DNA of 48,306 nt from a virus, in IMG/VR virus record IMGVR_UViG_3300015202_000001. The stretch is one strand, 5' to 3'. This document shows positions 1-48,306 of this stretch, piece by piece; positions within the stretch are counted from its first letter, which is position 1, and the number at the start of each line of letters is the position of its first letter. The notes below the pieces were generated by a model that was given only the letters and a program-made list of their open reading frames with translations, did no database searches and was not told the DNA's origin. Position numbers and translations under genes: made by a program.

Positions 1-127
1 CCAGCGCGCATCGCGAAATTTATTGTCGTGTTAGTCATGTTCTTATCTCCCAAATGTGTGTTTTTGCTACTTCATCATTGTATCATGCGTTAGTCGAATT
101 CGTGCGTCAGCGTTTCGTTAGAAAAGC
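1..127. repeat. Terminal overlap, copy 1 (identical to 48180..48306)
   Basis: Read directly: ccagcgcgcatcgcgaaattt...cgtttcgttagaaaagc is present at both ends, 127/127 identical. Confidence 0.97.
77..85 (-). promoter_or_regulatory. Extended -10 promoter element TGaTACAAT (minus strand) upstream of the gene starting at 38/48217
   Basis: Reverse complement of attgtatca; about 40 nt upstream of the GGGAGA RBS and ATG; no good -35. Confidence 0.4.
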
Positions 128-135
128 ATGACGCT

Positions 136-151
136 CGTGCAATTATTCACA
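136..151. promoter_or_regulatory. Degenerate CRP/FNR-type box (TGTGA-ataatt-GCACG on minus strand)
   Basis: One perfect TGTGA half-site and 3/5 of the second half; centre about 73 bp upstream of the start predicted from the 77..85 element. Confidence 0.25.
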
Positions 152-369
152 ATCGGTGTTATCATGTCCAATCAAGTCACGCAGTGCCTGTTAAATGACT
201 TCATTGGTAGATTGTGCTACATCAGCATTCAATAAGCCTACAATCGCCTGTTTAAGGGCTTGCTGAAGATTGTACAACTGATTTTTGATTGGTGTGATTA
301 TTGATTCATAATCAGCTAGTTTCGATTATGAGTGTTTCATGAGAGAGTTTCTAATCTTGATATTGGGGG

Positions 370-397
370 TTGACAAATCCAAAATCTGTGGTATTTT
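370..397 (+). promoter_or_regulatory. Sigma70-like promoter TTGACA-N16-(TGg)TATTTT, antisense to the flanking minus-strand genes
   Basis: Perfect -35 hexamer, TG-extended weak -10; points into ORF-free DNA. Confidence 0.4.
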
Positions 398-404
398 TAA
401 TTCT

Positions 405-440
405 TATGTATATAGTATGTATGTATATTATATAATGTAT
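405..440. repeat. AT-rich TATGTAT-type element, copy A (related to 7639..7678)
   Basis: Shared core gtatatagtat plus gtat/tatata runs in both copies. Confidence 0.5.
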
Positions 441-474
441 CAGTTGATTAGTTAATCATTGAACCGTGCATAAA

Positions 475-509
475 GGTTTTGAGAGATGCGATAGCATCTC
501 GATAAAACC
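475..509 (+). ncRNA. Conserved bipartite hairpin, copy A (outer ggtttt/aaaacc, GA/GAT internal loop, inner gagatgc/gcatctc, loop gata)
   Basis: Inner 23 nt is 22/23 identical to 7265..7287; the outer 6-bp helix differs from copy B but stays complementary. Confidence 0.5.
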
Positions 510-551
510 ATATTGATAATCTAAAATTGAATATTTGTAATTAACAGATTG

Positions 552-584
552 GATAACGAATTCTGCGAAGCAGAATTCGTTATC
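552..584. other. Perfect 15-bp hairpin gataacgaattctgc / gcagaattcgttatc
   Basis: Inverted repeat read directly; no flanking U-tract on either strand. Confidence 0.7.
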
Positions 585-624
585 AGTTTGATTAGACTAA
601 AACTGTTAATTGATAGTTTATGAT

Positions 625-652
625 TCGTGCTTACGCCTTCGGCGTGTTTACG
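625..652. repeat. Conserved 28-nt hairpin motif tcgtgNttacgccttcggcgtgNNtacg, copy A
   Basis: 25/28 identical to 7522..7549; core acgcc-ttc-ggcgt stem-loop. Confidence 0.55.
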
Positions 653-784
653 AATTGGCTAACAGTAGATTATTCCGTTCGGACAAGAAGGGTTGCACTC
701 TCACAGTTATTCGTTTACGTTACGTTCTGCGAACGAATTAGCAGCGGGGATTATTTTTTTTATCAATTGTTTTTTGGTTCATCC

Positions 785-802
785 GAAACGCTGACGCGTT
801 TC
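785..802. other. Hairpin gaaacgc-tgac-gcgtttc
   Basis: Its complement gcgtcagcgtttc recurs at 104..116; variant gaagcgc-gtca-gcgcttc at 7339..7356 has a compensatory A-T to G-C change. Confidence 0.5.
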
Positions 803-864
803 GTCTGCCCCTTTTTCACACAATTTGCGTTTGGTTATTTTAACTGAAATATTGGTTTATTTAT

Positions 865-1014
865 TTAATCAACCATAAACTGCATCAAATGATCCAACAG
901 ATAATCTAATTCGAGAAAACGATTGTCAAATCCATCACAATTATCACATTCGGCTAAACCAGACGAGTTGCAATAATAGCACGGGATTAGTTTAGAATTA
1001 GGTAAATAAAGCAT
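865..1014 (-). CDS. Small (49 aa) zinc-ribbon-like protein, missed by the 60-aa ORF cutoff
   Basis: AGGAGG 10 nt upstream of ATG; MLYLPNSKLIPCYYCNSSGLAECDNCDGF... has CxxC-N7-CxxC. Confidence 0.6.
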   Translation of the reverse strand: MLYLPNSKLIPCYYCNSSGLAECDNCDGFDNRFLELDYLLDHLMQFMVD

Positions 1015-1064
1015 TAATATCAATCCTCCTAGTTATCAAAAATATTCTGCTATTTATCATTTTG

Positions 1065-1093
1065 GGATAATTCCGACAATGTCGGAATTATCC
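1065..1093. other. Perfect 13-bp hairpin ggataattccgac / gtcggaattatcc just downstream of the 1105..1581 gene
   Basis: Inverted repeat, 3-nt loop; contains TTATCCAGA (8/9 match to a DnaA box); no U-tract. Confidence 0.6.
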
Positions 1094-1104
1094 AGATTAG
1101 TTAA

Positions 1105-1581
1105 TTACCAATCTACACTGTCGTTAAGTGCATTCACCCAATATTTGCTTATAAACCAGTCATACTTACGACCAATTTTAACGATGTATTTGGACACTTC
1201 CATCTTATGCTTTGCCAGAAACATTTTGACAATCATATCATAAATAATCGTTTCGTGGTTTTGATATTTTGTATCGAATTCGGTTGAAATTTGCAACGCA
1301 ATCAATAAATGCTGCATCGTATCCTTGACCAAGTAATCAAAAGCAAAATCAATTCGATTAATATCGAAATCTGACAATTCGCGAATTAACTCGAAAGTTT
1401 TTTGCCAAGCCAAGAATTCAATACCGTGCTGCTTGTGAATATACACAATTTTTTCAACCTCAATTTCAACTTCAACAATACGAACTTTTTGATTATCTTT
1501 GCGTTTATTGTTACGGTTCTTTTTATCAAATAAATCGTCATCTTGATTTTCCAACATCCACTTATCGTAATTCACGAGCAT
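1105..1581 (-). CDS. Hypothetical early protein
   Basis: ORF track; co-oriented, tightly spaced operon; no motif recognised. Confidence 0.7.
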   Translation of the reverse strand: MLVNYDKWMLENQDDDLFDKKNRNNKRKDNQKVRIVEVEIEVEKIVYIHKQHGIEFLAWQKTFELIRELSDFDINRIDFAFDYLVKDTMQHLLIALQISTEFDTKYQNHETIIYDMIVKMFLAKHKMEVSKYIVKIGRKYDWFISKYWVNALNDSVDW

Positions 1582-1596
1582 TTTACATTATCCTTA

Positions 1597-1986
1597 TTAA
1601 TAACGACGTTTGCACAAATCGCGCAAACTGTCAGGGTCATCTTCAAAAACTACCTTAAACAGTTCGAAACAAATTGTTTCTAACATATCCGTTAAATAAA
1701 CCATTTGTTCAATGTCATTCAACGGTTCAAATTGATTACACAATTTGCTACTTCCAGCGTCGTAATACATTGCTGCATTATTGTAGAACAAATCATAATC
1801 CAAAATTTCAGCACGTTTGTGTTTTGCTAAACGAACTGTTTGTTTTGCTAACTGTTTATTCAATCTGAATATGACATTTTTGTCATATTCTCGCATACGC
1901 TTAAACAACGAATTCCGGTAAAGACTAGCGTTAAGTTTTAACGCTAGTTTTGCTGCTTTTGGAATTAACTCACTTATGGTTGACAT
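1597..1986 (-). CDS. Hypothetical early protein (start moved to MSTISELI)
   Basis: Internal ATG at 1986 gives a 17-nt overlap with the upstream stop at 1970; the longer track ORF would overlap by 86 nt. Confidence 0.65.
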   Translation of the reverse strand: MSTISELIPKAAKLALKLNASLYRNSLFKRMREYDKNVIFRLNKQLAKQTVRLAKHKRAEILDYDLFYNNAAMYYDAGSSKLCNQFEPLNDIEQMVYLTDMLETICFELFKVVFEDDPDSLRDLCKRRY

Positions 1987-2620
1987 TATTCCGCGCCACA
2001 ATTTCAAACCAGTTATCAACTCGATAACTGTATTCCAAATCAATCGTATATCCACCGTTATTGCGAATATCCCACAATAACCTTGACCACACGTGTTTCA
2101 CTTGCGGGTTTGCAAGAGAGTTTTGATGTTCCACATTTTTTGCTACCCAACGCGCGATTTTTTCACGTTTCCAGTTTAATTTATCATTCATGTACGTAAT
2201 CGCGCCGTGCAAGCTCGTTTTTGCGTGCATTTGTAAACAATAAAAATCTTCAATATTTGTCATTTCAGTTTCATTTTTGACAACTTGCCAAATCTCATAA
2301 TGCTGCTCATTCCAAATACCCGTCACACCCTCATAAGCCGCGCCAATTGCACAACTTTCGCCGTTAAAGGTGCTTGAACCATTAAAATAATTCCCAAAAC
2401 ATTGGGGACGGATTTTGCTACCGCGTAACATTGCCTGTGAAGTTTTGATTTTACACCTTATATTTCTGAATTTTGCTACTGTAATTTGCCACTTGAAATT
2501 TGCTACCTCAAAATACCAACAAATTCTTTTGGTATTATTTGAATTTTCCCAACATACTTTGTTGTAAAATCTGTTGGGTTTGACCGCCACAATAATATCA
2601 CAAATTGCTGATAAATTCAA
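1970..2620 (-). CDS. Hypothetical early protein (TTG start abutting the upstream stop)
   Basis: ORF track; TGA-TTG junction at 2620/2621. Confidence 0.65.
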   Translation of the reverse strand: MNLSAICDIIVAVKPNRFYNKVCWENSNNTKRICWYFEVANFKWQITVAKFRNIRCKIKTSQAMLRGSKIRPQCFGNYFNGSSTFNGESCAIGAAYEGVTGIWNEQHYEIWQVVKNETEMTNIEDFYCLQMHAKTSLHGAITYMNDKLNWKREKIARWVAKNVEHQNSLANPQVKHVWSRLLWDIRNNGGYTIDLEYSYRVDNWFEIVARNNVNHK

Positions 2621-3004
2621 TCAAATTTCTTGATATTCGACTACGGTCAATTTGCCGTCGAATTCGTTTTGACCGTGATACCAAACAAAGTCTTTTTGTG
2701 AGATACCAATGTTCGTATAACGGTTGATTTTCGTTTTCGTGCTTAGTGTGAAATACCCAAAGTTGTTAACGGACGTTGTGTAAACGTATCCCGCTTCTAC
2801 TACCCACAATGCACGATACGTCACAATCGGATAATCGTGGTATGTGATTTTGAAAACCTCATCACAAATACGCACAAGTTTTGTTTCACGTCCGCACAGA
2901 TTGATAACATCAGATTTTTTGCCGACAAACATCTTTTCGGCGTCTGCAAAGCATTTAATCTTCGGTTCGTTACGTCGGTTGAATGACATTTTTTGTTTTT
3001 CCAA
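2621..3004 (-). CDS. Hypothetical early protein (start TTG 3004 or ATG 2989)
   Basis: ORF track. Confidence 0.65.
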   Translation of the reverse strand: MEKQKMSFNRRNEPKIKCFADAEKMFVGKKSDVINLCGRETKLVRICDEVFKITYHDYPIVTYRALWVVEAGYVYTTSVNNFGYFTLSTKTKINRYTNIGISQKDFVWYHGQNEFDGKLTVVEYQEI

Positions 3005-3062
3005 ACTTTCTTTTTTGTTGTTTTTCTGAATTGTTTATACAAATTATTTGTATATCCGCGCG

Positions 3063-3119
3063 CTATTAATGCCCCGTTTACACCACTATTAATGCCGGCT
3101 TTACACTACTATTACCACT
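3063..3119. repeat. Tandem 23-nt direct repeat CTATTAATGCCssSTTTACACyA, about 2.4 copies
   Basis: Units start at 3063, 3086 and 3109 (partial); intergenic. Confidence 0.7.
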
Positions 3120-3142
3120 GTACCTACCAGTTCGGTAGGTAC
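3120..3142. other. 9-bp hairpin gtacctacc / ggtaggtac
   Basis: Inverted repeat directly after the tandem repeat; a second palindrome lies at 3036..3054. Confidence 0.6.
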
Positions 3143-3158
3143 TAATAGCTCGTATCTA

Positions 3159-3461
3159 TTAATAATCACCTTCACCATATCGAAAATCGTTTTCCAGACT
3201 TTCGTAATAATCCTCATAATCACCTACATATTCCAAATCATATGCCATACTTTCGTAATAATCCTGATAATCTACCATAAATTTATCCGTTTTAATTGCG
3301 TCTATGCAATGCACATAATATGCGCTTAACTTTGCGCTTACTATCTTGTAACTCCCTAGTCTTAACTTTAACCAAAAAAACTTTTTCTGATAAAAGTTTG
3401 TCCCAAAACATTTAATTGCATATTGATGTTTCTTGTGTATTTTCAATTCGTTTTTGTACAT
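3159..3461 (-). CDS. Hypothetical protein with acidic Tyr-rich C-terminal repeats (DYYES x2)
   Basis: ORF track; C-terminus YQDYYESMAYDLEYVGDYEDYYESLENDFRYGEGDY. Confidence 0.65.
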   Translation of the reverse strand: MYKNELKIHKKHQYAIKCFGTNFYQKKFFWLKLRLGSYKIVSAKLSAYYVHCIDAIKTDKFMVDYQDYYESMAYDLEYVGDYEDYYESLENDFRYGEGDY

Positions 3462-3498
3462 TGTGATACTTTCCTTGTCATTCTTATTAGCTGAATGA

Positions 3499-3529
3499 TA
3501 ACCCGAACCGATAAAATCGGTTCGGGTTA
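3499..3529. other. Perfect 14-bp hairpin taacccgaaccgat / atcggttcgggtta
   Basis: Intergenic; the T-rich tail (cttttc) is on the plus strand only, antisense to the genes. Confidence 0.6.
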
Positions 3530-3599
3530 CTTTTCAATTAATAATAATTTGCTCAATCTAATTCTAAAAAATAAGTGTAAAATCTATTTTTTTGTTGGT

Positions 3600-4229
3600 T
3601 TATTCTTGTGCGTCTAACTGCGCTAATTGTGCAAGTTGCGCATTACTTAGACGCCCCTTACCTGACAACCCCAAACGGGATTTTTGGGACACCCGTTTGA
3701 CGCCGTATCCGTTCTTAGCGCGCGTTTTACGCGTGCTTGTTTTTTCGTTGTCAGTTTCCGGCAAAAATCCGTAATCGATAAGCGTACGGATTTTTGCACG
3801 ATTTTCAATTTGTCGTACGTATTTCTCACTCAATTCGTATGTGTCGCAAGTCATACCGTAAATCGCGTTTTGAGTGTTGTCAAGACGATTTTTGATTGCG
3901 TCAATTTTGTCTGCAGTGATTGCAGATTTTGACTTTTCGGCGCGTGCTGCCAATTCTTCACTCACAATTGCATTAACAACACTTTCAAAATCGTCATCAA
4001 GCAAAATATCCTTATGAAGATTAAACACGCCTTCATATTTTTCTTGCGCCAAAAACAATTTGTTAAGATCCAAAATCGATTGTCGGCTCATATCTTGCGA
4101 TTGCGCGTTTCGTTGTGCTTGCGCGATAAACGCGCGGTTCGCACACAACAGGTTACCGTAACGCACTGCGAGCGAAAAAGCGTCACTCTTAGAAATTTGG
4201 TCTAGAGTCATTATGTCACTTACTTTCAT
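3600..4229 (-). CDS. Hypothetical early protein
   Basis: ORF track; C-terminal AQLAQLAQL repeat. Confidence 0.7.
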   Translation of the reverse strand: MKVSDIMTLDQISKSDAFSLAVRYGNLLCANRAFIAQAQRNAQSQDMSRQSILDLNKLFLAQEKYEGVFNLHKDILLDDDFESVVNAIVSEELAARAEKSKSAITADKIDAIKNRLDNTQNAIYGMTCDTYELSEKYVRQIENRAKIRTLIDYGFLPETDNEKTSTRKTRAKNGYGVKRVSQKSRLGLSGKGRLSNAQLAQLAQLDAQE

Positions 4230-4304
4230 TTATTTTCATTTAGACAATTATTTGTCTACTAATGTTCACAAGTTTATTGCACGCATTAGTAGAAAAATAA
4301 TTCA

Positions 4305-4386
4305 GACACACACACAACGGATAAATATAAATCTAAGTTTCTAAATCTAAGTTTTTAATAATAATTTTTTGTTGTGTGTGTGTGTC
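4305..4386. repeat. (AC)n/(GT)n inverted repeat enclosing a tandem aaatctaagttt x2
   Basis: gacacacacacaac 4305..4318 pairs with gttgtgtgtgtgtgtc 4371..4386; 12-mers at 4329 and 4343. Confidence 0.7.
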
Positions 4387-4428
4387 AATGCACAACTTAT
4401 GCAAGAAAGTTGTGCCCTATCGTTTCAT

Positions 4429-4752
4429 TTACGCCGTTTGTTTTGTGAAACGGCTGAACAACTTGAAACGATTGTTTAATAAAGTTTCTAGCTGCTCCTT
4501 TATGGTCTTGTTTTCTTTTTCAATGTGGGCGGAATATTCCGCCCACTGCTTATTGTCTTCCAATAGTTGCGCGTTTTGTGCGCGCAAATTTAGCAGTTCT
4601 TCTTCCATCGATTGCGCTTGCGCCAATTCCGCAAGTGTCAGTTCAATCATAATTGTTCTCTCGTTAGAGAACAATTTATTGTCGGCGTTTTTCTGTTTGT
4701 TGTTTTGATACATTTTTGACATACTTTCTATGAGTTTTGTTTTTTGTGACAA
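4429..4752 (-). CDS. Hypothetical coiled-coil protein
   Basis: ORF track; heptad-like Leu/Glu/Gln-rich sequence. Confidence 0.65.
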   Translation of the reverse strand: MSQKTKLIESMSKMYQNNKQKNADNKLFSNERTIMIELTLAELAQAQSMEEELLNLRAQNAQLLEDNKQWAEYSAHIEKENKTIKEQLETLLNNRFKLFSRFTKQTA

Positions 4753-4754
4753 TT

Positions 4755-5189
4755 TTATTCACTATCCCACATACTCGTAATACCATTGAGACGCGCAAAA
4801 CGCGCGTTTTCAATGTCGCCAATTTCTTGGCACAATTCGTTGCAAATTTTCCAATTGTCTGATATGAACACGATTTTACGTGTTTTGTAATATTTATCAG
4901 TTTGCGCGTCATGCAAACTGATAATGTTTCCAAACGTATAATACATCCCTAGTGAGGATGTATCCTCCAGATAAACGGCGTAAACTTTCGGTACTTCCAA
5001 TGAGCGGCAATACAAGTTGTAACAACGGAACGCCCCTAATGCGGCGTCACTAATGTTATCGTGCATCTCAATTATTCTTTGGTTTGGCTTAACGTCACCG
5101 ATTAAGCAATACTGAAACTTTGGCATACCATTAACATGTTTTTCGGTTACCGCGTAAACTTCTTTGTTGTCTTCGTTTTTGTTTTGCAC
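4755..5189 (-). CDS. Hypothetical early protein (GTG start, AGGA RBS)
   Basis: ORF track; gaggataaaaaatcGTG. Confidence 0.7.
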   Translation of the reverse strand: MQNKNEDNKEVYAVTEKHVNGMPKFQYCLIGDVKPNQRIIEMHDNISDAALGAFRCYNLYCRSLEVPKVYAVYLEDTSSLGMYYTFGNIISLHDAQTDKYYKTRKIVFISDNWKICNELCQEIGDIENARFARLNGITSMWDSE

Positions 5190-5212
5190 GATTTTTTATC
5201 CTCATTGTTTCA

Positions 5213-5454
5213 AGCAATCCGCTTGAATTAAATCACAAAACATTGTGATTTAATTCAAATTGATTGCTCACTGCATAATCTTTGCTATCAGTTATGCAGT
5301 GAGGGTTACTTATTCAATTTGTAATGTGCGTAAGCGTCTAATCCGCTTATAAGTGTGTCAAATACGTCACTGGACACACTTATAAATTGATTAGTGAGGG
5401 ATTGTGCGCTAATGGCGCACAATCCCTACAATGACCGTTATTTTCCGGTCATTG
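5213..5454. other. Battery of five consecutive long hairpins in one intergenic gap
   Basis: Stems at 5224..5257 (15 bp), 5267..5303 (12 bp), 5347..5385 (13 bp), 5397..5427 (13 bp) and about 5429..5454 (8-9 bp); none has a U-tract. Confidence 0.75.
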
Positions 5455-5695
5455 CCCGCAAGTATTTCTCTACCGCCGTTGTAAATGCAACGGCGGGATT
5501 CCTGTGCGTGTGCACATACTGACTGTTAATTCCAACCCGATATTCCCCCTTTACGAAAGTGACCCTAAAGTCAGGTTCAAACTTATTTTCCCCCCGTTTT
5601 ATCAGGATTTTATCACCCTGTGCATTTCCTTGGTTCTTAAGCGCGGCATCGATCACTTTGTTCATGACGGCGTTATTGGTTTGAAAACTTGACAT
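5438..5695 (-). CDS. First gene of the leftward arm, hypothetical 85 aa
   Basis: ORF track; directly downstream of a consensus promoter. Confidence 0.7.
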   Translation of the reverse strand: MSSFQTNNAVMNKVIDAALKNQGNAQGDKILIKRGENKFEPDFRVTFVKGEYRVGINSQYVHTHRNPAVAFTTAVEKYLRAMTGK

Positions 5696-5738
5696 GGTGA
5701 GGTCTCTCTCTCTCTTTTTTCACTTGCCTATGAAGACA

Positions 5739-5767
5739 ATTATACGCCCTAACACTTCTAATGTCAA
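5739..5767 (-). promoter_or_regulatory. Consensus sigma70 promoter TTGACA-N17-TATAAT (leftward)
   Basis: Reverse complement reads TTGACAttagaagtgttagggcgTATAAT; 12/12 match to consensus hexamers, 17-nt spacer. Confidence 0.8.
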
Positions 5768-5789
5768 GCGTTATTCTCGATTAGCTTTA

Positions 5790-5805
5790 TGTGATACCTA
5801 TCACA
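5790..5805. promoter_or_regulatory. Perfect TGTGA-N6-TCACA palindrome (CRP/FNR-type box or operator)
   Basis: TGTGAtacctaTCACA lies between divergent promoters, about 60-65 bp from each predicted start. Confidence 0.55.
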
Positions 5806-5821
5806 TCCGTTTAGTTTAATA

Positions 5822-5850
5822 TTGACGCCGTAAATACTCGTTTCGATAAT
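5822..5850 (+). promoter_or_regulatory. Sigma70-like promoter TTGACG-N17-GATAAT (rightward, into ORF-free DNA)
   Basis: Hexamers and 17-nt spacer read directly. Confidence 0.5.
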
Positions 5851-5994
5851 TATAACGATATTATGCGTTTTAGTAAGTTTTTACGTTGTTTTTTGTATTT
5901 GTACTATTTTTCACAATTAAAATCATAATTCTGCCCTCTTGCACGCTTGTGTCTCGTGATTGTACGTATCCAAAACGCCAGAAACCCACTAAAC

Positions 5995-6070
5995 AGGTCA
6001 TTCAAGCGGCGTCACATGTCATACTGCAATACTTGTATTGGCTTGTCTCTGGATAAGCCTAGAATGACCT
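5995..6070 (+). ncRNA. 76-nt element closed by a 9-bp helix (aggtcattc / gaatgacct) with internal small hairpins
   Basis: Inverted repeat 5995..6003 / 6062..6070; inner ggctt/aagcc stem at 6040..6059; about 140 nt downstream of the 5822 promoter. Confidence 0.3.
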
Positions 6071-6106
6071 TATTTGATGTGTTTGTTTTTACACTCTCTT
6101 TTATTT

Positions 6107-6130
6107 AGTAACTAACTTTTAGTAAGCAAT
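6107..6130. repeat. 24-nt direct repeat AGTAACTAACwTTwAGTAAGCrAT, copy 1
   Basis: 21/24 identical to 6217..6240, exactly 110 bp apart. Confidence 0.7.
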
Positions 6131-6216
6131 CGTTACAAAAATGACGAATTCGTATCCAAAATACTGTTTTCCTGATACATGTCTCCCAGGTAACGCGTTT
6201 TTGCTTTTCGTTCGTA

Positions 6217-6240
6217 AGTAACTAACATTAAGTAAGCGAT
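6217..6240. repeat. 24-nt direct repeat, copy 2
   Basis: See 6107..6130. Confidence 0.7.
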
Positions 6241-6259
6241 TATTGAGTGATACATATTG

Positions 6260-6275
6260 TGTGATACCTATCACG
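6260..6275. promoter_or_regulatory. TGTGA-taccta-TCACg box, second copy of the 5790 site
   Basis: 15/16 identical to 5790..5805. Confidence 0.45.
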
Positions 6276-15662: not shown

Positions 15663-16028
15663 ATGAATATGACCACGATTTTTGTACGCCCTTCGAAACT
15701 GATGATTGCGAACAACAAAGTTTCGATTTTTGACACTGACACGGCGCATCATGAAGTTGCGTATTGGCTTGACCAGAATAGTTTGTTAATTGCTGGTAAC
15801 AAGAAACACCCAGAATATATTTACGAAGTTGCTGACACTGAATATGTTCGTGAGCGGATTGATGCGCACTTTCTTGATTTAGTCGAAACGGTTGACGCTA
15901 AGAAAGACGTTGTTTTTACCAATCGTCTTAATCCCGCCAACCCTGATTATGTTTTTGTCCCAAAAGAAAAAGTGCAACCTGAACCTATTGTTGTTGTCAA
16001 ACCCGAAAATGACAAGCAGGTTAAATAA
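15663..16028 (+). CDS. Hypothetical head-module protein
   Basis: ORF track; GGAG RBS. Confidence 0.7.
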   Translation: MNMTTIFVRPSKLMIANNKVSIFDTDTAHHEVAYWLDQNSLLIAGNKKHPEYIYEVADTEYVRERIDAHFLDLVETVDAKKDVVFTNRLNPANPDYVFVPKEKVQPEPIVVVKPENDKQVK

Positions 16029-16549
16029 TGACCACAGTTTTGACAATTGCGGATTATCCAGATATTCGCACAATTATAAGTGCAACGCTGATTGATATTT
16101 CAGATAGTGACTTAAACAGTGCATGTATTGTTCCAATTGTCAATGTGGCCTTCCTTGCAAAAGTTCCCGATTTTAGCGTTTTGATTGACCCTGACAAATC
16201 TTTAATCAAGAGTGCGGCGGCATATTATGCCGCCGCACTCACATCACCAATCTTTTTAATCCGCACAGGACGAAAATACAAATTGGGTGATTATGAAGAA
16301 CAAGACAGCAAAACGGATTGGGTAAAACTATCTGATTGGTATATGCAACTAGCAAGAAGGTTCTTATTAACTTCAAGTATTTACAAGCCCATATTTAGAC
16401 GTAATTTATTTACTTCAACTGGTGTAACGTCAAGCGGAAGTAATGTTCCTTATGATTTTACTCAATGGTTTTCACGTATCAGACCGCGTGTTTTTAGTTG
16501 GGCTTTAACTGGCGGTCTCAATGCTTTAGATTGGCAAACTAGTTTATAA
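16028..16549 (+). CDS. Head-tail connector/adaptor-like protein
   Basis: Position; TAATG coupling. Confidence 0.55.
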   Translation: MTTVLTIADYPDIRTIISATLIDISDSDLNSACIVPIVNVAFLAKVPDFSVLIDPDKSLIKSAAAYYAAALTSPIFLIRTGRKYKLGDYEEQDSKTDWVKLSDWYMQLARRFLLTSSIYKPIFRRNLFTSTGVTSSGSNVPYDFTQWFSRIRPRVFSWALTGGLNALDWQTSL

Positions 16550-16561
16550 GGGATTAATAAA

Positions 16562-16993
16562 ATGGCAGATATTACCGTAAGCGCTGCTGGTGTTGTTTCA
16601 AATACCACTTATACGATTACTCAAACGGGCATTGCTTTCTCGGCAATTTCAGCGGGACAATTGGTTTATGCTGATGCGGCAAACTCATACGGCTTGCGTC
16701 CTGCATCGGCTTTAACGTCGCAAGCAAGCTCACAAGTTGTGGGTATTGCGTTGAATAGTGGTGGTGCTGGTCAACCAATCAAATACGCAAGCTCTGGTGA
16801 CATTACAATGACTGGTACGGCTTTAGGCGTCGGAATTCTATACGCATTGTCAGGCGCAACTGCTGGTTCATTTTGTCCAGCCGCTGACTTGACTTTATCG
16901 ACGGCAACCAATTACGCAACGATTATTGGCGTTTCGACTTTGGCAACGGTTTTGCGTTTGAGTATTACGGCAGCGAACATAATCAAGGTTTAA
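16562..16993 (+). CDS. DUF2190-like capsid decoration/cement-type protein
   Basis: VVGIALNSGGAGQPIKYASSGDITMTG pattern; Ala/Gly/Thr-rich. Confidence 0.45.
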   Translation: MADITVSAAGVVSNTTYTITQTGIAFSAISAGQLVYADAANSYGLRPASALTSQASSQVVGIALNSGGAGQPIKYASSGDITMTGTALGVGILYALSGATAGSFCPAADLTLSTATNYATIIGVSTLATVLRLSITAANIIKV

Positions 16994-17000
16994 TAACATT

Positions 17001-17444
17001 ATGCCGTTGGTCACAAACCCAAACGTACAGTTATTGTTGCGTCAAAATGTAATGGCATTTTTGACAGACACTTGTGATGTTGTGACTGAACTTCGCGCGC
17101 CAACACAAAACGGTAATTTTACGTCAAGTTGGGTTGTTGCTGAAGGTTCGCAACGTATACCATGTCGAATTGAACAAATCCAATTTCGTTCACAACAAAT
17201 CGAAGTTTATGACGAAAAAGTTATTATTTTAGTCATATTCAAGATTTATTTTCCATTTGATGCACCTGTTGCGATTAACCGAAAGGTTCGCATTAACGGC
17301 GGTCAAGTTTATCAGGCGCGCGTTTTGGACGACGATATGTCACCACACAGTCCAAAAGACACGCATTACAATTTCAGCACTGGCGATTTTAGTAAAATTC
17401 AAGCGGGCATTTACAAAATGGGTCATTATGCCAGAATTGATTAG
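17001..17444 (+). CDS. Head closure / head-tail joining protein
   Basis: Position in connector block. Confidence 0.5.
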   Translation: MPLVTNPNVQLLLRQNVMAFLTDTCDVVTELRAPTQNGNFTSSWVVAEGSQRIPCRIEQIQFRSQQIEVYDEKVIILVIFKIYFPFDAPVAINRKVRINGGQVYQARVLDDDMSPHSPKDTHYNFSTGDFSKIQAGIYKMGHYARID

Positions 17445-17826
17445 CGCAACGTTTGTAATAAGACAGAACATTATCGAGCGCATTAGAAATTCAGTAAACA
17501 ACAGCGCAGCAGAAGCAGTACAAGCTGCTTCACAAAGTTTTATTGATGATTATGTCCGTGCGAATTGGTCTGGAAGTGTTTCCGAACCTGGGCAACCACC
17601 TGCAATTGACACGGGTGCTTTAGACCAATCTTTTGAAATTAGCGATGTAAGTGGTTTTTTAAGGACTGCATACAAAGTAACTTCAAATGACGCTGAAGGT
17701 AAATTAATGTCATTGGAATACGGGTCAATTAAAATGTTAGCAAGACCATTTTTCGAACCTGCTGAGAGAGAATTCTCACAGGATTACAATGGTTTGCTAT
17801 CAGGAAAGATCAGAATTAATGACTAG
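17428..17826 (+). CDS. HK97 gp10-family tail-completion/neck protein (start moved to MPELIS)
   Basis: SEPGQPPAIDTGALDQSF motif typical of the gp10 family; 17-nt overlap with the upstream gene. Confidence 0.65.
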   Translation: MPELISATFVIRQNIIERIRNSVNNSAAEAVQAASQSFIDDYVRANWSGSVSEPGQPPAIDTGALDQSFEISDVSGFLRTAYKVTSNDAEGKLMSLEYGSIKMLARPFFEPAEREFSQDYNGLLSGKIRIND

Positions 17827-18220
17827 TCCAAATGTTTTGATACAAGCATCTTTAATACAAGCATTATCTCAGTTAAAAGAAACTGTACCTGGATTAACAG
17901 TTTGGCACATTCAAGCCGGAACTAGCACAAAATTCCCGTACATTTCGTTAAATATGCAAAGTGGCGGGACGGTAAATACTAGTCCGCGTGATAGTTTTGA
18001 AGCAAGTTACAAAGTAATGTGTTTTTCGGATGATGCAGACCAATCAGACTTCATTGGTGGACTGGTTCGTGATTTATTTCACAAAACAACACCACAATTA
18101 CAAGGTGGTTGGAATTGTTACTATTGCAAAGAATATAAACAAATGCAGTTCACATCGAACGTACAAGGTAATCCTGTTTACGCTTGTGGTTCATTTTTCG
18201 AGATTAAAACAGACCATTAA
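17819..18220 (+). CDS. Tail terminator-like protein (start MTSPNV, ATGACTAG overlap)
   Basis: Position before the tail tube. Confidence 0.5.
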   Translation: MTSPNVLIQASLIQALSQLKETVPGLTVWHIQAGTSTKFPYISLNMQSGGTVNTSPRDSFEASYKVMCFSDDADQSDFIGGLVRDLFHKTTPQLQGGWNCYYCKEYKQMQFTSNVQGNPVYACGSFFEIKTDH

Positions 18221-18234
18221 AGGGTTTATAAATT

Positions 18235-18651
18235 ATGGCAGCTACTAACCGTTATACGGGTACAAATTGCACTATCGTGTTTGGTACGACTACTATTAGC
18301 AACGATTACACTGAAGTCTCTATGGATTTTAGTGTTAAAACTGAAAGTCGTGTTGCTGGTAACGATACGGACGAAAGCTTCAACGTATTGTACAGGAAGG
18401 GTAAAGGTAGTATCAAGTTTTTTGATACTGCAACTGCGGGTGTAACGATTACTCAGGCGATGTTGCCTGGATCATCCGGCAACTTGTATATTTATCCGAA
18501 GGGTATTACGTCTGGTCAACCAATCATCGCGTTTCCAATTATTATTGAAAGCATGAAAATTCCGTTGACTTTTGACAAAAACGTTGTTCTTGATTGCGGT
18601 TTTATGAAAAACGGCGCATTCATTTCTGCTCCTGGTACTACTCAACCCTAA
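18235..18651 (+). CDS. Major tail (tube) protein
   Basis: Position; followed by a strong terminator-like hairpin and the chaperone genes. Confidence 0.65.
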   Translation: MAATNRYTGTNCTIVFGTTTISNDYTEVSMDFSVKTESRVAGNDTDESFNVLYRKGKGSIKFFDTATAGVTITQAMLPGSSGNLYIYPKGITSGQPIIAFPIIIESMKIPLTFDKNVVLDCGFMKNGAFISAPGTTQP

Positions 18652-18656
18652 TCAAG

Positions 18657-18703
18657 GCGGGTCTGAAAAACATTGTTTTTCAGACCCGCTATTTATTGTT
18701 TTT
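18657..18703 (+). terminator. Intrinsic terminator/attenuator after the tail tube gene
   Basis: 15-bp stem gcgggtctgaaaaac / gtttttcagacccgc, then tatttattgttttt. Confidence 0.75.
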
Positions 18704-18725
18704 ATAATACAAAAGGAATTTAATT

Positions 18726-19007
18726 ATGCAATTGTCTGTAGTTACAAACACAACTGGTATCGAATTAAAGACTTCCAATTGGCGTATGCGTCAATTAACT
18801 GAATGGTTCGATTACACAAAAACTGTAAACATTGTCGGAATTAACAAAATGATGGCGACAATTATCACTACGTGGGATTTTGTTGCAGAAGATGGTAGCA
18901 AACTCGACCCGTCCAATGTAGAAAGTTATTTAGAATTATTGCCGTCTCAGTGGAAGAAATGTCTCGAAACAATATCCACAGAAGTCACTAAGACTTTTTT
19001 GTCCTAG
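18726..19007 (+). CDS. Tail assembly chaperone (gpG-like)
   Basis: 93 aa immediately upstream of the tape measure; slippery site 4 nt before its stop. Confidence 0.75.
   Translation: MQLSVVTNTTGIELKTSNWRMRQLTEWFDYTKTVNIVGINKMMATIITTWDFVAEDGSKLDPSNVESYLELLPSQWKKCLETISTEVTKTFLS
18995..19001 (+). promoter_or_regulatory. -1 programmed frameshift slippery heptamer T_TTT_TTG
   Basis: Zero frame reads ACT TTT TTG TCC TAG; the -1 frame is open from 19001 to the TAA at 19202..19204. Confidence 0.7.
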
Positions 19008-19204
19008 TCGAACCTGTTTATATCATGGGAACTTTTGGTGTAATCGACTTGATTACAATTGATTTACAATTTAGGATTTTACGCGCAAAACTAGCTTATG
19101 ATACTGGTTGGACATTGGAATATATCGATGAGTTGAACCTTGTCGATTACGGTGATATGATTGCTTATAAAGAAGGTGTCGCTAAACTAGAAAGGATTGA
19201 TTAA
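19001..19204 (+). CDS. gpT-like -1 frame extension of the chaperone (G-T fusion); also has an internal ATG at 19025
   Basis: 67 sense codons in the -1 frame, ending in TAATG overlap with the tape measure start. Confidence 0.6.
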   Translation, partial: VLVEPVYIMGTFGVIDLITIDLQFRILRAKLAYDTGWTLEYIDELNLVDYGDMIAYKEGVAKLERID

Positions 19205-22200
19205 TGACCGTTTTTGCAGAATTAGAAGCGATTGTTAGTGCTGACACATCACAATTTGATAATGCAATGACGAGCATTGGCAATACAATTAGCGGCATTG
19301 GAGCTTCAATTGGTGTATTCGGTTCGGCGTTGTATGCTGTTGGAATGGGTTCATTGACATTGTTTGGCGGCGCGGCTGTGAAAGCCGCCGCCGCTGGTCA
19401 AGACGCAACTACATTACTAATAAACTCATATGATAACGTCAGCAAGAGTTTGACGCAAACATCTTCTACGTATGACCATTATATACAAACCCAAAATGGC
19501 GGCGTCAAGGAAATTAAAAACCTTACCGGAGAAGTGACGCGCCAAACTGAAGCGCTGGAATTAGAAAATGCGGAACTCGCAAATCACATCGGTTCTCAAA
19601 AAGGTGTACAAGACGCGATAGCTAAAACAACCTTCTTGTTAAGCTATTACAAACAAGAGCTTGCAAACGTAAGCGGAACGCACAAAGAGTTTGTGGCAGG
19701 CCACCAAACAATGGCTAAAAGTATGGGAATAAGTTTGCAAGCGTTGGAAGATTTATCGTATGCGCTTGAGAAAAACACGCGGTTTTCCCACAATGAAGTG
19801 CAAGAAGTCGAAAGTGTTATACTTCGTTTCAATGGTGCGAGCGCCGACACGCCAAAATTTACAAAAACTATTTTGGATTTAGCAACTGCAATGGGAGTTG
19901 ACGCGCATACAGCCGCAATAAAATTAGGCGAAGCGTATAAAAACCCCGCTGCCGAATTAAGTAAACTACAAGCTATTGGCGTCATATTCAGCGCTCAGCA
20001 AACGCAACAGATTAAAGACTTTACGAAAAACGGTGATGCTGTAAGTGCAATGAATATTATTATGGAACAACTTACAAAGACTTTTGGCGGTGCGTCTGAA
20101 GCAATGGGCGGCACGTTCAACGGTAAGTTGACTATCCTGGGTAATCTTGTAAACACTGTTTTGCAGGGTGTTGGTGAGAAATTGTTGCCAACATTATCAA
20201 AATTTCTCGACTTTTTGATTAATATTGCTGGTCAAACGACCAGTATGGATTTTACGCCTGTTTTAGAGTTTTTCGCAAAATTAGCCGCATCAGGCGCAAC
20301 TATTGCTTTAATAGGTAGTGCATTTTTGGCAGTGGGTTTAGCAATTTCTGCTGTTGGACTTGCTGTTGGTTTATTACTATCACCATTCGCTATTGTTATT
20401 GCATTTTTGGCTGGAATGGCTATTGAGTTTGCAAAGAATTTTGATAATATTCGGAATAAGGTTGTCGAAGTTATTGGTATAATCAGCGAACAAATATCTG
20501 CTGTAACGGATGATATTAAAAATTTTGTCGATATTTTAACAGGTCAAAACTTGGTTCTTGGGCCTAAATTTGAGAATACACATCACAAAACGGCTGGAGA
20601 CCAAAACCAAGAAGACCAACCTGAGCAGAAAACAAAACTTAATTTACATCCCGACGTACAATTCCGTGGCACTGAAGGTCAAACTATTTTTGATAGGTTA
20701 AAAACCGCCATTGCGGAAGTTGCGCCGCAATTCACCGAAGATGTTAAAGATATTATTAAAAACGCAATAAGCAATGCGTTGCAAATTAAAGTTTCTGATT
20801 TGTCAGTTTCAACAATAACTGGCGCGTTGTTGACAATTTTTCGCAATGGTTTTAATGATATGGTTAGTGATTTGAAAACCGCAGCGACTGGCGCAATAAG
20901 TCGCGCATTAGGAATTAAACCGGAAGATTTATCACTTAAAACAGTTGCGGATAGTCTTTTGGGTTCATTCGTCAATTTCTTATTTTTGGCGTCATTAGAA
21001 CTAAATGTGTTAAAACCAAAAGTCATAAAACTGATTGGTGACGCATTGGGAATTAAACCTGAAGATGTTTCGCTGTCAACAATTGCGACCGCGTTGTTCA
21101 ATGGCCTTCGCACTGCTTTAGAAAATGCGTTTGCACCATTAAAAGATAGAATAATTGTGATTATTGGTAACGCCCTAAACATCGCTCCGTCTGATGTTTC
21201 GGTCTCAACCGTAATAACTTCCTTGACGAATTCGTTTACAACTGCATTGGCTAATCTTGCTATTACCGTAAAAGCAATATTAACAGATGCTATAAGTAAA
21301 GCGCTAAATATAAAGCCGGAAGATTTATCAATTGGTACGATAGCCGCTTCGATTTTAACGCTGTTTCGCACTGGTTTAGACAACATTGTCGAAGATTTGA
21401 AAAAAGCGGCAAAAGATGCACTTGCCAAAGCATTGGGAATTAAACCGGAAGATTTATCACTTAAAACAGTTGCGGATAGTCTTCTAACTTCGTTTAATAA
21501 CTTTTTGTTTATGGCGTCACTTCAACTGTTTTTGTTGCGTCCTCATGTTTTGAAACTAATTGGTGACGCATTAGGGATTAAACCGGAAGATGTATCATTC
21601 TCGACAATTGCAACATCTTTGTTCAATAAGTTTCGTGATGCTTTAACCGATGCTCTTGCGCCGCTAAAAGATAAAATAATTTCACTCATTGGAACTGCAT
21701 TAAATATCGCACCGTCCGATGTTTCAGTTTCAACCGTCATAACTTCCTTGTCGAATTCATTTACAGTAGCTTTAGCGAATTTTATCCTCAACTTGAAAAT
21801 TAGTGTTACGGCTGCTTTAAGTAAGGCTTTAGACATTAAACCAGAAGATTTATCATTAACAACGGTTGGAATTAAAATACTAAATGGTCTTGTGGACGCA
21901 ATATCCGGCGGAGCTAATGCTGTTGCGACGCTTATCTTCACAGCCATTGTAAATAGTTTGAGCGTTCTCGCAAAGACTATATTTACAACTCAAGCTTCAG
22001 ATGCAATAAAAGTTGCTGTGGTACAAGCATTAGCAAATGTTTCAGTGGCGTTAACGGGAAATGATGTTGGTATTTTTAAGTCAATTATAGGTTATATTGA
22101 CGTTAATAAAGGCACTTTAAGCGACGGACTTAAAGACAAAATTTATCTGGTTCTAAACGACGCTATGAAAATCGCACCAGGTTCAGTTTCAATTGACGCT

Positions 22201-23274
22201 ATCAAAAAAGAGTTTGACGATGTATTTGGTAAATTAGGTGATAGCGTAAAAAAATCACTTGATATATTATCAACTGCTGATTGGATTGGTGCAATACGAA
22301 CTATTGTGTTGGTTGTTGTTGGCGTTTTAACTCCAATTGCAGATGCTGCTGGAAAAATAATCTCAGCAGGTTTACCGCTTGTTGCCACTGGAGTTAAAAC
22401 ATTAATCGACGCAATCGCAGCGGCTGGTCAGGGAGATTTTGGTAAAGCGGTAACAGTTATTGTTGCGAATATGCCGCAGGTAGTTCTTGCATTACTTGGT
22501 TTGAACCTTTTAAGTGGTGGTGCGATTTTGAAAATTGCTGAGGGCATAGGGGCAATGGGAGCTACTGCATTACCAGCATTAGCCAAAGCGTTACCAGGAT
22601 TAGCAGCATTAATTACACCTGTTACAGACGCATTGGGATTGTTTTGGGTAGCGGCTGCGCCAGTTGTTGTTCCAATCTCAGCAATTGCAGTTGCAATTGG
22701 TTTGATTTATGGATACTTTTCGGGTAATAAAGTAATTGTACAGGGCATTAACGATGTGCACGATGCGTTAATGAAGTTAGACCCAGTTCGTGATATTGTC
22801 GATGGAATTGCTAACGGTTTACAGTTCACATTAACTAACGCTATAATATCGTTAATGAGAATTTTGTCAGGTTTTATTAGCGATGTAAGGGACGTTGAAA
22901 ACGCTTTTGGAATACATACCGCGGATAAAGCTGCGGATGATGCTGCTGGTGCGCTTAAATCATTAGAAGCATTACAAGCTCGAACTGCGCATGATATTGC
23001 AGTTTCGGCTGGTGGTGGTCAACTTCCTTATGGTGACGGTGTAAGAGCGCCAAATGCACCAGCAGTGCCGTCAACTGCTGTACCAGGAACGCCTGTTGGT
23101 GGTAATTCTGGACAAAGTATTGGTGCGCAATCAATGGCGGCACAAAGTGCAGCGAATACGCATAACACAACCATTCAAAGCATTGTAATTCAACAAAGTC
23201 AAAAGTCTGCAAAAGATACATTTGATGATATTATTAGTGAGGCACGTTCGCGCGGTGTTAATCTAGGTTTTTAG
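19204..23274 (+). CDS. Tail tape measure protein (1356 aa)
   Basis: Size, position, helical Ala-rich repeats, hydrophobic segments. Confidence 0.92.
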   Translation: MTVFAELEAIVSADTSQFDNAMTSIGNTISGIGASIGVFGSALYAVGMGSLTLFGGAAVKAAAAGQDATTLLINSYDNVSKSLTQTSSTYDHYIQTQNGGVKEIKNLTGEVTRQTEALELENAELANHIGSQKGVQDAIAKTTFLLSYYKQELANVSGTHKEFVAGHQTMAKSMGISLQALEDLSYALEKNTRFSHNEVQEVESVILRFNGASADTPKFTKTILDLATAMGVDAHTAAIKLGEAYKNPAAELSKLQAIGVIFSAQQTQQIKDFTKNGDAVSAMNIIMEQLTKTFGGASEAMGGTFNGKLTILGNLVNTVLQGVGEKLLPTLSKFLDFLINIAGQTTSMDFTPVLEFFAKLAASGATIALIGSAFLAVGLAISAVGLAVGLLLSPFAIVIAFLAGMAIEFAKNFDNIRNKVVEVIGIISEQISAVTDDIKNFVDILTGQNLVLGPKFENTHHKTAGDQNQEDQPEQKTKLNLHPDVQFRGTEGQTIFDRLKTAIAEVAPQFTEDVKDIIKNAISNALQIKVSDLSVSTITGALLTIFRNGFNDMVSDLKTAATGAISRALGIKPEDLSLKTVADSLLGSFVNFLFLASLELNVLKPKVIKLIGDALGIKPEDVSLSTIATALFNGLRTALENAFAPLKDRIIVIIGNALNIAPSDVSVSTVITSLTNSFTTALANLAITVKAILTDAISKALNIKPEDLSIGTIAASILTLFRTGLDNIVEDLKKAAKDALAKALGIKPEDLSLKTVADSLLTSFNNFLFMASLQLFLLRPHVLKLIGDALGIKPEDVSFSTIATSLFNKFRDALTDALAPLKDKIISLIGTALNIAPSDVSVSTVITSLSNSFTVALANFILNLKISVTAALSKALDIKPEDLSLTTVGIKILNGLVDAISGGANAVATLIFTAIVNSLSVLAKTIFTTQASDAIKVAVVQALANVSVALTGNDVGIFKSIIGYIDVNKGTLSDGLKDKIYLVLNDAMKIAPGSVSIDAIKKEFDDVFGKLGDSVKKSLDILSTADWIGAIRTIVLVVVGVLTPIADAAGKIISAGLPLVATGVKTLIDAIAAAGQGDFGKAVTVIVANMPQVVLALLGLNLLSGGAILKIAEGIGAMGATALPALAKALPGLAALITPVTDALGLFWVAAAPVVVPISAIAVAIGLIYGYFSGNKVIVQGINDVHDALMKLDPVRDIVDGIANGLQFTLTNAIISLMRILSGFISDVRDVENAFGIHTADKAADDAAGALKSLEALQARTAHDIAVSAGGGQLPYGDGVRAPNAPAVPSTAVPGTPVGGNSGQSIGAQSMAAQSAANTHNTTIQSIVIQQSQKSAKDTFDDIISEARSRGVNLGF
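20764..21900 (+). repeat. 525-bp (175-aa) tandem repeat inside the tape measure gene, about 2.2 copies, each made of four ~40-aa AL-IKPEDLS units
   Basis: Unit starts at 20764, 21289 and 21814; stretches such as ggaattaaaccggaagatttatcacttaaaacagttgcggatagtctt are identical at 20911 and 21436. Confidence 0.85.
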
Positions 23275-23283
23275 TTTATTCAT

Positions 23284-23310
23284 GGGAAAAACGCCAGCGG
23301 CGTTTTTCCC
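23284..23310 (+). terminator. 12-bp hairpin gggaaaaacgcc / ggcgtttttccc after the tape measure (possible attenuator)
   Basis: Inverted repeat; no separate U-tract. Confidence 0.35.
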
Positions 23311-23324
23311 CATAAGGTTAATTT

Positions 23325-25655
23325 ATGCCAATAGCTTTTTATAGTCCCGAAACACCTGTTAAATATGTTGTCCGTGTAAATTGGGACGGTAATACAAACT
23401 GGACAGGCACAACAAACGATATAAGTTCATATGTGAAAAAAGTCACAATCGACAGTGGTTTTACAAATGATTTAGAACATATTGCGCATGTTGGTACTTG
23501 TGAAATAGTTGTCGATAACGTTTCCAAAACATTCAGCCCATTTAACTCTTCAAGTCCAATTGTGAATTATTTAGCACCAGGGAAATTCGTTGTAATATTC
23601 GCGGCATATCCGTCTGGTTTTTTTGACGGTTCAGTTTTCGATACGCTGAAAGTCAAACCAATATTTTCCGGCGTAATAAAATCCATTGAAATAATGAGCA
23701 ATACAAAAGGTTCAATGGAAGCAAAAATTATGTGTGAGGACTTTATTGGTATTTTATCACGTTCAAAAATAGATGTAAATCTTGGACAAAACGTAACATC
23801 CAACGAATTGATACAAATGTATATTGATGCTGCGTTCAACCAATTATCACTAAATTTTGGAATATCGTACACAGATCCGAATAATTGGAGAGTTGCAAAC
23901 GGAAATTCATTGGCAGTTTCTTGTTATTCTCAGGGACAATCTTCATTAGGGTTTAGTACGTTGACTACAAATGGTGTTTCTCCATTACGTAGTTTAGGTG
24001 GTTCGGTTTACTATTGGAGAACCACATTAACAGGAGCACCGAATGAAATTTTAATTGGGTCTAGTACCATAACATCAATTTATAATTTTTGCTGTGGTTA
24101 CAATAAAACCAGATATTGGTTGACACCAACTGGAGTTTATGATAGTGGTGGCGCTGGTGTTGGATATTCGACAAATTTTTATCAAATACCATATTTAATT
24201 TGCAATTATAATTGTTATGTTAGTAGTGGCGGCACTCAATCTGTCGCTATGAGTGTAGGTTTTGGAGGAATTCATCCTGTAACGATTGAAAATGGTTATA
24301 TATGCTTTTTGTCAACAGTTGCGGGAGGATCTTTTAGTTATAAAATTAATATAAATGGGACTATAATTGATGAAATTATTTTCCAACAAGGAGATGTTGG
24401 AAATGTTACTGGAAATCCTTGTCAAGCCATAACTGGAGCATTGCCTGCAATTGCAAACGGTATTTTTATGCCGTCACCGAATTACAATAACACTTATTTG
24501 TACGCTTCCGATGATGTTTCAGCGAGTAAAACAACTGCATTGGAAGCAATAAAGAAAGTTGTTGAGGCTGAAAACGGCAAGTTCTGGCAAAATGGTGCTG
24601 GTTATCTTCAATTTATATCATTAAAAGACATTGAATTGTTTAACAATGGTAACAACAACTTTGCTTCAAGAGTTGTTTATCGTTTAGGCGTAAAAGCAAA
24701 ATACACATCTACCATAAGTTATGACAAACAATTCAACGAAAGTCTGGTTAGTCACATTCCTCGTGCAACAACAGCAGCGAACGTTGTTGTTGCAAAATCA
24801 CCTACACAGATTGTTGTTCCAGGTCAATCCGGCGTTAAAGCATTTACTACAAAAATCAGATTAAATCGTTCGGGCGGTTCTGTTATTAAAAGGCTTAATT
24901 TTTCAGACCCTGCAACAGGCCAATTATGCGGAGCAATGAACTTATTGTTACCCCTTGTGGCTGGTACTGATTATACTGTAAATGAGCGTGCTGACGGTTC
25001 TGGTGTGGATTATACCGCTTACTCACCACAACAATTGCATTTTACATATACGGTTAATTCAAATTTTATTGAATTATACATAACGAACATCGCTTTGGGG
25101 CCACTTTACATAAGCAATTTACAAGTTCGTGGAACTGCAATAACCCATTACAACGAAATATCATATTCAGTTTATGGCGATGATATTTATACGCAAGCAT
25201 TAAAAACAACACATTCACATTCAATTAAATTACCTGTAGACGATAATTTTGCGCAATCACTTGCAAACTGGTGGATTATGAAATATAATAAACCAATTCC
25301 GAGAATAACAGATAAAATTGATTTTGGCAATGTGAGAATGATTTATCCACAAAACAATACCGGACGGATTGTAATTACCACAAGTGGATTGTCAATTGGA
25401 ACACTTGAAAGCTCACCAACTCCAGCAAGTGTATACGCGCCAAACTTATTTGATATTGTGCAATTGTCAGACCCGCAATTGGGTGAAGTGAACACATATT
25501 ATCAATTGTTAGGATACCATTATACGTTTTCAGAAGGCGGTGCATTGGATACACAATTCAAGGTAGAAAACACAATAACAAATACGTTTTATCAATTAGA
25601 TAATACAACATTCGGGTTATTGGACAATACGAACAATACAGTGTTAGGAATTTAA
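23325..25655 (+). CDS. Tail tip protein (Dit-like N-terminus fused to a large C-terminal domain)
   Basis: 776 aa directly after the tape measure; no separate Tal-like gene seen. Confidence 0.6.
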   Translation: MPIAFYSPETPVKYVVRVNWDGNTNWTGTTNDISSYVKKVTIDSGFTNDLEHIAHVGTCEIVVDNVSKTFSPFNSSSPIVNYLAPGKFVVIFAAYPSGFFDGSVFDTLKVKPIFSGVIKSIEIMSNTKGSMEAKIMCEDFIGILSRSKIDVNLGQNVTSNELIQMYIDAAFNQLSLNFGISYTDPNNWRVANGNSLAVSCYSQGQSSLGFSTLTTNGVSPLRSLGGSVYYWRTTLTGAPNEILIGSSTITSIYNFCCGYNKTRYWLTPTGVYDSGGAGVGYSTNFYQIPYLICNYNCYVSSGGTQSVAMSVGFGGIHPVTIENGYICFLSTVAGGSFSYKININGTIIDEIIFQQGDVGNVTGNPCQAITGALPAIANGIFMPSPNYNNTYLYASDDVSASKTTALEAIKKVVEAENGKFWQNGAGYLQFISLKDIELFNNGNNNFASRVVYRLGVKAKYTSTISYDKQFNESLVSHIPRATTAANVVVAKSPTQIVVPGQSGVKAFTTKIRLNRSGGSVIKRLNFSDPATGQLCGAMNLLLPLVAGTDYTVNERADGSGVDYTAYSPQQLHFTYTVNSNFIELYITNIALGPLYISNLQVRGTAITHYNEISYSVYGDDIYTQALKTTHSHSIKLPVDDNFAQSLANWWIMKYNKPIPRITDKIDFGNVRMIYPQNNTGRIVITTSGLSIGTLESSPTPASVYAPNLFDIVQLSDPQLGEVNTYYQLLGYHYTFSEGGALDTQFKVENTITNTFYQLDNTTFGLLDNTNNTVLGI

Positions 25656-25657
25656 TT

Positions 25658-26230
25658 ATGGCATGGACAACGCCCATTACATGGACAGCAAGTCAACAGT
25701 TAACGTCGGCATTATTCAACCAACAGTTGCGCGATAATCAGAATTGGTTGTTAAACGGTAAAGGTATAACATTCAAAAGTTATCGCCCAGGTACAAATTA
25801 TTCAATTACTGGAACGTCTGCTTGGAATTATTTAGACGGTACGAATTTACTAATAACAACCCCTACAATTAACAGCGGTAGAATAAAAGCAACAATAACT
25901 TTCAACAGTGTAATTTCAAATCCAGGTGCAAACGCATCTTGTTATTTTGATATTCTAATGAACGGAACTTATTACGGTTCAAGTCAAACAGGCGGCGCAT
26001 TAGTTGGAGGTTCAAGTTACGGTTTAGGTATGGTTGGTTATGGTACAACTTTCGGAGTTGCATCGCCAGCAAGTAATTCGCTTAAACTAACTGCGATTTA
26101 TACTGGTCTACCTGTTACAAATTTCACAATCGGATTGGTTTACTTCTACACGGTAGTTGGCGGCGGCGGTTCAACATGTTTTGTAGAAGGGGTTTATAAC
26201 CCAATAACGATTACAGCCGAGGAGTTATAA
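25658..26230 (+). CDS. Putative receptor-binding/tail fibre protein, paralogue 1
   Basis: N-terminus MAWTTPITW...LFNQQLRDNQNWL is shared with the next gene. Confidence 0.55.
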   Translation: MAWTTPITWTASQQLTSALFNQQLRDNQNWLLNGKGITFKSYRPGTNYSITGTSAWNYLDGTNLLITTPTINSGRIKATITFNSVISNPGANASCYFDILMNGTYYGSSQTGGALVGGSSYGLGMVGYGTTFGVASPASNSLKLTAIYTGLPVTNFTIGLVYFYTVVGGGGSTCFVEGVYNPITITAEEL

Positions 26231-26799
26231 TGGCATGGACAACACCAATTACATGGAATAACGATTTGTTGCAAGCGTTTGTATTAAACACACAAATTCG
26301 GGACAATCAAACCTTCCTCGCATATTCTAAATTTATCGGTATTAAGAGATTATTTGCCCACAGCAACATTTCAATAACTTATAATGCTGGATATTATTAC
26401 GTTGATAGTACGAACCTTCTTGTACAAATACCTTCTGTATTTTCAACAGGGCGTTTACGAGCATGTGCATCATTCAATGTGATAACGCTGAACCCACCAA
26501 ACACATGCGAAACTCATTTTGATTTAATATTAGATACTTCGTATTACGGTGCAAATCAAAATGGAGGCACATTAGTTGCAGGTGCTTCGACTATGGGTTT
26601 GTCAAGTGTACATTACGGTAGTGTCGCGTCACCAGCAGGAACGCAAATATACCTGCAATGTGTTTTTAACAACGTACCGACAAACACTACACATACTATA
26701 GGCATTGGCGTAAAAGGTATTTCATCAGGTGGAACAACAGCGAGCGGTTTAATTGAAAATACGTATTCACCAATAGCACTTATCGTCGAGGAATTTTAA
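26230..26799 (+). CDS. Putative receptor-binding/tail fibre protein, paralogue 2
   Basis: MAWTTPITW...LNTQIRDNQTFL, similar length, conserved C-terminal I..EE(L/F); TAATG coupling. Confidence 0.55.
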   Translation: MAWTTPITWNNDLLQAFVLNTQIRDNQTFLAYSKFIGIKRLFAHSNISITYNAGYYYVDSTNLLVQIPSVFSTGRLRACASFNVITLNPPNTCETHFDLILDTSYYGANQNGGTLVAGASTMGLSSVHYGSVASPAGTQIYLQCVFNNVPTNTTHTIGIGVKGISSGGTTASGLIENTYSPIALIVEEF

Positions 26800-26805
26800 T
26801 GGTCA

Positions 26806-27504
26806 ATGACATTTACAAAAGAAGAATTCGAAACTTTACTTAAACTTCTGGAAATAATAACCCTTCTTGTCCCAACCAGTTTCGGCTTCCTGATGTTTTT
26901 AGTCAGGCACGTTGATGTTGGTGGACGCAGACGGGTTGAAAAGTTTATTGAAATAAACAAGCTCGACAAGGAAAGCACAAATCAACTAATCGAAAGTCAA
27001 ACGCGGCAGCTTGAAAGTTATCGAGCTGAAAGCGCAGAATTACAGATGCAAATAACGCATTATGTAAAACAAATCGCAGAGTTGAATACACAAATCAACG
27101 TTATCATTGAAAATTCAGAAAAGCAACAAACTGTATTCAAAAATGACTTCAAGGAATTGTCAACAAAACGTGACGATGCAATCAAGGAGTTGCAAAACTC
27201 TTTTGAAGGTTTACAAGAGAAATATATGGTAATGGAAAAACAGAATTCTGAAGCGACACAACAACGTGATTTAACGAAAGTTGAATTGGAACAAATGAAA
27301 ATAGAACGCGAACGGCGTTATGTTTTTGGGATTAGTATGGGGTTGTCGCGCGAAGATATTGACCAATTGGGCAAGGGGACATTGACATATTGTGATTTAC
27401 ATGATAAAATACTTTTGGCGGTGTTAAGCTACCAAAAGTCTGTGGACAATCCAGAAACAACAATTGAAATAAAGATTATCGAGAAGGATGTTAATAATGA
27501 ATAA
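26806..27504 (+). CDS. N-terminal TM + long coiled-coil protein (i-spanin-like architecture, function unknown)
   Basis: LLEIITLLVPTSFGFLMFLV followed by about 150 aa of heptad-rich sequence; neighbours the holin. Confidence 0.5.
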   Translation: MTFTKEEFETLLKLLEIITLLVPTSFGFLMFLVRHVDVGGRRRVEKFIEINKLDKESTNQLIESQTRQLESYRAESAELQMQITHYVKQIAELNTQINVIIENSEKQQTVFKNDFKELSTKRDDAIKELQNSFEGLQEKYMVMEKQNSEATQQRDLTKVELEQMKIERERRYVFGISMGLSREDIDQLGKGTLTYCDLHDKILLAVLSYQKSVDNPETTIEIKIIEKDVNNE

Positions 27505-27895
27505 TTTTGACTTTGTGCAAATTTTCACAACCGTGTATCGTTTGTTTATAGACATGATTTTACCCGGATTAGCGGCTGTAATTGTACATTACATTTACAC
27601 AAAATCTATGGAAACGTATCACAGTTTTTCAGCAGAGCGTCAAGCGCGTTTGTTGAACTTTGTTAAAGTTGCAATTAAAAGCGCAGAACAATTGGTTAAT
27701 ACCAATCAGCTTGAAAACGTATTGGCGACTAAAAAGTCTTATGTTTTGCAAGTCATTCAAGAATATGCGAATTTGCATGGAATGAAAATTAACGTATCTG
27801 TAATCGAAGCGGAAGTTGAAGCTGCAATTTACAACGGTATTAAAAAGGTCGATGTTCCTGTGGTAACGATTACTAATGTTGAAAGTTACAAATAA
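27497..27895 (+). CDS. Holin-like protein (LL-H-type architecture)
   Basis: N-terminal TM (ILPGLAAVIVHYIY), then AIKSAEQL...IEAEVEAAIY; start chosen for GAAGG RBS spacing (the track start 27488 is also possible). Confidence 0.5.
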   Translation: MNNFDFVQIFTTVYRLFIDMILPGLAAVIVHYIYTKSMETYHSFSAERQARLLNFVKVAIKSAEQLVNTNQLENVLATKKSYVLQVIQEYANLHGMKINVSVIEAEVEAAIYNGIKKVDVPVVTITNVESYK

Positions 27896-29205
27896 TGACA
27901 CAACAGTTGAATGATTTGAAGGACGCGCTGGCAATTGCCAGCGCGTCCAGTGTTGTAGATATAACCGTTAATAACACAAAATTCCAACTCTCTTGCAATG
28001 AATTAAGCAATGCTTTGGGAAATGTTCCGCTAACAATTCGATACGTATCAACCGATAAATTAAATGTTCGCAAGGAAGCCAAACTACAGCCGTCTAATAT
28101 TATTGGTTCGTTAGGCTTTAATGACAAAGTAACTTTCACAAATCTACCTGCGGTTGTTGCCGATAATATCGAATGGCACGAAATATTTTTCAGTAATGGT
28201 AAGGGTTGGATTGCCGATAAATATACAGCGACAACCGTTGGCAACCCACCAACAAAAAACAGTCCAGTTATAAACAAATACGGGTTTAATGTTTTAATTG
28301 GTTCCAATGACGAATATCAAGAAATATTTGATATGGCGCAACGGTTGTTCAATGCAGGCAAACCACTTGCAAGTGTTGTGGTGTTAAACAACGTTTTTTG
28401 GGCAAATCGGTTTAGTGAAGTTGTACCAATTGTTGTTGCGCGTTTTTACATTGACAGTGGTTCTAATTCTGACAAATATCCTGATTACAACAACGATTAT
28501 AACAGCGCGTTTAATGCGGGCTATCAATGGGTCACAAGTCACCGAGACATGTTCATTGGTTTGAAAAAATCAAATTATTTGTTGATTGGGAACAATCACG
28601 ATTTGATGAGTATTTACAACAAAGTTGAACACGCAATTTATTTGCAAGTTGTAAACGAACCAACTTATCGCGAATTTGATTACGCATTGTTTTACGGTAT
28701 GGCGAAAGCATATGAAGCAATTGGGTTCAAGGGGGTTTTATTCAACGATAGTGTTGGTCGTCCAGAACCTGAACAAATGTTGCAGCGTTCGCGTCAAACC
28801 GTTGAAGGTAAAGCGTTTTTCCAGTGGATGTTGGATAGTGGGCATTTGTACGGCTTGCATTTGTATGGGCGTTACGATGCTCAGGCAATGCGAGATATTG
28901 ACGAGGGAGATTGGTCAGACGTGCTGAACAAAACATATTACGGAGGGCGTTTTATGGAATTGTTTGACCCGTTGGCGGTAAAACCGAATGTTATTGTAAC
29001 TGAAAGCGGCGAGTTTCGGGCGCAGTTTTTAGGGAACGACCGCTTCGTAAAAGAAATGCAGGATTTTAACAACGACTTAGCAAAAGTCGATTACATTTTG
29101 GCGTTTAACGAATGGTGTTTGAATGATAATAACGACGCAATGTGGAAGCGTTCGCGGGCAAATTCGGCGCTTCCGTTGTTTGAACATACGGCGCTAAATT
29201 CATAG
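27895..29205 (+). CDS. SH3b-like domain + clan GH-A-type TIM-barrel glycoside hydrolase (putative endolysin or depolymerase)
   Basis: STDKLNVRKEAKL...WHEIFFSNGKGWIADKY (SH3b-like); VVNEP (res 252-256) and VTESG (res 368-372) spaced about 115 aa apart, like GH-A acid/base and nucleophile. Confidence 0.55.
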   Translation: MTQQLNDLKDALAIASASSVVDITVNNTKFQLSCNELSNALGNVPLTIRYVSTDKLNVRKEAKLQPSNIIGSLGFNDKVTFTNLPAVVADNIEWHEIFFSNGKGWIADKYTATTVGNPPTKNSPVINKYGFNVLIGSNDEYQEIFDMAQRLFNAGKPLASVVVLNNVFWANRFSEVVPIVVARFYIDSGSNSDKYPDYNNDYNSAFNAGYQWVTSHRDMFIGLKKSNYLLIGNNHDLMSIYNKVEHAIYLQVVNEPTYREFDYALFYGMAKAYEAIGFKGVLFNDSVGRPEPEQMLQRSRQTVEGKAFFQWMLDSGHLYGLHLYGRYDAQAMRDIDEGDWSDVLNKTYYGGRFMELFDPLAVKPNVIVTESGEFRAQFLGNDRFVKEMQDFNNDLAKVDYILAFNEWCLNDNNDAMWKRSRANSALPLFEHTALNS

Positions 29206-29216
29206 TATAAAGCGTT

Positions 29217-29254
29217 ACGGGGTTTGCGCAATTGCGCAAACCCCGTTTTTGTTT
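29217..29254. terminator. Intrinsic terminator at the convergence of the two arms
   Basis: acggggtttgcgc-aatt-gcgcaaaccccgt followed by ttttgttt. Confidence 0.8.
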
Positions 29255-29537
29255 AGTTGATATTTCCGTCTTCTTCAGAAAAGTCGTACAACATTCCTTC
29301 GTAAGCATCAAGATGTTCTGCAATAAGAACTGTTGGACTCAACCCATAGAATTGGCATAAACCGATATTGTTGTAAACATAAATCTCATACTTCTCAGGA
29401 GTGAAATCATATCGTTCTTCTTGTTCCATGAATTGACGCAATAACTCGAATTGGAATATTGCGTCAGCCGGAAGTTTGTCACTGTCTTCGGTAACGTGAA
29501 TGAAAGGCTTTTTATTAAACATTATTTTTATCTCCAC
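29253..29537 (-). CDS. Hypothetical protein (last gene of the leftward arm)
   Basis: ORF track. Confidence 0.65.
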   Translation of the reverse strand: MEIKIMFNKKPFIHVTEDSDKLPADAIFQFELLRQFMEQEERYDFTPEKYEIYVYNNIGLCQFYGLSPTVLIAEHLDAYEGMLYDFSEEDGNIN

Positions 29538-29832
29538 TTTTCTCTTCGATTATTTTTTCAACACAAATTATGTAACCAACAGCATCGACTAAATTATCGT
29601 CTTTGTGAGCGTGCTGCTCCCGCGCAATCTTCATCAATACCATTAACCATCCCACATCTTCAGGCGAAATATCCGCATTAGTATTGGCGCGATTTTTCAA
29701 ATACGTATTCCAAAAATCAGCTATTCGCCTGAAGTTGTTCGTCGGTGTATCGTAATTCTTTTCGCGCTCATTCAACGTTTCAATTATTGTATCTAAAATT
29801 ACCGAACCACTATCGCTAGTTTGGACAGCCAT
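29515..29832 (-). CDS. Hypothetical helical protein (start moved to MAVQTS)
   Basis: 17-nt overlap with the upstream stop; the N-terminal 40 aa of the track ORF overlap the upstream gene. Confidence 0.6.
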   Translation of the reverse strand: MAVQTSDSGSVILDTIIETLNEREKNYDTPTNNFRRIADFWNTYLKNRANTNADISPEDVGWLMVLMKIAREQHAHKDDNLVDAVGYIICVEKIIEEKSGDKNNV

Positions 29833-30244
29833 AAGTCGTAACCTCACCTTCCAAAAACCCGCCGATATATTTCGTAACCATAAACAAAATTTTGTTATCA
29901 GTAATTGGTTGACCCCAAAACTTAACAATAACATAAATACCGTTTTTAACATTTGCGATTTTAATTTCGCCTACCAACGTCAGTTTTATTTGTAATTGAC
30001 GAACACCACCCCAAATTTCAAAAAGTTCCTCTGCTGAAAACTTTCCTTGGTAACTAAAGTAATTTTTTTGCTCATCAATATTTTCATTCAATGCGATTTT
30101 AACTTTCCCATCGTTATGAATAATATCAATAAATGCGACTTGCATTATTGGCGCGTAATCGTCATTCACGCCGTTGTTCACCCAATCTTCAAAAACGTAA
30201 TCGGTTATATTTGTCATTTGTTTTCGTCCTGCAAATTTGCCCAA
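29816..30244 (-). CDS. Hypothetical protein
   Basis: ORF track. Confidence 0.65.
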   Translation of the reverse strand: MGKFAGRKQMTNITDYVFEDWVNNGVNDDYAPIMQVAFIDIIHNDGKVKIALNENIDEQKNYFSYQGKFSAEELFEIWGGVRQLQIKLTLVGEIKIANVKNGIYVIVKFWGQPITDNKILFMVTKYIGGFLEGEVTTYGCPN

Positions 30245-30465
30245 ATATTATTTTCGAATGTCGTTTCGTCCAAAAACTTTACAACTTCTTCGAGCATTGG
30301 TGAAAAATAATTTACTTTACGCCGGACAACGTAAATAATGTTTACGTTGTCCTCGCCTAAACTAATCGATATTACAACACCAACTTTGTAAACGGGCGTG
30401 TTGTCTTGTCCCGTTACGCTTACGTAACCGACTTCCTGCCCAATGGAAAACTTGTTTTTAATCAT
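30214..30465 (-). CDS. Hypothetical protein
   Basis: ORF track. Confidence 0.6.
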   Translation of the reverse strand: MIKNKFSIGQEVGYVSVTGQDNTPVYKVGVVISISLGEDNVNIIYVVRRKVNYFSPMLEEVVKFLDETTFENNIWANLQDENK

Positions 30466-30467
30466 GG

Positions 30468-30701
30468 CTATTTGACCCCGCTAATCTCGTAACCGCTCAC
30501 CCACACACAATGCCCATTGCCCAATTGAATATCGTAATACTCAAATAAATCTTTTCCGCGCGTATCTACCGCACTATCGATTACAATCGCAATTTCTTTT
30601 TGATACACAACATTTTCGCCAATTCCGAATTTTGCATCGGGCTGTTTTGTTTGTCGTGCGCTGTACGTCAACCACGTGTTGTCAACAAAATGTTTTCCCA
30701 T
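30468..30701 (-). CDS. Hypothetical protein
   Basis: ORF track; AAGGAA RBS. Confidence 0.65.
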   Translation of the reverse strand: MGKHFVDNTWLTYSARQTKQPDAKFGIGENVVYQKEIAIVIDSAVDTRGKDLFEYYDIQLGNGHCVWVSGYEISGVK

Positions 30702-30727
30702 CTTATTATTCCTTTTTTCTTTGTTTT

Positions 30728-30960
30728 AGAAACTTTTGGAAACTTTTAGAAACTTTTAGAAACTTTCGAACTTGTTTTGGAAACTTTTAGAAACTTTTAG
30801 AAACTTTCGAACTTGTTTTAGAAACTTCTGGAAACTTTTAGAAACTTTCGAACTTGTTTTGGAAACTTTTAGAAACTTTCAAACTCTTTTAGAAACTTTC
30901 CGGAAACTTTTAGAAACTTTCAAACTCTTTTAGAAACTTTTCTCTTTTCCAAGAAACTTT
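30728..30960. repeat. Iteron-like array: 17 GAAACTT boxes plus 5 degenerate boxes at 10-bp phasing, with a ~60-bp higher-order unit
   Basis: Counted directly: (a/g)GAAACTTTT units interspersed with cGAACTTGTTTT x3 and cAAACTCTTTT x2. Confidence 0.9.
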
Positions 30961-31625
30961 ATCAGCTTATTTATAAGTTCTGGCGCGTCAGCGCCAGAAC
31001 TTAACTCCAATTTATGTTTACTGTTGATATGTCGTAACGCACCCTTATCACGTTTTTCTGATGTTTCATAAGTTGAAGATTGGTAGCCACAATCGCTACA
31101 GATAAAACTTAACGGAAGATTTTCGGCGTCAACTGTCTTACCTTCCTGCACATCGATTTTTATTTGCTCATGCTTAATCGACACATTGTGCTGTAAGTTA
31201 GCAACGACGTAAATTAAACTGAACACGGGAAGCAGGCTCGGCACAATCACGATGCGAGCGTCAATGAGCGGCTGTAGCATCGAACGCCAATATTCCGTTA
31301 CTCCAGAACCCCAGACAAAAATGTCAACGTGTTCCGACGTATAGAAAAGCTGGAAATATGCTGACGCTAAAGCTGTTGCAACGAACGCGCCGAGCATCCA
31401 CAGACTTTTGTGTTTGGCAAGGGCGTGTGCGGTGATAAATTGACCGACGTCCACCGTTGCCGCAATTAAAATACCTGACACAAACCAAAATATTTGTGGA
31501 AGCGTTGTTGTCGGATAGTTGCCTTCAAAAATTGTTGCACTCGCAACCAAACTGTGCGAAGCTGTTGCCAATGAAATCGCAATGTAAATAATTTCATACG
31601 CATTAATCTTAAGCAGTTTTTTCAT
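30930..31625 (-). CDS. Polytopic membrane protein with a C-terminal zinc-finger-like tail
   Basis: Several hydrophobic segments; C-terminus FICSDCGYQ...ALRHINSKHK (CxxC...HxxxxH); the stop lies inside the iteron array. Confidence 0.65.
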   Translation of the reverse strand: MKKLLKINAYEIIYIAISLATASHSLVASATIFEGNYPTTTLPQIFWFVSGILIAATVDVGQFITAHALAKHKSLWMLGAFVATALASAYFQLFYTSEHVDIFVWGSGVTEYWRSMLQPLIDARIVIVPSLLPVFSLIYVVANLQHNVSIKHEQIKIDVQEGKTVDAENLPLSFICSDCGYQSSTYETSEKRDKGALRHINSKHKLELSSGADAPELINKLIKFLGKEKSF

Positions 31626-32001
31626 TATGACCCTCTTGCAAAGACAATTCAACTTTTGGGCTAATATCAAAAATATTAAAAATGTTTTTCAACATATCGA
31701 GAAACGCATTTGCCCAAAAATTGAATTCATCTCGCGCATCTTCAAGATTGTCAAACATCCGAAAATCTTTTGCGACGACAAACATTCCGTCAACCTTGTT
31801 CACAGTTGCGCTCATTGCAGCGCCCACAAGGTTTAGATTACCAAATTTGTAATTAAAATAAACGGCAACGATTGTGATTGGTAATGGGAACTGTTGAGTT
31901 TCAATTACCAAATCTGATTTTATAAACGTTCCAAATTTTTCAGTTTCACGGCGTAATTCCGCGATATTGTCAACACGCTTCACAATAATTTCATCTTGCA
32001 T
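31609..32001 (-). CDS. Hypothetical protein (start moved to MQDEIIV)
   Basis: 11-nt overlap with the primase stop. Confidence 0.6.
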   Translation of the reverse strand: MQDEIIVKRVDNIAELRRETEKFGTFIKSDLVIETQQFPLPITIVAVYFNYKFGNLNLVGAAMSATVNKVDGMFVVAKDFRMFDNLEDARDEFNFWANAFLDMLKNIFNIFDISPKVELSLQEGHNEKTA

Positions 32002-32908
32002 AATAACTTTCCTTCTTTTTGATTTTAACAATTGCTTCATCGAAAACGACGGCGTTTGAATGTAACGTGCGAATTTCAGCCAAAGAATAACAAACTGGTT
32101 TAGTTAAATAATCCCCCCAATTATCAATCTCGTCAGCCTCGCACCCAGGTAAAATTGTACCTATTGCGTAATCACTCATGATTAAAATTCTTGCGACACC
32201 TAACAAACCTGCGTCGTCGTTATCAAAACATGATACTACTTTTTGACCGTCTAAGCAAGCACTTTTCAGTATTTCTAACGATACTCTATTGAAGCCTTGC
32301 GAGCCTAAACACGTGACCGCACAAACGTCTTGTTGATATGCGTTCAGAACGCCAAACATACCCTCGACAATAAACAAAGCGTCCGTCTTACCGAGGTGCT
32401 CAAGTGGAACGACGGACGGCTTAATACCACGTTCAATGTATCGTACTTTTTGTGCAACACTTTTAACTTTGCGTTCTTGCAATCCGATAATTTCCCCGTA
32501 CACATTTCTCAATGGGAATACAATTGAATTTTTTGTTTGTCGTATATCGAATGTTGCGATTGTTTCGTTTGTAATACCGCGAACTTCATTCAGATATTTG
32601 TTGTTAGTAGCGACTGGCGCGGGCAAATGCCCGCGCCAGTCCACATTGTCGATTTTATGCTGTGATATTGAACCGTAAATACGTTTGACTTCACCGCGCG
32701 TTTCTGCGCACAAATCGAAAATCGTTCCAGCAACGCCACATGCAAAACATTTGTACAATCCGGTCAAACGATTGAAATAAAATGAATTCGCATTCGTGTC
32801 GTTATGAAATGGACAATGACACAAAATTTCGTTGCCTGAAGTTTTGTGTATGATTAGGTTTAGTTTAGTTTCATCATAATGGTATTTTTTCTTTTTGTTG
32901 TCAATCAT
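31991..32908 (-). CDS. dnaG: DNA primase (zf-CHC2 + Toprim)
   Basis: CHCPFHNDTNANSFYF...YKCFACGVAG; Toprim LFIVEGMFGVL and FDNDDAG. Confidence 0.88.
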   Translation of the reverse strand: MIDNKKKKYHYDETKLNLIIHKTSGNEILCHCPFHNDTNANSFYFNRLTGLYKCFACGVAGTIFDLCAETRGEVKRIYGSISQHKIDNVDWRGHLPAPVATNNKYLNEVRGITNETIATFDIRQTKNSIVFPLRNVYGEIIGLQERKVKSVAQKVRYIERGIKPSVVPLEHLGKTDALFIVEGMFGVLNAYQQDVCAVTCLGSQGFNRVSLEILKSACLDGQKVVSCFDNDDAGLLGVARILIMSDYAIGTILPGCEADEIDNWGDYLTKPVCYSLAEIRTLHSNAVVFDEAIVKIKKKESYYAR

Positions 32909-34086
32909 TAAGTCACTTCTTCGATTTGCGACTTGTCGAAGTCAATAATAAAATCAATTTCAACGTTTCCATTACCTTCACGTGACTTAATCGTCTTCAT
33001 GTGATACAAGCCCAATTGCATCATGTCCGCTTGTAACGTCGCAACAAGTGTTGATATTTGTCCAACCGTATCCGAAAATGCCAGATGTGATAAATCGACA
33101 ACTTTATCAGTCGCACCGCGCGACAATTGACTTGTCGCAATCATCGGCAGATTGTAATGCAAACCGATATTCGACAAATCGTTAAACACATTCGCAACAT
33201 TTGCATACTTATCACTTGACACAACATTCGGCGTTAAATGATACAACGCATCGATGAATATAAAGTCGGGCTTGAACGTCTCGACTTGCGCGCGTATTGC
33301 ATTGGTTGACAAACCGTTGAACGAACGCTGCATTATTGACGCGCGTCCAGACAAATTACGAACATCAGCAACAGCTTGTTTGATTATGTCAACTTCATTC
33401 TCAGGTAACAAGTTTAACCTGCGAAACTGCTGAGTATTGAACCCACCATGAAACGCAACAATCTTTGAAAATATTGCTTTCATTGTCATTTCACCAGACA
33501 CGTATAAGACACGCTCACCCGCCAATAAATGTTTGTATGCGAGCCACGAACTCATTACAGTTTTGCCGTTCCCAGGACGTGCAACAAGCGTAAATATTTC
33601 TCCAGGAAGCAAACCGTTTAATTCGTTATCGAGTTTTTGTATTCCAATAGTCTTGCCAGCAACACTCGAAAAGTCTAAAAATTCAATATCCGAACTGTCT
33701 AAAACGCGCGGTTGCTCGACTTCGGAAGTCTTAATCAACTCCTGAATGATTGGATTTAACGGCTGGTCTGTTTCAATCGCGTCACGGATTTGGTATGACA
33801 ATCCCATAATGTGACGCACACGGCGTTCAGCGTGGAATTGTTCGAACGTGTCTGCAAGAGGGTCTGGAGCGTCAATCGCTAACAGAATGTTACTCAACCC
33901 AGGTTCACGTGCAACACGCCCCAAATCGGGCATTATTCCAAACTTTGCGTGATATTTTTTGATATACACGTACGTATCGAGTTCAATACCTTCTTCCAAA
34001 AATGTGTCATTCAATTGGTACAAAAACTTTATGCGCTCTTGTTCGGTTGTATTTACGTCAGCCAAAATCTGTTTTAATAGTTTCAT
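32908..34086 (-). CDS. dnaB: DnaB-family replicative helicase
   Basis: VARPGNGKT (H1), SGEMT (H1a), FIFIDALYHL (H2), ATSQLSRG (H3). Confidence 0.88.
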   Translation of the reverse strand: MKLLKQILADVNTTEQERIKFLYQLNDTFLEEGIELDTYVYIKKYHAKFGIMPDLGRVAREPGLSNILLAIDAPDPLADTFEQFHAERRVRHIMGLSYQIRDAIETDQPLNPIIQELIKTSEVEQPRVLDSSDIEFLDFSSVAGKTIGIQKLDNELNGLLPGEIFTLVARPGNGKTVMSSWLAYKHLLAGERVLYVSGEMTMKAIFSKIVAFHGGFNTQQFRRLNLLPENEVDIIKQAVADVRNLSGRASIMQRSFNGLSTNAIRAQVETFKPDFIFIDALYHLTPNVVSSDKYANVANVFNDLSNIGLHYNLPMIATSQLSRGATDKVVDLSHLAFSDTVGQISTLVATLQADMMQLGLYHMKTIKSREGNGNVEIDFIIDFDKSQIEEVT

Positions 34087-36968
34087 TGATACGCCCCTTT
34101 TTTGAATTGTTTCATCTCGCCCCAGGTTTGCAAAGTTACAAACACAATTTCACCAATTTCGAATTCAGTGCTGAACTTGTCTGAAAACGTGTAAAAACTT
34201 TTTCCAGGTATGCACATGTACCGAATAATGTCGCGCCCTTTTTGAGTTTTTTTCTTAACCACGCCAGTTATTATACCACCTTCAAACTTCCCGCGCTGCT
34301 TATCCAAACTTTTCAATAACTCCGGATTGGGCATTACGAAGTCAAGATATTTGCGTTGACGTTCAACATCAGTTAATTGTACATCAATAGTTCGGTCTTT
34401 CAGCCTTATATCTTTGTTAGAAATTAACGCTGTACAAGAAGGTTCATCCGTCTTGTCAAATAGCCCGTCAAACGCCCCCGTTTCGATTAGTGCTACGATG
34501 TGACCTGAATTGACTTTACGCTGCTCCAATCGCTTCCTGAAGTCTTCTACGGACGTATACAAGCCGTTTTGCTCACGGTTCTCAACAATCGCACGACTTG
34601 AATTGTCACCAACACCGCGCAACACGCTAAATGGATAATAAATTGTATTATCATCGTGCTTGAATGAAAAACCGGAAACATTCACATGCGGCATTTTTAG
34701 TTCAATTCCAAAACGAACTGCTGCAATTGAATATTCGAATTGTTTATCATCGTCGGTATTCAACACTGCTGTGAAAAACGCAACTGGGTGTTTTATCTTC
34801 CACCACGCCAATTGCCAACTTATGAACGTATATGCTGTTGCGTGGCTGAGATTGAATCCATATCCCGTTGCCGCTAATAGTTGCTCCCACAAACTATTCG
34901 TGTATTCGTTTGACCAATTAAGGCTTTTTCCGCCATCGGAAAAAGCCTGTTGCATTGCAAGCATCTCTTTTTGCCAATTCGGGTCATCAACTTTGGCTTT
35001 TGCGATTATCCTCCTCGCTAAATCGGCTTCAGCCAAACCACCGCCAACAACTTTTGCGTAAACGCCCATCATTTGTTCCTGATAAACGATTACACCGAAC
35101 GTCGGACGCAACAAATCTGCTAATAGTGCATCGTGCTTAATTGGCGTTTTTTTGTAATTCGGAAATTCTTTTACGGCGGCCATTGCCGCTGGACGATAAC
35201 TTGCATTGCACAAAACTAATTCGTTAAAAAAATCTGGATAATACCCAGACGCATTTAACATCAGTTTCGTGAATTCAGTGATACCCTGCGAACCACTAAA
35301 TTGAAATATTCCTTCAGTTTTCCCACCAGCAAATAATTCGAATATTTCCTCCTTGTCAGCATCGCTCGTATTTTCGGGTTTAGGAGCGGAATATTTATAT
35401 TCACTCTCAAGCGCTTCGATTGCAGTCAATCCGTCAATCGACAAAAAGTCGTATTTTACAGCGCCAATATATGATATATCATCTTTGCCGTTCGAACTTT
35501 CACCCCAAGCACTTACAAGTGACCCGTCTTTTGACCGCTCGATTGGAACAATCAATCCGTCTGCTTCTAAAATAACACCAGCAGCATGTTTCGAACGGGT
35601 ATTAATCTGACCTTCCATTACGATAAATGCTTCCGCAATGATTGGATGCGCTTTTACAGACGCTGTCCAATTTTTAGACGATGTACCTTTCTCAGCAATA
35701 TCAGCAGTCGCTTCTAAACTTAAGTTTGTTTCTTTGGCTAGTGCTCTTATCAAGGACGCCTGATGAAACAAACCATATGCTGCAACTGGAACGCCGCCAT
35801 AATTGTCTTTTGCATATTGGATTACCTTTGTACGGGTTGACGGTGAAAAATCCATGTCCACATCTGGCAACCCCTTGCGCAGAGGGTTTAAGAACCTTTC
35901 AAACGATAAGTCGTACAATATTGGGTCTGTTTGGGTCAAGCCGAGCATATAAAGCGCAAGAGAGCCGCAACCTGAACCCCGTGCGATAAACTTATCATGC
36001 ACGCCGTTTGCAGAATTCGTTAGAATGTCACGCAAAATCACAAAATACGCTGATGCATTACGTTCCTTAATCGTGTCTAATTCAAATTCTAATCGCGTCT
36101 CATATTCGGAATTCCAATGAGCACCGAACAAAGTCGCGATATTGTTGCGACATAAATCGCGTAATTTGTTATCGGCGTCTGCAACGTGCGGTGTTGTTGG
36201 CGTGTGTTTCAAATTCGGAGCGTCAATTAATCCCGCCAACCAACCAGCATTTTCGATGTATGTCTCGAATTTTAGGTTCAACTTTTTGCAACGCGCTACC
36301 AATTCTTGTTCGGACTTCGTCCAAAGCTGCGAACCCTCGTACTCATACCCCCTCATTTTTACCAACATCGCTTGTAAACCAGCGTGCTCTTGGCGCTGAA
36401 AATGCGCGTCATTTGTCAAAACACTCGTCAATTTCAAATCCGACGCCAACCGTAAAGCTCGCTCATAAATATCGGCGCTTTCGCTCACGACCATAACTTC
36501 AGCGAAAAATCTCTCACCAAAAGCATTTTTGAAGCGTAATCCCAATTCGCGAGCGTCTGCATATGGTAAGTAATGAAACGGGCTACTTACGCAGCCCGAT
36601 AAGCAAATAATTCCGCCAGCGTGCTTAAACAGTTGTTCCGGTGTAAACGTTGCGCGTGTTTCATCGGCTTGTCGATGCGCCAGATTTTGCAACTCGACAA
36701 GGTTTTTCCAACCAACGTCACCATCAGCCAACAAAGTTATGTGTCCGCGCTTGCCAGCGACTTCTATATAGCTTTCAACGCCGATAATGGGCTTAATCTG
36801 ATTGTCGATGCAAGTGCGATAAAACGAAACGGCATTAGTAAGTGTACCATGGTCAGTAATTGCACAGCTATCCTGTCCAATCGACTTGATGTGCTTAATA
36901 AGGTCTGATACCGTTCCCAAACCGTCTGGACTAGCGTCGGTGTGTAAATGGAGATGCGAAAAACTCAT
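34083..36968 (-). CDS. dnaE: DNA polymerase III alpha subunit (PHP + pol core)
   Basis: N-terminal HLHLHTDASPDG (PHP), GSGCGSLALYMLGLTQTDP, LPDVDMDF. Confidence 0.92.
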   Translation of the reverse strand: MSFSHLHLHTDASPDGLGTVSDLIKHIKSIGQDSCAITDHGTLTNAVSFYRTCIDNQIKPIIGVESYIEVAGKRGHITLLADGDVGWKNLVELQNLAHRQADETRATFTPEQLFKHAGGIICLSGCVSSPFHYLPYADARELGLRFKNAFGERFFAEVMVVSESADIYERALRLASDLKLTSVLTNDAHFQRQEHAGLQAMLVKMRGYEYEGSQLWTKSEQELVARCKKLNLKFETYIENAGWLAGLIDAPNLKHTPTTPHVADADNKLRDLCRNNIATLFGAHWNSEYETRLEFELDTIKERNASAYFVILRDILTNSANGVHDKFIARGSGCGSLALYMLGLTQTDPILYDLSFERFLNPLRKGLPDVDMDFSPSTRTKVIQYAKDNYGGVPVAAYGLFHQASLIRALAKETNLSLEATADIAEKGTSSKNWTASVKAHPIIAEAFIVMEGQINTRSKHAAGVILEADGLIVPIERSKDGSLVSAWGESSNGKDDISYIGAVKYDFLSIDGLTAIEALESEYKYSAPKPENTSDADKEEIFELFAGGKTEGIFQFSGSQGITEFTKLMLNASGYYPDFFNELVLCNASYRPAAMAAVKEFPNYKKTPIKHDALLADLLRPTFGVIVYQEQMMGVYAKVVGGGLAEADLARRIIAKAKVDDPNWQKEMLAMQQAFSDGGKSLNWSNEYTNSLWEQLLAATGYGFNLSHATAYTFISWQLAWWKIKHPVAFFTAVLNTDDDKQFEYSIAAVRFGIELKMPHVNVSGFSFKHDDNTIYYPFSVLRGVGDNSSRAIVENREQNGLYTSVEDFRKRLEQRKVNSGHIVALIETGAFDGLFDKTDEPSCTALISNKDIRLKDRTIDVQLTDVERQRKYLDFVMPNPELLKSLDKQRGKFEGGIITGVVKKKTQKGRDIIRYMCIPGKSFYTFSDKFSTEFEIGEIVFVTLQTWGEMKQFKKGAYQ

Positions 36969-36973
36969 ATCAA

Positions 36974-37444
36974 TTAAACCTCATTCAATAATGCAAATTC
37001 CCCAAAAAGTTCGATTGCAGCATTATTATACGCAATTGCCGCGTCAATTTCATTTGCGAAATAACCCCAATATTTGTTTTTATTGTTACATTCAATTTGT
37101 GCCCGCCAATTGCCATCTCGTTTATAAAAACTAACGCCTTTGAAACGCGATGTTTTGGCGTATGTCCGCACTTTTTGATTGCGCCTGTTTTCAGAATTGC
37201 TGCAAACCCGTAAGTTTGACTTTTGGTTGTCAAGTGTATTGTGATTAATGTGATCCACATCAAACCCATCGGGACAATTTGTAACAAATCTGTGCATATA
37301 TTGAGTTTTGTACTTACCTTGTGAAATTGCTACGCCTCGCACTGCATATCCATGGGAAAAACACCAATTATATTGATTCAACTCATCAAAATCTTCATCG
37401 TCAATAATTGCATATTGCCCTTGTGTTAACTCAATTTGTTTCAT
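36974..37444 (-). CDS. HNH + AP2 homing endonuclease, paralogue 2
   Basis: Collinear with 8058..8528 (MKQIELTQG..., DHINHNTLDN, EIDAAIAYNNAAIELFGEFA); sits 5 nt upstream of the polymerase gene. Confidence 0.85.
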   Translation of the reverse strand: MKQIELTQGQYAIIDDEDFDELNQYNWCFSHGYAVRGVAISQGKYKTQYMHRFVTNCPDGFDVDHINHNTLDNQKSNLRVCSNSENRRNQKVRTYAKTSRFKGVSFYKRDGNWRAQIECNNKNKYWGYFANEIDAAIAYNNAAIELFGEFALLNEV

Positions 37445-37445
37445 G

Positions 37446-37805
37446 TTACAATACTCCATTCATCGATAAGAACGCTTGACAGATCAACAACGGAGTCATG
37501 ACATTGGCAGCAAAACTCGTCTTACTCCCCGTAATTTCATTTTCATAAATCACAATTGCGCCGTGCGAGCTTGTGTAATATTGCGCCGTATGGTTTTCGA
37601 TGTTCAAGTCGCGATAACAAAGTTCAAAATCACCCGTCCAATTCGGATAGATACTTGCGATATCTTCGGGCTTGCAAGTTATTGCAAGTACTTTGTTATT
37701 GATTACGGTTATTCCATCGTGCATCAGAACATACCACCCGCCCAATTGTTTTACAGTATAACCGAGAATTCCACCAATTTTTTCATTCATCTCGTAATCA
37801 TTCAT
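37446..37805 (-). CDS. Hypothetical protein
   Basis: ORF track. Confidence 0.65.
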   Translation of the reverse strand: MNDYEMNEKIGGILGYTVKQLGGWYVLMHDGITVINNKVLAITCKPEDIASIYPNWTGDFELCYRDLNIENHTAQYYTSSHGAIVIYENEITGSKTSFAANVMTPLLICQAFLSMNGVL

Positions 37806-37962
37806 TGTTCATCATCCTTATAAAGTAATCGTACAAAGCCGCGAGAGTTTCGCGTATCCAATATGGTAAGTTGTTTTCGTCGTCTGATAATATTTCATTT
37901 ATCAAGTTAGCGAAACGGGCATTTCGCCCGTTTCGCTCCGTGTTGTTATTAGGTTTATTCAT
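37798..37962 (-). CDS. Possible 54-aa protein (ATGAATAA and ATGAATGA overlaps at both ends)
   Basis: Below the ORF-track cutoff; its 5' part contains the 11-bp hairpin gcgaaacgggc/gcccgtttcgc, so the true start may be the TTG at MINEIL. Confidence 0.35.
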   Translation of the reverse strand: MNKPNNNTERNGRNARFANLINEILSDDENNLPYWIRETLAALYDYFIRMMNNE

Positions 37963-38113
37963 AATGTTTTGCCAACCAAATGCGCATACGAATTTTTATA
38001 ACAATTATAAATATCTGCACAATTAGTAACATTACGCCGATAAACCTGAACAAAAAGTTTGCAATTGCAAAAATTGCGAATGACACTGCGAAAAGCATTA
38101 TTATGTGTGTCAT
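37955..38113 (-). CDS. Small (52 aa) two-TM membrane protein
   Basis: MTHIIMLFAVSFAIFAIANFLFRFIGVMLLIVQIFIIVIKIRMRIWLAKHYE; TAATG coupling to the upstream ORF. Confidence 0.5.
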   Translation of the reverse strand: MTHIIMLFAVSFAIFAIANFLFRFIGVMLLIVQIFIIVIKIRMRIWLAKHYE

Positions 38114-38280
38114 TATTTATGCCACCAAAAGTAGATTCTTGTCAAGACGTTTCGCAAACGGTCTGGAAGCTGAACGCCGCGATTTGCCAAATAGTTGATA
38201 AAACTGACGAATATCCCAAGCAGCATTAGCATCGCGCAAAAAAGCAAAACAAATAGCGTGACGACAACCAAATTAATCAT
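38113..38280 (-). CDS. Small (55 aa) single-TM membrane protein with a basic C-terminus
   Basis: MINLVVVTLFVLLFCAMLMLLGIFVSFINYL...; ATGATTAA overlap with the peptidase stop. Confidence 0.5.
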   Translation of the reverse strand: MINLVVVTLFVLLFCAMLMLLGIFVSFINYLANRGVQLPDRLRNVLTRIYFWWHK

Positions 38281-38860
38281 AATTCTTGTCCCTCGTTTTG
38301 TTCATAAATATGCACACATTCGGAGCGGGTGAATTCACTAGCGATTTTGAAAAACGCGCATATGGGTGGTGAATTTTATTACCATCCAAAATATGTTTTC
38401 CCCAATAGTCGCTGTCAAGAATAATCACACCCAAATCATCATACCCACACACCGTCACATAATGACCAAAATGGTCTGGGATGTTCTGGCGAGCAATGTA
38501 GCCATAGTTTATCAACGCGATTACCGGACGTCCTTCGTCAATCTCATTTTTGATTTTATCAATTGTGACATTTTTCGTATAAGTCGAACCAACGCCGAAT
38601 TTTGCAAGAAGGGTCACTACTGCGGAAACAACCAATCCATTGTCGTGTTGCGCTAATGTCGTCATACTCGATAATTGGTCAATTGTCCCAACCGGCTTAC
38701 CATAATACGTCAATACGGATTTTGCACATGCAGAACCACAATCGTTGGCGAATTTATGGGAACCAAAACCTTCTTGCGAAAAATACGGAACTTCCAGAAT
38801 TTTGGTTTTACCGGACAAAAGATTTGTGACTGCATTTTTAAGATTGAAAATCGATTGCAT
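38273..38860 (-). CDS. Peptidase C39-like (papain-fold Cys/His) protein
   Basis: VPYFSQ...NDCGSACAKSVLTYYG and HFGHYVTVCGYDD. Confidence 0.7.
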   Translation of the reverse strand: MQSIFNLKNAVTNLLSGKTKILEVPYFSQEGFGSHKFANDCGSACAKSVLTYYGKPVGTIDQLSSMTTLAQHDNGLVVSAVVTLLAKFGVGSTYTKNVTIDKIKNEIDEGRPVIALINYGYIARQNIPDHFGHYVTVCGYDDLGVIILDSDYWGKHILDGNKIHHPYARFSKSLVNSPAPNVCIFMNKTRDKNYD

Positions 38861-38862
38861 AT

Positions 38863-39444
38863 TTATTTAATCCCATAACGGTTCGGACGTTGCATATTTT
38901 TGAGTGTTTTTTCATAAACGTAATCGACAATGTCGCCATTGGAGTTAGCGACGATATATTGATTTATCATAAAAAACATTTCGCGTATCGCAATATCACC
39001 AAAATCAACACGACCAGTTTTACGCAATTTCTGCATCATCTCAGCCAATCGATTGAATAATCCCAACGCCACAAAATCAGCATTCAATTCATGAGGCGTA
39101 ACGCCCAAACTTTCCCAATTCACGCCATATGGATTACGCAAATATCTTGGCGTCACCACCCAACCATAACTACCAGCTAAATCCAACAGAATAATCACAA
39201 CATCAGCCAGTTCGGTCAACCCATCTTCGGTAATCGCATTAATGTCGTCAGGCGCATTTTGAAATTCCAAAACTTCGGACGACGCATGGCACAACTGCTT
39301 GAATGTTTGCGCAGTGTGCGCATCTGAACACATAACACGTTTCTTAGGCCAAAAACCCTTTTGCCGAGCAACGTGATGCTCAATGTCCGCTAAGTCAGTT
39401 TCTGGTTGATAAAATGCTTTTATTTTACTCTCGATTGTTGTCAT
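38863..39444 (-). CDS. MazG-like all-alpha NTP pyrophosphohydrolase
   Basis: LTELADVVIILLDLAG helix motif; size. Confidence 0.5.
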   Translation of the reverse strand: MTTIESKIKAFYQPETDLADIEHHVARQKGFWPKKRVMCSDAHTAQTFKQLCHASSEVLEFQNAPDDINAITEDGLTELADVVIILLDLAGSYGWVVTPRYLRNPYGVNWESLGVTPHELNADFVALGLFNRLAEMMQKLRKTGRVDFGDIAIREMFFMINQYIVANSNGDIVDYVYEKTLKNMQRPNRYGIK

Positions 39445-39447
39445 AAT

Positions 39448-40431
39448 TTATAAACCTTTTTTTATGCGTTTACCTGGACGTTCGTGCGTTTTGATTGTGC
39501 GCACATCTACAATGTTTTTATTCTCCAAACTCAAACGCAAAACGTGACGTAATGTGTAATCAAGTATGCGAGTGTAGAATTTTGTTACAAGGGTATCACG
39601 CTCATCGTCTGGCATGTTTTCCGAAAGCATCATAAGACATGCGTTTAGCCAATCAAGCCAATACCTCGATAGATGAAATAATCGCTTGTAGTCCACGTCG
39701 TCGTTATGCAAAAATTGTTGTATTTCAACCGCATCCTTAAAGCTGATTTTGCTCATACCGCGCTCTTGACCGCGCTCATCAGTAACAGCACTATCAAACG
39801 CCTTTTGATACCAGCGTGTAACATCAAAATTCTTATAAATATTGACTGACGCTTCTTGCGCGTACATCTCGTCAATTGTAACCACAATTTTGCCCATTAA
39901 AACGTTGCCTGGCAAATTGTTACAAATGAATTCCAAAATAAACCCGAACGTAAAAATGTCATACATAAATTCGTTAAAAATGTCAGCCTGACGCATTGCA
40001 ACGTCTAATGACAATTCTTTGTAAATTCCGTTGTTTTGCATCCTGAAACGAAACGCATAAGAATTATTATTAGTTGTAAAGCTGACGGCTTCATGCGAAC
40101 ACAGCAGCAGTTCATACGCATCTTTTAATCGCGTAGCAATATCCTGGCTATAATACTCGTCTTGATATTCAAATGGAAACGTATTATTTGAATACTTTTT
40201 ACATTCCGCAAAGTCGCCACCAACCAAAGTGTTTATCGCCAATGCAAACGCCGCCCCCAGATTGAAACACAATGATTTATCTGTTGGTATTAAATCATGC
40301 GCATCACGAATAACGATAACTGCGTTTTGCAGCATAAATTCTTTATTGACCGAACGTCCGGCTTGTTTTGCGAACGAATTTACAAAACTATCCAATTTAC
40401 GCGGCGTATAATTTATTGATTTAGTTTCCAT
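39448..40431 (-). CDS. Hypothetical 327-aa protein
   Basis: ORF track. Confidence 0.7.
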   Translation of the reverse strand: METKSINYTPRKLDSFVNSFAKQAGRSVNKEFMLQNAVIVIRDAHDLIPTDKSLCFNLGAAFALAINTLVGGDFAECKKYSNNTFPFEYQDEYYSQDIATRLKDAYELLLCSHEAVSFTTNNNSYAFRFRMQNNGIYKELSLDVAMRQADIFNEFMYDIFTFGFILEFICNNLPGNVLMGKIVVTIDEMYAQEASVNIYKNFDVTRWYQKAFDSAVTDERGQERGMSKISFKDAVEIQQFLHNDDVDYKRLFHLSRYWLDWLNACLMMLSENMPDDERDTLVTKFYTRILDYTLRHVLRLSLENKNIVDVRTIKTHERPGKRIKKGL

Positions 40432-40432
40432 A

Positions 40433-40723
40433 TTAAAAACTTTCGATTATTTCTAAAGCCTGCTCGACACTCCGCACGATGAAAAGATTAACACCGTGCT
40501 CACTTGCCCAATCGTCAAAAAACTGTTGTTCATCTTTCGTCAATTTTCCCTTTTCGCTTTTAATTTCAAACAAAAACAAACTGTTTCGATAACACACCAG
40601 CAAGTCGGGCTTACCATGACGCAAACTCGCCAGCGAGATGATTTTGCAGCCCTTCTTGATAAGCGCATTTTTAATTTCAGAATGATTTAGGTCAACTTTG
40701 CTAAATGTCAATTTTCTTCCCAA
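40433..40723 (-). CDS. VRR-NUC domain nuclease
   Basis: GKPDLLVCYRNSLFLFEIKSEKGKLTKDEQQFF (D...E.K core). Confidence 0.75.
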   Translation of the reverse strand: MGRKLTFSKVDLNHSEIKNALIKKGCKIISLASLRHGKPDLLVCYRNSLFLFEIKSEKGKLTKDEQQFFDDWASEHGVNLFIVRSVEQALEIIESF

Positions 40724-40941
40724 ACAATATAACGCTCAATCTCATGTTGACGCCCAATTTCAATAATGACCGCATCAGGCGGCAACATTACCTCGAAGTA
40801 ACGTGGATTTTTGGAACTTGTCCAACGGAAATAAAAAGATTTTCGGATACGGTAAATTATTACCGTTGAAACGTATTTTGCTTGCAACGATAAAGTTGCT
40901 GCGCGTTTTGCCTCTAAATAATCTTTATACATTAACTTCAA
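40708..40941 (-). CDS. Hypothetical protein
   Basis: ORF track. Confidence 0.6.
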   Translation of the reverse strand: MKLMYKDYLEAKRAATLSLQAKYVSTVIIYRIRKSFYFRWTSSKNPRYFEVMLPPDAVIIEIGRQHEIERYIVWEEN

Positions 40942-41278
40942 TCCTTTCTATAAAGACAAAAGTTGCGCCGTTTTCAGAAAAATCTTTCGCAGCATATTCA
41001 GCTTTTTGACTATCAAAAAACAATGCGTAAGTTTTACAACCAAAAAATTCAAAAACAACTCGATAAACAGCCGGATTAATACTTGCTGGCGACAACCTTT
41101 CAGAAAGAAATGTTACGGTTGTCCCGTTATCGAATTTTGTTGTTAAATAATCGCCATTTTTTGACACGTACGTAACTATTGATTGTGTATTCGGTTCAAT
41201 TGTTTCGTGGTCGTTTGTGTGTGCGTAAATTTCCACCGGAAATAAATTAAACACTTTATCACCAATATTATACTTCAT
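40925..41278 (-). CDS. Hypothetical protein
   Basis: ORF track. Confidence 0.65.
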   Translation of the reverse strand: MKYNIGDKVFNLFPVEIYAHTNDHETIEPNTQSIVTYVSKNGDYLTTKFDNGTTVTFLSERLSPASINPAVYRVVFEFFGCKTYALFFDSQKAEYAAKDFSENGATFVFIERIEVNV

Positions 41279-41526
41279 ATGAACTCCAAACTTAGTATAT
41301 CTAAATTAGAACCCTTGCAAACGATTGGTACGGACATATTGTCGAAACTAACGGCATAAAAACTTTCAAGTGAAAGCTCAATTTCAAAACAAACTATTTT
41401 TCCGATTGTTCCGACTTTGATATGGTAAATACCGTTTTGCGCATCAAAGAATTTTTCGTCCCAATCCCAAAAATATGTGTAAAACGTTTTATTGCTTATC
41501 ACGCGCTTATTGCGTTCGAATTTCAT
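41275..41526 (-). CDS. Hypothetical protein (start moved to MKFERNK with a GGAG RBS)
   Basis: The 20 N-terminal codons of the track ORF are encoded by the intergenic hairpin. Confidence 0.6.
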   Translation of the reverse strand: MKFERNKRVISNKTFYTYFWDWDEKFFDAQNGIYHIKVGTIGKIVCFEIELSLESFYAVSFDNMSVPIVCKGSNLDILSLEFI

Positions 41527-41549
41527 ATTTAATCTCCAGTTATTAAACT

Positions 41550-41580
41550 GGTCTAAGCGGCACGATGTGCCGCTTAGACC
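41550..41580 (-). terminator. Perfect 14-bp hairpin ggtctaagcggcac / gtgccgcttagacc after the 41587..42354 gene
   Basis: Starts 7 nt after the stop; followed by agtttaat on the minus strand (weak U-tract). Confidence 0.5.
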
Positions 41581-41586
41581 TAACAA

Positions 41587-42354
41587 TTACTTAGTGAATT
41601 TGTTCTTGGTCGCTGGAATATCAGGCGTCGGTACGTCATTTTCAGCTTCAATGACGCCCCAATCTTGCAAACGCTTAATAACTGACGTCGCATTATGTTC
41701 AAACAAATCCTGCGGGTTCAGTTCAACATCCGTTTTCATAAACGTTTCGAGCGCGTCCTTATTGAAAATCTTTGGAACGATGCTCTGCTGAGTGACCACA
41801 TACTTACCATAACCACCAGCTTCACGCGAAAAATTTACTAACTTTCCGGCGCTTTCGGCGTTGTCGAACGCAGTATCAAGCAGTTTGATGAGTTGTGCAA
41901 CTGCGGACTTCGTGAATTGCACGAACTTATCGGAAAATTCACCAGTTTCGGGTGAGCGAACACCAACGACAAACACATAAGTAACATCGTCTTTTTGAGT
42001 TTGCTTATCGGCGTTTTGACAGCCTGGGCAACCGTCCTTGCCATACAGCAGTCCAGTATCAGCATTAACCTCATCCGCAATACAATACACTGACCACGGT
42101 GAAGGATTAGCAGTCGATTTATTCATAAACCAATGGCGCGTCCCCATCACAATACCGCCAAACGCTTCTGGCGGATAATTGTCAATCGTTTCGTCATACA
42201 CTGCATTTTCAATTTCACCAACAGCGTTAAGCTGAACTGGCAATACCGAACCACGCAACAGCATGACCACAGATTGACCCTTATCGAGCTTGACGAAAGT
42301 ATCCTTACCAATACCTGAACCAACCGTATCCTTGACCTGAATGAGCTTTGACAT
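41587..42354 (-). CDS. Hypothetical 255-aa protein with its own promoter and hairpin (candidate ssDNA-binding protein, unverified)
   Basis: Strong AAGGA RBS, dedicated TGgTATAAT promoter; placement between recombination genes; no diagnostic motif. Confidence 0.7.
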   Translation of the reverse strand: MSKLIQVKDTVGSGIGKDTFVKLDKGQSVVMLLRGSVLPVQLNAVGEIENAVYDETIDNYPPEAFGGIVMGTRHWFMNKSTANPSPWSVYCIADEVNADTGLLYGKDGCPGCQNADKQTQKDDVTYVFVVGVRSPETGEFSDKFVQFTKSAVAQLIKLLDTAFDNAESAGKLVNFSREAGGYGKYVVTQQSIVPKIFNKDALETFMKTDVELNPQDLFEHNATSVIKRLQDWGVIEAENDVPTPDIPATKNKFTK

Positions 42355-42436
42355 ATTGATTTTCCTTGTGCGTAAATAAGATTTATATGCTAGGGAGTTG
42401 GACTAACGCGCTTCCGCGCTTCGTTTCGATGAGTAC

Positions 42437-42445
42437 ATTATACCA
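42437..42445 (-). promoter_or_regulatory. Perfect extended -10 promoter TGgTATAAT (minus strand)
   Basis: Reverse complement of attatacca; about 85 nt upstream of the ATG at 42354. Confidence 0.65.
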
Positions 42446-42493
42446 CATTTTAGGGTGGTGAACGTATGCGTTTTGTTAGAACTGACCGATGAT

Positions 42494-42509
42494 TGTGAAA
42501 CATTTCACT
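42494..42509. promoter_or_regulatory. TGTGA-aacatt-TCACt box centred about 71-72 bp upstream of the predicted start of the 42437 promoter
   Basis: 9/10 match to TGTGA-N6-TCACA; overlaps the vWA gene stop. Confidence 0.5.

Positions 42510-48306: not shown

Follow-up and report, generated by a model that had tools for sequence, protein, structure and literature searches.

What does a hairpin do when its stems are rewritten from copy to copy while its unpaired bases stay the same? This question is raised by a 35-base two-part hairpin, termed HP1, in the 48,306-nt stretch of viral DNA analyzed here (the window), which represents a phage genome of ~48 kb. An earlier note had described two copies, both read on the plus strand, as a functional structured RNA or protein-binding hairpin. 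The features of the window that bear on HP1 are collected in Table 1. Pfam and PHROG scans of ~44 ORFs, many of which remained unannotated, detected no RNA polymerase, integrase or other recombinase. No near match was found among GenBank phages, where the best TerL identity was ≤33% (Thermus phages). The ends of the window overlap by 127 nt, which resembles a circular assembly. An extra 650–1160 nt of paralogous small genes was found at the terminal junction in contigs L047 (a 99.8% identical strain) and L043, so the junction is probably a repeat collapse.

Homologous non-coding regions were recovered from six contigs. L047 is near-identical to the window and carries all three HP1 copies described below, L001 (= L039) is 81–90% identical to the window and holds copies B and C, and L043 is 77–87% identical and holds copy A. 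Copies B and C are present in L060, and copy C was recovered in each of L059 and L061.

Table 1. Features of the window and HP1 sequences of related contigs (module and promoter assignments are predictions)
Feature	Position	Strand	Sequence or parts	Basis or score
HP1-A	475..509	+	ggtttt GA gagatgc GATA gcatctc GAT aaaacc	covariance model, 54.5 bits, E = 1.3e-14
HP1-B (solo copy)	7259..7293	+	gaagtc GA gagatgc GACA gcatctc GAT gacttc	covariance model, 54.3 bits
HP1-C	7703..7737, read 7737->7703	-	ggactt GA ggggtac GACA gtacccc GAT aagtcc	59.2 bits, E = 3.9e-16
L043, copy A			ggtctt GA ggatgc GTTA gcatcc GAT aagacc	
L001, copy C			ggacgt GA ggggtac GGCA gtacccc GAT aagtcc	
L061, copy C			ggactt GA ggggtac GGCA gtacccc GAT aagtcc	
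L060, copy C			ggactt GA ggatgc GGTA gcatcc GAT aagtcc	
L059, copy C			aaagct GA ggaagc GTTA gcttcc GAT agcttt	
L001 and L060, copy B			gaag AA gaaaaatgc GG(C/T)A gcatttttc GA cttc	
P_A, promoter-like	370..397	+	TTGACA-16 nt-TGgTATTTT	promoter scan, 10/12 with TG
Module A, predicted non-coding RNA gene	404..816	+	AT-rich leader, HP1-A, hairpins, terminator	ends placed by promoter and terminator
Module A hairpins	552-584; 626-652; 723-735	+	552-584 is a 15-bp perfect hairpin	
Module A terminator	776..816	+	interrupted hairpin (loop UGAC), then CCUUUUU	fold
P_B, putative promoter	hexamer 7190-7195 (7186..7219 with palindrome)	+	TGTG-TATACT	no -35 match
Operator-like palindrome next to P_B	7204-7219	+	TGTGA-N6-TCACA	~40 nt upstream of HP1-B
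Module C, predicted non-coding RNA gene, inverted paralogue of A	7325..7795	-	HP1-C, AT-rich stretch, 16-bp perfect hairpin 7591-7623, hairpin ~7524-7550, CCGAAC-loop-GTTCGG 7401-7415, terminator	5' end uncertain
Module C terminator	7325..7362	-	GGUC-UUA-GAAGCGC-UGAC-GCGCUUC-AC-GACC, then U7	
Module C promoter-like site	7794-7789 and 7772-7767	-	TTAACA-16 nt-CATTTT	weak, 8/12; paralogous to P_A
P_C(+), promoter-like	7627..7655	+	TTGTTA-17 nt-TATAGT	promoter scan
Minus-strand genes	865-5189 and 5438-5695	-		
Largely non-coding region	5700 to 8048		~2.3 kb	
Structural genes	8049 to 29205	+	HNH endonuclease, small-terminase-like gene, tRNA, second HNH, TerL, onward	
Replication block	29253 to window end	-	DNA polymerase, DnaB-type helicase, DnaG-type primase, Cas4-like nuclease, ThyX	

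Three window copies of HP1 and their homologues

Copies A and B were confirmed in both position and sequence. Their inner 23 nt are identical at 22 of 23 positions, and five of the six pairs in their outer helices differ, every pair being Watson-Crick. The window contains exactly two instances of the 23-nt core GAGAGATGCGAYAGCATCTCGAT, whereas none was expected from 100 shuffles. The earlier count of two nevertheless overlooked one copy. When both strands were scanned for the layout of outer 6 bp, GA, inner 6–10 bp, GNNA, inner, GAT and outer, a third copy, HP1-C, was revealed on the minus strand. The layout of HP1-C, o6-GA-i7-GNNA-i7-GAT-o6, is the same as that of A and B, with both helices wholly different. 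The three copies share the unpaired bases, except for the variable middle of the loop, and the closing C-G pair. By our own estimate, the chance of a third copy with this layout is ~4^-20 per position, or ~1e-7 per window. A covariance model built from the copies gave E values of 4e-16 to 1.5e-14 for the three and found no fourth copy in the window. The proposal that the plus strand is the RNA therefore holds for A and B, whereas the motif of HP1-C is read from the minus strand.

The predicted RNA fold had an energy of -18.2 kcal/mol for HP1-A (z = -7.0) and -20.4 kcal/mol for HP1-B (z = -5.9), and in each case 0 of 200 shuffles folded as well. The energy of HP1-C was -23.0 kcal/mol in the sense orientation vs. 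-19.0 kcal/mol in the antisense orientation. The element consists of a 6–7-bp lower stem, a purine internal loop with GA opposite GAU, a 6–7-bp upper stem, and a G-N-Y-A tetraloop closed by C-G. The internal loop had been proposed to form a tandem sheared G-A motif with a 1-nt bulge. In the thermodynamic model, this geometry (tandem sheared GA, with the U bulged) was less favored than a 1x2 loop (A/GA) combined with an invariant G-U wobble. The loop may adopt either form, a choice that the sequence cannot make.

Five further homologues from related metagenomic contigs kept the HP1 architecture, which gave eight canonical sequences in all (Table 1). Pair counts were taken from a model-based alignment; MAFFT misaligned the 33-nt variants. 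Across the eight distinct sequences, 99% of the cells were paired, double-sided changes were found at 10 of the 13 pairs (19 cells), and one-sided changes were found at no pair. One homologue had dropped a single base pair symmetrically from both arms. These pairing statistics were matched by 0 of 500 shuffles, and slid controls paired at 28–49%. The view that pairing rather than sequence is conserved, as in a selected hairpin, was thus borne out, since the eight homologues hold the fold through double changes. The covariance model scored the sense strands at 24.6–59 bits and the antisense strands at ≤15 bits. No G-U pair was found inside the HP1 stems among the 101 cells of the eight-sequence alignment. 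GA, GAT and the loop ends G..A do not vary among A- and C-type copies. In L001 and L060, copy B kept the tetraloop and a hairpin of 4 bp, an AA/GA loop and 9 bp, but GAT was lost and the internal loop was shifted, so the internal loop that the earlier note had called conserved is invariant in the A- and C-type copies but not in these two. Collectively, these results indicated that the HP1 fold is real and selected, and that its conservation is strand-specific.

Wider searches placed HP1 in a narrow group of phages. Nothing above 23 bits was found in ~665 kb of unrelated loci, and the top matches were sequences pre-selected for inner-stem likeness. The exact core pattern had 0 matches in IMG/VR; a degenerate core pattern had 36 and a pattern of the conserved 3' flank had nine, and in each case only L001 was real. 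The 3'-flank pattern had 38 matches in 185,579 reference genomes, as predicted by chance, none of which scored as HP1. A TerL-anchored scan of metagenome contigs recovered only the same few contigs. The nearest other relative, the 50-kb Logan contig L038 (TerL 49% identical), carried neither HP1 nor the modules described below. Its non-coding regions contain tRNA-like repeats. A search of the whole window against Rfam 15 at the gathering threshold returned only a tRNA, and E-value searches of 300-900 and 7100-8100 gave chance-level matches of ≤20 bits, far below gathering scores. Based on these searches, HP1 is an undescribed structured element; the homologues that preserve the pairing all belong to one rare phage lineage.

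Predicted non-coding RNA genes around HP1-A and HP1-C and the surroundings of HP1-B

HP1-A lies ~78 nt downstream of P_A, which is kept in L043 although the sequence immediately upstream has diverged. A hairpin followed by U5–U8 ends the module in the motif's sense in all five sequences tested (window A, window C, L043, L001 and L060), and the U-run of the module C terminator is kept in sense orientation in L001 and L060. In an alignment, module A on the plus strand was collinear over ~400 nt with the reverse complement of the C-to-B region. The modules share a common order of parts: a short conserved flank (TTAATCrTTrAACsGT), HP1, CCAGATTGATAA, a long perfect hairpin of 14–17 bp, a hairpin around ACGCC-loop-GGCGT followed by GAwTTGGCTAAC, a 5–6-bp hairpin, and finally a bipartite hairpin with the loop UGAC followed by U5–U8. 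The long hairpins neighbouring HP1 are perfect Watson-Crick palindromes whose sequence is replaced outright between lineages.

The pairing of the modules was examined in the same way as that of HP1. Compensatory changes were observed in every module A hairpin when the window was aligned with L043, and the module C hairpins covaried among the window, L001, L059 and L060. In a six-sequence alignment, 92.9% of the cells of 64 consensus pairs were paired, compared with 26–40% in slid controls, and double changes were found at 19 pairs, compared with 0–5. The sense strand folded better than the antisense strand in five of six modules. A G-U vs. A-C strand test over whole modules gave a weak result of 6 to 2. 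Some blocks of window module A were closer to L001 module C than to L043 module A, and cases of the reverse were also seen, suggesting that the two paralogues exchange sequence. Two ORFs were rejected as genes. The ORF at 620-847 (+), which overlaps module A, had no ribosome-binding site and no family match, and the region evolves by compensatory stem changes; the ORF at 7770-8033 was broken by indels in relatives.

Because each module combines a promoter-like site, a covarying hairpin chain and a sense terminator, we read modules A and C as two paralogous, oppositely oriented non-coding RNA genes of ~0.4 kb each. HP1-A and HP1-C would sit near the 5' ends of these predicted transcription units, of which the promoters and RNA ends are putative. 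The suggestion that HP1 is a functional structured RNA or protein-binding hairpin therefore stands as far as a selected fold is concerned, probably in RNA, with copy A placed between a conserved, putative sigma-70-type promoter and a predicted terminator.

HP1-B is found in a different setting. It lies just beyond the module C terminator, points into module C, and begins ~65 nt after TGTG-TATACT. We infer that the TATACT near 7190 is a promoter; P_B was absent from the promoter scan list, and P_B and the adjacent palindrome are almost invariant in L001 and L060. HP1-B and HP1-C occupy opposite strands at a distance of 444 bp and enclose a stretch at 7639-7678 that is almost pure AT. The -35 element of P_C(+) reads TTGACA in L001 and TTGATA in L060 and L059. 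A putative transcript from this conserved site would have the complement of HP1-C, with the loop UGUC, at ~40 nt from the 5' end and would head to the structural genes.

Loop coupling between HP1-B and HP1-C and its possible explanations

All HP1 loops are G-N-Y-A and are closed by C-G. In the three genomes that carry both copies, the B and C loops are identical within each genome: GACA/GACA in the window, GGCA/GGCA in L001 and GGTA/GGTA in L060. The A loop is GATA in the window and GTTA in L043, and the C loop of L059 is GTTA. We then compared the three genomes over a 2.9-kb three-way alignment with a pairwise divergence of 15–17%. Besides the B loop and, in complementary form, the C loop, the AC/GC/GT substitution pattern turned up at just one unrelated site, which puts the background at ~1 in 5800 sites. 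In the window and L001, B and C have unlike stems beside their loops, which makes gene conversion unlikely in these two genomes. Because the two copies occupy opposite strands (B plus, C minus), loops that are identical become complementary when read along a single strand: cGACAg at B complements cUGUCg, the plus-strand version of the C loop, and complementarity is kept in the window, L001 and L060 through two coupled substitutions. The A loop, GAUA, remains able to pair with UGUC by means of a G-U pair, a solution open to RNA only. No third covarying partner was found in the shared 2.9 kb beyond B and C, and no other hairpin in the window had a complementary loop. These results suggested that the two central loop bases are read out by base pairing. 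The B copies of L001 and L060, which lack GAT, still track the C loop, indicating that the GA/GAU loop is dispensable for loop tracking.

HP1 most probably acts as RNA, and our best guess for its action is tetraloop kissing with an antisense copy of HP1-C. Tetraloops that kiss through two central bases have been described for the GACG loops of MoMuSV and for the guanidine-II riboswitch (PMC7357161). The preferred reading, to which we assign a probability of about 0.45, is that HP1 would be a strand-specific RNA hairpin near the starts of two non-coding RNA genes and of one solo leader, with its loop serving as a pairing address by kissing. The tetraloop would be a short address read by base pairing, and its target would be the plus-strand copy of HP1-C near the 5' end of rightward transcripts. 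HP1-B would kiss this complementary hairpin in cis, non-coding RNA A would act in trans through the G-U pair, and non-coding RNA C would be a true antisense. Kissing would set the fate of the rightward leader transcript by pairing, processing or termination, and the conserved GA/GAU internal loop may contribute a protein contact or a tertiary contact.

Several observations stand against this reading. The promoter-like site of module C is weak and P_B is off the scan list, the loop covariation comes from only three genomes, the strand test over whole modules was weak, no partner protein was found, and a single phage lineage contains the whole family. The four-base loops are small for kissing and carry no YUNR motif. 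The lack of any G-U pair in the HP1 stems, together with the perfect neighbouring palindromes, is unusual for a constraint on RNA only and suggests selection on the two strands alike, or on the DNA itself. Convergent transcription could account for the Watson-Crick-only stems of C; it offers no account of those of A. A stronger form of the kissing model, which we regard as quite unlikely, holds that a two-base loop address code links three non-overlapping transcripts through kissing with antisense HP1-C, and that GA/GAU is a new protein-binding or tertiary-contact motif. The three wired transcripts would be a trans-acting non-coding RNA of ~0.4 kb, its inverted paralogue and a solo leader hairpin, and the address code would have drifted in step (AC, GC, GU, UU) between close phages.

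Other explanations were weighed against the same observations. HP1 could be an RNA operator, of the kind represented by lambda N/boxB, coat-protein operators or processing-enzyme sites, for a phage or host protein that reads GA/GAU and the loop ends G..A, in which case the middle loop bases would be irrelevant and the identity of the B and C loops a coincidence or the result of micro-conversion. Invariant unpaired bases and a C-G closing pair combined with free stems are typical of protein-recognized hairpins, all three copies lie near putative transcript starts, and A and B are one loop base apart, just as nutL and nutR differ by one loop base. We nevertheless consider an operator unlikely, since covariation of the B and C loops in three genomes is improbable by chance given the background frequency above, and the B copies with a shifted internal loop and no GAT still follow the C loop; moreover, there is no boxA, and the small proteins encoded nearby matched no RNA-binding or antiterminator family. 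The absence of G-T pairs and the perfect palindromes nearby would fit if HP1 instead folded as single-stranded or extruded DNA. It would then serve the phage primase and helicase as a site of single-strand initiation or primosome loading, with B and C flanking an origin from which priming proceeds outward both ways, as at ssiA/ssiB of RSF1010, and A as a third site. The phage has primase, helicase and DNA polymerase genes, the opposed placement of B and C around the AT stretch is compatible with outward priming, and the cumulative GC skew has its minimum near 4–8 kb of the window. The skew switch, however, coincides with the switch in gene orientation and is not independent evidence. Promoter-like sites and U-tract terminators in the motif's sense also argue against a DNA hairpin, as does the invariant G...U(T) at the stem junction, which would stabilize RNA only, and a DNA site leaves unexplained why the loops of B and C change together when A departs by a C-to-T change; we judge it decidedly unlikely.

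The loop covariation itself would be explained if B and C were inverted recombination sites around an invertible segment of ~410 bp, in which the 4-bp center is the crossover and must be identical in the partners. The two copies are indeed inverted with an identical asymmetric center in three genomes, and module A represents the same content in the other orientation elsewhere in the genome. This explanation is very improbable: the ORFs scanned yielded no match to an integrase, an invertase or an HUH enzyme; the arms of B and C are wholly different, a mismatch that a recombinase with sequence specificity would not accept; four independent assemblies (the window, L047, L001 and L060) agree in orientation; and HP1-A has no partner site.

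If the RNA reading is true, HP1 and its modules would constitute an undescribed phage non-coding RNA family absent from Rfam, in a phage group that has no cultured member and almost no annotated regulators. The signature is unusually clean, with three intragenomic copies in which the stems are fully rewritten and seven unpaired bases are fixed. Loop covariation between hairpins from different DNA would be a rare case and would point to a minimal tetraloop-kissing code. The 35-nt hairpins, with swaps of 2 nt, would offer a compact testable system for RNA-RNA recognition and late-gene control. If the address code is also true, an apparently virulent phage would have a regulatory specificity that differs by lineage, comparable to heteroimmunity. 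If HP1 acts on single-stranded DNA instead, its copies would show where this phage group has its origin and priming sites.

Relation of HP1 to known systems

Several known classes of hairpin were compared with HP1 and rejected. A kink-turn, which needs a 3-nt bulge with G-A next to it on the same strand and tandem sheared G.A pairs, was not supported by the geometry read from the sequence, since GAU is followed by A-A, G-A or A-G and not consistently by G-A, and the 5' side has only GA between the helices. HP1 is not an intrinsic terminator, in which a U-tract comes right after a G+C-rich hairpin, because the next bases are AUAUUGAU for A, AACAAUCC for B and AGAUUGAU for C on its sense strand, and no copy appeared in the terminator scan. 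Hairpin promoters of the N4 type have a 5–7-bp stem and a 3-nt loop, dimensions that differ from those of HP1, and no RNA polymerase was found among the ORFs. Folded single-strand recombination sites (integron attC, CTX attP, and IS200/IS605 ends) were likewise set aside, as no tyrosine recombinase or HUH transposase was found among the ~44 ORFs scanned.

The earlier note had drawn a speculative analogy to lambda nut boxB and HK022 put. As with these elements, several hairpin copies lie shortly after putative promoters in a phage control region, with a one-base loop difference and compensatory stem changes between copies. As family membership, the analogy fails on the absence of boxA and the dimensions of the hairpin, and no N-like protein was detected. 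No boxA (YGCTCTTWA) was found within one mismatch near any of the three HP1 copies, and the window as a whole had 19 boxA-like matches vs. 38.6 expected. The neighbouring small ORFs had no Pfam or PHROG match, although such searches easily miss short arginine-rich proteins. The HP1 stem is bipartite with 13 bp, whereas that of boxB has 5 bp, and the loop is a G-N-Y-A tetraloop rather than a GNRA-like pentaloop. Unlike nut and put, two of the three HP1 copies lie within units that end at their own terminators. The put element consists of two adjacent stem-loops (~65–70 nt) directly after the promoter, and no such conserved two-stem architecture was seen for HP1, a single bipartite hairpin: the 8-bp hairpin beside it is restricted to C-type modules, shows no double changes, and is broken in A-type modules.

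The primosome hairpins of phiX174 and G4 and the ssiA and ssiB sites of RSF1010 are strand-specific and have conserved unpaired bases. HP1 resembles them in that its copies are found on both strands close to AT-rich DNA, and the replicon likewise has primase and helicase genes of its own. It differs in lying inside promoter-to-terminator units and in having no sequence similarity to them, and the covariation of its loops would be unexplained.

Antisense control by kissing loops is exemplified by RNA I/RNA II of ColE1, CopA/CopT of R1, the c4 RNA of phages P1 and P7, and the CI RNA of P4. Complementary loops that change together, a hallmark of these systems, were found for B and the plus-strand copy of C. 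Their loops are 6–7 nt, often with YUNR, whereas the HP1 loops are 4 nt (G-N-Y-A; U-R-N-C on the complement), and YUNR fits only the UAAC variant. In addition, B and C are encoded by different DNA, so their match is not automatic; HP1 has a conserved GA/GAU internal loop, and the predicted RNAs are ~400 nt and form two paralogues. The likeness lies in short hairpin loops that carry specificity, in loop bases that vary between close relatives in step with the partner, and in convergent overlapping units with a counter-transcript promoter (here a promoter-like site) in a phage regulatory region.

The size of the HP1 loop finds its closest counterpart in tetraloop kissing, as in the GACG loops of MoMuSV/MoMuLV and the ACGR loops of the guanidine-II riboswitch (PMC7357161). 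Those loops are self-complementary and form homodimers, whereas the complement of the HP1 loop exists only on the antisense copy; the central dinucleotide of HP1 is self-complementary only in the GGCA variants, and no ligand or genome-dimerization context is evident. HP1 shares with these loops a length of four bases, stable stems and the same two central positions.

Paralogous hairpin modules

The features located in the window are collected in the table. Modules A and C, predicted non-coding RNA genes that each hold one copy of the 35-nt bipartite hairpin HP1, each contained a promoter-like site and several covarying hairpins arranged in a chain; in both, a hairpin with a UGAC loop was followed by a U-tract. 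Neither module was matched in Rfam. Blocks of both were compared with two related metagenomic contigs, L001 and L043. It was observed that blocks of module A of the window were closer to module C of L001 than to module A of L043, and the converse was also true. These cross-wise matches indicated that the paralogous modules exchange sequence.

The long hairpin stood at one constant position within the module in every genome, with a sequence that was rewritten by compensatory changes or, in L001, replaced outright; in plus orientation a T-rich tail came next. This hairpin may represent a terminator or a site for RNase III.

The outer arms of HP1-B (gAAGUC/GACUUc, 7259-7293), the solo copy, and of HP1-C (gGACUU/AAGUCc, 7703-7737) carried the same two 5-mers with the sides swapped; thus, pairing of the B arms with those of C, or with those of the complement of C, would also be possible. 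The sharing of these 5-mers may be due to chance.

Features located in the window (coordinates in related contigs are named as such)
Feature	Position	Strand	Remark
Non-coding module A, ~400 nt	440-816	+	paralogue of module C, inverted
Non-coding module C, ~400 nt	7325-7795	-	paralogue of module A, inverted
Long perfectly Watson-Crick hairpin, 14-17 bp	552-584, 7591-7623; L001 ~2317-2344; aligned positions in L059, L060		
Tandem duplication, 51 nt, 78% identical	3176-3277		inside small ORF 3159-3461 (-)
Inverted pair of (CA)n/(GT)n runs, 32-nt spacer	4300-4389		intergenic gap
Operator-like inverted form TCACA-N6-TGTGA	5230-5245 (within 5228-5250)		
Operator-like repeat TGTGATACCTATCAC	5787-5804, 6257-6274		two copies
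Operator-like repeat AGTAACTAACwTTwAGTAAGCrAT	6107-6130, 6217-6240		two copies
Operator-like palindrome TGTGA-N6-TCACA	7204-7219		directly after P_B, inferred promoter of HP1-B
Sigma-70 promoter (TTGACA-17 nt-TATAAT)	5739-5767	-	perfect 12/12 consensus
Extended -10 TGgTACAAT without -35	8011-8019	+	conserved in L001, L060, L061
HNH-AP2 homing-endonuclease-like gene	8049-8528	+	directly downstream of C region
tRNA gene	9327-9415	+	Rfam 46.5 bits
HNH-AP2 homing-endonuclease-like gene	36974-37459	-	adjoins DNA polymerase gene

Regulatory-like sites and neighboring genes

All of the operator-like repeats were located in the non-coding 5.2-7.3-kb region. The sigma-70 promoter preceded an 85-aa ORF (5438-5695, minus strand), a candidate early regulator for which no family match was found. 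The extended -10 site was located just 3' of a terminator-like hairpin (7988-8006), and the first plus-strand gene was found 30 nt downstream of the site. The two HNH-AP2 genes were paralogues with ~75% DNA identity. On one side of the tRNA gene was a small-terminase-like gene, and on the other an HNH gene; ARAGORN returned 89 nt and a four-base anticodon, 'taaa', for which the amino acid was not nameable.

Ends of the window

The two ends overlapped by 127 nt (1-127 = 48180-48306), which probably represented a repeat collapse rather than a true circle junction. At this junction, the 99.8%-identical strain L047 (9112-9762) and the relative L043 (2545-3707) carried an extra 650-1160 nt, holding paralogous small genes (105, 131, 135, and 137 aa) with 5' ends in common. 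The first ORF on the minus strand of the window, whose ATG is at 38 / 48217, carried a frameshift after 13 codons.
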